Positions 1 through 64,000 of a DNA stretch of 64,000 nucleotides are shown piece after piece (position 1 is the first letter of the stretch; every line of letters starts with the position of its first letter). A program made the translations under genes and the position numbers. This DNA is from an uncultured Arcobacteraceae bacterium (GTDB lineage Bacteria; Campylobacterota; Campylobacteria; Campylobacterales; Arcobacteraceae). The notes beneath the pieces were generated by a model. It was not told the DNA's origin, ran no database searches, and saw only the letters and a list, made by a program, of their open reading frames with translations. Location of the stretch: the NCBI GenBank assembly GCA_964022095.1, contig CAXHZO010000003.1:128001-192000 (forward strand), given 5' to 3'.

Positions 1-2
1 TT

Positions 3-479
3 AAAAAAATCCAAAAGCCAATAAGCAATCAAAAAATGATTGATGGCTTAAATAAAGTATCAAAAGCAAATATTAAAATATCAGCAACTGTTATTTTAGG
101 TATAGCAGGCAAAGAGTACTCATCTGAACATATAAAAGATAGTGCAGATATAATAAACAATACAACTATTACTTATTTATCTACCTTGCAATTAATGTTA
201 ACTGATTATACATATGAGAAATTTCAAAAAAGATTTGAAGGTAAATTTCAAATGCTAAATGAGCTAGAGATGCTAAAAGAACAAAAACTTTTTTTAGAGA
301 ATTTAAATCCTAAAAACAAAGTAATATTTAGATCCAACCATGTATCAAATTCATATGCCTTAGCAGGGACATTAACTAAAGATAATAATAGGTTAATAAA
401 TGAAATAGATGAGGTAATATCTTATTTACAAAAAAATCCTCATCTTATTAATACTTATTCAAATAAGATGAAATTATAA
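3..479 (+). CDS. Radical SAM family protein, C-terminal part (5' end outside window)
   Basis: Frame is open from position 3; the ILGIAG and FRSNHVSN-x-x-x-LAGTL motifs resemble the C-terminus of a radical SAM subfamily; the CxxxCxxC motif is not in the window. Confidence 0.65.
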   Translation, partial: KKIQKPISNQKMIDGLNKVSKANIKISATVILGIAGKEYSSEHIKDSADIINNTTITYLSTLQLMLTDYTYEKFQKRFEGKFQMLNELEMLKEQKLFLENLNPKNKVIFRSNHVSNSYALAGTLTKDNNRLINEIDEVISYLQKNPHLINTYSNKMKL

Positions 480-498
480 ATAAAAATAAAGAGGCAAA

Positions 499-1578
499 AT
501 GTTAAAAAAATTAATTCTACCAATACTTCTTATATCAGTACTAGGTGCAAATGAAAATTATACTAAAGAAAAAATTGAAAAAATGATTGCAAAGATGGTT
601 GTTTTAGGTTTTAAAGGTGAAAGTATTAATAGTACTGACAAAATATATAATGATATTAATTTAGGTTTAGGTGGTGTTATTCTTTTTGATAAAGATCCCA
701 CAAATAAGAAGAAGATTAAAAATATCAAAAATCCCCAACAGCTTAAGAACCTAACTTCGCAACTTCAGTCAATTACACAAAGAAAACTTTTAATTGCAAT
801 TGATCAAGAAGGTGGAATAGTGCAAAGAATGAAAAAGTCAAATGGCTTTGAAAATACTTTAAAAGCAAAAGAAATAGGTACAAAAGGTATTGCTTTTGCA
901 AAAGAGTCTTACTCCTCTTTAGCAACGATGTTAAGCTTTAATGGAGTAAATCTTAACTTTGCACCAGTTGTTGATTTGGCTGTAAATAAAAACAATACTG
1001 TAATTTATAAACTTGGAAGATCATATGGCAAAAACCCAAGAAAAGTTACTCAATATGCCTCAGTTTTTGTAGATGAGTTAAAAAAACAAGATGTAATTTC
1101 TGTTTTAAAGCACTTTCCAGGTCATGGTTCATCTTTGGCTGATTCACACAAAGGATTTGTTGATATTACAAATACTTGGAATAAAAAAGAGCTGGAGCCA
1201 TATAAAGAGTTTATCAAAAACAAAAATGTAGATATGATTATGACTGCTCATGTTTATAATAAGAATTTAGATTACAGATACCCTGCAACACTTTCTTATA
1301 ATATTAATACAAAGTTATTGAGAAAAGAGTTAGGATTTAAAGGTGTACTTATAACTGATGATCTACAGATGTACGCAATCTCAAAACATTATGATTTAAA
1401 AACGACTTTAAAACTTGCTATTAATTCAGGTGTTAATATGCTTTTATTTGCTAATCAACAAGCAAAAGAAATAAGTTTAGAAAAGATTATAAATACAGTT
1501 TATTCATTAATTTTAAGTGAAGAGATTAATTTAGAAAGAATAATAAGTTCAAATAAAAAAATAGATAAGTTACTTTAA
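499..1578 (+). CDS. nagZ: Glycoside hydrolase family 3 beta-N-acetylhexosaminidase (NagZ-like, secreted)
   Basis: IDQEGG, KHFPGHG, DSH and ITDDLQM motifs; N-terminal signal peptide. Confidence 0.85.
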   Translation: MLKKLILPILLISVLGANENYTKEKIEKMIAKMVVLGFKGESINSTDKIYNDINLGLGGVILFDKDPTNKKKIKNIKNPQQLKNLTSQLQSITQRKLLIAIDQEGGIVQRMKKSNGFENTLKAKEIGTKGIAFAKESYSSLATMLSFNGVNLNFAPVVDLAVNKNNTVIYKLGRSYGKNPRKVTQYASVFVDELKKQDVISVLKHFPGHGSSLADSHKGFVDITNTWNKKELEPYKEFIKNKNVDMIMTAHVYNKNLDYRYPATLSYNINTKLLRKELGFKGVLITDDLQMYAISKHYDLKTTLKLAINSGVNMLLFANQQAKEISLEKIINTVYSLILSEEINLERIISSNKKIDKLL

Positions 1579-1679
1579 ATCTCATAAGACTATATATCTA
1601 TAGATTTTTCTAAAAATACTATGCAATTGCTACTTTAAAAGATTAAAATATACTTAATAATAATTTAAAAGGATTGATT

Positions 1680-1976
1680 ATGAAGAAACTTCTTTTGTCT
1701 TTAGTAGCTGTGTGCAGTATTTCTTTTGCTGCAGATTATGACCCTGTAAAAGGTGAAATGTTATCCCTTTCATGTGCTTCATGTCATGGAACAGATGGTA
1801 AATCAGAAGCAATCACTCCATATATTGCTGGTATGAGTAAAGCTGTTATGTATCAAACTTTGTTAGATTATAAAAATGGTAAAAAAACTGGAACTATGAT
1901 GCAAAAGCATGTTAAAGGTTTTACCGATGCTGAATTAGAACAAGTGTCGTACTATTTTTCTAAGATAAAAAGATAA
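1680..1976 (+). CDS. fccA: Monoheme cytochrome c subunit of flavocytochrome c sulfide dehydrogenase
   Basis: Signal peptide, single CASCH heme motif, distal TMMQK Met ligand; directly upstream of fccB. Confidence 0.85.
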   Translation: MKKLLLSLVAVCSISFAADYDPVKGEMLSLSCASCHGTDGKSEAITPYIAGMSKAVMYQTLLDYKNGKKTGTMMQKHVKGFTDAELEQVSYYFSKIKR

Positions 1977-1987
1977 AGGAGTCGATT

Positions 1988-3265
1988 ATGTTAAATAGAA
2001 GAAATTTTAATAAATTACTTGTGGGAACTTTTGCTTTATCTCTTACAGCATGTAACTCATTGACATCTGTAGGTTTACCTAAAAATAAAAAAAGAGTTGT
2101 TGTTGTAGGTGGTGGTTTTGGTGGAGCAACTGCTGCTAAATATCTTAAAAAGTTTGACTCAGAAGTTGAAGTAGTGTTAATTGAACAAAACAAAGAATAC
2201 TATACATGTCCTTTTGGAAATACAGTTATTGCTGGAATTAATGATATCGATTATATTAAGCATGATTATAAAACATTAGAAAAAAAATACAATATTAAAG
2301 TTATTCATGAAAGAGTAAAAAAAGTTGATGGAAGTATTAATAGTGTAATTTTAGAAAATGGTCAAGTTATTGCATATGATAGAGCTATTGTTTCTCCTGG
2401 AATTGATTTTAAATATGAAAAGGGTTATGAAAAAGACTCAGAGCTTTATTCTCCTCATGCATACAAAGCAGGTGCACAAACTTCATTGTTAAGAGAACAA
2501 CTTGAAAAAATGAAAGATGGAGGAACATATGTAATGGTACCTCCTGAAAATCCATTTAGATGTCCTCCTGGACCATATGAAAGAATATCTTTAGTTGCCC
2601 ATTATTTAAAAACAAATAAACCTAATTCAAAAATTATCATTTTAGATCAAAAAAATAAATTCTCTAAACAAGGTCTATTTACTGGTGGTTGGGAAGAACT
2701 ATATGGTGATATGATTGAGTGGCGAAGTGCAGAATTTGGTGGAAAAGTTTCAAAAGTTGATCCAAAAAATAGAGTTTTAACAACGGAAGATGGAGAAATT
2801 AAAGCTGATGTTTTAAACTATATTCCTAATCAAAAAGCTGGACAACTTGCATTTGATTCAGGTTTAACAGATGGTGATTGGTGTCCTATTAATACTAAAA
2901 CATTTGAATCTAAATTAGCGAAAAATGTTCATGTTATTGGTGATGCTTCAATTTCAGCATCTATGCCAAAATCTGGTTTTTCTGCAAATTCTCAAGGTAA
3001 AATTGCTGCACTGCAAATTACAAGATTACTAAAAAAACAAGCACCAGTTAATCCTCCAAAATTAGCTAACACTTGTTATAGTTTAGTCTCTCCTTCATAT
3101 GGGATTTCAGTTGCAGCTGTTTATGAAGCATTTGAAGATAAAATTGTAAAAGTTAAAGGTTCAGGTGGATTAAGTCCAACTAATGCAGATGCTAGTTTCA
3201 GACTTCAAGAAGCAGAGTATGCAAAAGGTTGGTATAAAAATCAAATGGCTGACATCTTCTTATAA
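1988..3265 (+). CDS. fccB: Flavocytochrome c sulfide dehydrogenase flavoprotein subunit (FccB/SoxF)
   Basis: Tat-like NRRNF signal, GGGFGG FAD motif, CPPGPYER, MPKSGFSANSQ and NTCYS motifs. Confidence 0.92.
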   Translation: MLNRRNFNKLLVGTFALSLTACNSLTSVGLPKNKKRVVVVGGGFGGATAAKYLKKFDSEVEVVLIEQNKEYYTCPFGNTVIAGINDIDYIKHDYKTLEKKYNIKVIHERVKKVDGSINSVILENGQVIAYDRAIVSPGIDFKYEKGYEKDSELYSPHAYKAGAQTSLLREQLEKMKDGGTYVMVPPENPFRCPPGPYERISLVAHYLKTNKPNSKIIILDQKNKFSKQGLFTGGWEELYGDMIEWRSAEFGGKVSKVDPKNRVLTTEDGEIKADVLNYIPNQKAGQLAFDSGLTDGDWCPINTKTFESKLAKNVHVIGDASISASMPKSGFSANSQGKIAALQITRLLKKQAPVNPPKLANTCYSLVSPSYGISVAAVYEAFEDKIVKVKGSGGLSPTNADASFRLQEAEYAKGWYKNQMADIFL

Positions 3266-3266
3266 A

Positions 3267-3291
3267 AGATTATAGGGACTCCCTATAATCT
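3267..3291 (+). terminator. Hairpin, probable intrinsic terminator after fccB
   Basis: AGATTATAGGG-act-CCCTATAATCT, perfect 11-bp stem just after the stop codon. Confidence 0.7.
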
Positions 3292-3398
3292 GCTAAATTT
3301 AAATTATTTTTTTTTAAAAACACTAATTTGTTAGACTTGCTATAGTTATTTGATTCTTTTTATGATATTATAAGGTTAGAAAAACATAGGAATTGAAA

Positions 3399-5666
3399 AT
3401 GAAAAAGAAATCTAGCTTTGGGAAAAAACTTTTAGTTAATATTTTAGGAACAGTTTTTGTAGTTGTAGGATTAGCTTCTTTTGCTATCGTAAAATTTTCA
3501 TATGATGCTGCACAAAAAGATGCAGAACACTTTAGAGAAGCATTTGCTGCAAAAAATGCTATGACGATACAATCTGAATTAAATGTAGCCATTTCAGTTG
3601 CTCAGTCATTTGCTTCTAGAGTTCAAGCTGCAGCTGTTAATAATAGCAAAATAAATAAAGATGAGATGATCTCTTTACAAAAGTCTATTTTAAATAATAA
3701 TGATACTATTAATGGTATTTGGTATAGTCCAAAGTATGGAGAAAAACTAACACCAAAAGCTGAAGGTTCTAATGCTGGAGATCTATATGATAATTTAGGA
3801 ATTTTTCATCCATTTATTTCAAAATCAAAAAATGGTTTTGAAATTGTTTCTGGTGCTCCATATGATGAGTCAAAAGGATGGATTAAAGGACCTAAAGATG
3901 CGGGAAAAACTTTTATAACCGCACCTTACTTTTGGGAAATTGCTGGAGTTAATCAATTACTTGTATCTGTTACAGTTCCTATGTATAAAGATGATGAGTT
4001 TATTGGTTCTGTAGGTGTAGATTTTCTTTTAAAAGGTTTATCTAACTTAGCCTCTCGTATTAAGCTATATGAAAATGGATATGGCTTTATTGTTGATAAT
4101 AATGGAATAATAATTGGACATCCTAAAAAAGAACTTCAAAATAAAAAATTACTTGATGTGATAAAAAATGATAAAGATTATGTAGCAATGCTTGAAAAAA
4201 GTAAAAAAGGGGAAAACCATTTTTTCTTTAAAGATTCATCTACTACAGGAGAAATATCTCTTTACTATTCTCAACCATTTAACTTAAAAGATACAGCTAC
4301 GAATTGGACTTTTGTAATTTCTGCACCAAAAGAAGAGTATTTAGCTAATGCTAACTTTATTAGAAATGTTTCTATTATATCTTCAATTCTAAGTTTAATT
4401 GTTATTGCATTGATAATTTTAATTTCTTTAAAACAGTTAAATACTTATTTAGAAAAAATATCTAATGGATTAGAAAGTTTCTTTGAGTTTTTAAATACAA
4501 AAAAATCTGAAACAAAAGAGATTGATATTAATACAACTTGTGAGTTTGGTGTCATGGCACACTCAATAAATGAAAACGTTGATAAAATTAGAATATCTAC
4601 ACAGCAAGATATGGGATTAATTGATGATGTTAAAGATGTAGCTCAAACAATTTCTCAAGGTAAATTTGATAAAAGAGTTAGTAAATCTACTACTACAGAT
4701 TCATTAAATGAATTAAAAGATATTTTAAATCATATGTTAGACCAACTTCAAACACAAGTTGGTAAAGACTTAAATAATATTATTAGTGCTTTAGAGAGTT
4801 ATTCAAATAGAGATTTTACTGTAAAACTTGGTTCAGATTCAGGAAAAGTTGGAACTGAAATAATGCATATGAATGATATGATTACTAAAATGCTTCAAGT
4901 TAGTCAAAACGATGGGCTTTCATTAAAACATAGTGCTAATAATTTATCAAGTAGTGTAAGAACTATCACTAGTAATGCAACTAAACAAGCAGCTTCGTTA
5001 GAAGAAACAGCTGCTTCTATTGATGAGATTACAAGTAATATTGAACAAACAAATATTAAAGCTCAACAAATGAGTTCAATATCAAATGAGACTAGAAATT
5101 CATCAGAAAAAGGTAAACAACTAGCAAGTGATACAGCAAGCTCTATGGATGATATTAATAACACAGTATTAGATATAAATGAAGCTATTACTATGATTGA
5201 TCAAATTGCTTTCCAAACAAATATCTTATCACTAAATGCAGCTGTTGAAGCAGCAACTGCAGGTGAAGCTGGAAAAGGTTTTGCTGTTGTTGCACAAGAA
5301 GTTAGAAATTTAGCAGCAAGAAGTGCAGAAGTTGCAAAAGATATCAAAGATTTAGTTGAGACTGCAACTCAAAAGGCTAATAGTGGTAAAGCTATTAGTG
5401 CAAATATGATTGAAGGCTTTGCAACATTAGAAAGTAAAATTATAGATACAAGTAATTTAATTGATGATGTTGCAACAGCAGCAAATGAACAAAGTTTAGG
5501 AATACAACAAATTTCAAATGCAGTAAGTATGTTAGATAAATTTACTCAAGAAAATGCATCAATAGCAGAAGAAACAAACGATATTGCTATTAAAACTCAA
5601 AAAATATCAGAAGATGTTGTAAATGGTGTAAACCAAAATAACTTTGATGGTAAAAACTTAGGATAA
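3399..5666 (+). CDS. Methyl-accepting chemotaxis protein with dCache sensor domain
   Basis: Two TM segments, Cache-like periplasmic region, IAFQTNILSLNAAVEAATAGEAGKGFAVVAQEVR signalling hairpin. Confidence 0.93.
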   Translation: MKKKSSFGKKLLVNILGTVFVVVGLASFAIVKFSYDAAQKDAEHFREAFAAKNAMTIQSELNVAISVAQSFASRVQAAAVNNSKINKDEMISLQKSILNNNDTINGIWYSPKYGEKLTPKAEGSNAGDLYDNLGIFHPFISKSKNGFEIVSGAPYDESKGWIKGPKDAGKTFITAPYFWEIAGVNQLLVSVTVPMYKDDEFIGSVGVDFLLKGLSNLASRIKLYENGYGFIVDNNGIIIGHPKKELQNKKLLDVIKNDKDYVAMLEKSKKGENHFFFKDSSTTGEISLYYSQPFNLKDTATNWTFVISAPKEEYLANANFIRNVSIISSILSLIVIALIILISLKQLNTYLEKISNGLESFFEFLNTKKSETKEIDINTTCEFGVMAHSINENVDKIRISTQQDMGLIDDVKDVAQTISQGKFDKRVSKSTTTDSLNELKDILNHMLDQLQTQVGKDLNNIISALESYSNRDFTVKLGSDSGKVGTEIMHMNDMITKMLQVSQNDGLSLKHSANNLSSSVRTITSNATKQAASLEETAASIDEITSNIEQTNIKAQQMSSISNETRNSSEKGKQLASDTASSMDDINNTVLDINEAITMIDQIAFQTNILSLNAAVEAATAGEAGKGFAVVAQEVRNLAARSAEVAKDIKDLVETATQKANSGKAISANMIEGFATLESKIIDTSNLIDDVATAANEQSLGIQQISNAVSMLDKFTQENASIAEETNDIAIKTQKISEDVVNGVNQNNFDGKNLG

Positions 5667-5682
5667 ACCTTTCCTAAGTTTT
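5653..5682 (+). terminator. Hairpin overlapping the MCP stop codon
   Basis: AAAACTTAGGA...TCCTAAGTTTT, 11-bp stem. Confidence 0.55.
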
Positions 5683-5711
5683 ATGATTAGAAAAAAGAAA
5701 AAAGGTTAGAT

Positions 5712-8072
5712 ATGAAAGAGAAATTTTTAAAAAAGATACTATCCACTCATTTTATAAAGTTCTCATTAATTCCTATATTAGTAGTTGAGATTACACTTAT
5801 AATTTTATACTTTTCTATTAATAAATATATTGCTTCGAAAAATACTGATTTAATGCTTCAAGAAGCAAAAAATAGTAGTCAAAGTATCCTTAAAAATGAA
5901 GCTGACAAAATTAGCGAAAAATTAAAACAAATATCTGAATATGCAACAATTTTGCAAAAAGAACATGAGTTGGTTTTTGCAAATAGTCAAAATACTTTTT
6001 TACCAAATGGAAAGCCAAGTTTTGATGTAGCACCTAATGGTGTTTTTTATAAAACAAATGAAATTGGCTCAAGTTTATATTATTCTTCAAATACAAAAAT
6101 GACTCAAAAAGAGAAAGATAAAGCAATCTTTACAGAATCAATGGATACAAATTTAAAAAGTATAGTTGATACGAATCCTTTAATTATGGCATCATATTTT
6201 AATAGTTGGGATGATATGAATAGACTTTATCCTTTTATTCCAAAAGTTTATGAGCAGTACGGTCCACATATAAATATGGAAGATTATAATTTTTATTATT
6301 TAGCAGATAAAAAGCATAATCCTGAAAAGAAACCAGCTTGGACTAGTGCATATTTAGATCCTGCAGGAAATGGTTGGATGTTATCTTGTGTGGTACCTAT
6401 TTATAATAATGACTTTTTAGAAGGTGTAACAGGACTTGATATTACAATAGATTCTTTTGTGAAAAATATTTTAGATGCAAAACTTCCTTATGATGCAAGT
6501 CTTTTTCTGGTTGATCAAGAAGGTATGATTATAGCAATGCCTGAAAAAATTGAAAAGCTTCTTGGCTTAAATGAGTTAAAAGAACACCTTTACACAGATG
6601 TATTATTAAAAACAATAGAAAAACCAGAAGAGTATAATATTTTTAAAAATAAATCTCCATTTGCTTCTCACTTTAAAGGTTTAAGTGAAGATAAAGCTCA
6701 AGAGTTAATAATTGATAATACTAAATATTTAACTTTAATGGAAAATGTTGAAGAAACAAATTGGAAAATGATGATATTAGTAGATCAGGATAAATTGTTT
6801 AGTTCAATTGAAGAATTAAAAAGTTTGACTGATAAAATTGGATATCTAGCAATTGGATTACTATTTATATTTTATGTTGTTTTCTTCTATTTTTTACTTA
6901 AAAGAATAAACTTGTTTTCTGATGAAATAACAAAACCAATTGAAGACTTATCTGAACAAACTACACTTTTAACAAAAAGTGAAATTGACTTTGAACCTAT
7001 AAAAAGTGATGTAAAAGAAATTTCACAATTAAGTAGTAATTTTGATTATATGATTAAAGAGTTAACACAAAAAGCTCAAAGTTTAGATAATGCTAGACTT
7101 GCAGCTGAAAGTGCAAATAAATCAAAAGATGAATTTTTGGCAAATATTAGTCATGAACTAAAAACACCATTAAACTCAATAAATGTAATTAGTCAAATTA
7201 TGTGTGGAAATAAAAAAGAAAATTTAAATTTACAAGATATTAAAAACTTAACTATTATCAACAAGTGTGGTAAAGATTTACTAACTTTAATTAATGATAT
7301 TTTAGATTATTCAAAGTTAAATGCAGGGAAACTGCAATTAGATATCCAAGAAGTCAATTTAAAACAGTTAGTTGAAAATATATCTAATAGTTTTGAAAGT
7401 CAATTTAAAGCGAAGAATATCAACTTTGAAGTAAGTATTGATGAAACTTTAGATTTTGTTGATACTGATGAAAAAAGAGTTTCTCAAATCATAAATAACC
7501 TTTTAAGTAATGCTAGTAAATTTACACCTGAAAATAAAACTGTATATTTTAGTATTTTAGATGAAAATGAGTATTTTAAAATTAAAGTTGAAGATCAAGG
7601 AATTGGAATTCCATCGAATAAATTAAAAACTATTTTTGATAGATTTAGTCAAGTTGATGCAACAACAACAAGAAAATTTGGTGGTACAGGATTAGGTTTA
7701 ACTATTTGTAGTGAGCTATCTACTTTATTTGGTGGACAAATAAAAGTAAAAAGTCAAGAGGACAAAGGCTCTATTTTTGAAGTTATATTACCTAAAACAA
7801 TCGGTTCAATAAAAGAAGATATTAAGAATGAAGAAACTCTTATTTTCTTAAATACTAATCCTCTTTCTTTTATTCAACAAGTTGTAGAATTAAAGAAAAC
7901 TTATCATTTAAAACAGGTATTTAAGAAAAAAGAGTTAATTGATTCTTTACAGCAAAATGCATATGATAAAGTCTTAGTAGATAAAGAACATTTATCTACT
8001 GAAGAACTTGAAGAGTTAAATAGACTTATTCCAGATAAATTAGTTTATATACAAAATCTTTTTAGTAAATAA
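5712..8072 (+). CDS. Cache-domain sensor histidine kinase with degenerate C-terminal receiver-like tail
   Basis: FLANISHELKTPL H-box, NLLSNASKFT N-box, DQGIGI and GGTGLGL G-boxes. Confidence 0.9.
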   Translation: MKEKFLKKILSTHFIKFSLIPILVVEITLIILYFSINKYIASKNTDLMLQEAKNSSQSILKNEADKISEKLKQISEYATILQKEHELVFANSQNTFLPNGKPSFDVAPNGVFYKTNEIGSSLYYSSNTKMTQKEKDKAIFTESMDTNLKSIVDTNPLIMASYFNSWDDMNRLYPFIPKVYEQYGPHINMEDYNFYYLADKKHNPEKKPAWTSAYLDPAGNGWMLSCVVPIYNNDFLEGVTGLDITIDSFVKNILDAKLPYDASLFLVDQEGMIIAMPEKIEKLLGLNELKEHLYTDVLLKTIEKPEEYNIFKNKSPFASHFKGLSEDKAQELIIDNTKYLTLMENVEETNWKMMILVDQDKLFSSIEELKSLTDKIGYLAIGLLFIFYVVFFYFLLKRINLFSDEITKPIEDLSEQTTLLTKSEIDFEPIKSDVKEISQLSSNFDYMIKELTQKAQSLDNARLAAESANKSKDEFLANISHELKTPLNSINVISQIMCGNKKENLNLQDIKNLTIINKCGKDLLTLINDILDYSKLNAGKLQLDIQEVNLKQLVENISNSFESQFKAKNINFEVSIDETLDFVDTDEKRVSQIINNLLSNASKFTPENKTVYFSILDENEYFKIKVEDQGIGIPSNKLKTIFDRFSQVDATTTRKFGGTGLGLTICSELSTLFGGQIKVKSQEDKGSIFEVILPKTIGSIKEDIKNEETLIFLNTNPLSFIQQVVELKKTYHLKQVFKKKELIDSLQQNAYDKVLVDKEHLSTEELEELNRLIPDKLVYIQNLFSK

Positions 8073-8080
8073 TTAAAACT

Positions 8081-8746
8081 TTAGTCAATAGACACTAGTT
8101 TATATCCAACTCCTCTAAGGTTTATTATCATCCCATTTTTAAGCTTCTTTTTTAGTTTATGAACAATACTTCTCATACTAACTGCTTCCATTTCTTTACT
8201 ATCCCATACATATTCATGAATCATTTCATTTGTAACAGTATTATTTATGTTTCTAACAAGTAAAGTTAAAAGATGTTTTTCTTTTAATGTTAATTCTATT
8301 TCATGAGTATGTTTAAAAAGTTTTTCTTCTATTAAATCAAAACTAAACTCATATCCTAAGTTTATTGTTTCTGATGAGCTTTTAGTTGTTAAGTGACTTA
8401 ATAAATATTGTACCTTTAAATATAACTCTTCAAAATCAAATGGCTTTTTTATATGATCATTACAACCTAATGCATAGGACTTTTTAATATTTTCAATATC
8501 AATCTCTGCACTAATCATAATAACAGGAACATCTTTATCATTAGATCTAATGATTTCCAATACTTTATGTCCATCAAAGCCTAAAACATTTATATCAAGT
8601 ATGTATAAATCATATTTGCTATTTAAAACTATATCTATAGCTTTATATCCATCACTATAGCTATCAACAAAAAAACCTTTGTTTGATAGGGAGTTTTTTA
8701 TAACTTTATTTAAAGAAAAATCATCTTCAAGCAAAAATATTTTCAT
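8081..8746 (-). CDS. OmpR-family response regulator
   Basis: LLEDD, LDIN and KPF receiver motifs; winged helix ending RGVGY. Confidence 0.92.
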   Translation of the reverse strand: MKIFLLEDDFSLNKVIKNSLSNKGFFVDSYSDGYKAIDIVLNSKYDLYILDINVLGFDGHKVLEIIRSNDKDVPVIMISAEIDIENIKKSYALGCNDHIKKPFDFEELYLKVQYLLSHLTTKSSSETINLGYEFSFDLIEEKLFKHTHEIELTLKEKHLLTLLVRNINNTVTNEMIHEYVWDSKEMEAVSMRSIVHKLKKKLKNGMIINLRGVGYKLVSID

Positions 8747-9792
8747 TAGTTCTCTTTTTTTATTAAGTTTTCTGGGAAGTTGTATTTAAAGGAAGTTCCT
8801 TCTTCATCAGATTTTAGTTCTATTTTTATTTTGTAATTATCACAAATGTCTTTTACAATACTCAATCCCAATCCTAAGCCAACATTAGCTTTTTTTTGTT
8901 GATAGTATGCATTGAAAACTGATTCCACATCTTTTATTCCAATTCCAAAATCTTTTATTTCAATATAATGTTTTTCTAATATTATATCTATAATTGAGTC
9001 TTCTTTTGAGTATTTTATTGCATTTGAAATTGTATTATCAATAACTCTTTCTAAATCATTTTTATCCATTGTTACACTAAACTCTTCATGTATATCAAGT
9101 CCCATATCTATGTTTTTGATATTTGCCATTTCATCAAAGAACATAACCCTTGAAGATAGAAAATTTACTAAATTTATTGTTTGTAAATCTTGGTTTCTTT
9201 GCTCTTTTTTTGTTAGATAGTATAAGTCATTATATATTGATGATAGTGATTTAGATGAAGCTTTTATAGCTTCAAATTGTTCTTTTGGCCCAAGTTGTGA
9301 TTCTAGATTATCGATATTTAGTGAAATAATACTTAGTGGTGTATTCATTTCATGAATGATCTTTTTTAAAAAGAAATCTTGTTGAGTCAGTAGTTTTTCA
9401 ATTGTTTGTTGCTTTTCAAATATTTTTAGTTGAGTTTTTATTCTAGCTTTAATTTCTTCTTTTTCAAAAGGTTTTGTTATATAATCAACTCCACCTACAC
9501 TTAAAGCTTTTACTTTACTTTCAATGTCATCTAAGGCACTAATAAAAATAATAGGGATTTCTTTTAATAATTCATCTTTTTTTAATATATTACATACTTC
9601 AAACCCACTAATCTCAGGCATTTTAATATCAAGCAATATTAGATGAGGAGGATTGAGTTTTGATGATTCTATTGCAAAGTTTGCATCAGTTGTTGCCTTT
9701 ATTAAATAGTTCTCATCTTTTAAAATTTCATTTAGATATTTTAGATTCTCTTTTTTATCATCTATAATTAAGACTGTATATTTTTTATCCAT
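8746..9792 (-). CDS. Hybrid response regulator/histidine kinase (REC-HisKA-HATPase)
   Basis: IIDD, LDIKMP, KPF; HEMNTPL H-box; NAIKYS; GLGLGL. Confidence 0.9.
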   Translation of the reverse strand: MDKKYTVLIIDDKKENLKYLNEILKDENYLIKATTDANFAIESSKLNPPHLILLDIKMPEISGFEVCNILKKDELLKEIPIIFISALDDIESKVKALSVGGVDYITKPFEKEEIKARIKTQLKIFEKQQTIEKLLTQQDFFLKKIIHEMNTPLSIISLNIDNLESQLGPKEQFEAIKASSKSLSSIYNDLYYLTKKEQRNQDLQTINLVNFLSSRVMFFDEMANIKNIDMGLDIHEEFSVTMDKNDLERVIDNTISNAIKYSKEDSIIDIILEKHYIEIKDFGIGIKDVESVFNAYYQQKKANVGLGLGLSIVKDICDNYKIKIELKSDEEGTSFKYNFPENLIKKEN

Positions 9793-9868
9793 GTGTTTAT
9801 TCTTTTATATTAGCTGGTTTGGTTAAGATTATAGAATAATTGATATAAAAACAAATTTAGGATTTTTA

Positions 9869-12169
9869 GTGAATTTAAAAAGACTTTTCATGTTACTGTT
9901 TATTTTAAATACAGTTTCATTTATTTTCGTTGCAGTTGTAATTAATAAGTACCAAAATGCCACTATAAAACTAGAAGATGCCTATCAAATGCAACATAAA
10001 TCTTTGATTTTAGCACAAGAGTTAAGGCAAAGTAGTGATGATTTGACGAGAATGGCAAGAACATATGTTGTAACTGGAAATCCTAAGTTTGAGAAACAGT
10101 TTAAAACTACTTTTGATATTAGAAATGGAGATAAGCCAAGACCAAAAAGATATAATGGAATTTTTTGGGATTTCTATACTTTAGGGCAAGGGGAGCCAGA
10201 GTTTTTAGGTGAAAAAGTAGCTTTACAAGAACTTATGAAAAGAGCTAACTTCCCTCAATCAGAGTTGAATTTACTTTTCAAATCCAAAAAAGAATCAGAT
10301 GATTTAACAAATTTAGAACATAAAGCTATGAATGCAGTTAAAGGTATATTTCAAGATGAAAATGGTCAATATACAATTTATGGAAAGCCTAATTTAAAAC
10401 TAGCAAGAGATATTATGCACTCTGATGAATATCATGAAGCAAAAATCAGAATTATGAAACCACTTGATGAGTTTTATAAAGCTTTTGAATCAAGAACAAA
10501 ACAAAAAGTTGATGAAGCAAGAGCTGTTGTAAAAGAGCAAGAGTTTAATGTAAATGTAATTGTGTTATTTTCAATAATTCTTTTCTTGTTATCTTTTTTT
10601 ATTATATTATTTAGAATTGTTTATCCTATTGATTTACTAAGAGTTGTTATGATGAAATTATCATCAAATGATATGAACGTAGACTTAGAGAAGAACAAAT
10701 ATCAAGATGAAATTGGAGATATGATAGGTTCAGTTAAAATTTTTAAAGAAAATACTGAAAAACTAATACAAAGCGAACAACAAATTACACTTGCTATGGA
10801 AGAAGCAACAAGTGCAAATAAAGCAAAGTCAATTTTTCTTGCGCGTATGAGTCATGAGCTAAGAACACCTTTAAATGCAATCTTAGGTTTTGCAGGACTT
10901 CTAAAAAAATCAAAAAATTTAGATAATCAAGAAAAGAAAAATCTTGATGTAATTAAGAGAAGTGGAAATCACTTATTAAATATTATAAATGAGATATTAG
11001 AGCTTTCAAAAATTGAAGCAGGAAAAATAGAACTTGTTCCTAAAACTTTTGATTTTTATGAATTAATAAAAGACATAGAGTCTATGTTTGCATTTAGATG
11101 TGAATCAAAAGGTTTAGAGTTTAATCTTAGTGTTGACTCAAATGTTCCAACGATCATAAGAACAGATGAACAAAGATTAAAACAAATTCTTATCAATTTA
11201 CTTGGAAACTCTTTGAAGTTTACAAAACAAGGGAGTATTTGTTTAAATATCTATGAACAAAAAGGAAAGCTATTTTTTGAAGTAAAAGATAGTGGTATAG
11301 GAATAGATAAAAAAGATATAAAAAAGATTTTTAAACCATTTGAACAAATAAAGAAAGATGATTATCATTCCCAAGGAACAGGGCTTGGATTATCTATTAC
11401 TAAAGAGTTGATTTCTTTAATGGGTGGAAATATATATGTAAAAAGTATATTAAATAAAGGAAGTGAATTTTATTTTAGTATAGATTATAAAAAGTCATCT
11501 AAATCAAAATTAGAAGATAAAATACTCTTAAAAGATGTAATTTCAATTAGTGATAAAAATGATGATAAAACAATTTTAGTAGTTGATGATATAAAAGAAA
11601 ATAGAGATCTAGTAGTTCAAATATTAATGCAATATGGGTTTAAAACTTATGAAGCAAGTAGCGGGAAACAAGCCATAGATATTTTCAAAGCCCATAGCAT
11701 TGATTTGATTTTCATGGATATTTTAATGACAGGTCTTGATGGCTTAGAGACAACAAATATTATAAGAGCAGATTTAAATAAAAGGGATATTCCTATTATT
11801 GCTCTATCTGCTAATGTTTTTGAAGAAGACAAACAAAAAGCATATAGAAGTGGTGCAAATGATTTTTTAGCGAAACCAGTTGATGAAAAAGAACTAATTC
11901 AACTACTTCAAAAGTACTTAGATTTAAATGTTTCATTTAATGAAGATAAATCACAAATTACAGATGAAGTTCTATTTGAAAATTTATCAAAAGAATTTTT
12001 TGATAAACTTATGCACTTTTGTTTACAAATGGATAATGACTCAATAAAAGAGTTGCTAAAATCAAAAGAGTTAGATAAAAGCAGTAAAAAACATATTGAA
12101 GAATTAGTAGAAGATTATGATTATCAACAAATATTAAGAATATGTGAAAATAAATTAAAACTATTTTAG
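9869..12169 (+). CDS. Membrane hybrid sensor histidine kinase (periplasmic sensor-HAMP-HisKA-HATPase-REC)
   Basis: MSHELRTPL, NLLGNSLKFT, GTGLGL; C-terminal VVDD/MDILM/KP receiver. Confidence 0.92.
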   Translation: MNLKRLFMLLFILNTVSFIFVAVVINKYQNATIKLEDAYQMQHKSLILAQELRQSSDDLTRMARTYVVTGNPKFEKQFKTTFDIRNGDKPRPKRYNGIFWDFYTLGQGEPEFLGEKVALQELMKRANFPQSELNLLFKSKKESDDLTNLEHKAMNAVKGIFQDENGQYTIYGKPNLKLARDIMHSDEYHEAKIRIMKPLDEFYKAFESRTKQKVDEARAVVKEQEFNVNVIVLFSIILFLLSFFIILFRIVYPIDLLRVVMMKLSSNDMNVDLEKNKYQDEIGDMIGSVKIFKENTEKLIQSEQQITLAMEEATSANKAKSIFLARMSHELRTPLNAILGFAGLLKKSKNLDNQEKKNLDVIKRSGNHLLNIINEILELSKIEAGKIELVPKTFDFYELIKDIESMFAFRCESKGLEFNLSVDSNVPTIIRTDEQRLKQILINLLGNSLKFTKQGSICLNIYEQKGKLFFEVKDSGIGIDKKDIKKIFKPFEQIKKDDYHSQGTGLGLSITKELISLMGGNIYVKSILNKGSEFYFSIDYKKSSKSKLEDKILLKDVISISDKNDDKTILVVDDIKENRDLVVQILMQYGFKTYEASSGKQAIDIFKAHSIDLIFMDILMTGLDGLETTNIIRADLNKRDIPIIALSANVFEEDKQKAYRSGANDFLAKPVDEKELIQLLQKYLDLNVSFNEDKSQITDEVLFENLSKEFFDKLMHFCLQMDNDSIKELLKSKELDKSSKKHIEELVEDYDYQQILRICENKLKLF

Positions 12170-12177
12170 GATATAAA

Positions 12178-12780
12178 ATGAAAGCAATTTTAATTTTTTT
12201 AATTGCAATAAATCTCTTTGCAAATGATGTAGATAAAGCACTTGAACTAAGAAATAATGGAAAGATAAATGAAGCTATAAAACTTTTTAGCAAGACTTGT
12301 GGTAAATATGATGGTAGAGCTTGTTATAACTTAGCAGTTTTATATGATGAGGGAAAGTTAATAAATCAAAACTATGAAAAAGCTAAAAAACTTTACAAAA
12401 GAGCATGTGAGTTAAGCCATGGTTTTGCTTGTTATAATCTTGGAATAATTTATGACAATGCAAAGGGTGTAAAAAAAGATGAATTAAAAGCAAAAGATTT
12501 ATTTGAAAAGTCTTGCAAGTTGGGTGATAGTTTTGGTTGTTATAATTTTGGTTCAATCTTTTATGAAGGAAAAATTGTAAAACAAGATTATAAGAAAGCA
12601 AAAAAATATTTTGAAATTGCGTGTAAAGCAAAAGACGGTCAAGCATGCAATATGCTAGCTGTTATGTATTATAATAGCTATGGTATTAATTATGATATTG
12701 ATAAGATAAAAGAGTTATTAAAAAAAGGATGTTCATATGGTTATGATGCATCTTGTAGAAATTATAAAAAAATAAATTAA
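12178..12780 (+). CDS. Secreted Sel1-like repeat protein (Hcp-like, Cys-paired)
   Basis: Repeated ACYNLG...G.GV..D..KA..LF.KAC units; signal peptide. Confidence 0.9.
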   Translation: MKAILIFLIAINLFANDVDKALELRNNGKINEAIKLFSKTCGKYDGRACYNLAVLYDEGKLINQNYEKAKKLYKRACELSHGFACYNLGIIYDNAKGVKKDELKAKDLFEKSCKLGDSFGCYNFGSIFYEGKIVKQDYKKAKKYFEIACKAKDGQACNMLAVMYYNSYGINYDIDKIKELLKKGCSYGYDASCRNYKKIN

Positions 12781-12799
12781 AAATTTTAAGGTTTAAATT

Positions 12800-13198
12800 A
12801 TGGATATAGAAATATCAACTCCAGCACTATTATTTCCAGCAATATCGCTATTGCTTTTGGCATATACAAATAGATTTTTAACAACAGGACAACTAATCAG
12901 ATCAATAAGTCATCAAGCTAGAACTCATGGTGGACATGAATTATCAGGTCAGATAGAAAACTTAAAAAAAAGACTAGAACTAACAAAATGGATGCAGTTT
13001 TTTGGAGTGGTTTCAATCTTACTTTGTACTATCTCTATGTTTTCACTTTTTTTAGGATTTTACACTTTAGGAAGGGATATTTTTGGCCTTAGTTTAGGTA
13101 CTATGTGTATATCACTTGTCCTATCTCTTTGGGAGGTTTATATCTCATCAAATGCCTTGAATTTAGAGCTTAAGGACTTACATGATAAGTGTAAGTAA
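12800..13198 (+). CDS. DUF2721-like membrane protein
   Basis: TPALLFPAISLLLLAYTNRF N-terminus; three hydrophobic segments. Confidence 0.75.
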   Translation: MDIEISTPALLFPAISLLLLAYTNRFLTTGQLIRSISHQARTHGGHELSGQIENLKKRLELTKWMQFFGVVSILLCTISMFSLFLGFYTLGRDIFGLSLGTMCISLVLSLWEVYISSNALNLELKDLHDKCK

Positions 13199-13217
13199 AA
13201 GCTTTATTTAAATTTTT

Positions 13218-13727
13218 TTATATTACACCTTTTACTTTATATGCAATAACCTTATAAGCTTTTTCTCCTAAATGAAGACCATCTGTTGTCAAGTCTTCTC
13301 TTAGAAGTTGTTCGTTATCTTCAAAAGCACTATTTAAATTTATAAATTCTATTTTATTTTCATGTGCATATTCTTTTATCATTTTATTAAAAGTTGCAAC
13401 TTTTTTATTTACTGCAGGCATTCTAGTAATAAGAGTTGCATTTAGGATTAGTTTAGTTTTTGTTGATTTTAATTTTTCAACTATTTTTATATAGGTTTCA
13501 AAAACTTTTTCTATGGGAATAGAAATACATAAGTCATTTATTCCTGCCATCAAAACTACAGTTTTGGGTTCTATTTGAATAACTTTATCAACTCTTTTTA
13601 ATATACCTGAAGTTGTATCTCCATCAATTCCAAGATTTAGTATGCATTGAGTTTCTAGTAGTTTTTTCCAATCAGCTCGACGTGTTATTGAATCTCCAAG
13701 CATTACTATATCGATATTGTTTTTCAT
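13218..13727 (-). CDS. GDSL/SGNH hydrolase
   Basis: GDSIT, GIDGDTT, GIND and DGLH blocks. Confidence 0.9.
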   Translation of the reverse strand: MKNNIDIVMLGDSITRRADWKKLLETQCILNLGIDGDTTSGILKRVDKVIQIEPKTVVLMAGINDLCISIPIEKVFETYIKIVEKLKSTKTKLILNATLITRMPAVNKKVATFNKMIKEYAHENKIEFINLNSAFEDNEQLLREDLTTDGLHLGEKAYKVIAYKVKGVI

Positions 13728-13787
13728 ATTAAATAAATCCTTTGCAGTATTAAACCAAAAATAAAATTATAAAGCAAATATGAAGTA

Positions 13788-13804
13788 TGTATACTTTTTA
13801 TACA
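13788..13804. promoter_or_regulatory. 17-bp palindrome TGTATA-N5-TATACA upstream of urtA
   Basis: TGTATACTTTTTATACA; near-identical copy at 24883-24899 upstream of ureD. Confidence 0.65.
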
Positions 13805-13828
13805 AATAACTTCAATAGTTACTAGCAA

Positions 13829-13862
13829 AAACAACACTTAAACAACACTTCTATTTTATACT
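13829..13862 (+). promoter_or_regulatory. 11-bp tandem repeat plus -10 box of the urtA promoter
   Basis: AAACAACACTT x2 (13829-13850), then TATACT at 13857-13862. Confidence 0.6.
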
Positions 13863-13906
13863 TCCAATCAGAAGTCAAAAGGACTTAAATAAAAAGGAGC
13901 ACAAAC

Positions 13907-15184
13907 ATGAAGAAGACGTTTGCAAAAGCAGTAGTAGCATCTGCTTTAATCGGAGGAATGTTAGCACATGCAGCTGATACAATTAAAGTTGGTGTATTAC
14001 ACTCATTATCAGGAACAATGGCTATTTCTGAAACTACATTAAAAGATACAGTTTTAATGTTAATCGAAGAGCAAAATAAAAAAGGTGGGGTTTTAGGTAA
14101 AAAATTAGAGCCTGTAGTTGTTGACCCAGCTTCAAATTGGCCTTTATTTGCAGAAAAAATGAGATCATTATTGACTAAAGATAAAGTAGATGTAACATTT
14201 GGTTGTTGGACATCAGTATCTAGAAAATCTGTTTTACCAGTTGTTGAAGAGTTAAACGGACTATTATTCTACCCAGTACAATATGAGGGTGAAGAATCTT
14301 CTAAAAATGTATTTTATACTGGTGCGTCGCCAAACCAACAAGCAATCCCAGCAGTTGATTACTTAATGAATGAAATTGGTGTTAAAAGATGGGTTTTAGC
14401 TGGTACTGACTACGTATATCCTAGAACTACAAACAAGATTTTAGAGTCTTACTTAATTGCTAAAGGGGTAGCAAAAGAAGATATCATGATTAATTATACT
14501 CCTTTTGGACACTCTGATTGGCAATCAATTGTATCTGATGTTAAAAAATTCGGAAATGCTGGTAAGAAAACAGCAGTTGTTTCTACAATCAATGGTGATG
14601 CAAACGTACCATTTTATAAAGAGTTAGGTAACCAAGGTATTAGTGCTGAAGATATTCCAGTTGTTGCTTTCTCAGTTGGGGAAGAAGAACTTTCAGGTCT
14701 TGATACTAAACCATTAGTTGGACACTTAGCAGCATGGAACTACTTCCAAAGTGCAGAGTCTCCTGAAAATGATAAATTTATTTCTTCATGGAAAACATTT
14801 GTTAAAGATGATAAAAGAGTTACAAATGACCCAATGGAAGCTACTTATATCGGATTTAACTTATGGGTAAAAGCTGTTGAAAAAGCTGGTACTACTGATG
14901 TAGATGCTGTTTCTAAAGCGATTATTGGTCTTTCTGTTCCTAACTTAACTGGTGGAACTGCAACAATGCTTAAAAATCACCACTTAACAAAACCAGTATT
15001 AATTGGTGAGATTCAAGAAGATGGACAATTTGAAACTGTTTACTCAACTGAAGGTGAAGTAGCAGGTGATGCATGGTCTGATTTCTTACCATCATCTAAA
15101 GATGTAATTTCAGATTGGACAGCACCAATCAATTGTGGTAACTACAACACTATTACTAAAAAGTGTTCTGGTCAAAACTACTAA
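13907..15184 (+). CDS. urtA: Urea ABC transporter substrate-binding protein
   Basis: IKVGVLHSLSGTMAISE, FGCWTSVSRK, YPVQYEGEE motifs. Confidence 0.96.
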   Translation: MKKTFAKAVVASALIGGMLAHAADTIKVGVLHSLSGTMAISETTLKDTVLMLIEEQNKKGGVLGKKLEPVVVDPASNWPLFAEKMRSLLTKDKVDVTFGCWTSVSRKSVLPVVEELNGLLFYPVQYEGEESSKNVFYTGASPNQQAIPAVDYLMNEIGVKRWVLAGTDYVYPRTTNKILESYLIAKGVAKEDIMINYTPFGHSDWQSIVSDVKKFGNAGKKTAVVSTINGDANVPFYKELGNQGISAEDIPVVAFSVGEEELSGLDTKPLVGHLAAWNYFQSAESPENDKFISSWKTFVKDDKRVTNDPMEATYIGFNLWVKAVEKAGTTDVDAVSKAIIGLSVPNLTGGTATMLKNHHLTKPVLIGEIQEDGQFETVYSTEGEVAGDAWSDFLPSSKDVISDWTAPINCGNYNTITKKCSGQNY

Positions 15185-15197
15185 TAAAATCTAAAAA

Positions 15198-15226
15198 ATA
15201 AAAGAGAGACTCTTCCTCTCTTTTAT
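15198..15226 (+). terminator. Intra-operon hairpin after urtA
   Basis: ATAAAAGAGAG-N7-CTCTCTTTTAT. Confidence 0.6.
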
Positions 15227-15257
15227 ATTCTCAATCTATTCAAAACAGGACTACTAA

Positions 15258-16859
15258 ATGAAAACAATATTCAAAATGATTTTTCTTAATTTATTAATCC
15301 TATCATCTGTTTTTTCTGCTTCATTTGAAGAAGATATTAAAGCTTTAGATACAAAAAGTTTTAAAACAAAACAAAAAGTAGTTGAGCAGTTAGCTTTAAA
15401 CTATGCAGAAGATGATAGATTAACAACACTTTTTTCTAAGATGGTTCAAGGTGACTTATACTATACAAAAGATGATAAGACTTTTGTAGTTTTAGAAAAA
15501 AAAGAAGGAAAACAATACTTTACTAAAAACTTTTTAACAAATAGTGCTTTAGAGCCTATGGATAAATATAGTTTTAAAAAGGTAAAAACAAACAATAAAT
15601 TAAGAAGTGTTATTAAAAACTTACTTGCACAGATAAATCTATTTTCAAAAAATAAAGAAAAAAGATTAAAATCTGCAAAAAATATCTTAGATAATGTTTC
15701 AAAAGATGATGAAGTGATTATCGATAAAGTTTTAAAAACTGAAAAAGACTCTTCAATCATAGAAGTTTTACAAGAAGCAAAATATATTATTGTTGCAAAT
15801 AACTATACAGGTGATGTACAGTTAGATGCAGTTAAAAACCTAGGAGATTTTATCTCTTCAAAGTCACTTGCAACACTAAAAGCTATCGAAAGTAAGGATT
15901 CTTCAAGCGATGAATTAAAAAAAGTTGCAGCTAAATCAATAGCATCAGTAGAAAGCTCAAGAAGTTTTTATGCTGTATTAGAAACGGCATTTTTTGGTTT
16001 ATCTCAAGGATCAGTTTTACTTTTAGCTGCAATTGGACTTGCTATTACATTTGGTGTTATGAAAGTAATTAATATGGCTCATGGTGAGTTAATCATGATT
16101 GGAGCGTATACAACATATACAATCCAACAAATCATGCCTGGACTTATTGAATACTCAATTATCATTGCTATTCCAGCAGCATTTATTGTAAGTGGTATTG
16201 TTGGTATTTTAATTGAAAGACTAGTAATTAGACACTTATATGGAAGACCACTTGAAACACTTTTAGCAACATTTGGTATTAGTTTAATTTTACAACAATT
16301 AGTAAGAAGTATTTACTCTCCATTAAACCAAGAAGTAAAAACTCCTGATTGGATGAGTGGGGCACTTGAAATCAATAGTGCATTATCACTTACATATAAT
16401 AGACTTTATATCATCATTTTTGCACTGATTGTTTTCTTTGCAATTTTATATGTGATGAAAAAAACAAGCTTAGGTTTAAAGGTGAGAGCAGTTTCTCAAA
16501 ATAGACCAATAGCAAGAGCTATGGGTATTAAATCAAGTTATATTGATGCAGCTACATTTGGTATTGGTTCTGGTATTGCAGGAGTTGCTGGTGTTGCATT
16601 ATCTCAGCTTACAAATGTAGGACCAAATTTAGGACAAGCATATATTGTAGATTCGTTTATGGTTGTTGTATTTGGTGGAGTTGGTAACTTATGGGGAACA
16701 CTAATAGCTGCATTCTCTCTTGGAGAAATCAACAAATTTATCGAGCCAGTTGCAGGAGCAGTTCTTGCTAAAGTTATTATCTTAGTATTTATTATCTTAT
16801 TTATACAGAAAAAACCAAGAGGACTTTTCCCACAAAAGGGAAGAGATGTGGAGGACTAA
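15258..16859 (+). CDS. urtB: Urea ABC transporter permease with soluble N-terminal extension
   Basis: GLAITFGVMKVINMAHGE, LYGRPLETLLATFG, PRGLFPQKGR. Confidence 0.95.
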   Translation: MKTIFKMIFLNLLILSSVFSASFEEDIKALDTKSFKTKQKVVEQLALNYAEDDRLTTLFSKMVQGDLYYTKDDKTFVVLEKKEGKQYFTKNFLTNSALEPMDKYSFKKVKTNNKLRSVIKNLLAQINLFSKNKEKRLKSAKNILDNVSKDDEVIIDKVLKTEKDSSIIEVLQEAKYIIVANNYTGDVQLDAVKNLGDFISSKSLATLKAIESKDSSSDELKKVAAKSIASVESSRSFYAVLETAFFGLSQGSVLLLAAIGLAITFGVMKVINMAHGELIMIGAYTTYTIQQIMPGLIEYSIIIAIPAAFIVSGIVGILIERLVIRHLYGRPLETLLATFGISLILQQLVRSIYSPLNQEVKTPDWMSGALEINSALSLTYNRLYIIIFALIVFFAILYVMKKTSLGLKVRAVSQNRPIARAMGIKSSYIDAATFGIGSGIAGVAGVALSQLTNVGPNLGQAYIVDSFMVVVFGGVGNLWGTLIAAFSLGEINKFIEPVAGAVLAKVIILVFIILFIQKKPRGLFPQKGRDVED

Positions 16860-16862
16860 TTT

Positions 16863-17972
16863 ATGAAAAGACAACCTTTAATATTAAAAATTATGAAAAA
16901 CGATAAAGGTGGAAAGATAGTTCTTTGCGCTCTAGCAGTTGTTGTATTTGTAGTTGCATTTTGTAATTTATTTGTACCATCAGATTCAGTGTTTTATATC
17001 TCAACTTTTACAGTTACGATTTTAGGTAAATATTTAGCATTTGCTCTTTTAGCACTTGCACTTGATTTAGTTTGGGGATATTTAGGAGTACTTAGTCTTG
17101 GGCATGGAGCATTTTTTGCTCTAGGTGGATATGCTTGGGCTATGTATCTTATGAGACAAATTGGGGATAGAGGTGTTTATGGAAACCCAGAGCTACCAGA
17201 TTTCATGGTATTTATGAACCTAAAAGAGTTACCATGGTTTTGGTATGGTTTTGATAATCCTATTTTTGCATTTTTAATGGTGGGATTAGTTCCTGGTATT
17301 TTAGCATTTGTATTTGGATGGTTTGCATTTAAATCAAGAGTTACTGGGGTTTATCTATCAATTATCACTCAAGCGATGACTTATGCACTTATGTTAGCAT
17401 TCTTTAGAAATGACATGGGGTTTGGTGGAAACAATGGTCTTACAGACTTTAAAGATATTTTAGGATTTGATTTACAAGCTGATACTACAAGAGTAGGGCT
17501 TTTAATCATCACTTTTTTATCTTTAACTTTAGGGTATTTACTTTGTAGATTTATCATAAATTCAAGATTAGGACGTGTTGTAATATCTATTAGAGATGCT
17601 GAGAGTAGAGTTAGGTTCTTAGGATATAAAGTTGAGCAGTATAAACTATTTATATTTATAGTATCAGCTGTACTTGCTGCAATTGCAGGGGCTTTATATG
17701 TACCTCAAGTTGGTATTATTAATCCTGGTGTATTTAGTCCACTGTTTTCAATTGAACTTGTTATTTGGGTTGCAATTGGTGGAAGAGGTACTTTATATGG
17801 AGCAATTATTGGAGCTATGATAGTAAGTTTTGCAAGCACATATTTTACTTCAGCTCTTCCAGAAGTTTGGTTATACGCACTTGGTGCACTATTTGTTGTA
17901 GTTACTTTATATCTACCAAAAGGTGTAGTAGGGCTTATCTCTCAAATTAATTCAAAAGTTAAAAAGGCGTAG
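16863..17972 (+). CDS. urtC: Urea ABC transporter permease
   Basis: LDLVWGYLGVLSLGHG, PELPDFM, FGGNNGLTDF. Confidence 0.95.
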   Translation: MKRQPLILKIMKNDKGGKIVLCALAVVVFVVAFCNLFVPSDSVFYISTFTVTILGKYLAFALLALALDLVWGYLGVLSLGHGAFFALGGYAWAMYLMRQIGDRGVYGNPELPDFMVFMNLKELPWFWYGFDNPIFAFLMVGLVPGILAFVFGWFAFKSRVTGVYLSIITQAMTYALMLAFFRNDMGFGGNNGLTDFKDILGFDLQADTTRVGLLIITFLSLTLGYLLCRFIINSRLGRVVISIRDAESRVRFLGYKVEQYKLFIFIVSAVLAAIAGALYVPQVGIINPGVFSPLFSIELVIWVAIGGRGTLYGAIIGAMIVSFASTYFTSALPEVWLYALGALFVVVTLYLPKGVVGLISQINSKVKKA

Positions 17973-17974
17973 AT

Positions 17975-18763
17975 ATGAAACTATTAAAACACGAAAATGA
18001 ACAAAGATTTGGTGATATTAAAAAAGGAGATAGAATCCTTTTAGTAGATGGTGTTAGTGTTAGTTTTGATGGATTTAAAGCTTTAAATAACTTAAGTTTT
18101 TCTATTAATTATGGTGAGTTAAGATGTATCATTGGAGCAAATGGTGCTGGAAAATCTACTATGATGGATGTAGTTACTGGAAAAACAAAACCAGATGAGG
18201 GGCATGTTGTATTTGGTGAAGCAGTTGATTTACTAGAAATGGATGAGCCAAGTATTGCACAAATTGGTATTGGAAGAAAATTTCAAAAGCCAACAGTTTT
18301 TCAAAATCACACAGTATTTGAGAACTTAGAGCTTGCGATGAAAGATGATAAAAGATTTTTCAAAACACTTTTTTCAAAACTAAATGGAGAGCAAAAAGAC
18401 AAAATCGAAGAGACTATGAAATTAATTGGTTTGCAAGAACTTTATAAACAAAATGCAGGAATCTTATCTCATGGTCAAAAGCAGTGGTTAGAAATCGGTA
18501 TGTTAATTATGCAAGAGCCAAAGCTATTATTAGTAGATGAACCAGTTGCTGGTATGACTCCACAAGAGGTTGAAAATACTGCAGAGATTTTAACGAATCT
18601 TGCAAAAGATAATGCAGTTGTAGTTGTTGAGCATGATATGGAATTTATTAGAAGTATCGCAAAAAAAGTAACAGTACTTCATGAAGGGTCAGTATTAGCA
18701 GAAGGTAGTATGGATTCTATTCAGAACAATGAAGATGTTAGAAAAGTATATTTAGGTGAGTAA
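17975..18763 (+). CDS. urtD: Urea ABC transporter ATPase
   Basis: Walker A GANGAGKS, LSHGQKQWLEIGM, DEPVAGM. Confidence 0.95.
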   Translation: MKLLKHENEQRFGDIKKGDRILLVDGVSVSFDGFKALNNLSFSINYGELRCIIGANGAGKSTMMDVVTGKTKPDEGHVVFGEAVDLLEMDEPSIAQIGIGRKFQKPTVFQNHTVFENLELAMKDDKRFFKTLFSKLNGEQKDKIEETMKLIGLQELYKQNAGILSHGQKQWLEIGMLIMQEPKLLLVDEPVAGMTPQEVENTAEILTNLAKDNAVVVVEHDMEFIRSIAKKVTVLHEGSVLAEGSMDSIQNNEDVRKVYLGE

Positions 18764-19460
18764 TATGTTAAAAATAGAAAAAGTAAATCAATTTTATGGA
18801 CAAAGTCACACCCTGTGGGATTTGGATTTAGAGTTTAAAAAAGGTAGATGTACTTGTGTTATGGGAAGAAATGGTGTTGGGAAAACAACACTTAGTAAAG
18901 TAATTATGGGATTACTTCCTATCAAAGATGGAGGATTGATTTATAATGAAAATGATATTTCAAAACTACCAGATCATAAAAGAGCAAGTATAGCTATAGG
19001 ATATGTTCCGCAAGGAAGAGAAATATTTTCACAACTTACTGTTTTAGAAAACCTTCAAATAGGTGTATTATCAAATAGAAATAAAATCAAAGAAGTTCCT
19101 TCTAAAATCTATGATTTATTTCCAGTTTTAAAAGATATGAGTCATAGAAAAGGTGGGGATTTAAGTGGTGGTCAGCAACAACAACTTGCAATCGCAAGAG
19201 CACTTTGTATCGACCCAGATTTTTTAATACTTGATGAACCAAGTGAAGGAATCCAACCAAATATTGTAGCTCAAATTGGTGAGGTAATAGACTACCTTAC
19301 AAAAGAAGAAAATATCACAGTGATGTTAGTAGAACAAAAACTACCATTCGCTAGACGTCATGGTGATGACTTTTATGTTCTAGATAGAGGTAGTGTAGTT
19401 GCAAATGGTGAAATCAGCCAGTTAAGTGATGATATTATTAAGAAGTATATGTCAGTTTAG
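18756..19460 (+). CDS. urtE: Urea ABC transporter ATPase (start may be the ATG at 18765)
   Basis: GRNGVGKT, YVPQGREIF, LSGGQQQQLAIAR, DEPSEGIQP. Confidence 0.95.
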   Translation: MSNMLKIEKVNQFYGQSHTLWDLDLEFKKGRCTCVMGRNGVGKTTLSKVIMGLLPIKDGGLIYNENDISKLPDHKRASIAIGYVPQGREIFSQLTVLENLQIGVLSNRNKIKEVPSKIYDLFPVLKDMSHRKGGDLSGGQQQQLAIARALCIDPDFLILDEPSEGIQPNIVAQIGEVIDYLTKEENITVMLVEQKLPFARRHGDDFYVLDRGSVVANGEISQLSDDIIKKYMSV

Positions 19461-19543
19461 TTTTTATTTAAATAAAATATATCACAAGTAGTTGAAATTG
19501 AATTATCTATTAAAGAAGCTTCATAAATAGTTTTTTTAATAGA
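19457..19543 (-). pseudogene. 3' remnant of the IS-interrupted Ntn-hydrolase/proteasome-subunit-like gene
   Basis: Reads SIKKTIYEASLIDNSISTTCDIFYLNKN*, in frame with 22873-22407 once the IS and one TSD copy are removed. Confidence 0.8.
19536..19543. repeat. Target-site duplication, left copy (TTAATAGA)
   Basis: Identical 8-mer at 22407-22414; both copies abut the terminal inverted repeats. Confidence 0.9.
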
Positions 19544-19642
19544 GAGACTGTTTAGAGTTTTGTGTCAAATCCTGATAGTTGAATAAAACTATATCATATT
19601 CATAATTATTTGTAAATTTAATTCCACTAATAATAAATCAAC

Positions 19643-19684
19643 TTGACAAACATATTTTATTATATTAGAATATTCTAATATAAT
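19643..19684 (+). promoter_or_regulatory. Promoter with 12-2-12 ArsR/SmtB-type operator
   Basis: TTGACA at 19643-19648; perfect 26-bp palindrome ATTATATTAGAA-TA-TTCTAATATAAT at 19659-19684 just upstream of the arsR RBS. Confidence 0.8.
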
Positions 19685-19699
19685 TATATTGGAGTTTAT

Positions 19700-20059
19700 A
19701 TGAGTGAAGAATGTTATAGAGAGTCAAGTAATATCAGTGAAGTTGAAAAAGCTAAGAGTTTTATTTCTGATAATCATTTAGAGATAGAAAAAGAATCAGA
19801 AAAATTAGCACTACTGTCAAATAGTGTTAGACTAAAAATTGTATTACTACTTAAAAACTTCAATAAACTTTGTGTATGTGACATTGGTGAAATATTAGAA
19901 GTTAATCAATCTGCAATTTCTCAACACCTTAGAAAATTAAAAGATGGTGGGATATTGAATAAATCAAGAGAAGGGTTAACTATTTACTATTTTATTGATG
20001 AAGTGAATAACCCTGATTTAATAGGCTTATTAGAAAAAATATTTTTATTCAAGGAATAA
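19700..20059 (+). CDS. ArsR/SmtB-family metalloregulator
   Basis: RLKIVLLL...LCVCDI...QSAISQHLRKLK HTH with CVC metal site and an N-terminal Cys. Confidence 0.92.
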   Translation: MSEECYRESSNISEVEKAKSFISDNHLEIEKESEKLALLSNSVRLKIVLLLKNFNKLCVCDIGEILEVNQSAISQHLRKLKDGGILNKSREGLTIYYFIDEVNNPDLIGLLEKIFLFKE

Positions 20060-20061
20060 CT

Positions 20062-21105
20062 ATGGAATTTATATTAAATTTTTTACAAAACTTTTGGGAA
20101 CTATCAGTAATGATAGGATTATATGTTTTAATTGGATTAATTTTTGTAGGAATAATCCACCTATATATTTCAGAAGATTGGATTAAAAAACATTTAGGTG
20201 AAGATAATAAATATAGTGCTTTAAAAGGGGCATTATATGGTATTCCTCTTCCTCTTTGTTCTTGTGGTGTAATACCTTTGGCTACAAGTTTAAGACAAAA
20301 AGGTGCTTCTAAAAAAGCTGTGACAAGTTTTTATATTACTACTCCAATGACTGGAATTGATTCAATTATAGCTACATATGGAGTATTTGGTCTTCCAATG
20401 GCAATAATTAGAGTTATTTCAAGTTTCATTAGTGGAGTTGTTGCTGGTAGTTTTGTAAAAGAATCATATGATGACATTCAAGAAGAAGAGAAAAAGTCTT
20501 GTTGTAGTTCTTCTTGTTGTGGTTCTTCTTCTAATGAAGTAGTAAAAGAGAGTCAATTTAAAAAAGCATATGATTATGCAATGAATGAAGTTTTTAGTGA
20601 TTTAGCCAAACCAATGTTTTATGGGCTAATATTAGCAACTTTATTTTTACTTTTAATTCCAAATAATGGGGTTGAATTTTTAAATGATAATTTGTTTATC
20701 GCTTATGCATTAGTTTTTTTAGTTGCATTACCTTTATATGTATGCTCTATTTCAGCCATTCCTATTGCTTTATCAATGTTAGCAGTTGGAGTAAGTCCTG
20801 GAGTAGCTTTTATTTTTTTAGCAGCAGCACCAGCAACTAATATCATTACAGCAGGGATTATAAAGAAAATTCTTGGAAATGATGTCTTAATAATATATCT
20901 TATCTCAATTATTGTAGTCACTGTTTCATTTGCATTAATGATTGATTTTGCATTTCCAAAAGAATGGTTTGTTTATACATTAGATAGTTTAGAAAGTGAA
21001 TCAAAATCAATACTTGATATAGGTGGTGCTATTATATTTTTAGTCACTATGTTTTATTTTGTTGGTAAGCAATGGATTAAGTCTATATCTTCAAAAAAGA
21101 ATTAA
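20062..21105 (+). CDS. DUF318/ArsP-related permease (SO_0444-like metal efflux type)
   Basis: GIPLPLCSCGVIP and PLYVCS...P motifs, central KKSCCSSSCCG loop, multiple TM segments. Confidence 0.85.
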   Translation: MEFILNFLQNFWELSVMIGLYVLIGLIFVGIIHLYISEDWIKKHLGEDNKYSALKGALYGIPLPLCSCGVIPLATSLRQKGASKKAVTSFYITTPMTGIDSIIATYGVFGLPMAIIRVISSFISGVVAGSFVKESYDDIQEEEKKSCCSSSCCGSSSNEVVKESQFKKAYDYAMNEVFSDLAKPMFYGLILATLFLLLIPNNGVEFLNDNLFIAYALVFLVALPLYVCSISAIPIALSMLAVGVSPGVAFIFLAAAPATNIITAGIIKKILGNDVLIIYLISIIVVTVSFALMIDFAFPKEWFVYTLDSLESESKSILDIGGAIIFLVTMFYFVGKQWIKSISSKKN

Positions 21106-21107
21106 AG

Positions 21108-21130
21108 TAGCCATCTAAAAAAGATGGCTA
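21108..21130. terminator. Hairpin between the convergent permease and transposase genes
   Basis: TAGCCATCT-aaaaa-AGATGGCTA. Confidence 0.65.
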
Positions 21131-21144
21131 TTATACTTATAGTT

Positions 21145-22347
21145 TTAAATACTCAATTGATTATCTAACCTACCTTCAAAAAATATTGTAAGTTGAGAGA
21201 TTGTAAGAGACCAATTCCTAACTGGCATAGTCCATTTTTTATTTGCATTCTGAATTCCCATTTACAATAGTTTTAAAAGTGAATTTTCATTTGGAAAAGC
21301 TCCTTTAGTTTTAGTAAGCTTTCTAAATTGCCTATGTATTGATTCAATAATATTTGTAGTATAGATAATTCTTCTAATATCTTCAGGATATTTAAAATAG
21401 GCAGATAAGTTTTCCCACTTGTTTTTCCAAGATTGAATTACAATAGGGTATTTTTTACCCCACTTATTTTCAAGTTGAACTAATGCTTCTTCTGCTGATT
21501 CTTTTGAAATAGCTTGATAAATAAGTTTTAAATCTTTCATAAACTCTTTTTGGTTTTTTGAAGCAACATATCTAATTGAATTTCTAATTTGATGAACAAT
21601 ACATAGTTGTATTTCAGTATTAGGAAATATAGCATTTATAGCTTCTGGAAATCCTTTTAAACCATCTATTGAAGCAATAAGTATATCTTCTACTCCTCTA
21701 TTATTTAAATCAGTTAAAACCTGTAACCAAAAATTAGCTCCTTCATTTTCTGACAGATATAATCCTAATATCTCCTTTTTACCATTTAATCCAACTCCTA
21801 AAACAGTATAAACAGCTTTAGATATATATCTTCCATTATCTTTAATCTTATAGTGTATTGCATCAAGCCACACAAAGGGGTAGATTGATTCAAGTGGTCT
21901 TTGTTGCCATTCTTTTAATAATGGTATAACTTTATCAGTAACAGCACTTATTGTAGCTTTAGAAAAACTCATTCCATACATTTCTTCAATATGTTCAGAT
22001 ATTTGACTATAACTATTTCCTAAAGCATACAAAGATAGAATTTTTTGTTCTATATTATCTGACATATGAGTTTGATGTTTTTTAACTATTTGAGGCTCAT
22101 AAGAACCATTTCTATCTCTTGGAACATCAAGTTCAAATTCACCAACACTACTTTTCATAGTTTTAATAGATTTACCATTTTTTCTGTTTTTATTTATCTC
22201 AGAAGTTAAATGAGACTCAAGTTCAGCTTGTAATACAGCTTCTGTAAGTTGTTTAATAAGAGGAGCTAAGACTCCATCTTTACCATCTATTTTTGAACCT
22301 GCTTTTATTTGTTCAAGTGCTTCATTTAAATCAAATGTTTGATTCAT
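21145..22347 (-). pseudogene. IS256-family transposase with an in-frame nonsense codon at 21264-21262
   Basis: VPRDRNGSYEP, WLDAI, IDGLKGF, CIVHQIRN and YTTNIIES motifs; past the TAA the frame continues MGIQNANKKWTMPVRNWSLTISQLTIFFEGRLDNQLSI*, a typical IS256 C-terminus. Confidence 0.92.
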
Positions 22348-22406
22348 TGTTCAATCCTTTAGAATTATAAATTCTATCAGACTGACACAAAATTTCTAAC
22401 ACTCCC

Positions 22407-22414
22407 TTAATAGA
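22407..22414. repeat. Target-site duplication, right copy (TTAATAGA)
   Basis: Matches 19536-19543. Confidence 0.9.
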
Positions 22415-22873
22415 TTCAACAATGTCTCCAGTTTCTTTTATATTTTTAGTAAAATATTCATTAAATAAATCGATATTGTCTGTTGATGCAATACTGAAAG
22501 CAATTCCACCATCAATTTTAGGTTCATATTGAATTGTACTTTCTCCTGAATTATTTTTTTGCCAAATAAAGAATTCATTAAATTCATTAACTCCAATAAT
22601 ATTTACTGTATTAGTAATTTCAGTTTGTTTAAATAATTTGTCAGATTCTTTTATTAAGTCATTACTAACTTCATATGAGGATTTAATTTTTTCTACTAAT
22701 TCTAAACCTTCTTTTGTTTTTCCTGTTATTCCAATATATCCAGATTTAGTTTCATTTAATCGAAAAATTTTTTGAAAATTATCACTTAGTACTGAACCAT
22801 CTTCATTACAAATTCTTTTATCTGAAGCCATAAATACACTACCATTTATTAATACAGAAATGACAATACTCAT
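22407..22873 (-). pseudogene. 5' part of an IS-interrupted gene with an Ntn-hydrolase/proteasome beta-subunit-like pattern
   Basis: MSIVISV...FMASDKR...FQKIFRL...GYIGITG; AGGAG RBS upstream; cut at the IS end. Confidence 0.65.
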
Positions 22874-22934
22874 TAAATCTCCTTATAAATAATTCTTTTT
22901 ATTATATCATGAAAAAAAGGTGATAGGAACCTTT

Positions 22935-23243
22935 TCATTCAAACCCATAAATCAAAAAATCAATAGAGTTTTTTATCTCTTCTTTTTCATTTTCTAAACT
23001 TATAACTTTTTGTTTTAATTCACTTATCACTACTGCACCCATTTGGGCAGTTGTTAGATATACTTTTTCATCATTTATTATAAACTCTTTTGTTAGTCCT
23101 TGTACACCTTTTAAATCTCTAACTAAAGGTATTACAACTCTTGTATTTAATGATTTTAAAATATCATTTTGAACATCTAGTAAGTATGGTACTCTTTGAT
23201 TTGTTTGATTATTTTCATTTATATATACATCAAATTGAGCCAT
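22935..23243 (-). CDS. ccdB: CcdB-family toxin
   Basis: MAQFDVYIN...PYLLDVQND...LNTRVVIPL, C-terminal IKNSIDFLIYGF. Confidence 0.9.
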   Translation of the reverse strand: MAQFDVYINENNQTNQRVPYLLDVQNDILKSLNTRVVIPLVRDLKGVQGLTKEFIINDEKVYLTTAQMGAVVISELKQKVISLENEKEEIKNSIDFLIYGFE

Positions 23244-23485
23244 TAAAACATCCTAGAACTTTTTAAAATAAGTCCATCTTCTTCTACCATTTTATTATAT
23301 GAGTTTATTGCTTCTTTATTTTCTTTTTCCCATGCTTTTATTTTCTCTTCTTTTGAGCTGATATTTAGGTATGAGTTCAAAGCTTCTCTAATGATTTGTG
23401 TTTTCTTTTTGCCACTTTTTAAAGCTTCATTATCAAGTGATGCTAATAATTCTTCTTCCAGTGTAATAGTCATTTTTCTAGTCAT
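23243..23485 (-). CDS. ccdA: CcdA-family antitoxin with RHH (CopG-like) N-terminus
   Basis: RKMTITL...KKTQIIREAL RHH; WEKENKEAINSYN...RMF tail; GGAG RBS before the ATG at 23485; overlaps the toxin start. Confidence 0.85.
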   Translation of the reverse strand: MTRKMTITLEEELLASLDNEALKSGKKKTQIIREALNSYLNISSKEEKIKAWEKENKEAINSYNKMVEEDGLILKSSRMF

Positions 23486-23494
23486 GAAAACTCC

Positions 23495-23513
23495 TTTACC
23501 ATATTTTACCATA
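23495..23513. promoter_or_regulatory. Direct repeat upstream of ccdA, candidate autoregulatory site
   Basis: TTTACCATA x2 with 10-bp period, next to the RBS. Confidence 0.45.
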
Positions 23514-23863
23514 CTTTGTACTTCAGTCCAAATAGACTACTTCATAAAATGAAATAAAAGGTATAAAAATATTTTCGATTTTTAATATTAAGTCATTTTA
23601 TTGAACTATATTTAAGATATATAACATTATGTATTTCATACATTTTAAATTATAGGTATTCTTAATAACTTATATATTACTTCAACAAATAACCACATTA
23701 TATTATTATTAAAATTATAAAATTACATGTTGTAGGGCTATTTACAAATTATAAAATATCTGATATAGTTCCATTATGTAAAATAATAATTTTAATTAGG
23801 GAGTTATTATTTGTTTTGTACTTATTTTTATAAGGAATATAGATAAATCAAAAAGGATAAATA

Positions 23864-24748
23864 ATGAAAAATATTAGTTTATTTTTAGTAATTTTTATTA
23901 CTACTGTATTTTTTACTGGTTGTGTACCAACTGAAAAGAGAGTTATTGAAAAATCTCCAAAATTTACTGAGGTAAATGTTATTGACAATGGATGTGGAAC
24001 ACAATTAAATGAAGCTTCTGATTTAGCATTCAATGACAAGGATAATATTCTTTATATAGTAGGAGATAAAGGGAAGTTTTATAAATGTAGTGTGGATTTA
24101 AAAGAAGATTCAATTACTTTAGATTTTATTTCTTCTGAATCAATTATTCATGATTTTGCATCTGTTGATGCTGAAGGTTTAAGTATGAATTCACAAACAA
24201 ATGAATTGATACTTTCAACAGAAGGTAATGATGGAAATATCTATCCTTTAAGTAAATATGGTGTAATAAATGGAAAATATGAATTACCTGACATTTTAAA
24301 AGATGCAAGTTATAAAAGTGCTAATAAAAAATTTGAAGCACTAACATATCATAATGACTTAGGTACTTTAACTGCAGTTGAACAACCAATAAATGGAATA
24401 AAAAATATTGATCAAACTATATATAATATGCATGGTGATTCTTGGAGTTTCAAAGCTGAGAACTATAGAGAGGCTTCAGTAACTGCAATAGAAACAACAA
24501 GTGATGGAAACTTATTAGTTTTAGAAAGAGCAGTATATAAATCAGTAAATTTTTATATAACAATAAAAAAACTAATCCTTAATGAAGAATGTAAAAATAA
24601 AAGTGTTTGTAGTGATGAGGTTTTATATAAAGCTTTCTGGGAAGGTGGAAACTTTGAAGGAATGACAAAAATAAATGACACTTACTTGATTGTAAATGAT
24701 GGACAAGCTCGATTTGATAGCGTATTTAAAGCCTTTAAAATTGATTGA
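23864..24748 (+). CDS. Lipoprotein, phytase-like/SdiA-regulated (YjiK-like) beta-propeller
   Basis: Lipobox FTGC; repeated EASDL, DAEGL, FEAL and NFEGM blade motifs. Confidence 0.7.
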   Translation: MKNISLFLVIFITTVFFTGCVPTEKRVIEKSPKFTEVNVIDNGCGTQLNEASDLAFNDKDNILYIVGDKGKFYKCSVDLKEDSITLDFISSESIIHDFASVDAEGLSMNSQTNELILSTEGNDGNIYPLSKYGVINGKYELPDILKDASYKSANKKFEALTYHNDLGTLTAVEQPINGIKNIDQTIYNMHGDSWSFKAENYREASVTAIETTSDGNLLVLERAVYKSVNFYITIKKLILNEECKNKSVCSDEVLYKAFWEGGNFEGMTKINDTYLIVNDGQARFDSVFKAFKID

Positions 24749-24773
24749 AAATAAATTCTATTTCCTTTAAAAG

Positions 24774-24812
24774 AAGAAGTTAAAAACTCTATTGAGTTTT
24801 GACTTCTTTTTT
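24774..24812 (+). terminator. Probable intrinsic terminator
   Basis: AAGAAGTTAAAAACTC-tatt-GAGTTTTGACTTCTT, imperfect stem followed by a T run. Confidence 0.6.
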
Positions 24813-24882
24813 ATACTTTGTTGCTTTAGTGTTGCTTCCATAAGACAATTTATCAAAAAATGACTATTTACACTCTTTTATT

Positions 24883-24899
24883 TGTATACTTTATATACA
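24883..24899. promoter_or_regulatory. 17-bp palindrome TGTATA-N5-TATACA upstream of ureD
   Basis: TGTATACTTTATATACA, 16/17 identical to 13788-13804. Confidence 0.65.
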
Positions 24900-24969
24900 G
24901 GTGAAGAAAAAATAGGCTAATCATTTTTGTTAAAATTATTAACAATTAATTACAGAATATAGGAAAAAT

Positions 24970-25719
24970 ATGAGTATATCATTCAATTTTAAAGATGATA
25001 AATTTAGTTTAGATAAATTAAACTTACCATCTCGTCACTACTATTTTAACGATGATGAAAACTATATAAAGTTGTTAAATATTGGTGAAGGGATTTTTCC
25101 TAAAGATAGAGTAAAAAACTCATTTAGTTTAATTAACTCAAATCTTATTATTACAACAGAATCAGCTACAAAAATCTATCCATCAAAAAAAGAGTATGGA
25201 ATAAACTCAATAAAAATCAATCTAGAAAATTCAAATTTAGAGTTTATAAATGATGAATTGATTTTATATAAAGACTCAAAATTTATTCAAACTTTCAGAA
25301 TGAGTTTTGATGAAAAATCAACATTTTTTTATACAGATATTTTAAGTAGTGGTAGAAGTTTTGAAAATTTTGACTTCTCCTCAATGCTAATTAAAAACTC
25401 TTTTTATGAAAACAAAGATTTAGAGTATTGTGAAAAGTTTGAAATACAAGGTGATGAGTTAAAATATTATATTGAAAGAAAATCTTCTTTAAATAAAATA
25501 TTTGCAAAGATCTATATCAAAGCCCAAAATAGTGATGAGTTTATGAATATTTTATATAAAGAGGATTTTGAAAGTTTTACATTTAGTAAAAGTAAAAAAA
25601 TTATTATTGGAGTAATTAGTTCAAATAGCATGTATGAACTAAAAGACAAAATCTTTAAAGTATGGGAACTATACAGAACACAATTAAACAAATCAAAATT
25701 TGTTTTAGGAAAACAATAA
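24970..25719 (+). CDS. ureD: Urease accessory protein UreD/UreH
   Basis: GEGIFPKD and ITTESATKIY motifs; first gene of the urease operon. Confidence 0.85.
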   Translation: MSISFNFKDDKFSLDKLNLPSRHYYFNDDENYIKLLNIGEGIFPKDRVKNSFSLINSNLIITTESATKIYPSKKEYGINSIKINLENSNLEFINDELILYKDSKFIQTFRMSFDEKSTFFYTDILSSGRSFENFDFSSMLIKNSFYENKDLEYCEKFEIQGDELKYYIERKSSLNKIFAKIYIKAQNSDEFMNILYKEDFESFTFSKSKKIIIGVISSNSMYELKDKIFKVWELYRTQLNKSKFVLGKQ

Positions 25720-25743
25720 AAATCTAAAGGAGGCATTAACCAT

Positions 25744-26421
25744 ATGTTTTTAACAAATAGAGAACAAGAGAAGCTACTTATTTATACTGCTTCAAAACTT
25801 GCATTAGAAAGGAAAGATAGAGGTTTACAACTAAACTATCCAGAAGCCGTTGCAATTTTAAGTTCATATATACTTGAAGGTGCAAGAGATGGCAAAAGTG
25901 TAGCTCAACTTATGGTAGATGCTACAAAAGTATTAAAAGAAAATGACGTTCTTCCTGGCGTTGCATCTATGATGCATATGGTTCAAGTTGAAGCTACTTT
26001 TAATGATGGCACCAAACTAGTAACTGTTCATGACCCAATTCCTTATGATAAAAATGATATTGCTCCTGGTGAGTATTTTATAAGTGATGGAGAAATCAAC
26101 TTAAATGATTCAAGTGAAATTACAGTGATTGAAGTTGAAAACTGTGGAGATAGACCGGTTCAAATAGGTTCTCACTATCACTTCTTTGAAGTAAACAAAG
26201 AATTGAATTTCAATAGAGAGCAAGCTTATGGAAAAAGATTAGATATTCCAGCTGGAACTTCTGTTAGATTTGAACCAGGTAGTAAAAAAAGTATTGACTT
26301 AATAAATTTTACAGGTAAGCGGTATATGAGTGGATTTAATGGTTTAGTTGAAGGTTTTTTAGATGATGTTGAAACTAAAACAAACGCAATGAAAAATTTA
26401 AAAATGTTTTTAGGAGAATAG
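25744..26421 (+). CDS. ureA: Urease gamma/beta fusion subunit (Helicobacter-type UreA)
   Basis: LNYPEAVA and [12 protein letters not shown] (gamma), then [15 protein letters not shown] and [11 protein letters not shown] (beta). Confidence 0.95.
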
Positions 26422-26423
26422 TG

Positions 26424-28124
26424 ATGAAAATATCAAAACAAAAATATGCATCAATGTATGGACCAACAACTGGTGATAGATTTAGACTTGCAGATACTTC
26501 ACTTATCGCTAAAATAGAAAAAGATTATACAACATATGGTGAAGAGAGTAAGTTTGGTGGTGGTAAGACTATTAGAGATGGTATGGCTCAAAGTCCAACT
26601 GCAACAATTGTAGCAGATCTTATTATTACAAATGCAGTAATTATAGATTATACTGGTATTTATAAAGCTGATATTGGTATCAAAGATGGTGTTATCAGTG
26701 CTATTGGAAAATCAGGAAATCCAAATCTTTGTGATGGAATCACTGAAGGTTTAGAAATTGGAGCAAATACTGAAATTCTTTCAGCTGAGGGGAAAATCAT
26801 CACTGCTGGTGGGATTGATTCACATATTCACTTTATAAGTCCTGGTCAAATTGATGAGGCTTTAAGTAGTGGAGTTACTACTATGGTAGGAGGAGGAACT
26901 GGTCCAAATACTGGTACAAATGCTACTACTTGTACACCAGGAGAGTGGAATATAGGAAAAATGATTCAAAGTGTTGATGATATTCCTATGAACTTTGGTT
27001 TTATGGGTAAAGGAAATAGTTCATCTTATGAAGCTCTTAAAATGCAAATAAAAGCAGGAGCAATGGGACTTAAACTTCACGAAGACTGGGGAAGTACACC
27101 AAATGCAATTGATACTTGTCTAAAAGTTGCAGATGATTTTGATGTGCAAGTTGCAATTCATACAGATACTTTAAATGAGTCAGGATTTGTTGATAACACA
27201 GTTGATAGTTTTAAAAATAGAACTATTCACACATTCCACTCAGAAGGTGCGGGTGGTGGTCATGCACCTGATATTATGAAAGTTGCAGGATTGGCAAATA
27301 TTTTACCATCAAGTACTAATCCAACTTTACCATATACAAAAAATACTATTGAAGAGCACCTTGATATGCTTATGGTTTGTCACCACTTAAGTCCAAAGAT
27401 TCCAGAGGATGTAAGTTTTGCAGAATCTAGAATTAGAGGAAATACAATTGCAGCTGAAGATGTACTTCATGATATTGGTGCTATTAGTATTACTAGTAGT
27501 GATTCTCAAGCTATGGGTAGAGTTGGTGAAGTAGTTATCAGAACTTGGCAAGTTGCAGATTCTATGAAACAACAAAGAGGTTCATTAGAATCTGATGAAG
27601 CTAATAATGATAATGAAAGAATCAAAAGGTATGTTGCAAAATATACTATAAACCCTGCAATTGCTTGTGGTATTGATAATCATGTTGGTAGTGTAGAAGT
27701 TGGTAAGATGGCTGACTTAGTTTTATGGACTCCAGCATTTTTTGGAGTTAAACCTGAGATTGTATTAAAAGGTGGATTTATAGCTTTAGCAATGATGGGA
27801 GATTCAAATGCTTCGATACCAACTCCAGAACCAAATATGTATAGACCTATGTTTGGAAGTTTAGGAAAAGCAAGTGCTAAAACAAGTGCAATTTTCACTT
27901 CAAAAGTAGCAAGTGGAGATTTAAAAGAGAAACTTGGAATTGATAAAAAAGTATTACCAGTTAAAAATACAAGAGATATTGGTAAAAAAGATATGAAATT
28001 AAATGATTTCATAGGAGATATTCAAGTTGATCCAGAAACTTATGATGTAACTGTAAATGGAGAGTTAATTACTTCAAACTATGTTGAAACAGTGCCAATG
28101 GCTAAAAAATACTTTTTATTTTAG
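26424..28124 (+). CDS. ureC: Urease alpha (catalytic) subunit (UreB in Helicobacter nomenclature)
   Basis: [47 protein letters not shown]. Confidence 0.98.
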
Positions 28125-28132
28125 GAGAAAAT

Positions 28133-28579
28133 GTGAGTGCAAATAATATTAAAAAAATGGTTGAAATAAAAAGAGATATTCCATTTGATGATGAGGTTGA
28201 GTTATCATGGTTTGATATGCAAAAACCAAATTTAACTGCTGTTTCAAAAGAGGGCGTAAATTTTATTATGAAAGTGAAGTTTACACATCTTCATGAAAAT
28301 GATGTTTTATCTGATGAATCTGGATATGCGATAAAAGTTAGTAAAAGTGAAGATGAGATTTTTACTTTAGAGTTTAATGATGCATTAACTTTTGCAAAAA
28401 CAGCTTATGAAATAGGAAATCGTCATCAACCAGTTATGATTGAAGATTTTAAAATTACAGTTTTAGATGATATTTCTTTAAGTGATATTATCAAAGACTG
28501 TTATTCAAATGATGCAATAAAAGTTGAAAAAACAAAAGGGTACTTTAAACCAAATGGTAAAGCACATCACTCACACTAA
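28133..28579 (+). CDS. ureE: Urease accessory protein UreE
   Basis: AYEIGNRHQP motif, short HHSH tail; AGGAG RBS before a GTG start. Confidence 0.9.
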   Translation: MSANNIKKMVEIKRDIPFDDEVELSWFDMQKPNLTAVSKEGVNFIMKVKFTHLHENDVLSDESGYAIKVSKSEDEIFTLEFNDALTFAKTAYEIGNRHQPVMIEDFKITVLDDISLSDIIKDCYSNDAIKVEKTKGYFKPNGKAHHSH

Positions 28580-29270
28580 TTCTTTTACAAAATCGAACCT
28601 AAAAAGTCTTAGTCGATTTTTACAAATCCTTGATGGAAGTTTTCCATCGGGTGTTTTTGTTCACTCTTTTGGACTTGAACCTCATGTTATAAAAGAAGAA
28701 GTAAATAATATAAAAAGTTTAAAAGTCTATCTAGAGAATTTAATAATAGATCAATATTCTCAAATGGAGTTTGTTTATATTAAAAAAGTTTATAAAGCAC
28801 TAGAAGATAATAAATTATCAATTATAAAAAGATTAGATAAAAATTATGGAGCATATTTAACTTATGAGTATGCAAAAGCTTCAAAAGATATAGGCCAAAA
28901 TTATTATGCACAAATAAAAAACTTACCTACAAGTGACATTGTAAAACAGTATTTTAAAACAATTGATCAAAAAAAGTGTGAAGCAAATGAAATTATAGTT
29001 TTATCTTGTTTATCTTATGATTTAGATATTAGCTTAGAAGATTTTATAGTGATGTGGACAAAGAAAAATCTTATAAATATAGCAGTTACAACTCTAAAAA
29101 TATCAAGAATAAAACCAAGTGAGATACAACAAATGTTATTTGAATTTGATGATATTTTACAAAACTATGGTTTTGTAAATATTAATGAAAAAATTACAAA
29201 TTTCAATCCACTTTTTGAAGAAGTGATTTTCTCACATAGAAATTTAGAACCAAAAATGTTCGCAACTTAA
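28554..29270 (+). CDS. ureF: Urease accessory protein UreF
   Basis: LQILDGSFPSGVFVHSFGLE, C-terminal H..LEPKMFAT. Confidence 0.92.
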   Translation: MVKHITHTNSFTKSNLKSLSRFLQILDGSFPSGVFVHSFGLEPHVIKEEVNNIKSLKVYLENLIIDQYSQMEFVYIKKVYKALEDNKLSIIKRLDKNYGAYLTYEYAKASKDIGQNYYAQIKNLPTSDIVKQYFKTIDQKKCEANEIIVLSCLSYDLDISLEDFIVMWTKKNLINIAVTTLKISRIKPSEIQQMLFEFDDILQNYGFVNINEKITNFNPLFEEVIFSHRNLEPKMFAT

Positions 29271-29282
29271 AGGAAGAAAAAA

Positions 29283-29870
29283 ATGGCATTAAAAATAGGA
29301 ATTGCAGGACCTGTAGGAAGTGGTAAAACCTCACTAATTGAGTCTTTAACAAACTTACTAAAAGATAAGTATTCTTTAGGAATAGTAACAAATGATATAT
29401 ATACAACTGAAGATGCAAATTATCTTAAAAAAACACTAGACCTAGATGAAGATAGAATCTTAGGTGTTGAAACTGGAGGTTGTCCACATACAGCAATTCG
29501 TGATGATATCTCCATGAATCAAAAAGCAGTAGTAGAACTAGAAGAAAAGTTCAATCCTGATATTGTATTTGTTGAAAGTGGTGGAGATAATCTTAGTGCG
29601 ACTTTTTCTTATGAGTTAATTGATTATTATGTATATGTTATTGATGTTGCACAGGGTGCTGATATTCCTAGAAAAAAAGGTGCAGGGCTATTGTTTAGTG
29701 ATTTACTAATAGTGAATAAAACTGACCTTGCACCTTATGTTGATATTGATTTAGCTGATATGGAAAATGATGTGAAAAATAGTAGAAAAAGTAAACCTTA
29801 TGTGTTTATCTCTAAAAAGCAACCTAATAGTTTAAATGGAGTTGTAAACTGGATTGAAGCACTAATTTAA
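29283..29870 (+). CDS. ureG: Urease accessory GTPase UreG
   Basis: GPVGSGKT, ETGGCPHTAIR, ESGGDNL, NKTDLAP. Confidence 0.97.
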   Translation: MALKIGIAGPVGSGKTSLIESLTNLLKDKYSLGIVTNDIYTTEDANYLKKTLDLDEDRILGVETGGCPHTAIRDDISMNQKAVVELEEKFNPDIVFVESGGDNLSATFSYELIDYYVYVIDVAQGADIPRKKGAGLLFSDLLIVNKTDLAPYVDIDLADMENDVKNSRKSKPYVFISKKQPNSLNGVVNWIEALI

Positions 29871-29886
29871 TAAAAAAGTATAGAGT

Positions 29887-32178
29887 CTATTTAAAACAAA
29901 TTTTGTTTCTACCAGACTCCTTTGCTTCATAAAGAGCTTCATCTGCTCTTTTAATAATTGAGTTTATATCATCATCTTTTTTAAAAACAGTAGCTCCAAC
30001 ACTAATCGTTTTTTTACCAACTTCTTTAATAGTATCTTCTTCAACAGTTTTTCTGATTTTTTCTAGAATAGTTAACATATCTTCTTTTTTTGTTTCAGGA
30101 AGAATTACTAAAAACTCTTCTCCTCCCCATCTTCCAATGAAGTCAGTTTTTCTAATATTATTGCTTATTAAAGAGCTAATATGTTTTAGAACTTCATCAC
30201 CGACTAAATGCCCACAGCTATCATTTACTTTTTTAAAATAATCAATATCAATAATTGCACAAGCAAATATATGGTTATATCTTTTATTTCTTTGTATTTC
30301 ATTGTTTGTTATTTCATCGATTTTTTTTCTATTGTAAATACCAGTTAGCTTATCTATTGTTGCAAGTATTTGGAGTTCTTTATTTTGTTTTTCTATGATT
30401 TTTTTTGCTAAAGATATTTTTCTATTCCAATAGATAACAAAGATTAATAATATTATTGCCAGAATTGAAATTTTTATAACTAAACTATAATCAGCAGCTT
30501 GTTCATATTTTACTGATAACCATTTGTTTAAAATACTTTTATGAATTTCAGGGGGAATTTGATCTAAAACTTTTTGTAAAATATTTGATAAAATAAGTTC
30601 ATCTTTTACTACAGCAAGTCCTAGTGTTAATTTATCATCTAATTTCCCAGAGATTTTTAATTGACCATAATAGTTTTTTTGAATTTGATTTCCTACAGTA
30701 GCTAATGTTCCTACATAAATATCAATTTCTCCAGAATTCACTTTTTGTAAACCATCTTTTATACTATCAACTTCAATTAAATTAAAATATGGATATTTCT
30801 TTTTGAAAACCTCATAGTATGCATAGCTTTTGACAATACCTATTTTCTTATTGTATAAATCATTAATATCTTCAATAAATGGCATACTAAGTGTTGTAGT
30901 TAAAACTAAGGGTATAGTTAGATATGATTCCGAAAAATTTAGGTATTCATCTCTTTGATTTGTTCTCATAGCTAATAGTAAAACTTCACATTTTTTTGAT
31001 TTAGCATGTTCTAATGATTCATACCATGATTTAGTTCTTATTAAATTAAATGATTTATCAAGTCTTTTTTCTAAAATATTTAAATAGTCTTTAGTAATAC
31101 CACTGTGATTGTTTTCTTTATCTATATATTCAAATGGCTCCCAACTAGGATCCACACAGTAAGAAATACTCTTTTTGTTTTTTAAGTAATTTATCTCTTT
31201 ATGAGTAAATTTATATTTGTGATTAATATCTTTATAAATGTAATCATCTAGATTTATATTAGGTTTAGTTAATCCAAGAACTTTATACATATCATAAGTT
31301 TTCATTAGTTTGTCTGTACTAATTGAGCCAATAAGTCCATTTTTATCATAAATTAGTTTTTTTAATTCATTTGCTTCAAAAGTTAGAGCTTCTTTACTTT
31401 TATTTAAACTATTATATTTAAGTTTAATTAAATTTACAGTCTCCTCAATATTTGAAAAAGCATAATTAAAACCTTTTAATGTAGCTTCTCTAAATTTCTT
31501 TACTAGTTCTGGATTGTTTTTTTCAAAATTTTTACTAGTAGTTAGTAGATCATTATAAAAATTAAATCCAAAATCTTGAGAGCTAAAAGTCTTAGGTTCA
31601 AATCCTAATTCTTTTAAGGTATAAGGTTCATTAGATATGTATGAAACCATTAAATCTGTATTATTATTTGCTAGGTCTTCTATGTTAAATGAGTGTTTTA
31701 ATATTTTCATATCATCTATTTTTATTTTATTTGAAGATAATATTGATGCTATAGAAGAATCTTTTATATGATCCTCAATTATCATTATTCTTTTATTTTT
31801 AAAATCTTCTACAGAATTAATACCTGATTCTTTTTTTGCTAAAACTACTAATGGACTTGATTGATAAATTGCAGCTAAGTATAATATGTTTTTTTCTTCT
31901 GAAATATCAATTACGGATGAAGGTCTAACAATTGCAAATTGGGATTTATTTGAAATAAGATCATTAATAATATTTATTGTGTGATTCCATTCTTTTATTT
32001 GTACATCTAATCCTATGTCCTCATAAAAGCCTTTTTCTTTTGCTATATAAAATCCTGAAAATTGGAATTGATGTTTCCAATTTAATTGAACAGTGATTTT
32101 TTGAGATGAAGCATTTAGAAAATTTAGTAGAAAAAGTAATATAAAAATTAATTTCATTAGAATCTCTTTATTTATCAA
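29887..32178 (-). CDS. Diguanylate cyclase with NMT1-like and PBP-type periplasmic domains
   Basis: LNWKHQFQFSGFY, CVDPSWEPFE, TM segment, DIDYFKKVND, RWGGEEF. Confidence 0.92.
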   Translation of the reverse strand: MINKEILMKLIFILLFLLNFLNASSQKITVQLNWKHQFQFSGFYIAKEKGFYEDIGLDVQIKEWNHTINIINDLISNKSQFAIVRPSSVIDISEEKNILYLAAIYQSSPLVVLAKKESGINSVEDFKNKRIMIIEDHIKDSSIASILSSNKIKIDDMKILKHSFNIEDLANNNTDLMVSYISNEPYTLKELGFEPKTFSSQDFGFNFYNDLLTTSKNFEKNNPELVKKFREATLKGFNYAFSNIEETVNLIKLKYNSLNKSKEALTFEANELKKLIYDKNGLIGSISTDKLMKTYDMYKVLGLTKPNINLDDYIYKDINHKYKFTHKEINYLKNKKSISYCVDPSWEPFEYIDKENNHSGITKDYLNILEKRLDKSFNLIRTKSWYESLEHAKSKKCEVLLLAMRTNQRDEYLNFSESYLTIPLVLTTTLSMPFIEDINDLYNKKIGIVKSYAYYEVFKKKYPYFNLIEVDSIKDGLQKVNSGEIDIYVGTLATVGNQIQKNYYGQLKISGKLDDKLTLGLAVVKDELILSNILQKVLDQIPPEIHKSILNKWLSVKYEQAADYSLVIKISILAIILLIFVIYWNRKISLAKKIIEKQNKELQILATIDKLTGIYNRKKIDEITNNEIQRNKRYNHIFACAIIDIDYFKKVNDSCGHLVGDEVLKHISSLISNNIRKTDFIGRWGGEEFLVILPETKKEDMLTILEKIRKTVEEDTIKEVGKKTISVGATVFKKDDDINSIIKRADEALYEAKESGRNKICFK

Positions 32179-32237
32179 TCTATTTACTTCTATTTTACAA
32201 TAAATTATATTTATTTATACTCTGTTATAATGTTTTT

Positions 32238-32822
32238 ATGAATTATAATGATATTGAAGAATTAAATCTTAGTAATCAAAACCTAAATGAAGTACCAAAA
32301 GAAGTTTTTTCTTTTGTAAATTTAAAAAGACTCTATTTATATAACAACAATATAAAACATATTTCAAATAAAATAATAAATTTTACAAAATTAGAGTGTC
32401 TAGATTTAAGAGCCAATTGTCTAGATAAACTTCCTTTTGAAATAGGGGAGTTGAAAAATTTGAAAACACTTTATTTATCAAACAATCAAATCAAAGATTT
32501 ACCCTCAAGTTTTAAGAAACTTGTCAAGTTAAATAAACTAATTTATATCAATAATGAATTAGAAAAAGTACCTGATTGTATATATTCTTTAACATCACTT
32601 GAACGTCTTATTTTAAGAGATAATAAAATTAATATAATAGATGAAAAGATAAAATCAATAGAATCATTGAAAAATTTAGATTTAAAAAATAATCATTTAT
32701 CTTCAATACCTATTGAGATATTAAAGCTAAAAAGACTAAGAAGTCTATCTTTACAAAATAATAGAATAACTAAACTATGTTTTAAAATCACAGATTTTGA
32801 AAATTTGAAACAACTTAATTAA
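32238..32822 (+). CDS. Leucine-rich repeat protein
   Basis: About eight 23-aa LxxLxLxxNxLxxLP repeats; no signal peptide. Confidence 0.88.
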   Translation: MNYNDIEELNLSNQNLNEVPKEVFSFVNLKRLYLYNNNIKHISNKIINFTKLECLDLRANCLDKLPFEIGELKNLKTLYLSNNQIKDLPSSFKKLVKLNKLIYINNELEKVPDCIYSLTSLERLILRDNKINIIDEKIKSIESLKNLDLKNNHLSSIPIEILKLKRLRSLSLQNNRITKLCFKITDFENLKQLN

Positions 32823-32866
32823 GAAAACTACTTAAGTTAATTATAATATAGAAAAAAGATAAATTT

Positions 32867-35485
32867 ATGAATAAAATTTTATTTATTTTCTTATTACCAT
32901 TATTAGTTTTTGCAAATACTATTTTCAATGAAGAAGAACTACTTTATATTGAAAATAAAAAAACTATTTTAGTTTCAAATGAGTATGATTATGAACCATA
33001 TGATTATAATATTGATGGAAAAGCTTTAGGTTTTTCTATTGAATTATTAGAGCTGATACTAAAAGATACTGGATTGAAAATAAAGTATATAACTAAACCT
33101 TGGGATGAACTTCTTAAAGATTTACAGAATAATAAACTTGATTTAATTCACACAATTTATAAAACTCAAGAAAGAGAAAAAATATTCTCTTATTCTATTG
33201 GATACTCAAAATCTTCAAATAATTATATAACAAGAAAAGATACAAATAATATTTCAAGTGTGAAGGATTTATTTGGGAAAAAAGTAGGTATTTCAAAAAG
33301 TTGGAGTGACGAGGTTTTTTTTAATAATTATCCAAAAATCACAAAAGTTTATTATGAAAGTTTAGAAGATAAATTAAAAGCATTAAGTGTAGGTGAAATT
33401 GATGCTATTATAAATAGTGCTAATGTAGCTAATTATTACATAAAAAAATATGGTTATAACCTCTTAAAAGTTAATTCTATAATAAAAGATGAATTTGCAA
33501 ATAAATTAAATGACCACTATTTTGTTTCTAATATAGATAATCCAATATTAATATCAATTATAAATAAATCGTATAAAAGCTTATCCTTAGATCAAATTAT
33601 TAAATTAAATCAAAAGTGGTTTGGAGAGATTGATTCTCGAATAGACCTTACAATTGAAGAACAAAAATATCTAAATGAAAAAGTATTTATAAACTTATGT
33701 ATAGACCCAAATTGGAAGCCACTAGAATTTTTTAATAAAGATGGCAAACACGATGGTATGAGTTCAGACTATTTTAAACTTTTTTCAAAAATTTTAGATG
33801 TAGATTTTAATGTAATAAATTCAAAATCTTGGAATCAAACTCTATCTTATGTTAAAAATAAAAAGTGTGACATTGTATCTTTTGCAATGGAAACTAAAAA
33901 TAGAAAAGAGTATTTAAATTTCACTACACCATATTTAGAATTACCTTTAGTAGTCGCAACAAAAAATGATATTCCTTTTATTGAAGACATTGAGTATTTT
34001 ATACATAAACCAATTGGAGTTATAAAAAACTATGCTGTTGGAGAAATATTAAAAGAGAAATATCCTGAAATGAATATAGTTGAAGTTAAAGATATGCAAG
34101 AGGCTATGAGAAAACTATCAAAGGGTGAAATCTTTGGTTATATTGACACTTTACCTACAATAAGTGCATTTTTTCAAAGTTCCCAAAATAATGAAATAAA
34201 AATTGCTGGTAAGGTAGATTTAACTTGGGAATTAGGAATTGCAGTTAGGAATGACGACAAATTACTATTAGAAATTTTAGAAAAAGTTATTACAAAAGTT
34301 ACTCAAGAAGAAAAAAGGGAAATTCTAAATAAATGGATATCTATTAAATATGAAAAAGCTACAGATTATAAATTAGTATGGAAAATATTAGCAATTTCAG
34401 TTTTAGTGGTTTTACTTTTTATTTATCGACAATATTTATTAAGAAGGTCACTAAATGATTTCACCAAATTAATTGATTCAACCTTAGAAGCTATTATAAT
34501 TTTTAAAAACAATAAATGTATTGATGCAAATAAAAGTGCATTAAAAATATTTGATTATGACTCAAAAAATAGTATAAAAGGAAAATCTATATATGATTTT
34601 ATTAGTGATAAATCCAAGACAGTTTTACAAAATAAGATTAATAATTCTATAAATATTCCTTTTGAGCTTTTTGCTAAAAAAAGTTCTTCTAAAGATTTTA
34701 ACGCATTAATAAATTATTATGAAATAAAAGATAAGAATATTTTTGTTTTAAGTGTAGTTGACATTACAAATTTAAAAGAGTTAGAAGCTTCAACTAAAAG
34801 AGCTCAAATGGGTGAAATGATAGAAAATATTGCACATCAATGGAGACAACCTTTAAGTACTATTTCTACAGTAGCTTCAAATATTAGTTTTTCACATAAA
34901 ATGGATATTAAACAAGATATGAATTATGTTGCACTTAGTATGGATAAAATTGTTAAAACCACTACATATTTATCTGATACTATTAATACTTTTCAAAACT
35001 TTTTAAAAGAAAAAAAAGAGCTTAAAAAAGTTGTTCTTCAAGATAGAATAAAAATTGCAACAGATATTGTCGCTGGGTCTTTAATAAACTATAATATTGA
35101 ATTAAAAAAACAAATTCCAAGTGAGCCTATGGAAATATATTTATATGCAGGAGAGTTAAGTCAAGTTTTAATTAATATTTTAAATAATGCAAAAGATGTG
35201 ATAAAACATAGAGAAATTGAAAATCCATGGATTGAAATAAAGCTAGAAAAATGTGAAGAAAAAGTAAAAATTACTATTGAAGATAATGCACAAGGTATTG
35301 AAGATAATATTATTAATAAAATCTTTGATCCATATTTTACAACAAAACATTCATCACAAGGTACAGGTCTTGGACTACATATGAGTTATAGAATAATAAC
35401 TGAAAGTTTAAAGGGTAAACTTAGTGTTTCAAATACGAAAAATGGTGCATTGTTCACAATTGAACTACCAGTTCACAAGAGTTGA
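32867..35485 (+). CDS. Sensor histidine kinase with two PBP-type domains and PAS
   Basis: ENIAHQWRQPL H-box, NILNNAKD, FDPYFTTK, GTGLGL. Confidence 0.9.
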   Translation: MNKILFIFLLPLLVFANTIFNEEELLYIENKKTILVSNEYDYEPYDYNIDGKALGFSIELLELILKDTGLKIKYITKPWDELLKDLQNNKLDLIHTIYKTQEREKIFSYSIGYSKSSNNYITRKDTNNISSVKDLFGKKVGISKSWSDEVFFNNYPKITKVYYESLEDKLKALSVGEIDAIINSANVANYYIKKYGYNLLKVNSIIKDEFANKLNDHYFVSNIDNPILISIINKSYKSLSLDQIIKLNQKWFGEIDSRIDLTIEEQKYLNEKVFINLCIDPNWKPLEFFNKDGKHDGMSSDYFKLFSKILDVDFNVINSKSWNQTLSYVKNKKCDIVSFAMETKNRKEYLNFTTPYLELPLVVATKNDIPFIEDIEYFIHKPIGVIKNYAVGEILKEKYPEMNIVEVKDMQEAMRKLSKGEIFGYIDTLPTISAFFQSSQNNEIKIAGKVDLTWELGIAVRNDDKLLLEILEKVITKVTQEEKREILNKWISIKYEKATDYKLVWKILAISVLVVLLFIYRQYLLRRSLNDFTKLIDSTLEAIIIFKNNKCIDANKSALKIFDYDSKNSIKGKSIYDFISDKSKTVLQNKINNSINIPFELFAKKSSSKDFNALINYYEIKDKNIFVLSVVDITNLKELEASTKRAQMGEMIENIAHQWRQPLSTISTVASNISFSHKMDIKQDMNYVALSMDKIVKTTTYLSDTINTFQNFLKEKKELKKVVLQDRIKIATDIVAGSLINYNIELKKQIPSEPMEIYLYAGELSQVLINILNNAKDVIKHREIENPWIEIKLEKCEEKVKITIEDNAQGIEDNIINKIFDPYFTTKHSSQGTGLGLHMSYRIITESLKGKLSVSNTKNGALFTIELPVHKS

Positions 35486-35487
35486 TT

Positions 35488-36156
35488 TTATAACTTTTGA
35501 TAAATACCAAAAAAGTGAGGAACACTTGGCTCTTGAGTATCATCATATGCTAAGAAGCTAATCTCTTGTAGTTTATCAATATTTACAAATTCATCCATCT
35601 CTTTTTTACTTAATGGAAGAGGAATAGCACTTTCCTTTTCACCTTCATTTCTACTTCTACAAGAAACTAAAATATAGCCTTCTTTTGAAATAAGTGAGCT
35701 CATCGCAACTCTAGCTTTTTTTCTATATTCCCCTGGAAGTACTTGAATAGTATTACACTCATAAACTACATCAAATTTTTCAAACCACTCTTTAGGATAA
35801 TTAAATAAATCAGCAACTTCATAAGTGACTTTTGTATTTGGATATCTGTTTTTACATAATTCAATGGCACTAGGCGAAATATCAAAAGCCGTAACTTCAA
35901 ATCCAAATTCACTTAAAGCTTCTGCATCATCGCCAACACCACATCCAATTACACAAGCTTTTTTATTCATTTTTGTAATAATATTTTGTTTTAACCAATT
36001 TAGTAAATAAGGACTTGGTTCTAAATCTGCCCAAAAGACTTTTTTATAATCACCTTTTGCTCCTTGATAAATACTATCAAACCACCCCGTTGGGTCATTT
36101 TTTTCTTGGTAAGACTTTACCATTTTTACATATTCATCAAAGTTAAAATCTTCCAT
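35488..36156 (-). CDS. Class I SAM-dependent methyltransferase (TPMT-like)
   Basis: VIGCGVGDDAE, AFDISPSA, ADLF. Confidence 0.85.
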   Translation of the reverse strand: MEDFNFDEYVKMVKSYQEKNDPTGWFDSIYQGAKGDYKKVFWADLEPSPYLLNWLKQNIITKMNKKACVIGCGVGDDAEALSEFGFEVTAFDISPSAIELCKNRYPNTKVTYEVADLFNYPKEWFEKFDVVYECNTIQVLPGEYRKKARVAMSSLISKEGYILVSCRSRNEGEKESAIPLPLSKKEMDEFVNIDKLQEISFLAYDDTQEPSVPHFFGIYQKL

Positions 36157-36168
36157 TTTCTTTTCCTT

Positions 36169-36957
36169 TTAGATTTCTATTTCAATTCCAATAGGACAGT
36201 GGTCACTTCCCATAACTTCATCTAAAATGAAAGCATCTTTTACAAATTCTTTTAAATCTTCACTTACATAAAAATAATCAATTCTCCAGCCAACATTATT
36301 TGCTCTTGCATTTGCTCTGTATGACCACCACGAATATTTATCTTTGATATCACCATTTATAAGTCTAAAAGTATCAACATACCCATGGTCTAAAAATTTA
36401 GTAATCCAATCTCTCTCCATTGGTAAGAAACCTGATGTTTTTTCATTTGCTTTTGGTCTAGCGATATCTATTTCAGTGTGTGCTGTGTTTACATCTCCAC
36501 ATACGATGATAGATTTTCCTTCTTTTTTTAGATTCTCACAATGAGCTAAAAATCTATCATAGAATTCCATTTTATAAACAAGTCTTTCTTCTTTTGATTG
36601 ACCATTTGGAAAATATACATTAAAAAATGCAATATCTTTATCTCCTAGTGTAAAATGAACTTCGTTTATTCTTCCTTCATCTAAGATATCTACACTTGGA
36701 CAATTACACTCAAAAGTAGGTTCAATATCCGTAAAAAGTGCAGTTCCACTTCTACCTTTTATCTTTGATTCACTTGCAAATAGTGTGTTGTAATTTTTTT
36801 CAAAAATTGAATCAGGGATTTGTGATTTCATTGATTTTGTTTCTTGAATTCCTAGTAAATCAATATTTGCTTCATCAACCCATTTTAAAGCTTCTTTTTT
36901 ATCAACTGCTCTAATTCCATTTACATTCCATGAAATAAATTTATATCTTTGTGCCAT
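36169..36957 (-). CDS. xth: Exodeoxyribonuclease III / AP endonuclease
   Basis: SWNVNGIRA, QETK, YFPNG, GDVNTAH, GWRIDY, SDHCP. Confidence 0.95.
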   Translation of the reverse strand: MAQRYKFISWNVNGIRAVDKKEALKWVDEANIDLLGIQETKSMKSQIPDSIFEKNYNTLFASESKIKGRSGTALFTDIEPTFECNCPSVDILDEGRINEVHFTLGDKDIAFFNVYFPNGQSKEERLVYKMEFYDRFLAHCENLKKEGKSIIVCGDVNTAHTEIDIARPKANEKTSGFLPMERDWITKFLDHGYVDTFRLINGDIKDKYSWWSYRANARANNVGWRIDYFYVSEDLKEFVKDAFILDEVMGSDHCPIGIEIEI

Positions 36958-37220
36958 TATTTAGTCTCTTCCTTTATCTTTTTTTCTTCTTTGTCAGTTT
37001 TTTCTTTTTGTTTTATAAGTGGAGTTGGTGCAACAGGTGATAATGGTTTGGGAATATTTCCTAAAGACTTTAATTCTCCACTCCCTAGGCTTGATTCTCC
37101 CATGAGTTTTTCTCCTTTTCCACCGTGCATATCAATTTTTCCACTGTTTTGTTCAGTAAAAGAGTAGTTTGCATATAAAATATTTGCTATAAATATAGTA
37201 ACTATTAGTAATGTTTTCAT
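36957..37220 (-). CDS. Small secreted hypothetical protein
   Basis: Signal peptide, AAGGA RBS, stop codon overlaps the xth start. Confidence 0.6.
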   Translation of the reverse strand: MKTLLIVTIFIANILYANYSFTEQNSGKIDMHGGKGEKLMGESSLGSGELKSLGNIPKPLSPVAPTPLIKQKEKTDKEEKKIKEETK

Positions 37221-37314
37221 ATTTTTTCCTTTTTTAAAGATTTTGATTATAACCCTTTTTTGATAATAAAGGCTTTATTGGGTATTTTCTTTTTATTATA
37301 AATAGGATTATTAT

Positions 37315-38031
37315 ATGTTAGAGTTATTATTAGGACTTATTACTTTTTTTACATCAACTATTACTGCTGTTGTAGGACTTGGTGGAGGAATGATGTTAAT
37401 AGCAATTATGCCATCTTTTTTACCAATAAATGCAGTAATTCCCATACATGGATTAACTCAATTATCAAGCAATTTTAGCAGAGCTTTCTTTGGATATAAA
37501 GATATTCAGTATGAAGTAGTTCCAAAGTTTTTAATAGGTTCACTTCTAGGTGTAGGTTTGTTTGCAACTATTGTTAGCCTTATATCTTTAGAATATGTTC
37601 CTTTGTTTATGGGAAGCTATATTTTGCTATCACTTTGGTCAGTTAAATTTAATGAAAAAATTAAAAAATTTGAAAACTATTATTTAATTGGATTTTTTCA
37701 AAGTGGTTTATCTATTGTTGTAGGAGCAACTGGACCGCTTGCAATGACACTACTATTAAAAGATTATGGGGATAAAAACAAAGTTGTAGTTACAGCAGCA
37801 GCTATTATGTGTATTACACATATATTGAAGCTGTTTGTATTTATGTATTTTGGCTTTATATTTTTTGATTATATTGGGATTATTCTTGCTATGATTATTG
37901 GTGCAGTTGTTGGTAGTTGGGCTGGTACTAAATTAAGAGATAAAGTTGATGGAGCTAAATTTACTATTATTTTAAAAGTATTACTTTCTGCACTTGCTAT
38001 TAAGATTATTATTACAGCACTCATAATTTAA
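37315..38031 (+). CDS. TauE/SafE-family (sulfite exporter-like) membrane protein
   Basis: VGLGGGMML and VGATGPL motifs; about eight TM segments. Confidence 0.85.
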   Translation: MLELLLGLITFFTSTITAVVGLGGGMMLIAIMPSFLPINAVIPIHGLTQLSSNFSRAFFGYKDIQYEVVPKFLIGSLLGVGLFATIVSLISLEYVPLFMGSYILLSLWSVKFNEKIKKFENYYLIGFFQSGLSIVVGATGPLAMTLLLKDYGDKNKVVVTAAAIMCITHILKLFVFMYFGFIFFDYIGIILAMIIGAVVGSWAGTKLRDKVDGAKFTIILKVLLSALAIKIIITALII

Positions 38032-38062
38032 GTGAATATTTTGTTCAAATATGTTTTACTTA

Positions 38063-38079
38063 TGAAACAATTTTGAAAC
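38063..38079 (+). promoter_or_regulatory. TGAAAC-N5-TGAAAC direct repeat upstream of the histidine kinase
   Basis: TGAAACAATTTTGAAAC, identical to 41482-41498. Confidence 0.6.
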
Positions 38080-38104
38080 TTTAGTTGATTGTTTAGGAAG
38101 AACT

Positions 38105-40714
38105 ATGCTTAAAAAAAATGAGAAAAGATACACTTTAGAATATATTCAAAAACTATTTTCTCAAATTCCTGCAATTTTTATACTTGTATTAGCTACATTC
38201 GTGATATTAATTACATATTTTATTTTGGATACAAAAGAGAAAAGAGAAATAGATTTATTAAAACAAAAGACTTTTTTAAATGAAAAGTTCTCTAAAAAAC
38301 AATATTTAGAAAGATTTAGATTACAAGTTTATAAACAACTAAAAAAAAGCTTCTTAGATGAAGAAATCCTTTTAAAAAAAGTTACATATAAAGCAAGTGG
38401 ATATTTAGAATCAAACTCAGCAAATAAGTTTGAGATTTTAAGTGATTATTTTAAATCTTTAGAAGTTGAAAATGGTGTTGAAATAGTAGTTTTTACAAAA
38501 GACAATCTAAATATTTTATATGGAAAATCTTCTATAAAATATCTAGAAAAACTAATTTTCAACTCAAATGATAAAGTACATGAAAATATCACTTTGCAAT
38601 ATATCTTATCTCAAGGAAAAGACAATACTCAATACTGGAAAAATGATGATAAAAAAACAGTTAGATTGAGTTTTTTTGATATGATAAATATTTCTGGATA
38701 CGAGTATTATATAGGTTCTTTTTCAACTATAAACTCTATTAGAAAGATTACAAAAGATTCTATTTTAAATAGTATTATTAAAAATGATTCTAAGGTTTGG
38801 TTTTACGATACTATAACTCAAGAGACTTTTAATTTTGAAAATAAAAAGAAATATAAACAATCAAACTCTGTTTTACAAAATAAAACTCAATCTTTATCTT
38901 TTGAAATTTTAGAACATTATTTCAAAGACTTAGAATATACTTCAAAGTTTGATGAGAATAGCTATTTTTATCACAAATTTAATTTTTTGATAGTTAATTT
39001 TTATGATGAAAAAAGAGTAGAAAACTCAATTCTTGGAGATATTTCTAATATAAAAAAAGAGTATCGAAATTGGTTTTTTCAAATACTTGGAATTATAATT
39101 ATTCTTACTAGTATTTTGATTTTATTTACATTTATATTTTCAAACTTTATTGGAAGAATTTTTACTAAATACAATAATGAATTAGAGAATAAAACAGTCT
39201 CTTTAGAGCATTGGAAAAAAAGATTTGAGCTTGCAATTATTGCTTCAAATGACGGATTATGGGATATTGATTTTAAAACTGAGAAAATCTATTTTTCAGA
39301 TAAATGGCTTGAAATGTTTGGCTATAAAGAAGATGAAGTTAAAACATTTTCACATTGGTTTGAATTAATTCATAATGAAGATAGACCAAATGTGGAAAAT
39401 TTATTTTCAAAAATATTTTCAAAAGCAGATGATACTTTTATTTGTGAGTATAGATTAAAAACAAAAACAGAAGGGTTTAAGTGGGTTCTTGCACGTGGTA
39501 AGTCATTTGTAAGTGAAGATGGTGAACTTGATAGAATGCTTATGATGTCAATGGATATTGATAAAAATAAAAGACTAAAAAAAGAGCTTTTAGATGTTGA
39601 GTTACTTGTAGAAGATGGGAAAATTGTAATTTTCAAACTTGTAAATGATAAGAAATTAACTGTTAAATATATTTCAAATAGTATTAAAAATTTTGGATTT
39701 AATAAAAAAGAGTTTGAATCAGGTGAACAAAATATTATGAACCTAATTCATAAAGATGATGTAAATAAATTTCAAGTTGCTATAAATGCAGCACTTAAAA
39801 ATGATTTACAAAACTTCACAGTTGATTGTAGAGTTAAAAATGCGGATAATAAAACTAGATGGATTTCAACTAGAGTTATTTTGATTAAAAACCATTCTGG
39901 TGAAGTTAGTCATTTTTATGGATATATAAATGATATTACAAAAATAAAACTAAGTGAGCAAGAATTAAAAATAAAAGTAGAAGATGAAGTTAAAAAAAAT
40001 AGACAAAAAGACAGAATCTTAATTCAACAAAATAAATTAGCTTCAATGGGTGAGATGTTGGGAAATATTGCTCACCAGTGGAGACAACCTTTAAATAACA
40101 TATCTTTAATACTTCATTTTTTAAGGGATAATTATAAAAATGAAAAAGTAAGTGAAGAGCAAATTGACAAGTTTATGAATAGAGCTAATAAGCATATAGA
40201 ATATATGAGTGAAACTATTGATGATTTTAGAAACTTTTATAAACCTTCAAAATCAAAAGATAAATTTTCTATAAAAGATTGTATTGACACTTTGCTTTAT
40301 ATGGTAAAAAATCAGTTTGAAGATGAAGGTATCAAGATAAATTTCCAATGTAATGATGTAAAGATTTTAAATTATGAAAATGAACTAAAACAAGCACTAT
40401 TGAATATCTTAAATAATGCAAAAGATGCACTACTATCAAAAAAACAAAAAGAAGACTTTGAAGCAACAATAGATATTAAAACTCTAGTTGAAGATAACAA
40501 GTTATTAATTGAAATTTTAAATAATGGTGATTTAATTGATGAAAATATTATTGATAGAATATTTGAGCCATACTTTACAACTAAGTTTGAAGATCAAGGG
40601 ACTGGAATAGGGCTTTATATGACTAAGTCAATTGTTGAAACTAATATGAAAGGTAAAATAGAAGTAGAGAATATTTCAAGTGGTGTTAAATTTACTATTA
40701 CTTTAAGTATTTGA
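38105..40714 (+). CDS. Membrane sensor histidine kinase with two PAS/PAC domains
   Basis: ASNDGLWD...WVLARG PAS, GNIAHQWRQPL, FEPYFTTK, GTGIGL. Confidence 0.92.
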   Translation: MLKKNEKRYTLEYIQKLFSQIPAIFILVLATFVILITYFILDTKEKREIDLLKQKTFLNEKFSKKQYLERFRLQVYKQLKKSFLDEEILLKKVTYKASGYLESNSANKFEILSDYFKSLEVENGVEIVVFTKDNLNILYGKSSIKYLEKLIFNSNDKVHENITLQYILSQGKDNTQYWKNDDKKTVRLSFFDMINISGYEYYIGSFSTINSIRKITKDSILNSIIKNDSKVWFYDTITQETFNFENKKKYKQSNSVLQNKTQSLSFEILEHYFKDLEYTSKFDENSYFYHKFNFLIVNFYDEKRVENSILGDISNIKKEYRNWFFQILGIIIILTSILILFTFIFSNFIGRIFTKYNNELENKTVSLEHWKKRFELAIIASNDGLWDIDFKTEKIYFSDKWLEMFGYKEDEVKTFSHWFELIHNEDRPNVENLFSKIFSKADDTFICEYRLKTKTEGFKWVLARGKSFVSEDGELDRMLMMSMDIDKNKRLKKELLDVELLVEDGKIVIFKLVNDKKLTVKYISNSIKNFGFNKKEFESGEQNIMNLIHKDDVNKFQVAINAALKNDLQNFTVDCRVKNADNKTRWISTRVILIKNHSGEVSHFYGYINDITKIKLSEQELKIKVEDEVKKNRQKDRILIQQNKLASMGEMLGNIAHQWRQPLNNISLILHFLRDNYKNEKVSEEQIDKFMNRANKHIEYMSETIDDFRNFYKPSKSKDKFSIKDCIDTLLYMVKNQFEDEGIKINFQCNDVKILNYENELKQALLNILNNAKDALLSKKQKEDFEATIDIKTLVEDNKLLIEILNNGDLIDENIIDRIFEPYFTTKFEDQGTGIGLYMTKSIVETNMKGKIEVENISSGVKFTITLSI

Positions 40715-40730
40715 TATAAAAAGGTTTAAA

Positions 40731-41435
40731 ATGAATGAAATAATTACAAGAGTTTTATTAGTAGAAGATGAAGAAGATGCAAGAGAAATACTAAGTTTTT
40801 ATTTAGATACTATTTTTGATGAAGTACAAATAGCTTGTGATGGACAAGAAGGGTTAGAATTTTATAAAAAATACAATGATGAAAATAAAACATTTGATTT
40901 AGTATTAACAGACATAAAAATGCCAAATAAAGATGGCCTTAGTATGATAGATGATATAACTGCAATAAATGGTAATCAAAAATTTATTATTGTTTCTGCA
41001 TATAAAGATGAAGAGTATTTATTTAGATCAATTGGATTAAATGTAATTTCATATTTTGTAAAACCATTAGAAGTTAAAAATATTATGGAGCTTCTAAAAA
41101 AAGTAAAATCTAAAGTGTTAGAAGAAAAGTCACAAGAAGAGATTATAGATGAAGTGATAAGTTTAAACTCTGTATACACTTTTAATACAAAAACAAATTT
41201 ACTATATAAAAATGATGAGTTAGTAGATTTATCAAAAAAAGAGACACTTTTAGTTCAAGGACTAATAAAAGATATAAAACAGATAAAAACAAAAGAATTT
41301 TTAAAAGAATTTATCTGGAATGACCCTAAAACTTCAGATGCAACACTAAGAACTGTAATAAAAAGAGTTAAGGATAAAATAGTAGATAATGACTTTATTG
41401 TTTCAAAAAAAGGTTTAGGATATATTATAGAGTAA
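40731..41435 (+). CDS. OmpR-family response regulator
   Basis: LVEDE, TDIKMP, KP; winged helix ending KGLGY. Confidence 0.92.
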   Translation: MNEIITRVLLVEDEEDAREILSFYLDTIFDEVQIACDGQEGLEFYKKYNDENKTFDLVLTDIKMPNKDGLSMIDDITAINGNQKFIIVSAYKDEEYLFRSIGLNVISYFVKPLEVKNIMELLKKVKSKVLEEKSQEEIIDEVISLNSVYTFNTKTNLLYKNDELVDLSKKETLLVQGLIKDIKQIKTKEFLKEFIWNDPKTSDATLRTVIKRVKDKIVDNDFIVSKKGLGYIIE

Positions 41436-41481
41436 ATATAAAGTACCTTTTTTAGGTGTTTTATAAACAAATTTCTAAATT

Positions 41482-41524
41482 TGAAACAATTTTGAAACAA
41501 TTTTGTTTCAAAGTATGTTATACT
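41482..41524 (+). promoter_or_regulatory. TAXI operon promoter: direct and inverted TGAAAC repeats plus extended -10
   Basis: TGAAACAATTTTGAAAC; overlapping palindrome TTTGAAACAA-TT-TTGTTTCAAA (41491-41512); TGTTATACT. Confidence 0.65.
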
Positions 41525-41552
41525 TCTTTATACAATTTAAAGGAGAGATAAC

Positions 41553-42569
41553 ATGTCGAAATTGTCATTATTAAAAAAACTTTTAGTAGGTTCTGCAATT
41601 ACTGCAACTATGATTACAGGTGCTAATGCAGCAAAAGAATCAAAGTACGTAATTGCTACAGCAAGTACAGGTGGGACTTTTTACCCAGTTGGTGTTGGTA
41701 TTGCTACAATTGCTTCATTAAAACTAGCAAAACAGCACAAAACAACTTTTTCTGCAATTACTTCTGCAGGTTCAGCTGAAAATGTAGATATGCTTGAAAA
41801 AGGTGAAGTTAACTTTGCAATTATTCAAGGACTATTTGGTTCTATGGCTTGGCAAGGTAAAGCAAAGTATGATGGTGAAGCTAAGAAAAATCTTAGATCA
41901 ATTAGTATGCTATGGCAAAATGTTGAACAATTTACAATCAAAAATGATTATGTAAAAACTGGCGATATTATGGATTTAAAAAACCTATATGGTGAAAAAA
42001 TCTCAATTGGTGGTAGAAGTTCAGGTTCTAGAGTTTCTTCAGAAATTATTATGGAGTCTTTAGGAATTGATTACACAAAAATGGATGTACAATACTTAGG
42101 ATATACTCCAAGTTCAACTGCTCTTCAAGATGGAAAAATTGATGGTATGAATACTCCATCAGGACCTCCAACATCAGCTGTTACAAATGCATTTGCTTCT
42201 ATTGGAAATGATAAAATTAAAGTATTAGATTTTACTGCTTCTCAATTAGAGCAAATTTCAAATAATTATCCAGTATGGACTCCATTTAAAATTAAAGCTG
42301 GAACTTACCCAGGTCAAGATAAAGATATTAATACTATCGCTCAACCAAACTTATTAGTTGTTACAAAAGATACTCCTGAAGAAACAGTATATCTTTTAAC
42401 AAAAACAATTTATGAAAACTTACCGTTTTTAAACACTGTTCATAAAGCTACAAAAGCAATGGCTATTGATAAAGCAATTGGTGGATTACCAATGCCACTA
42501 CATCCAGGTGCAGCTAGATATTATAAAGAACAAGGTATCAATATTCCTGCAAGTTTAATTGCACAATAA
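41553..42569 (+). CDS. TAXI-family TRAP transporter solute receptor
   Basis: IATASTGGTFYPVG, SAGSAEN, PLHPGAARYYKE. Confidence 0.93.
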   Translation: MSKLSLLKKLLVGSAITATMITGANAAKESKYVIATASTGGTFYPVGVGIATIASLKLAKQHKTTFSAITSAGSAENVDMLEKGEVNFAIIQGLFGSMAWQGKAKYDGEAKKNLRSISMLWQNVEQFTIKNDYVKTGDIMDLKNLYGEKISIGGRSSGSRVSSEIIMESLGIDYTKMDVQYLGYTPSSTALQDGKIDGMNTPSGPPTSAVTNAFASIGNDKIKVLDFTASQLEQISNNYPVWTPFKIKAGTYPGQDKDINTIAQPNLLVVTKDTPEETVYLLTKTIYENLPFLNTVHKATKAMAIDKAIGGLPMPLHPGAARYYKEQGINIPASLIAQ

Positions 42570-42579
42570 TTGATTTTTT

Positions 42580-42606
42580 TACCAAGAGAACCCACTTCTC
42601 TTGGTA
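42580..42606 (+). terminator. Intra-operon hairpin after the TAXI receptor
   Basis: TACCAAGAGAA-cccac-TTCTCTTGGTA. Confidence 0.65.
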
Positions 42607-42669
42607 TATATTATATATAAGTAATTAATTATTATTTATCTATTTTATATGACTATTTAGGAAGAAGTA

Positions 42670-44619
42670 ATGATAAAAATAAAATATTTCAAAGAGATAA
42701 CATTCGTTTATGCAATCTTCATTTCACTATTTCATTTTGGAATAAATATTTGGGGAGGAATAAGTGATTTATGGTTTAATAGTGCTCACTTTGCACTTTT
42801 AGCATCACTTGGTTTTTTAACTTATGAAGCTTCAAAGAATGAAGATGAAGTAAGTATTTTAAATATAATTTTTGCAATATTATCTTTAGTAACATTTGCA
42901 TATATGGTCTCTTTTGAAGAGTCATTATATGAAGTTGCAAAAGGACAAATGAGAACTAGTGATTTAATTGTTGCTGGATTAACAATTGTTTTAGCTATTG
43001 AGATGGTTAGAAAAACTACAGGGTATATTATCCCAGCTATTATAGTGTTTTGTATTGCATACTTACTATTTTTAGGACAGCACTTTGAAGGTGTATTTGC
43101 TTTTGCTGGTATGAGTGTAGAGAGATTTTTATATAGAATGTTCTATACAAGTGAGGGATTATTTGGACCAATTGCAACTATTTCAGCTACTTATGTATTT
43201 ATGTTTATTCTTTTTGCAGCATTCTTACTAAAATCAGGAGCAGGTGACTTTATCGTTGATGTTGCTGATGCAGTTGCTGGAAAGTATACAGGTGGAACTG
43301 GGCATGTTGCTGTTATATCTTCAGCTATGATGGGAACAATCTCTGGAAGTGCAGTTGCAAATACGGTTTCCACTGGATCTATTACAATTCCTATGATGAA
43401 AAAAGCAGGATTTAAAGGGCAGTTTGCAGCAGCAGTTGAAGCAGCAGCGAGTACAGGTGGTCAAATCATGCCTCCAATTATGGGAGCAGGGGCTTTTATT
43501 ATGGCTCAAATGACTCATATTCCATTTGTAACTATTATTACTGTTTCTATTTTACCAGCTATTTTATATTTTGCTTCAATTGCATTTTATATTAATATCC
43601 ATGCAAAAGAGAATAATATCAAAGGTGAGAAGAAAAACGTAAAAGTATTACCAATATTAAGAGAAGGTTTTCACTTTATTATTCCATTAAGTACTTTAGT
43701 TGGATTACTTGTTTATGGTTTTACTCCAACTTATTCAGCAGGTATTGCAATTGTAACTATTGTTTTAGCTTCATATTTAACAAAAAATAAAAGAATGGGT
43801 ATAAAAGAGATTTTAGAAGCTTTAGCCTTAGGAAGTAAAAATATGATTGTTACAGGTGTTTTACTTGTAGCAGTGGGTGTGATTGTTGGTATTATTAATA
43901 TTTCTGGAATTGGAATCACTTTTTCACAACTAATTATGGAATGGTCAGGTAACTCTTTACTATTAGCAATATTTTTAGTTGCTGTTGCATCACTTGTTTT
44001 AGGAATGGGATTGCCAGTTACTGCATCATATGTTGTATTATCTGTATTATCAGCACCTGCTTTAGTTGGGTTAATGTTAACTCCTGAAATGGCAGCACTT
44101 GTAAACGCAGGAATTCAAATACCTGAAGTAGCTATGTATTTATTGTCTGCACACTTAATAATTTTCTGGTTGTCTCAAGATTCAAATCTTACACCACCAG
44201 TATGTCTAGCAGCCTTTGCAGCAGCTGCTATTGCAAAAACTCCACCTATGAAAACAGGTATGACTTCATGGAAAGTAGGAAAGGGAATGTATATTATTCC
44301 TTTATTATTTGCATTTACTCCATTGATAAATGGTTCATGGTTTGAAAGATTTGAAGTATTCGGATTTGCACTGTTTGGAATTATGAGTTTTTCAATTGTT
44401 ATGGAAGGTTTTTGGGATAAAAAAATGAGTATTTTAGAAAGAGCGGTATTTGCTGTAGCTGCAGTTTTACTATTAATTCCTGATAGTGTATTTAATATTG
44501 AGAGTTTCTTTGGTATTATTCAAAATACGCATTTAATAGGATTTGGTATTTTTGCTGTATCTATTATTATGCATAAACTAGTATCAAAAGAGGAAAGAGC
44601 TTATGCAAAAGTTAGTTAA
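42670..44619 (+). CDS. TRAP transporter fused permease (4TM/12TM)
   Basis: GTISGSAVANTVSTG, ASTGGQIMPPIMGAGAF, LTPPVCLAAF. Confidence 0.93.
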   Translation: MIKIKYFKEITFVYAIFISLFHFGINIWGGISDLWFNSAHFALLASLGFLTYEASKNEDEVSILNIIFAILSLVTFAYMVSFEESLYEVAKGQMRTSDLIVAGLTIVLAIEMVRKTTGYIIPAIIVFCIAYLLFLGQHFEGVFAFAGMSVERFLYRMFYTSEGLFGPIATISATYVFMFILFAAFLLKSGAGDFIVDVADAVAGKYTGGTGHVAVISSAMMGTISGSAVANTVSTGSITIPMMKKAGFKGQFAAAVEAAASTGGQIMPPIMGAGAFIMAQMTHIPFVTIITVSILPAILYFASIAFYINIHAKENNIKGEKKNVKVLPILREGFHFIIPLSTLVGLLVYGFTPTYSAGIAIVTIVLASYLTKNKRMGIKEILEALALGSKNMIVTGVLLVAVGVIVGIINISGIGITFSQLIMEWSGNSLLLAIFLVAVASLVLGMGLPVTASYVVLSVLSAPALVGLMLTPEMAALVNAGIQIPEVAMYLLSAHLIIFWLSQDSNLTPPVCLAAFAAAAIAKTPPMKTGMTSWKVGKGMYIIPLLFAFTPLINGSWFERFEVFGFALFGIMSFSIVMEGFWDKKMSILERAVFAVAAVLLLIPDSVFNIESFFGIIQNTHLIGFGIFAVSIIMHKLVSKEERAYAKVS

Positions 44620-45199
44620 AACATTAGAAAAATGTGGATATAAAGTTCATTTAGCGAAAGATAAAAATGAAGCTTTTGAAATATCTAAAACATACATTAA
44701 AGATGGAATCTCAGTAGGACTTGGTGGTTCAACTTCCGTTGGACAAATAGGATTATTAGATCATCTAGTAAATCATGAGAATATAACACTATATAATCAG
44801 TATGAAGCTGGAATTACAATGGATGAAAACATTGATAGAAGAAGAAAAGGTATGATTACTGATCTTTATGTAACTGGCACAAATGCACTTACAAAAGATG
44901 GAAAATTAGTAAATGCTGATGGTAGTGGAAATAGAGTTGCTGCTATGATTTTTGGGCCTAAAAATGTTTTAGTAATAGTTGGAAAAAATAAAATAGTAGA
45001 TACTGTTGAAGATGGTTTTAAAAGAATCATGGAAGTAGCTGCTGTTAAAAATATAAATAGAATGAATACAAAAGCAGTTGAGATGGGTAAAAAACCAAGA
45101 CATAATTTAGATAATATTGCTAATAAATTTACTTATATAAAAGCAGATGAAAAAGATAGAATCATTTTGCTTTTAGTTGATGAAGAATTAGGTTTTTAA
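44603..45199 (+). CDS. LUD-domain (YkgG/lactate utilization-like) protein
   Basis: GLGGSTS, TGTNALTKDGKLVNADGSGNRVAAMIFGP, EELGF. Confidence 0.85.
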   Translation: MQKLVKTLEKCGYKVHLAKDKNEAFEISKTYIKDGISVGLGGSTSVGQIGLLDHLVNHENITLYNQYEAGITMDENIDRRRKGMITDLYVTGTNALTKDGKLVNADGSGNRVAAMIFGPKNVLVIVGKNKIVDTVEDGFKRIMEVAAVKNINRMNTKAVEMGKKPRHNLDNIANKFTYIKADEKDRIILLLVDEELGF

Positions 45200-45200
45200 T

Positions 45201-47039
45201 CTAATTCTTTATTGGCACATTAATAGTAACTAATACACCTTTCTCTTTTTTATTTAATACAGTAATTTCAGAGTTTTCTATTGTAATAGTCCCTTTTAAT
45301 ATCTTTGTAATTATTTGATAAGTCATATATAATCCAATTCCTGCACCTACATATTTATGTTTTGTCGTGAAATATAAGTCAAAAATATTATGGATGATAT
45401 CTTCTTTTATTCCTCCGGCATTATCTTTTATACGAATAACTAATTCAGAGTCTACAGAATCAGCTTTAATCTCTAAATATCTCTCTTGTATATCATTTGT
45501 TTCAAATGCATCAACACTATTACTTAATATATGAATTAAAGCTTGGATTAGTTCACTCTCTTTCCCTGATAGTTGAACACTTTTTGTTTTTGTTGATATA
45601 TTTATATTAGATAGCTCTAGTTTGGTTTTAAATAAATGCAAAGTTTTAGTAATTGTATTTTTTATATCAAAAACTATTAGCTCTTCATCATTATTAAAAA
45701 AGTCTTTTAAATTATCAATTGTTTTAGATAATTCTTGTGTTGTATTAAAAATTTGTTCATAAGATCTGATTAGTCTTTCTTTTTCTATTTTTTCATTTAT
45801 TTCTAAATCAATAATTTGTGCAGATGATAGTGAACTAATAATAGATAATGGCTGTCTCCATTGATGAGATATATTTTCTAAAAGTTCACCCATACTAGCC
45901 ATTTTTGATTGTTGTAAGAAAATATCTTGGTATTCTCTTTCTTTAGTAATATCAAGTTTAATAGCTAAAAATTCTACAATATTGTCATTTTCATCTTTTA
46001 TAGGGGTAATTGTACTTTTCTCATAAACTAAATCACCATTTTTATTTTTATTAATAAATTCACCCTTCCACTCTTTACCTTCATGGATAGTTTTGTGCAG
46101 GTTTTTATAAAAGCCAGTATCTAACTCTCCTGAACTAAATAAAGAAGGACTTTTCCCAATAGCTTCTTCTTTTTTAAATCCAGTATTGTTTTCAAAACCT
46201 TTATTTACATATTTGATTTTATGATTTATATCAGTAATTAAAACTATATTATCACTAATATCCAAAGCTTTTTTCATCTTTTCTAGTTCAATTTTATTTC
46301 TTAATAGTAAGTAAGCATAAGTTGTCAATATAACTATAAATATAAAAAGAATTATAAATAGTATATAAATAAAGTTATTGCTTGTTTTTAAAATTTTATT
46401 AGAATACTCTTCAAACTCTACAATTACTCTTTTAAACTCTTTTTGTATATGTAACTCTTCCATTTTATTAAGAAGCTCATGTTTTTTTAAATAATATTTA
46501 AAAATTATATTTAAATGCTTGACTAAAATAGATTCTTCAACACTATAGACTGATATACTTTCTAACTCTTTTTTTATCTCTTGGTTATATATATTCTCTT
46601 GAAAATTTAAAGTTAATGCAATATTATATATATTATCAAACTTATTGGTTTTAATAGAAGATTTTATTTTTTGAACATTTCTTAGAGAGTTATTATATAT
46701 AGCATCAAAGGATTTTTGTTTTTGAATTATTTGTATTTGCTTATCTATTAAGGTTTTTAGATTTGTAAGTTTTATATATAGTTCATTGTTTTCAATTTTT
46801 TGTAGGTTTTTGAAAAGATCATTTATTTCTGAAATATTCTTTTCTACTAAATCATAGTTTTTATATTGGCTATGACTTTTTGTAAATATTAGTAAATTAG
46901 TATTTAATCTTGATATCTCTGCAATTTTATTATTTAATATTAAATTTGTTTTTATGTCTTTATTTGAATGAAATAAATTATATATTATTGCAAGAGTAAT
47001 AATAATTAAAAAGATGATTAATAATGTGAATTTTTTCAT
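45201..47039 (-). CDS. Sensor histidine kinase with helical periplasmic (DAHL-like) and PAS domains
   Basis: ENISHQWRQPL, DNAGGI, FTTK; PAS ITD...YVN.GF...TG; alternative GTG start at 47054. Confidence 0.88.
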   Translation of the reverse strand: MKKFTLLIIFLIIITLAIIYNLFHSNKDIKTNLILNNKIAEISRLNTNLLIFTKSHSQYKNYDLVEKNISEINDLFKNLQKIENNELYIKLTNLKTLIDKQIQIIQKQKSFDAIYNNSLRNVQKIKSSIKTNKFDNIYNIALTLNFQENIYNQEIKKELESISVYSVEESILVKHLNIIFKYYLKKHELLNKMEELHIQKEFKRVIVEFEEYSNKILKTSNNFIYILFIILFIFIVILTTYAYLLLRNKIELEKMKKALDISDNIVLITDINHKIKYVNKGFENNTGFKKEEAIGKSPSLFSSGELDTGFYKNLHKTIHEGKEWKGEFINKNKNGDLVYEKSTITPIKDENDNIVEFLAIKLDITKEREYQDIFLQQSKMASMGELLENISHQWRQPLSIISSLSSAQIIDLEINEKIEKERLIRSYEQIFNTTQELSKTIDNLKDFFNNDEELIVFDIKNTITKTLHLFKTKLELSNINISTKTKSVQLSGKESELIQALIHILSNSVDAFETNDIQERYLEIKADSVDSELVIRIKDNAGGIKEDIIHNIFDLYFTTKHKYVGAGIGLYMTYQIITKILKGTITIENSEITVLNKKEKGVLVTINVPIKN

Positions 47040-47054
47040 TTTAAGTCTTTTCAC

Positions 47055-47972
47055 CTAAATATTTGGCTTTTCACCTGTAAGTGTCTTTAGAAACTCTTCA
47101 ATATATTCTATATCTTGTTTTGTGTAGATTGCTCCAATTTGATACTTTAACATAACTTCAATGACCTCTTTTAGACTTTTTACTGAACCGTCGTGTAAAT
47201 ATGGAGATGTTAATTCAATATTTCTTAATGTTGGAACTTTAAAGTAAAACTTATCTTCTTCCTCTTTTGTTAGATTATATCTTCCAAAGTGTTTATTTTC
47301 ATTGGGAAAATAATCTGAAATAATACCTACTTTTTGAAATAGGTTTCCTCCAATATTTCTTCCATTATGGCATGAAATACATCCATACTCTTGAAATAAT
47401 TTATATCCAATTTTCTCTTTTTTTGTTAATATCTCTTTTTGTCCTTTTAGATATTTATCAAATTTTGAATTAGGTGTTATTAAAGCCTTTTCAAACTCCA
47501 CAATTGAATTAATGATATTTTCTTTAGTGATGGGTGAGTTATATATACTTTTAAACTCTTTTATATAGTTACTATTTTTTGAAAGTTTTTTTATGATTTC
47601 AGGAAAACTACTCCCCATTTCTAGAGGGTTGTGTATTGGATTAATCATTTGTTTTTCTAAGCTTTTTTCTCTTCCATCCCAAGATTGCGCAAAATTATAC
47701 TTACTATTTAAAATCGTAGGGACATTAAAAGTTCCCTTAAAGCCATTTATCCCAATTGCAATTTTGTTTTTATTTGCACCACCATTGTATATATCATGGC
47801 ATGAAGCACATGAAATCGTATTATCAGCACTAAATTTTTTCTCAAAGAATAGTTTTTTCCCTAGTGAAACTTTTTTAGGATCTAATTTATGTGTATCATT
47901 TGGTATAGGAGTTATAATACTTTTACTTAATAACAATGAAAAAGAAAATAAAACTATAAGTAATTTATTCAT
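47055..47972 (-). CDS. Diheme cytochrome c peroxidase-family protein
   Basis: CASCH and CISCH heme motifs, WDGR, FKVPTLRNI, PYLHDG. Confidence 0.92.
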   Translation of the reverse strand: MNKLLIVLFSFSLLLSKSIITPIPNDTHKLDPKKVSLGKKLFFEKKFSADNTISCASCHDIYNGGANKNKIAIGINGFKGTFNVPTILNSKYNFAQSWDGREKSLEKQMINPIHNPLEMGSSFPEIIKKLSKNSNYIKEFKSIYNSPITKENIINSIVEFEKALITPNSKFDKYLKGQKEILTKKEKIGYKLFQEYGCISCHNGRNIGGNLFQKVGIISDYFPNENKHFGRYNLTKEEEDKFYFKVPTLRNIELTSPYLHDGSVKSLKEVIEVMLKYQIGAIYTKQDIEYIEEFLKTLTGEKPNI

Positions 47973-47993
47973 AATAGATATTCTATCACAGGT

Positions 47994-48905
47994 TTATGTA
48001 AATATATTTAAAAATAGTATTATGAATAAAGCAGAGATAATTGTTTGTATCGTTATTATTGATGTCATTAGACTTAAATCTCCGCCTAGTTGCCTAGCAA
48101 GTATAAAAGAGCTAGGTGCAGTTGGTAAAACTCCAAATAAAACTAAAATAGTAAGCATCATATTATTTACTTCTAGTATCGTTCCAAATATAAAAATTAA
48201 AACTGGTAAAATCAAAAACTTACCAATACATGTAATAAATAAGTCTTTTTTTGCACTTTTTATCTCTTTTAGTACTAGTGCATATCCAACTGATAAAAGT
48301 CCAAGTGGAAGTGCCGCTTTACTTAAAATTTCAAGTAAATTTTCAAGACTTACATGAAAAGTTATATCTAGAAAGTTGATACTTCCTCCAATAAAACAAG
48401 CAATTATTAGTGGATTTGTAATTATAGACTTTACTAAATATTTAAAATCTAATTTATCATTATCACTGTAAAGTGCAAAAATAGTTACACAAATTACATT
48501 TATAAATGGAATAGCAAATGTAAGTATAATTGCTGATAAAATTAGACCTTCATCACCAAATATTGAACCACTTAAAGCTAAAAACACATACGTGTTAAAT
48601 CTAATACCTCCTTGAACAATAGAAGTAAAAGAACTATTTTTAGTAGGGCTAAGTTTATTAAAAAGCATTAATACAGCCATTGTAAAAAATATTGCAAGAA
48701 GTGATGCTAAAACAAAATTTATACTATTAGCGTGAAATTGTGCACTTGAAAGTTTATATATTAAAAGTGATGGCATTAAAACATAGTATGTTAATTTATC
48801 GGCCATTGGCCAAAACTCATGGGATGGAAAACTAATTCTTTTAAAAAAGTATCCAATTAATATCAATGAAAAGACTGGAATTAGTGCTGAAAATATATGT
48901 ATCAT
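47994..48905 (-). CDS. AEC-family transporter
   Basis: QGGIRFNTY, NPLI, LPLGLL and ARQLGGD motifs. Confidence 0.88.
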   Translation of the reverse strand: MIHIFSALIPVFSLILIGYFFKRISFPSHEFWPMADKLTYYVLMPSLLIYKLSSAQFHANSINFVLASLLAIFFTMAVLMLFNKLSPTKNSSFTSIVQGGIRFNTYVFLALSGSIFGDEGLILSAIILTFAIPFINVICVTIFALYSDNDKLDFKYLVKSIITNPLIIACFIGGSINFLDITFHVSLENLLEILSKAALPLGLLSVGYALVLKEIKSAKKDLFITCIGKFLILPVLIFIFGTILEVNNMMLTILVLFGVLPTAPSSFILARQLGGDLSLMTSIITIQTIISALFIILFLNIFT

Positions 48906-48994
48906 GTGGATATAATATCAAACAAATCATTAAGTTTTCACACTTTTAGCACTCTTTTGAATGTTAAACTTTCACAAATTAAAAAGGAGACATA

Positions 48995-50443
48995 ATGTTA
49001 GCTGAAATTAATTCGTTTATGAATGACTTAATCTGGGGTAATATATTAATTTATTTATTACCAATTTTAGGAATATTTTTCACAATTAGTTCTAGGTTTG
49101 TTCAATTTAGATACTTTTTTAAAATGTTTAACATTTTAAGAGATACTGCACATGATAAAGAGGGGCATATTAGTTCTTTTCAAGCTTTAATGCTAAGTGT
49201 TGCAGGTAGAGTTGGTGGAGGAAATATTGCAGGTGTTGCTGTTGCTATTACTCTTGGAGGTCCAGGTGCAGTATTTTGGATGTGGCTAATTGGACTAATT
49301 GGTATGGCTACGAGTTTCTTTGAGTGTTCTTTAGCACAATTATATAAAGAAAAAGATGGCGTAGATTGTAAAGTATATAGAGGAGGGCCTGCCTATTATG
49401 CTACTAAGGCATTAGGTCAAAGATGGCTTGGTATAGTTATCTCAATTTTACTTATGATTACATTTGGATTTGCATTTAATGCAACTCAATCATTTATTAT
49501 TACTACATCAATTGAATCTTCATTTTCAATTCCTACTTATGTAACTGGAGTTTTATTAACATTTGTTTTTGCTATTGCAGTATTTGGTGGAATTAAAAGA
49601 ATTACGAAACTATCAGAAGTTATTGTTCCTATTATGGCTGTTAGTTATTTACTTATTGCAGTAGTTGTAATTACTTTAAATATTGAAAAAATTCCTGATT
49701 TATTTATGCTAATTGTAAATGAAGCCTTTAACCCAAGTACAGCAATTGCTGGTGGTATTGGTGCAGTTATTTTACAAGGTGCAAAAAGAGGTATGTTCTC
49801 AAATGAAGCAGGACTTGGAAGTGCACCTAATGTTGCAGCAGTTGCTTATGTAGCACACCCAGTACAACAAGGTATTGTTCAGTCATTCTCAGTATTTATT
49901 GATACAATTATCTTATGTTCTTGTACAGCATTTATTATTCTTTTATCTGGTGTTTATGTTCCAGGTAGTGAAGGTGTTCAAGGTGTTTTATTAACTCAAA
50001 ATGCATTAATTGAGCATATTGGGCCATTTGGTGGATACTTTGTTACATTTGCATTGTTATTATTTGGTTTTTCTTCAATGTTATATAACTACTACTTAGC
50101 AGAAAATAGTCTTAACTTTTTCTCAAAAGGAAATGTGACACTATTTAATGCTTTTAGAGTATTTTGTATAGTTTTAATTATTTGGGGTTCAATGCAAGAT
50201 TTAGGTTCTATTTTTACATTTGCTGATTTATCTATGGGATTATTAGCTGTTATAAATATGATTGTAATTGCATTATTATATAAACCAGTTCTAGCATTGA
50301 TTAAAGGTTATGATAAACAAATTAAAGAGGGTAAAAAACCAGTTTTAAGATATAATAATTATAATGAATTTAATATTGATGAAGATACTTGGAAAGAAAT
50401 CGTTGATAATATTAATGATACAAGATCTAAAGAAAAAGTGTAA
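48995..50443 (+). CDS. Alanine/glycine:cation symporter (AGCS) family protein
   Basis: AGRVGGGNIAGVA, GGPGAVFWMW, RGMFSNEAGLGSAP. Confidence 0.94.
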   Translation: MLAEINSFMNDLIWGNILIYLLPILGIFFTISSRFVQFRYFFKMFNILRDTAHDKEGHISSFQALMLSVAGRVGGGNIAGVAVAITLGGPGAVFWMWLIGLIGMATSFFECSLAQLYKEKDGVDCKVYRGGPAYYATKALGQRWLGIVISILLMITFGFAFNATQSFIITTSIESSFSIPTYVTGVLLTFVFAIAVFGGIKRITKLSEVIVPIMAVSYLLIAVVVITLNIEKIPDLFMLIVNEAFNPSTAIAGGIGAVILQGAKRGMFSNEAGLGSAPNVAAVAYVAHPVQQGIVQSFSVFIDTIILCSCTAFIILLSGVYVPGSEGVQGVLLTQNALIEHIGPFGGYFVTFALLLFGFSSMLYNYYLAENSLNFFSKGNVTLFNAFRVFCIVLIIWGSMQDLGSIFTFADLSMGLLAVINMIVIALLYKPVLALIKGYDKQIKEGKKPVLRYNNYNEFNIDEDTWKEIVDNINDTRSKEKV

Positions 50444-50460
50444 GCACTAGGCTTACACTT
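50436..50460 (+). terminator. Hairpin at the end of the AGCS gene
   Basis: AAGTGTAAGC-actag-GCTTACACTT. Confidence 0.6.
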
Positions 50461-50476
50461 GATGTTGAGGTGAAAT

Positions 50477-51583
50477 ATGTTTAATAAAGAAGGAATACCT
50501 TTTTTTATAATTACAATTCCATTTTTATGTGTTATATTTATAGCCGTATTCTCAACATCATACTATTTGAAAGTTACTCAAGAAAACTTTGAAAAACAAA
50601 AACAAGAAATAATATTAAACTTCCCAAATAAAGCACAACAGATAATTCAAAAAAAGAGTGACGATCTAAAAAAACAACATAATGATTTTCAAAATTTTAT
50701 GTTAACTATGACAACTATTTTATTGGTTTTTTTAGCTCTTTTCTCTTATTTAATGATGACTATCATTCAAGATTTAATTAAAAAATATGTAGACAAAGTA
50801 AATTTAAAAGAGAAAAAATTACAGCATTTAAATAAAAATTTAGAAACAAAAGTTCAAGCAGGTATTCTAGAAGCAAAACAAAAAGATAGAAAAATTTTAG
50901 AACAAGCTAAATTAGCAAGAATTGGTTCTTTAATTAGTATGATAGCTCATCAATGGAGACAACCTTTAAGTCAATTAAGTGCAATTTTAATGCAACTTGA
51001 AACTGCTACAAGATTTAAAAAAGTGAATGAAGAACACATATATAAAGCTATTGAAAAAAGCGATGAAATGATTGAATTTATGTCAAATACAATCGATGAT
51101 TTTAGAAATTTTTATAAGCCTGATAAAACAAAAGAGGAGTTTTTATTATCAGATTCATGTAAAAAAGCAATAAGTATTATTGATGCAACTCTATATAATT
51201 TGGATATAAAACTTAATATAAATGTTATTGATGATAAAAAGATATTTGGCTACCCAACTGAGTTTTCACAAGTAATTTTAAATATTTTATCAAATGCCAA
51301 AGATATTTTAGTAGAAAAGAAAATTCAGAACCCTACAATCAATCTAAGTATTGAAAAAAAAGGAATTTTGGGAATTATAGAAATAGAAGACAACGCAGGT
51401 GGTATTAGTGAAAAAAATTTGGAGCTAATTTTTGATCCTTATTTTAGTACAAAAGACTCTTCAAAAGGCACAGGTCTTGGTCTTTATGTTTCAAAATTAA
51501 TTGTTGAAAAAAATATGGGTGGAGAGCTAAGTGTCCATAATAGTAAAAATGGTGCAGTTTTTAAGATAATAATAGCAGGATAG
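50477..51583 (+). CDS. Sensor histidine kinase with a very short periplasmic loop
   Basis: MIAHQWRQPL, NILSNAKD, GTGLGL; two TM segments. Confidence 0.9.
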   Translation: MFNKEGIPFFIITIPFLCVIFIAVFSTSYYLKVTQENFEKQKQEIILNFPNKAQQIIQKKSDDLKKQHNDFQNFMLTMTTILLVFLALFSYLMMTIIQDLIKKYVDKVNLKEKKLQHLNKNLETKVQAGILEAKQKDRKILEQAKLARIGSLISMIAHQWRQPLSQLSAILMQLETATRFKKVNEEHIYKAIEKSDEMIEFMSNTIDDFRNFYKPDKTKEEFLLSDSCKKAISIIDATLYNLDIKLNINVIDDKKIFGYPTEFSQVILNILSNAKDILVEKKIQNPTINLSIEKKGILGIIEIEDNAGGISEKNLELIFDPYFSTKDSSKGTGLGLYVSKLIVEKNMGGELSVHNSKNGAVFKIIIAG

Positions 51584-51586
51584 ATT

Positions 51587-52261
51587 ATGAATACATTTGA
51601 TTTAGAAGAATTAAAAGATATGTCAATACTTTGTGTTGAAGATGAAGAGGGTATTAGACAAAATATAGTTAAGACTTTAGAATTTTATTTTAATAATGTA
51701 TATGAAGCTAGTGATGGAATTGAGGGCTTTGAACTATATGAATATTATAGACCAAAAATAGTTTTAACAGATATTCAAATGAAAAACTCAGATGGTATTG
51801 AGCTTGTAAAAAAAATTAGAGAAAATGATCCAAAAACTATTGTAATAATGCTTACTGCTCATTCCAATGAAGAGTATTTACTTGAGCTTATAAATTTAAA
51901 TATTAGTCATTTTATTTTAAAACCATTAAATACAAAAAAACTAAATGAGGCTTTTTCTAAAATTCTTACAAAACAAGATAATCAAATACTTTTAAATGAA
52001 GATTTAATATTAGATTTGAAAAAAAGAGAGCTTATTTATAAAGAAGAAATTATATTTTTAAGAAAAAGGGAGAAGGATTTTCTAAGTCTTTTATTTAGTA
52101 AAAAAGGCTCTATTTTAACTTATGAGGAAATAGAGTTTGAAATTTGGCAAGACAAAGAGATGACAAATCATGCTTTAAAATCTTTAGTAAAAGAGATTAG
52201 AAATAAACTACCAATAAATGTGATAAAAAATGTTCCCCAAGAGGGCTATACTTTAGTTTAA
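51587..52261 (+). CDS. OmpR-family response regulator
   Basis: CVEDE, TDIQM, KP; winged helix. Confidence 0.9.
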   Translation: MNTFDLEELKDMSILCVEDEEGIRQNIVKTLEFYFNNVYEASDGIEGFELYEYYRPKIVLTDIQMKNSDGIELVKKIRENDPKTIVIMLTAHSNEEYLLELINLNISHFILKPLNTKKLNEAFSKILTKQDNQILLNEDLILDLKKRELIYKEEIIFLRKREKDFLSLLFSKKGSILTYEEIEFEIWQDKEMTNHALKSLVKEIRNKLPINVIKNVPQEGYTLV

Positions 52262-53412
52262 AAACTAAAGTTAGCCATTTTCATAAGGGTAATACTTACA
52301 GGTTTTATTAAATTGTCATTAAAATCATAATAGACATTATGACAAGGTTTTTGATGTTTCTCAACTCCATCATCACTTCCAATTAGAGCAAAAGCTCCAG
52401 GAATTGTGTTTAAATAGTAACTAAAATCTTCACTTGCCATAATTGGAGTTGGAAGATCACTTTTCCAATCTTTTCCTAAAGTTTCTTCTAATTTTTCTCT
52501 CATCATAGAAGCTTGCAAATTATGATTTATAGTTGCACCATATCTATCTCTTAATTCGATTTCAACTTCAACTCCATAAGAATCAGCAGTATTTTTAGTA
52601 ATAGTTTTAATTTGCTCAAATACAAAAGTTTTTAACTCATCAGTTGGAACTCTAATACTTCCTTCTAACATAACACTTCCAGGAATTGATGTGACATCAC
52701 TTTTCCCATCAATTGAAGTAACTGATACAACTGCACTATCTTGAGGAGATACTTTTCTGCTTATAATTTGTTGTAGATTTAATGTAATTGCACTAGCAGC
52801 TAAAACTGGATCAATACAAAGTTCAGGTTGAGAAGAATGACCACCTTTTCCTATAACTTTAATATGAAAAGTTCCATTTCCTGCCATAACTGTACCATCT
52901 GGGCAAACTGCTTGACCAAATTTTATAGCAGGCCAATTGTGCCAACCAAATATCATATCAACACCTTCTAAACATCCTTCTTCAATCATCTTTTTAGCAC
53001 CATGACCTCCCTCTTCAGCAGGTTGAAATACTAAAGAGACTGGATTTGTAAGTTTATCTTCATTCTCTTTTAGCCAAATAGCAGCTGCTATTAAAGTAGC
53101 AGTATGTCCATCGTGCCCACAAGCATGCATACATTGAGGTTTTTGTGATTTATAAGACACATCAGTTTTTTCTTCTAATGGAAGGGCATCTATATCACCT
53201 CTTAAAGCAATATGAGGTCCAACTTTGTCTTGTGCCAAAAGACCTACTGTTCCAGTATTTGCATAGGTTTTATAAGGAATTCCATGTTGTTCTAAAACTT
53301 CTCTAATATTTTTTGCTGTATCTGTCTCTTCCCATTTTAATTCAGGGTTTTTATGTAGGTTATGCCTAAAGTTTATAGCATACTCTACTACTTCATCAAA
53401 ATTTTTATACAT
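52258..53412 (-). CDS. doeB2: M20 amidohydrolase, probable N-acetyl-diaminobutyrate deacetylase (DoeB2-like)
   Basis: LRGDIDAL, MHACGHDGH, FQPAEEGG, SEDF; lies directly downstream of doeA. Confidence 0.7.
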   Translation of the reverse strand: MYKNFDEVVEYAINFRHNLHKNPELKWEETDTAKNIREVLEQHGIPYKTYANTGTVGLLAQDKVGPHIALRGDIDALPLEEKTDVSYKSQKPQCMHACGHDGHTATLIAAAIWLKENEDKLTNPVSLVFQPAEEGGHGAKKMIEEGCLEGVDMIFGWHNWPAIKFGQAVCPDGTVMAGNGTFHIKVIGKGGHSSQPELCIDPVLAASAITLNLQQIISRKVSPQDSAVVSVTSIDGKSDVTSIPGSVMLEGSIRVPTDELKTFVFEQIKTITKNTADSYGVEVEIELRDRYGATINHNLQASMMREKLEETLGKDWKSDLPTPIMASEDFSYYLNTIPGAFALIGSDDGVEKHQKPCHNVYYDFNDNLIKPVSITLMKMANFSF

Positions 53413-53434
53413 ATGATTCCTTTTTTAATTTGAA

Positions 53435-53908
53435 CTATTTTATAAAAAGTTGTCTTGGAAAGTTACTTAAAGTTTCAACTCCATCTTTAGTAATTAAAAT
53501 ACTCTCTGTAATTTCAACTCCCCAATCTTCTTGCCAAATACCAGGCATAAAGTGAAATGTCATTCCAGGCTCTAATACTGTTAAGTCAGTACTTCTTAAA
53601 CTACAAGTTCTCTCACCCCAATCAGGTGGATAACTAACTCCTATTGGATATCCATATCTTGCATCATTTCTATCAATTCCATATTTATCCATAACACTTT
53701 GCGCCGCATTTGCAATATCAGCTGTTGTATTTCCCGGTCTTGCCATTTCAAGTCCTGCTTCAATAGTCTCTTGTAAAGCTTTTTGGGCATCTAGAAATTT
53801 TTGACTTGGTTTCCCCATGTAAATAGTTCTAGACATTGGGGCATGATATCTTTTATAACATCCAGATATTTCAAAAAAAGTAGCTTCATTTTTTTTAAAT
53901 GGGCTACC
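53435..53908 (-). pseudogene. doeA: Ectoine hydrolase DoeA (M24 family), 3' part only
   Basis: PFKKNEATFFEISGCYKRYHAPMSRT, GYPIGVSYPPDWGERT, GMTFHFMPG; frame closes at 53918-53920 with no start codon for a full-length gene. Confidence 0.85.
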
Positions 53909-53993
53909 CTTTAAAACTTATACATGTATTACCTTATCTGAAAAACCAGTAGAAACTTCAAGTGATGAAGAAGATGATTGGAATACTTTTTAA
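53907..53993 (+). pseudogene. Orphan 3' tail of an unidentified gene
   Basis: PFKTYTCITLSEKPVETSSDEEDDWNTF*, coding-like, begins at the doeA break. Confidence 0.55.
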
Positions 53994-54073
53994 AATACTT
54001 ACCTAAAATTTAAGAGATATGAAATCAAAGCCTTTATATACTTAAGCCATATAAAAATTATGGAGAGATAATT

Positions 54074-54781
54074 ATGAGTAAAAAAAGAGCTTTAATCACA
54101 GGTGGAAATAAAGGTATTGGTTTAGCAGTATCAGCAGCACTACTTGAACTTGACTATGAGATTGTAGTGGTTGCAAGAAATTTTGATAACTTCCAATTAG
54201 GTGGCTTACCAAATGTAACGGAAATTCAGTATGATTTATCAGATATTGAAAACTTACCAGTTTTAGCTAAAGAAGTTGGCGAAATAGATGTACTTATAAA
54301 CAACGCAGGTTATATGCAGCCAAAATACACTTATGACAACTATCCAAAAGAAGCAAAAGAACACTTAATGAATGTAGACTTACATGCACCAGTTGAGCTT
54401 ATGAATCTTTTTAGTGTTGGCATGAAAAAAAGAAAATATGGAAGAATAGTAAATACAGCTTCAATCGCAGGTCAAATAGGTCACCCAGATGTATGGTATG
54501 GTATTGCAAAAGCAGGACTTATAAATGCTACTAAAATCTATGGAAAACTTCTTGGAAGTGATGGAATTACAGTAAATTGTGTAGCTCCAAGTGCTGCTGA
54601 AACTGATATGCAAAATGACAATGATGAAAAAAGAAAAGCAGCCTTTAAAGCAGCAGTTGTTACAAATAGATTTGCAGAACCTGAAGAAGTTGCAAAAGCT
54701 ATTGTTTGGTTAGCTACTGATTGTCCTGAGTATATAAATGGTATTACTATAGATATAAACAACACTTTCTACGCAAGATAA
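54074..54781 (+). CDS. Short-chain dehydrogenase/reductase
   Basis: TGGNKGIG, NNAG, catalytic YGIAK. Confidence 0.92.
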   Translation: MSKKRALITGGNKGIGLAVSAALLELDYEIVVVARNFDNFQLGGLPNVTEIQYDLSDIENLPVLAKEVGEIDVLINNAGYMQPKYTYDNYPKEAKEHLMNVDLHAPVELMNLFSVGMKKRKYGRIVNTASIAGQIGHPDVWYGIAKAGLINATKIYGKLLGSDGITVNCVAPSAAETDMQNDNDEKRKAAFKAAVVTNRFAEPEEVAKAIVWLATDCPEYINGITIDINNTFYAR

Positions 54782-54858
54782 AACTTTTTATTTAAACATC
54801 AAAATAATAAAACATACATAAAACATAGATATAATAATATATTTTTTAATTACTCTTT

Positions 54859-54894
54859 TAGAACACTTGTTCTATAATTAGAACAAATGTTCTA
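54859..54894 (+). promoter_or_regulatory. Twin 16-bp palindromic operators flanking the -10 box of the tetR operon
   Basis: TAGAACACTTGTTCTA (54859-54874) and TAGAACAAATGTTCTA (54879-54894); TATAAT at 54873-54878. Confidence 0.8.
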
Positions 54895-54905
54895 AAAGGT
54901 ATTTT

Positions 54906-55544
54906 ATGACAAGTAGAAAAAATCTAATAATTCAAGAATCAATAAATCTTTTTAATGAAAAGGGTTGTATAAATACAAGCACTAGACACATAGCTTCAAA
55001 GCTTGGTATTAGTGTAGGAAATTTGTACTATTATTTTAAAAATAAAGAAGAGATTATCATAGCTATTTATGAAGAGTTTATGTCTTTGATATCAAAACAG
55101 CTTACAAGTGTAAAAGATGGACAAGATTTAGCCTTTGATTATTATGATTTTTTACAACAACAAATGACTTATGAGTTAAAGTATCGTTTTTTCAGACTTG
55201 AACTTAACAATATCTATCAAAACTACCCCAAAGTAAAAGAGGCTTTTGAACAAAGTCATATTCAAAAAAAACAGCAAATAAAATATGTTTACACCCATCA
55301 AATAAAATATGGATATATGAAAAGTCTAGATGAAGATGAACTTGATTTTTTAGTATCAAATACTTGGATTATTGTAACTCAATGGGAAATTTATTGGCTC
55401 ATAGATAAGTTGGATGATGAAAAGCAAAGAAGAAGAAATGGTATTTTAAATATTCTATATTTTATAAAACCTTATATGACAATAAAAGGTTTAGAAGATA
55501 CAAATCTATTAACTTCAATTAATTATTTAAACAAAAAGGCATAA
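54906..55544 (+). CDS. TetR/AcrR-family regulator
   Basis: LFNEKG...STRHIASKLGISVGNLYYYFKNKEEI HTH. Confidence 0.93.
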   Translation: MTSRKNLIIQESINLFNEKGCINTSTRHIASKLGISVGNLYYYFKNKEEIIIAIYEEFMSLISKQLTSVKDGQDLAFDYYDFLQQQMTYELKYRFFRLELNNIYQNYPKVKEAFEQSHIQKKQQIKYVYTHQIKYGYMKSLDEDELDFLVSNTWIIVTQWEIYWLIDKLDDEKQRRRNGILNILYFIKPYMTIKGLEDTNLLTSINYLNKKA

Positions 55545-55545
55545 G

Positions 55546-57300
55546 ATGAGAAGAGTTTTTATTTTGATATTTATAGTTTTTACAAGCCTTGCTTTTAGTG
55601 AAAATTATAGTCTAAAGTTAGTTGTGGATAAAACATCACAAACTTATATACAAGCCATAAAAAAAGAGAGTGAAAAACTTTTTTCAAGTAGTGATAAAAT
55701 AAACTATAAGATAGAAGTGTGTTCTAAATATTGTCAAAATTTATTAAAAAGTAAAAATGCAGTCTTTTTATTAAATAGTATAGGCTCAAAGCCTAAAAAA
55801 GTAGACTCATATATAGTTACATATAATCTAATATCATCTATTTATGATGAAAATAGAGTCATACGAACTACTGCTTTAGGTATTTTTGAGTATCTAAAAG
55901 AGAAAAAAAGAAAAACTATACATATAAAAAACAAAGCTTTAGTTTTCAAAGAAGAAAACAAAAATCTAAAAACTTTAAATCTAAAAGAGGTTTTAAATCT
56001 GGCTGTAAAAAACAATCTTAAAATAAAAAGAAACCAAAACAGCATAAAACTTCAAGAAATAGGTGTTCATGAAACAAAAAGTTTATATAAACCAAAAATA
56101 GATATTTTTTCAAACTATATAGAAATTGATGAAGATAGAGCACTTGCTAGTAGAGGTCTAAATCCTCAAAGAACAATGGAAGCTGGTGTGAAAGTGTCTC
56201 AACTAATATATTCAAATAAGGTTTTGAAAAATATAGAGATAAATAAACTTTTATATAAATCTACAAAACAAGAAGCCAAGGCTCTAGATGATGAGATTTT
56301 ATATAAAGCAACGTTGATATATCTAAACATAATAAAAGCAAAAGAGTATAAGCAAATAATTAAAATAAAACATGATTTTATACAAAGAAATCTTTTATTT
56401 GCAAAACAAAGAGTTCAAATAGGAGTTCAAGATAGAAGTGATGTATATAGATGGCAAAGTGAATTAGCAAATGCAAATATTCAATTGGCAACTTCTAAAA
56501 AAGAGTTAAAAAAGCTAAAAGTGGAATTATCAAACTTACTTAGAATAAAAAATGAGTATGATTTTTTAGAGTATGGACTAAACTCAAAACTTTTTAAACT
56601 TTTAAATAAAGATGCAATTGCATATCTTAAAGATGTGAAAGTTCAAGAAGCTTTTACAAAAAATATAGTTCATACACATCCAAGATTAAAACAAATAAAA
56701 GAGCTAATAAAAGCAAAAAATGAACACTTACAAATGAATAAAGACTCTTATTATTTACCAAGTATTGCCTTTGAGGGAAGTGCTAAAAAAGTTCTAAAAA
56801 GAGGTGGTGAAGCATCTGATTTACCAAGAACTTGGGACGATAAAGAGTATCAAGCTGTTATTAATCTAAATCTTCCTTTATATGAAGGTGGAGTTAAAAA
56901 ATCAAAGATTCAAAAAAATGAAGTAGAACTAATCGATTTAAAACTTCAATACAATGATGTAAAAAATCTAATAATAGAAAATGTAAGAAAAAACTATGAG
57001 TCACTATCTCACTCTTACTCAAAAATATCATATTCAAAGGACTCATTGAGCTCTTCAAAAAAGAATTATGAGTTAATTGAAGATAAATATAAAAAAGGAA
57101 AAGAGAATATTATCTCACTTTTAGATGCTCAAAACTCATATATAGTTTCAAAGTTAAATCTAAGTATTTCAAATATTGAATATCTAGTGGATTTAAGTTC
57201 TATTTATTTTTTTAGTGGACGAATAGATATTTTACTTGATGAGATAAAAAAAGAAGAAGTTGAAAGAAAAATACAAGAGATTATAAAGGATAAAAATTGA
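55546..57300 (+). CDS. TolC-family outer membrane protein with N-terminal extension
   Basis: LNLKEVLNLAVKNN, YLPSI, LNLPLYEGG and LLDAQ motifs. Confidence 0.88.
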   Translation: MRRVFILIFIVFTSLAFSENYSLKLVVDKTSQTYIQAIKKESEKLFSSSDKINYKIEVCSKYCQNLLKSKNAVFLLNSIGSKPKKVDSYIVTYNLISSIYDENRVIRTTALGIFEYLKEKKRKTIHIKNKALVFKEENKNLKTLNLKEVLNLAVKNNLKIKRNQNSIKLQEIGVHETKSLYKPKIDIFSNYIEIDEDRALASRGLNPQRTMEAGVKVSQLIYSNKVLKNIEINKLLYKSTKQEAKALDDEILYKATLIYLNIIKAKEYKQIIKIKHDFIQRNLLFAKQRVQIGVQDRSDVYRWQSELANANIQLATSKKELKKLKVELSNLLRIKNEYDFLEYGLNSKLFKLLNKDAIAYLKDVKVQEAFTKNIVHTHPRLKQIKELIKAKNEHLQMNKDSYYLPSIAFEGSAKKVLKRGGEASDLPRTWDDKEYQAVINLNLPLYEGGVKKSKIQKNEVELIDLKLQYNDVKNLIIENVRKNYESLSHSYSKISYSKDSLSSSKKNYELIEDKYKKGKENIISLLDAQNSYIVSKLNLSISNIEYLVDLSSIYFFSGRIDILLDEIKKEEVERKIQEIIKDKN

Positions 57301-58397
57301 AAAATTTAGTTTTAGCCATATTTATTTTAGTAGCTTTTACTGCTTGCCAAGAAAAAGAAGAAAAAGTGGAAAAACAAGATATTAAAACAGTATTTGCTAC
57401 TTTACCAATAGCTAAAGATTCAAATGAAAATAGAGTTTTTAACGCAACTGCTATTTCAAATAATGAAACAAAATTAAGCTTCAAAGTTGAAGGAAACATC
57501 ACATATCTAAAAGCAAAAATAGGTGATGAAGTAAAAAAAGATGAGTTAATAGCAAAGTTGGATTCAAAACCTTATGAGCTAAGAGTTTCTCAAATAAGAT
57601 ATGCCCTAAGTGAAGCAAAGGCAAGTTTGCAAAATGCCAAAAGCAGTTATGAAAGAGTAAAAAAACTATACATAAATCAAAATGCAAGTGTAAGTGATAT
57701 AGATAAAGCAAAAGCAGCTTATGAAGCTACAAATGCAAAGGTTAAAAATATCACAAAAGAGTTAGAGTATGCAAAACTAAAACTTTCATACACAAAACTT
57801 TATTCACCAATGAATGGGTATATTTCACTAAAGTATGTACATGAAAATGAAAATGTAGCAGTAGGAACACCTATTGTTTTAATAGGAGATAAACTAATTG
57901 ATGAAGTATCAGTACAAGTTCCTGAATCAATCATAAATAGAATAGAGCAAAATGATTTAGTAAAAGTAGTATTTCCTTCACTTGATAAAAACAGAGTATT
58001 TACAGCAAAAGTAAAAGAAGTATCAAAGTATGCTTCATCTAAAAGTAAAACCTATAAAGTAGTGGTAAAACTAAAAAATAGTTCAAAACTAATCAAGTCA
58101 GGTATGTCAGCAGATGTTTATTTTAATCTTTTAGATTCTTCAAAAAATAGTATTTATTGTGTTCCTTCAAATAGTGTTTTAAATGATAAAGAGGGATATT
58201 TTGTATATACCCTTAAAAAAGATGAAAAAGATTATGTGATTAAAAAAACTATTGTAAAAGTAGGGGAGTTAACTACTGATGGCTTTGAAATACTTGAGGG
58301 ATTAAAAAGTGATGATTTAGTTTTAAAAGCGGGAATGAGTGAAGTTTACGAGCAAATGAAAGTAAAAGTATCAAATATCAAAGATTTAGGAAAATAA
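57297..58397 (+). CDS. RND periplasmic adaptor (MFP) lipoprotein
   Basis: Lipobox FTAC, LSFKVEG, LYSPMNGYI, SGMSA. Confidence 0.9.
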   Translation: MKNLVLAIFILVAFTACQEKEEKVEKQDIKTVFATLPIAKDSNENRVFNATAISNNETKLSFKVEGNITYLKAKIGDEVKKDELIAKLDSKPYELRVSQIRYALSEAKASLQNAKSSYERVKKLYINQNASVSDIDKAKAAYEATNAKVKNITKELEYAKLKLSYTKLYSPMNGYISLKYVHENENVAVGTPIVLIGDKLIDEVSVQVPESIINRIEQNDLVKVVFPSLDKNRVFTAKVKEVSKYASSKSKTYKVVVKLKNSSKLIKSGMSADVYFNLLDSSKNSIYCVPSNSVLNDKEGYFVYTLKKDEKDYVIKKTIVKVGELTTDGFEILEGLKSDDLVLKAGMSEVYEQMKVKVSNIKDLGK

Positions 58398-58398
58398 G

Positions 58399-61300
58399 AT
58401 GTCTATTACAAAATTTGCTTTAGAAAAAAGCACTGTTACTATAGTCTTCTCACTTATGCTTTTAATCTATGGAGTAATATCTTTTTTTGATTTACCAAGG
58501 GCAAAAGATCCAGGTTTTATAATAAGAACTGCAACAGTTGTAACATACTTTCCAGGAGCTAGTGCAAAAAGAGTTGAGCAACTTGTAACTGATAAGCTAG
58601 AAAAAACTATACAAGAAATGCCTGAACTTGATAATATAAAATCAACTTCAAAAAATGGTGTATCAATAATCTTTGTAAATATTTTAGAAAAGCACAAAAA
58701 TATGCGTGAGATTTGGGATAGTCTTAGAAGAAAAGTTGAAAAAGGAAGTAGGGCATTACCAGATGGAACAAGCCAACCTATAGTAAATGATGAGTTTGGA
58801 GATGTTTATGGAAATTTAATCTCAATTACAAGTGATGGATTAGAGTATAAAGAGCTTGAAGATATTGCAAATGATGCTAAGGATATTATACTAAGAATTG
58901 ATGAGGTTGCTAAGGTTGAGTTACTAGGGCTTCAACCTCAAAGGGTTTATGTAGAGTTTGATAATACAAAACTAGCAAAATTAAATCTTAGTGCATCATA
59001 TCTAAAGAATATTTTAGCGCAAAAAAATATAGTTTTATCAGGTGGAAGTATAAAGGTTGATACTTCAAGATTATCAGTTGAACCAACTGGAAATTATGAA
59101 AATATAAAACAAATAGAAAATACTATTGTTCCTTTAGCAACGGGTGAGTATATATACTTAAAAGACATTGCAAACATAAAGTATGAATATAAAGACCCAA
59201 GTAGTTTCATAGTAAGAAAAAATGGCCAAAATGCTATAGTTTTAGCTGTTTCTATGAAAAAAGATGGGGATATTATAAAGCTTGGAGAGAAACTTGATAA
59301 CTTGATGCTAGATATTCAAAATAAACTTCCTTTAGGCGTGAAATTAGAAAAGCTTTTTGATGAACCAAAAATTGTAGAGCAAATCGTTGGAAACTTTGTA
59401 GATAACTTACTTCAAGCTATGGCTTTAGTTGTTTTAGTGATGTTGTTTTCATTAGGATTTAGAACAGGTCTTATAGTTGCTGTTTTAATTCCTATGTCGG
59501 TTTTAACTTCTTTTATCATCATGAGTATTTTTGATATTTGGTTAGATCAGGTATCCCTTGCTGCACTTATTATCTCTTTAGGTCTTTTAGTTGATAGTGC
59601 AATTGTTATGAGTGAATCTATAATGGTTTTAATGCAAAGGGGAAAGAGTGTATTTGAAGCTTCACTCCAAAGTGCAAATGAACTAAAAGTACCACTTTTA
59701 ACATCAGCACTTACAACATCAGCAGCCTTTTTACCTATATTTTTAGCAAAATCAAGCACAGGAGAGTATACAAACTCTATATTTAAAGTAGTTACTATAA
59801 CTTTACTTTCTTCTTGGGTTTTAGCACTTACTTTAACACCTGTTTTAAGCAAATATTTTATGAAAAAGAAAAAGCTTGAAACTAAAGAGAGTAAGTTTTA
59901 TTTTTATTATAGAGGGTTTTTAAAAACTGTTTTAAAATTTAGATATTTAACGGTTTTAGTTGTAATTTTAATTTTTGTGGGCTCACTAAAAGTTTTAGAT
60001 ATTGTTCCAAAGAAGTTTTTTCCACCTTCAAGTGAACCTAGTTTTACTTTAGAGCTTAGGCTTCCAGTAGGAACAAATATAGATACTACAAAACAAGCAG
60101 TAGGAAAAATAGAAGAGTATATAAATCAAAAATATATTGTAAAAAAACAAAGTGTTAAAAACTTTGTCTCTTTTATAGGACAAAGTGCTCCAAGGTTTTG
60201 GTTAGCTTATGACCAAGAGTTAGCTAGTGTAGAGTACAGTACTATCTTAGTTAATGTAAAAGAGTATAAAAATCTATATAGTGTAAAAAAAGATGTAGAA
60301 GATTTCACAAAAAATAGTTTCCCAGATATGCAAGTATCAGCAAAAGTTTTAGCAAACGGACCTCCTGTTAAACAGCCAATTGAGATAAGAATAAGTGGAA
60401 AAGATGTTGATAAACTTTTTGAGTTAAGTTCAAAAATAAAACAAGAGTTGTCAAGTTATGATGAAGTTAAAACTATAGTTGATGATTGGGGTATTAGAAA
60501 TAAAAAGTTTGTTGTGGATATTGATGAAGCAAAGGCTTTAAAAGAGGGTATTTCAAATCTTGATATTGCAATATCTTTACAAAGTGCTTTAAGTGGTTTT
60601 GAGGTTACGACTTTTAGAAAAGGTGATAAGCTTATACCTATAGTTTTAAGATCAAATGAGAATACAAAAGATGATTTAGATAGATTTAAATCTATTAGTG
60701 TTTATTCTCAAAGTAGTGGAAAAAATATACCTTTATCTCAAGTTGCTTCTGTGAAAGTAGTTTTTGAAGAGTCAAAAATCATAAGAAGAGATAGACTAAA
60801 AACAGTAACTATTGGAGCAAATATAAATCAAGAAGCAAATGCAATAGCAGTATTTGAAAAAATACAGCCTTTTATGACCGAGCTAGAAGAAAAGTTTCCT
60901 TTGGGTTATTATTATGAGTTTGGTGGAGAGTATGAAGCCTCAGGAAAAGCAAATAAGTCAATAGTTGAGAATTTACCTCTTGCTTTTATGATAATAGTTT
61001 TACTTATGGTTGCACAGTTTAACTCTATTAGAAAGCCAATTATTATTCTTGTTTCTATTCCTTTAGGAATAATTGGAGTATCAATTGGGCTTTACATAAT
61101 GAACTCATATTTTGGCTTTATGACTCTTTTAGGAATTATTTCTTTAAGTGGTATTGTAATCAATAACGCAATTGTTTTATTAGAGAGAATAAAACTTGAA
61201 AATGAAAATGGTTTAAATCTTTATGACTCTATTATTGAAGCTTGTGTAAGTAGGTTTAGACCTATCATTCTTACAACAATCACCACTATTTTCGGACTTA

Positions 61301-61440
61301 TTCCTTTATGGTATAGTGGAGGTGAGATGTGGGAGCCTATGGCTATTTCAATTATATTTGGTTTGATGTTCTCTACGATATTAACATTAGGTTTCATACC
61401 TGTTTTATATGCTATCTTTTATAAAGTAAAGAGGTCTTAA
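58399..61440 (+). CDS. RND efflux permease (AcrB/CzcA superfamily)
   Basis: FPGASAKRVEQLVT, LGLLVDSAIV, RFRPIILTT; 1013 aa. Confidence 0.94.
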   Translation: MSITKFALEKSTVTIVFSLMLLIYGVISFFDLPRAKDPGFIIRTATVVTYFPGASAKRVEQLVTDKLEKTIQEMPELDNIKSTSKNGVSIIFVNILEKHKNMREIWDSLRRKVEKGSRALPDGTSQPIVNDEFGDVYGNLISITSDGLEYKELEDIANDAKDIILRIDEVAKVELLGLQPQRVYVEFDNTKLAKLNLSASYLKNILAQKNIVLSGGSIKVDTSRLSVEPTGNYENIKQIENTIVPLATGEYIYLKDIANIKYEYKDPSSFIVRKNGQNAIVLAVSMKKDGDIIKLGEKLDNLMLDIQNKLPLGVKLEKLFDEPKIVEQIVGNFVDNLLQAMALVVLVMLFSLGFRTGLIVAVLIPMSVLTSFIIMSIFDIWLDQVSLAALIISLGLLVDSAIVMSESIMVLMQRGKSVFEASLQSANELKVPLLTSALTTSAAFLPIFLAKSSTGEYTNSIFKVVTITLLSSWVLALTLTPVLSKYFMKKKKLETKESKFYFYYRGFLKTVLKFRYLTVLVVILIFVGSLKVLDIVPKKFFPPSSEPSFTLELRLPVGTNIDTTKQAVGKIEEYINQKYIVKKQSVKNFVSFIGQSAPRFWLAYDQELASVEYSTILVNVKEYKNLYSVKKDVEDFTKNSFPDMQVSAKVLANGPPVKQPIEIRISGKDVDKLFELSSKIKQELSSYDEVKTIVDDWGIRNKKFVVDIDEAKALKEGISNLDIAISLQSALSGFEVTTFRKGDKLIPIVLRSNENTKDDLDRFKSISVYSQSSGKNIPLSQVASVKVVFEESKIIRRDRLKTVTIGANINQEANAIAVFEKIQPFMTELEEKFPLGYYYEFGGEYEASGKANKSIVENLPLAFMIIVLLMVAQFNSIRKPIIILVSIPLGIIGVSIGLYIMNSYFGFMTLLGIISLSGIVINNAIVLLERIKLENENGLNLYDSIIEACVSRFRPIILTTITTIFGLIPLWYSGGEMWEPMAISIIFGLMFSTILTLGFIPVLYAIFYKVKRS

Positions 61441-61441
61441 A

Positions 61442-62758
61442 ATGTTTAAAACACTTTGGTTTAAAGTTTTAGTAGGAATGGTTTTAGGGGTTGTAGTTGG
61501 ACTTATGTTATCTCCAAATGCTTTTGCTTTAGTCTCAAAAGAAGTTGCTTTTACTATTGCTCCTTGGGTTGCTTTAGCTGGAAATATTTTTTTAGCACTT
61601 ATTAAAATGGTGGTAATACCTCTTGTAATGAGCTCAATTATTTTAGGAATTACAAGTGCAAATAATACAGAAACTTTAAAAAGTTTAGGTTTGAAAATAG
61701 CTCCTTATTTTGTATTTACAACTATAGTTTCTGTAATTTTTGGTTTAATTGTCGCCTTGTATGTAAACCCAGGACAATATGTATCAAAAGATATTTTAAA
61801 TACAATAAGTACAAGTAGTGTAGTAATCAAAGAGGTAAATCCTATTTCAAATACTTCAATTCCTGATATGATAGTAGATTTAATTCCTGTAAATGTAAGT
61901 CAAGCTGAACTTGATGGAAATATTCTATTTTTCGTAATACTTGCTATTTTTGTTGGTGTTGCTTTGATGAATATGGAAGATGATGACTCAAAACCTATGA
62001 AAGATTTAGCTAAGTCCTTTCAGGCTTTTTCTATGACAGTAGTTAGTTGGGCTATGAAGCTTGCTCCTTATGCTGTATTTGGTTTACTTTGTAGTATCAC
62101 TATTAAAATAGGTTTTGATGCAATATCATCTATGTCCATGTATGTGTTTACCGTTTTACTGGGATTATTTTCTCTTTTATGTTTTTATTTAACAGTTGTT
62201 TATTTAAGCTCAAAAATAAAGCCTCTTGATTTTTTAAGAAAAGTAAGAGAAGTACAACTCATGGCTTTTTCTACTTCATCATCAGCTGCTGTTATGCCTT
62301 TATCTATGAAAACAGCAGAAGATAAGCTAAATGTCCCAACACCAATTTCGAAGTTTGTAATACCTTTGGGTGCAACTATAAATATGGATGGAACAGCAAT
62401 TTATCAAGTAATAGCAGCTATATTTTTAACACAATTATTCGGAATAGATTTAAGTCTAACGCAGATGATTATTTTAGCTTTAACAACAGTTGCTGCATCT
62501 ATTGGAGCTCCTAGTACACCTGGAGTTGGTATTGTAATACTTGCAACAATACTTCAGAGTTTAGGAGTTCCAGTTGAGGGAATAGCACTTATTTTAGGAG
62601 TTGATAGAATACTTGATATGTGTAGAACTACTATAAATGTTACAGGGGACTTAACAGCCTCTTTAGTTATGAAAAAACTAGTAAATATTTCAAGCGATGA
62701 AGTAGATGTGGCAAAAGAGATAAATGCTTTAAAACAAAAGTTGAGTAAGGAAAACTAA
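61442..62758 (+). CDS. Dicarboxylate/amino acid:cation symporter (GltP-like)
   Basis: AFSTSSSAAVMP, PLGATINMDGT, GVDRILDMCRT. Confidence 0.93.
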   Translation: MFKTLWFKVLVGMVLGVVVGLMLSPNAFALVSKEVAFTIAPWVALAGNIFLALIKMVVIPLVMSSIILGITSANNTETLKSLGLKIAPYFVFTTIVSVIFGLIVALYVNPGQYVSKDILNTISTSSVVIKEVNPISNTSIPDMIVDLIPVNVSQAELDGNILFFVILAIFVGVALMNMEDDDSKPMKDLAKSFQAFSMTVVSWAMKLAPYAVFGLLCSITIKIGFDAISSMSMYVFTVLLGLFSLLCFYLTVVYLSSKIKPLDFLRKVREVQLMAFSTSSSAAVMPLSMKTAEDKLNVPTPISKFVIPLGATINMDGTAIYQVIAAIFLTQLFGIDLSLTQMIILALTTVAASIGAPSTPGVGIVILATILQSLGVPVEGIALILGVDRILDMCRTTINVTGDLTASLVMKKLVNISSDEVDVAKEINALKQKLSKEN

Positions 62759-62761
62759 AAT

Positions 62762-63162
62762 ATGAAAAAGAAAAAAACAGTATCATTAGTCTTAGGAAGT
62801 GGAGGAGCTAGAGGTTATGCTCATATTGGAGTTATAAAAGAATTAGAGAAGCAAGGCTATGAAATAAAATCTATTTCAGGTTCATCAATGGGTGCTTTAG
62901 TTGGTGGTTTATATGCAAGTGGGAAACTTCAAGCTTATGAGGATTGGGTTTTGAACTTTGATGCTTTAGATATTTTAAGCTAGTAGATTTTTCATTTTCA
63001 GATGGTGGAATGATAAAGGCAGATAAAGTCTTTGATAAAATCGAAGAGTTTATAGGTGAAGATGTTTTAATAGAAGATTTACCCATTCCTTTCACTGCAA
63101 CAGCAACTGATATTTTAAATAAAAAAGAAGTATGGCTAAAAAAAGGAAGTCTAAAAGATGCA
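62762..63162 (+). pseudogene. Patatin-like phospholipase (RssA-like), frameshifted and 3'-truncated
   Basis: GSGGARG and GSSMG motifs; one base missing near 62977 (adding an A restores [17 protein letters not shown]); sequence switches to antisense ectB at about 63162. Confidence 0.85.
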
Positions 63163-64000
63163 TTTTTAAACTCAATTGCTAACATCATTCCTTTTTGTCT
63201 AACATCTATTACTTGATAATATTTTGCTTCAAGTGAATTTAAAGTTTCTCTTATAATTTCACCTTTTCTTTTTGTCTCTTCATTAAATTCCTCATTTTTG
63301 AAATACTCTAATGCAATTTTTCCAGCAACAAATGAAAATCCTTGTCCTCTAAATGTTCCTGTATGCTGCCCTGGTCCCCATACTTTATCGAACTCAGGTT
63401 TATTTACAAGCATTCCAATTGGTGTTCCAACTCCTCCTAAACCTTTTGCTAAGATAATAATATCTGGGTCAACATCTAAATCATCAAAACTAAAGTAACT
63501 TCCACATCTTCCACAACCACACTGAATACTATCTAGAATAAAAAGTGCTCCTGTGTCATTTGCAAGTTTTTGCACACCTTGAAGCCACTGTTTACTAGCA
63601 GGTCTAACTCCACCTTCTGCTTGTACTGGTTCTACTATAAATGCAGCAGGTGGTAACATACCCGAACCCAAATCAAACATTTTTTGACGTAGGTTTTCAA
63701 GTGCCTCCATATCATTAAATGTATCTCTAATTACATTTGTAAGAGGAACTCCTGAACTACTTCTAAAAGCATTATTAGCAGTACAAGCAAGTGCACCTAA
63801 TGTCATACCATGAAAACCTCTATTAAAAGCAACAACTTCAGTTCTTCCTGTAACTTTTCTTGCAAGTTTTAGAGCTGCTTCAACTGCATTTGTTCCAGTA
63901 GGACCTGTAAATTGTAGTTTTCTATCTTCCCAACCACGTGGCTTTAAAACTGTATCAACAAATGTATTTATAAAATCTCTTTTTACATCAGTGTACATAT
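63159..64000 (-). pseudogene. ectB: Diaminobutyrate-2-oxoglutarate transaminase (EctB family), 3'-truncated; 5' end outside window
   Basis: QFTGPTGTNAVEAALKLARK, GFHGMTLGAL, VQAEGG, PGQHTGTFRG; similarity ends after LAIEFKNA. Confidence 0.85.

Follow-up and report, generated by a model that had tools for sequence, protein, structure and literature searches.

Within the 64,000-nucleotide stretch of DNA analysed here (the window), an element of 2863 bp at positions 19544-22406 carries an arsR gene and a metal permease gene together with a single IS256-family transposase gene. Comparison of its copies at different loci shows that it moved as one 2863-bp unit many times and across genera, and we regard it as almost certainly a unit transposon. 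The reading we favour, at a probability of roughly 70%, is that the element is a single-transposase transporter IS of the IS256 family and a fixed-cargo offshoot of a clade marked by two putative recombination sites.

Structure of the element and its cargo

The preliminary description had reported inverted repeats identical at 18 of 24 positions, CTGATAG motifs nearby and an exact 8-bp flanking duplication, and all of these were confirmed by recomputation. The terminal inverted repeats (IRs) agree at 18/24 positions, CTGATAG lies 2-4 bases past each of them, and TTAATAGA is present exactly at 19536-19543 and 22407-22414; when duplication lengths of 5-13 bp were tried, 8 bp alone fitted. The reported absence of an IR just past the transposase also held up, as a scan of the element with either end, allowing up to 6 mismatches, revealed no inner end. 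Profile scores agreed with the proposed identities of the ArsR gene, the permease and the IS256 transposase. The features of the element and its flanks are as follows:

19457..19543, minus strand: 3′ part of the split host gene, whose translation fits homologs P0002 and P0003 at their C-terminal end
19536..19543: 8-bp target duplication TTAATAGA, left copy, exact match
19544..19567, plus strand: cargo-end terminal IR, from IR comparison
19643..19671, plus strand: predicted sigma70-like promoter, TTGACA-17 bp-TAGAAT, judged by eye
19659..19684: perfect palindrome of 26 bp that overlaps the -10 box, from the sequence
19700..20059, plus strand: ArsR/SmtB-family repressor, 119 aa (PF01022 and NF033788 over cut-off)
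20062..21105, plus strand: PF03773 permease, 347 aa, profile match
21106..21132: 11-bp hairpin (-15.1 kcal/mol), with the converging permease and transposase genes on either side
21145..22347, minus strand: IS256-family transposase, 400 codons in open copies (NF033543, 410.7 against a cut-off of 150)
22383..22406, minus strand: transposase-end terminal IR, 59 bp upstream of the start codon
22407..22414: target duplication TTAATAGA, right copy, exact match
22407..22873, minus strand: proteasome-subunit-like 5′ part of the interrupted host gene (homolog P0002 matches PF00227)

The transposase aligned with that of ISCth4 (PDB 6XG8) at an E value of 1e-118, and the IS1249 and ISH6 models stayed far below cut-off. 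Its frame of 400 codons is interrupted by a single stop at codon 362 (21262-21264), which leaves 361 aa and goes unmentioned in the preliminary description; the same stop is present in a sequencing run that may be the source of this DNA. The stop falls past all three residues that we take to form the catalytic triad (D162, D228 and E335, from the 6XG8 alignment and family motifs), and the missing tail aligns with the end of the ISCth4 transposase. The window copy is probably unable to move itself and may be mobilised by the open sister transposase on contig C3. Copy-out/paste-in transposition with 8-bp A/T-rich duplications is described for IS256 and ISCth4 in the accessible text of two reports (PMC7780238, PMC3942029), and by family membership the transposase would copy the element out as a circle and then paste it in. 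End-to-end circle junctions were absent from four contig sets, and contigs drop rare forms.

The Mutator-type DDE transposase, the imperfect terminal IRs and the 8-bp duplication are those of an IS256 member, but the transposase is not the sole gene; since arsR and the permease lie inside the ends, the element is an IS256 derivative and not a plain IS. Passengers within one pair of ends, a single transposase and movement as a unit, the last from comparative evidence, are features of a transporter IS. The one transposase and the lack of an inner end do not fit a present-day composite transposon, and a far end that is fixed and conserved in the clade, with a transposase that has no end adjacent to it, does not fit one-ended capture of the ISEcp1 type.

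ArsR-family proteins are autorepressors that are released by metal. The ArsR of the element has cysteines at positions 5, 58 and 60 and the motif LCVCD, and the 26-bp palindrome at 19659-19684 is likely its operator; from the family and the palindrome, ArsR would keep its own promoter repressed in the absence of a thiol-binding metal ion; such an ion would release it and be exported by the permease. The hairpin at 21106..21132 is likely a terminator. For the permease the nearest family is that of the SO_0444 Cu/Zn efflux proteins (NF033936, 299.8 bits with a cut-off of 300), and a close homolog in L028 scores 300.4 on the same model. Residues 66-68 of the permease form a CSC motif, and a CC..CC loop is present as well. 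The CSC motif is given as a feature of the SO_0444 Cu/Zn family in part of a preprint (bioRxiv 10.1101/2022.07.06.499078), and a DUF318 gene is reported to matter under zinc stress in Shewanella loihica in the accessible part of another (bioRxiv 10.1101/072470). Related arsR-permease pairs adjoin CzcA and CDF exporters, and older homologs (79-87%) adjoin CzcA, CDF and RcnR-like genes. The pair may confer metal resistance. We predict with somewhat better than even odds that the exported ion is of the Zn/Cu/Cd type; arsenicals are a rather unlikely second choice, and any other ion is very unlikely.

Copies at other sites and the split host gene

Six other copies were fetched (L019, L022, L040, L041, L150 and L162), which are 97.9-99.4% identical to the window element where full length, differ from it by 20-34 mismatches and carry six different exact 8-bp duplications. 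Four of the six have an open 400-codon transposase; one copy contains a 26-bp insertion, and another lacks 653 bp through a deletion. A metagenome contig from sequencing run X7 contains the entire 19544-22406 sequence with CCATTGTT on both sides, bringing the unit to eight sites in all with eight different 8-bp duplications. The presence of the same unit at other loci, each with its own 8-bp duplication, indicates that it moved whole, supporting the earlier proposal of movement as one unit. That proposal had been weighed against the prospect of copies ending right past the transposase, and no near-identical transposase with its own adjacent end was found. Loci with both transposase and cargo stop at a 19544-type end in seven of eight cases, the exception being L042, in which the transposase and the genes are present, the cargo-end IR is absent and the sequence continues into dsbB/dsbA.

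A search of 184 family genomes revealed the cargo half with its end at 99% identity in 6 other genomes from 4 genera. Named records with the window transposase bear the titles Arcobacter, Aliarcobacter or Arcobacteraceae. Near-identical DNA turned up in 19 of 23 runs listed from 15 studies, with three runs flagged as a possible source, and the sampled settings include wastewater, sponge, landfill and marine ones. The element has spread widely and recently, crossing genera at about 99% identity. RNA runs contain it as contigs, which is not a sign of transcription. None of 72,556 records in a plasmid collection covers 80% of the window element, and distant IS256 transposases only were found there.

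The insertion splits a proteasome-subunit-like gene, of which the part to the right of the element is 74% identical to homolog P0002 and the left flank continues as the C-terminus of a P0002-like protein. The preliminary description had allowed that relatives might keep arsR and the permease at this locus without the transposase; this was not seen in two relatives, G001 and G019, in which urtE is present with no arsR-permease pair beside it, no element and no split gene. A clean empty site was not found, and because G001 and G019 lack the split gene next to urtE as well as the element, the empty site rests on homologs P0002 and P0003.

As a control for chance, we took all 39,957 exact 8-mer repeats in this genome that lie 1-10 kb apart with G..C inside ends. 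Three of these pairs reached at least 18/24: the window element, its sister on C12 and a further, unrelated-looking site on C1, so that an IR with a duplication may, by itself, occur about once per genome by chance. Unit status is proven by the recurrence of the same unit at other sites and by the split host gene. A rival idea is that a plain IS256 inserted next to an arsR-permease operon already in place and that the far IR and the duplication are fortuitous. It can point to the one unrelated-looking pair of equal score in this genome, but it is refuted by the recurrence of the unit, with differing duplications, at seven other sites, and both the split host gene and the relatives without the operon at the locus speak against it. 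We consider it next to impossible.

Cargo-carrying relatives and their 26-bp sites

The genome itself contains two further elements with the ends of the window element. One carries LysE and lies on C3, with its other end apparently at the start of C10, matching 8-bp flanks and an open 400-aa transposase (this C3/C10 element stands outside the end table below); the other, on C12, is 3544 bp long and has a deleted transposase together with a duplication of its own. Of the 184 family genomes, 39 contain the transposase-end pattern. Both ends were found in 44 rows of the end table, comprising 16 distinct other elements of 1248-14651 bp with exact duplications and 7 elements with inexact or unmatched flanks. 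Repeats of the same place were removed before counting (L001-L006, L010, L020, L021, L039, L043, L045-L047 and L137-L143), and L033, a plain IS interrupted by another, was set aside; two products of automatic IR pairing, the spurious pair in L117 and the nested one in L112, were dropped. Family scans of the cargo reading frames identified LysE, PhzF, an EF-hand protein and a class D beta-lactamase, and further efflux, two-component and oxidase-like genes were judged from sequence only. Remoter relatives (57-85%) are plain ISs of 1.3-1.5 kb where ends were found. In a tree of 37 rows (37/42 after dropping identical ones, with broken transposases and loci without defined ends excluded), 15 cargo transposases fall on one side of a 98/97 branch and 22 plain ones outside it. 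The window transposase belongs to this single cargo-carrying clade inside the plain IS256s (15/15 rows with cargo).

Most cargo members contain a 26-bp imperfect palindrome (12+2+12) about 140 bp past the transposase and a second 26-bp palindrome 65-100 bp inside the far end, presumably similar in shape to hix, gix or res site I. Scored against a consensus that ignores the core, the clade sites reach 13-20 of 21; among 3000 random 100-bp windows the best score reached 15 in 17 and 13 in 318. Although unused in scoring, the core is AG in 33/34 scoring left sites (36 distinct among 47 rows) and AC in 19/20 scoring right sites (26 distinct among 31 rows). Three elements at one insertion site (L132, L169 and L170; flanks 96-99%, lengths 4415, 2050 and 7675 bp) diverge at or just past the right core and carry different cargo; L170 is without the left site, and L132 and L169 have one 347-bp inner piece in common. 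Similarly, L134, L152 and L155 are identical up to the left core and differ beyond it. The same cargo-side ends are joined to unrelated transposon and resolvase arms, type with type only, with best cargo-side identities of 0.90 and 0.92, arm-side identities of 0.29-0.48 and cross-type controls of at most 0.58. Conservation of the arms up to the core is partly common descent. An IR-like copy after the AG site was considered as a mark of a random circle-junction spacer, an idea rejected because that spacer is a conserved half-site.

The same sites accompany a 187-aa serine resolvase (PF00239), which has hits in 29 of the 184 family genomes, a few of them just 44-48% alike; no close resolvase was found in the genome of the window. 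Among 30 fetched loci, close copies of the resolvase are flanked upstream, at about 67 bp, by an AC site (14/14 scoring, 23 examined) and downstream, at about 69 bp, by an AG site (18/20 scoring, 22 examined; the 2 other scoring sites have other cores), with 9/23 upstream and 2/22 downstream loci below the site threshold. No upstream site was found at 4 distant resolvases. L151 and L161 are arranged as end-transposase-AG-cargo-AC-resolvase-AG-cargo-AC-end, which is the predicted four-site intermediate. On two Aliarcobacter plasmids, the 30.7-kb stretches that surround the resolvase contain 10 and 7 site calls (0.35 expected; shuffle maximum 1), with every AC on one strand, every AG on the other and frequent AC-AG joints 77 bp apart; no IS256 end was found in these two stretches. 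One plasmid site, L219:19953, joins an AC-type half to an AG-type half, indicating that site specificity is not absolute.

Because the resolvase is bracketed by the same two sites, a circle of resolvase and cargo could enter an element by one and leave by the other. With like sites in direct orientation, the circle would be inserted through one site and released through the other, its entry and exit would swap the cargo with the transposon staying put, and the unlike cores AG and AC would prevent the cargo alone from being excised. We infer from these arrangements that cargo is swapped at the two sites in the clade. The wider proposal, to which we give an even chance, is that Arcobacteraceae possess a gene-cassette system consisting of a small serine recombinase, two 26-bp sites (AG core and AC core) incompatible with each other, natural recombinase-mediated cassette exchange and plasmid arrays, and that one IS256 clade adopted it to become a reloadable transposon for metal, efflux, signalling and defence-like genes, of which the window element would be a frozen product.

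Neither 26-bp site is present in the window element (best 14 and 13 of 21, background level), so the cassette model covers the relatives and not its present behaviour. At L183-L185, where there is no transposase, an AG site and an AC site bracket an arsR gene and permease 95-100% identical to those of the window; a worn IR stands where the window element has its cargo end, but the first 100 bp are only 47-83% alike. Alignment shows the shared genes and the missing sites; from them we infer the order of events, in which the window element would have lost both sites and the IR next to arsR would now serve as its end. It is thus probably a frozen derivative of cassette-bearing relatives.

Another origin for the element would be an eroded composite, in which two IS256 copies once flanked arsR and the permease, one being since reduced to its outer ~55 bp and the other left without an inner end, with the product mobile as a unit and no cassette system involved. 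The first ~55 bp of the cargo end are common to the far ends of clade members and of plain IS256 relatives, as such a remnant would be; L002, L158 and L168 also lack sites at the far end, and the IR-arsR junction recurs in an 87% homolog, L187, with no site beside it. We nevertheless judge this origin quite unlikely, given that the window transposase nests inside the site-bearing clade, that arsR and permease copies bracketed by AG and AC sites are 95-100% identical to those of the window, and that the element contains no remnant of a second transposase. The cargo differences of the clade might instead have come from RecA-type recombination between arms, or from side-reactions of a res-site resolvase as in Tn3, with no dedicated swap. 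Exchange between Tn3-family transposons at res site I, breaking at the central dinucleotide, is documented in the text available for PMC7157771, and many site-bearing genomes are without a resolvase (29/184 with a resolvase hit, 39/184 with an end). Homologous recombination, however, accounts neither for core joints that link the same cargo ends to unrelated arms, like type with like, nor for the strictly oriented AC/AG plasmid arrays, and IS256-type copy-out, as outlined in PMC7780238 and PMC3942029, needs no cointegrate resolution. This explanation appears unlikely, and we retain cargo exchange at the two sites for the clade and a fixed-cargo offshoot for the window element.

Comparison with known systems

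No description of the window element or of the two-site system was found in the open literature; exceptions among IS256 elements could be recorded in ISfinder, in subscription papers or in supplements such as the element table of PMC3942029. In its transposase family, imperfect ends of about 24 bp and 8-bp duplication, the element is like IS256 (p-MULT 1) members such as ISCth4. Guerillot et al. listed 109/109 p-MULT 1 elements as plain IS in the main text of their 2014 survey (PMC3942029), and unlike these the window element carries passengers between the transposase stop and the far end. It shares IS-like ends, one transposase and unrelated passengers with the transporter ISs, as these are defined in the available portions of PMC9330008, PMC3129680 and a TnCentral preprint (bioRxiv 10.1101/2021.05.26.445724), the last of which, in that portion, limits the term to IS1595 and IS66. 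The element extends passenger-carrying ISs to the IS256 family, all plain in the 2014 survey.

A single IS with a metal-export module is also known in ISPpu12a (ISL3 family, 3372 bp, czcD module), from which the window element differs in transposase family and exporter; that metal module gave no resistance when tested, according to the part of PMC4447125 at hand. The p-MULT 4 elements (ISAzba1 and ISKra4 groups) likewise combine a Mutator-like transposase with extra genes, five of them with a serine recombinase, but their transposase family is different, the recombinase was proposed to act in resolution, and the accessible text of PMC3942029 does not mention two-site brackets around cargo.

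If the two-site swap is true, it would constitute a gene-capture route parallel to integrons and pdif modules, working via a serine recombinase, in a host family that includes food- and water-borne species and in a clade of which one member carries a class D beta-lactamase gene. The clade resembles Tn3-family exchange at res site I in that identity breaks at the central dinucleotide (PMC7157771, in part); Tn3 uses one res site and swaps a whole arm, whereas in the clade two sites with different cores bracket the cargo and the resolvase gene has one of each. The plasmid arrays are reminiscent of the Acinetobacter pdif modules, in which plasmid genes are arrayed between recombination sites (PMC9501444, in part), but pdif sites belong to the XerC/XerD tyrosine recombinases, whereas the clade sites are 12+2+12 palindromes tied to a serine resolvase.

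The interrupted host gene and its surroundings

The host gene split by the arsR-permease element of the window is made up of two parts (22407-22873 and 19457-19543) and resembles a stand-alone proteasome subunit; its homologs have PF00227 (22 hits). It adjoins a ccdA-ccdB pair (22935-23512) that is flanked by urea transporter and urease operons, and ccdA-ccdB is likewise close to urt genes in the relatives G001 and G019.

Elsewhere in the same genome (G000), a second, more distant permease, apparently of the same family as the cargo permease, is encoded on contig C2 (295686-296876), outside any element seen. The stretch C12:1-2012 contains LysR and transporter-like ORFs bounded by a start that resembles an IR, by an AC site and by a far end; it adjoins integrative-element-like genes, and its left end is cut off by the contig. 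An 8-bp repeat pair at C1:12905-18639, whose inner ends are inverted with 19 of 24 positions matching, may be due to chance.

Related elements at other loci

A class D beta-lactamase gene was found aboard an IS256 clade member at L045 (1455-2213), L135 and L168 (NF012161, 281.5 vs 250); comparison of the flanks at L045 and L168 revealed no target duplication. At L022 (9414-9455), an arsR-permease element has inserted into a second IS256-like element, 41 bp in from the end of the latter, with an integrase-like ORF on one side and restriction-like ORFs on the other. At L120/L136, a stretch of ~420 bp immediately outside the transposase end is repeated 4 kb inside with 86% identity.

Sequences at the AG and AC sites

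At many AG sites, the putative crossover sites following the transposase, IS256-end-like sequence oriented into the cargo directly adjoins the half that faces the cargo (e.g. L027:7398, L044:1510, L155:941 and L197:2159). Two sites, an AG site at L173:1918 and an AC site at the far end of L174, have an IS1182-family element (NF033551) inserted exactly at their core, and from these insertions it is possible that AG and AC sites serve as targets of this family.

No IS256 end was found in two Aliarcobacter plasmid stretches around the serine resolvase gene, L219 (pM830MA 127186-157932) and L220 (pAFAEC 19933-50672). In both, AC/AG site joints form arrays around the resolvase, one every few kb, and genes annotated as TIR, PLD-like, DUF2971, DUF262, HNH and Shedu lie between the joints.
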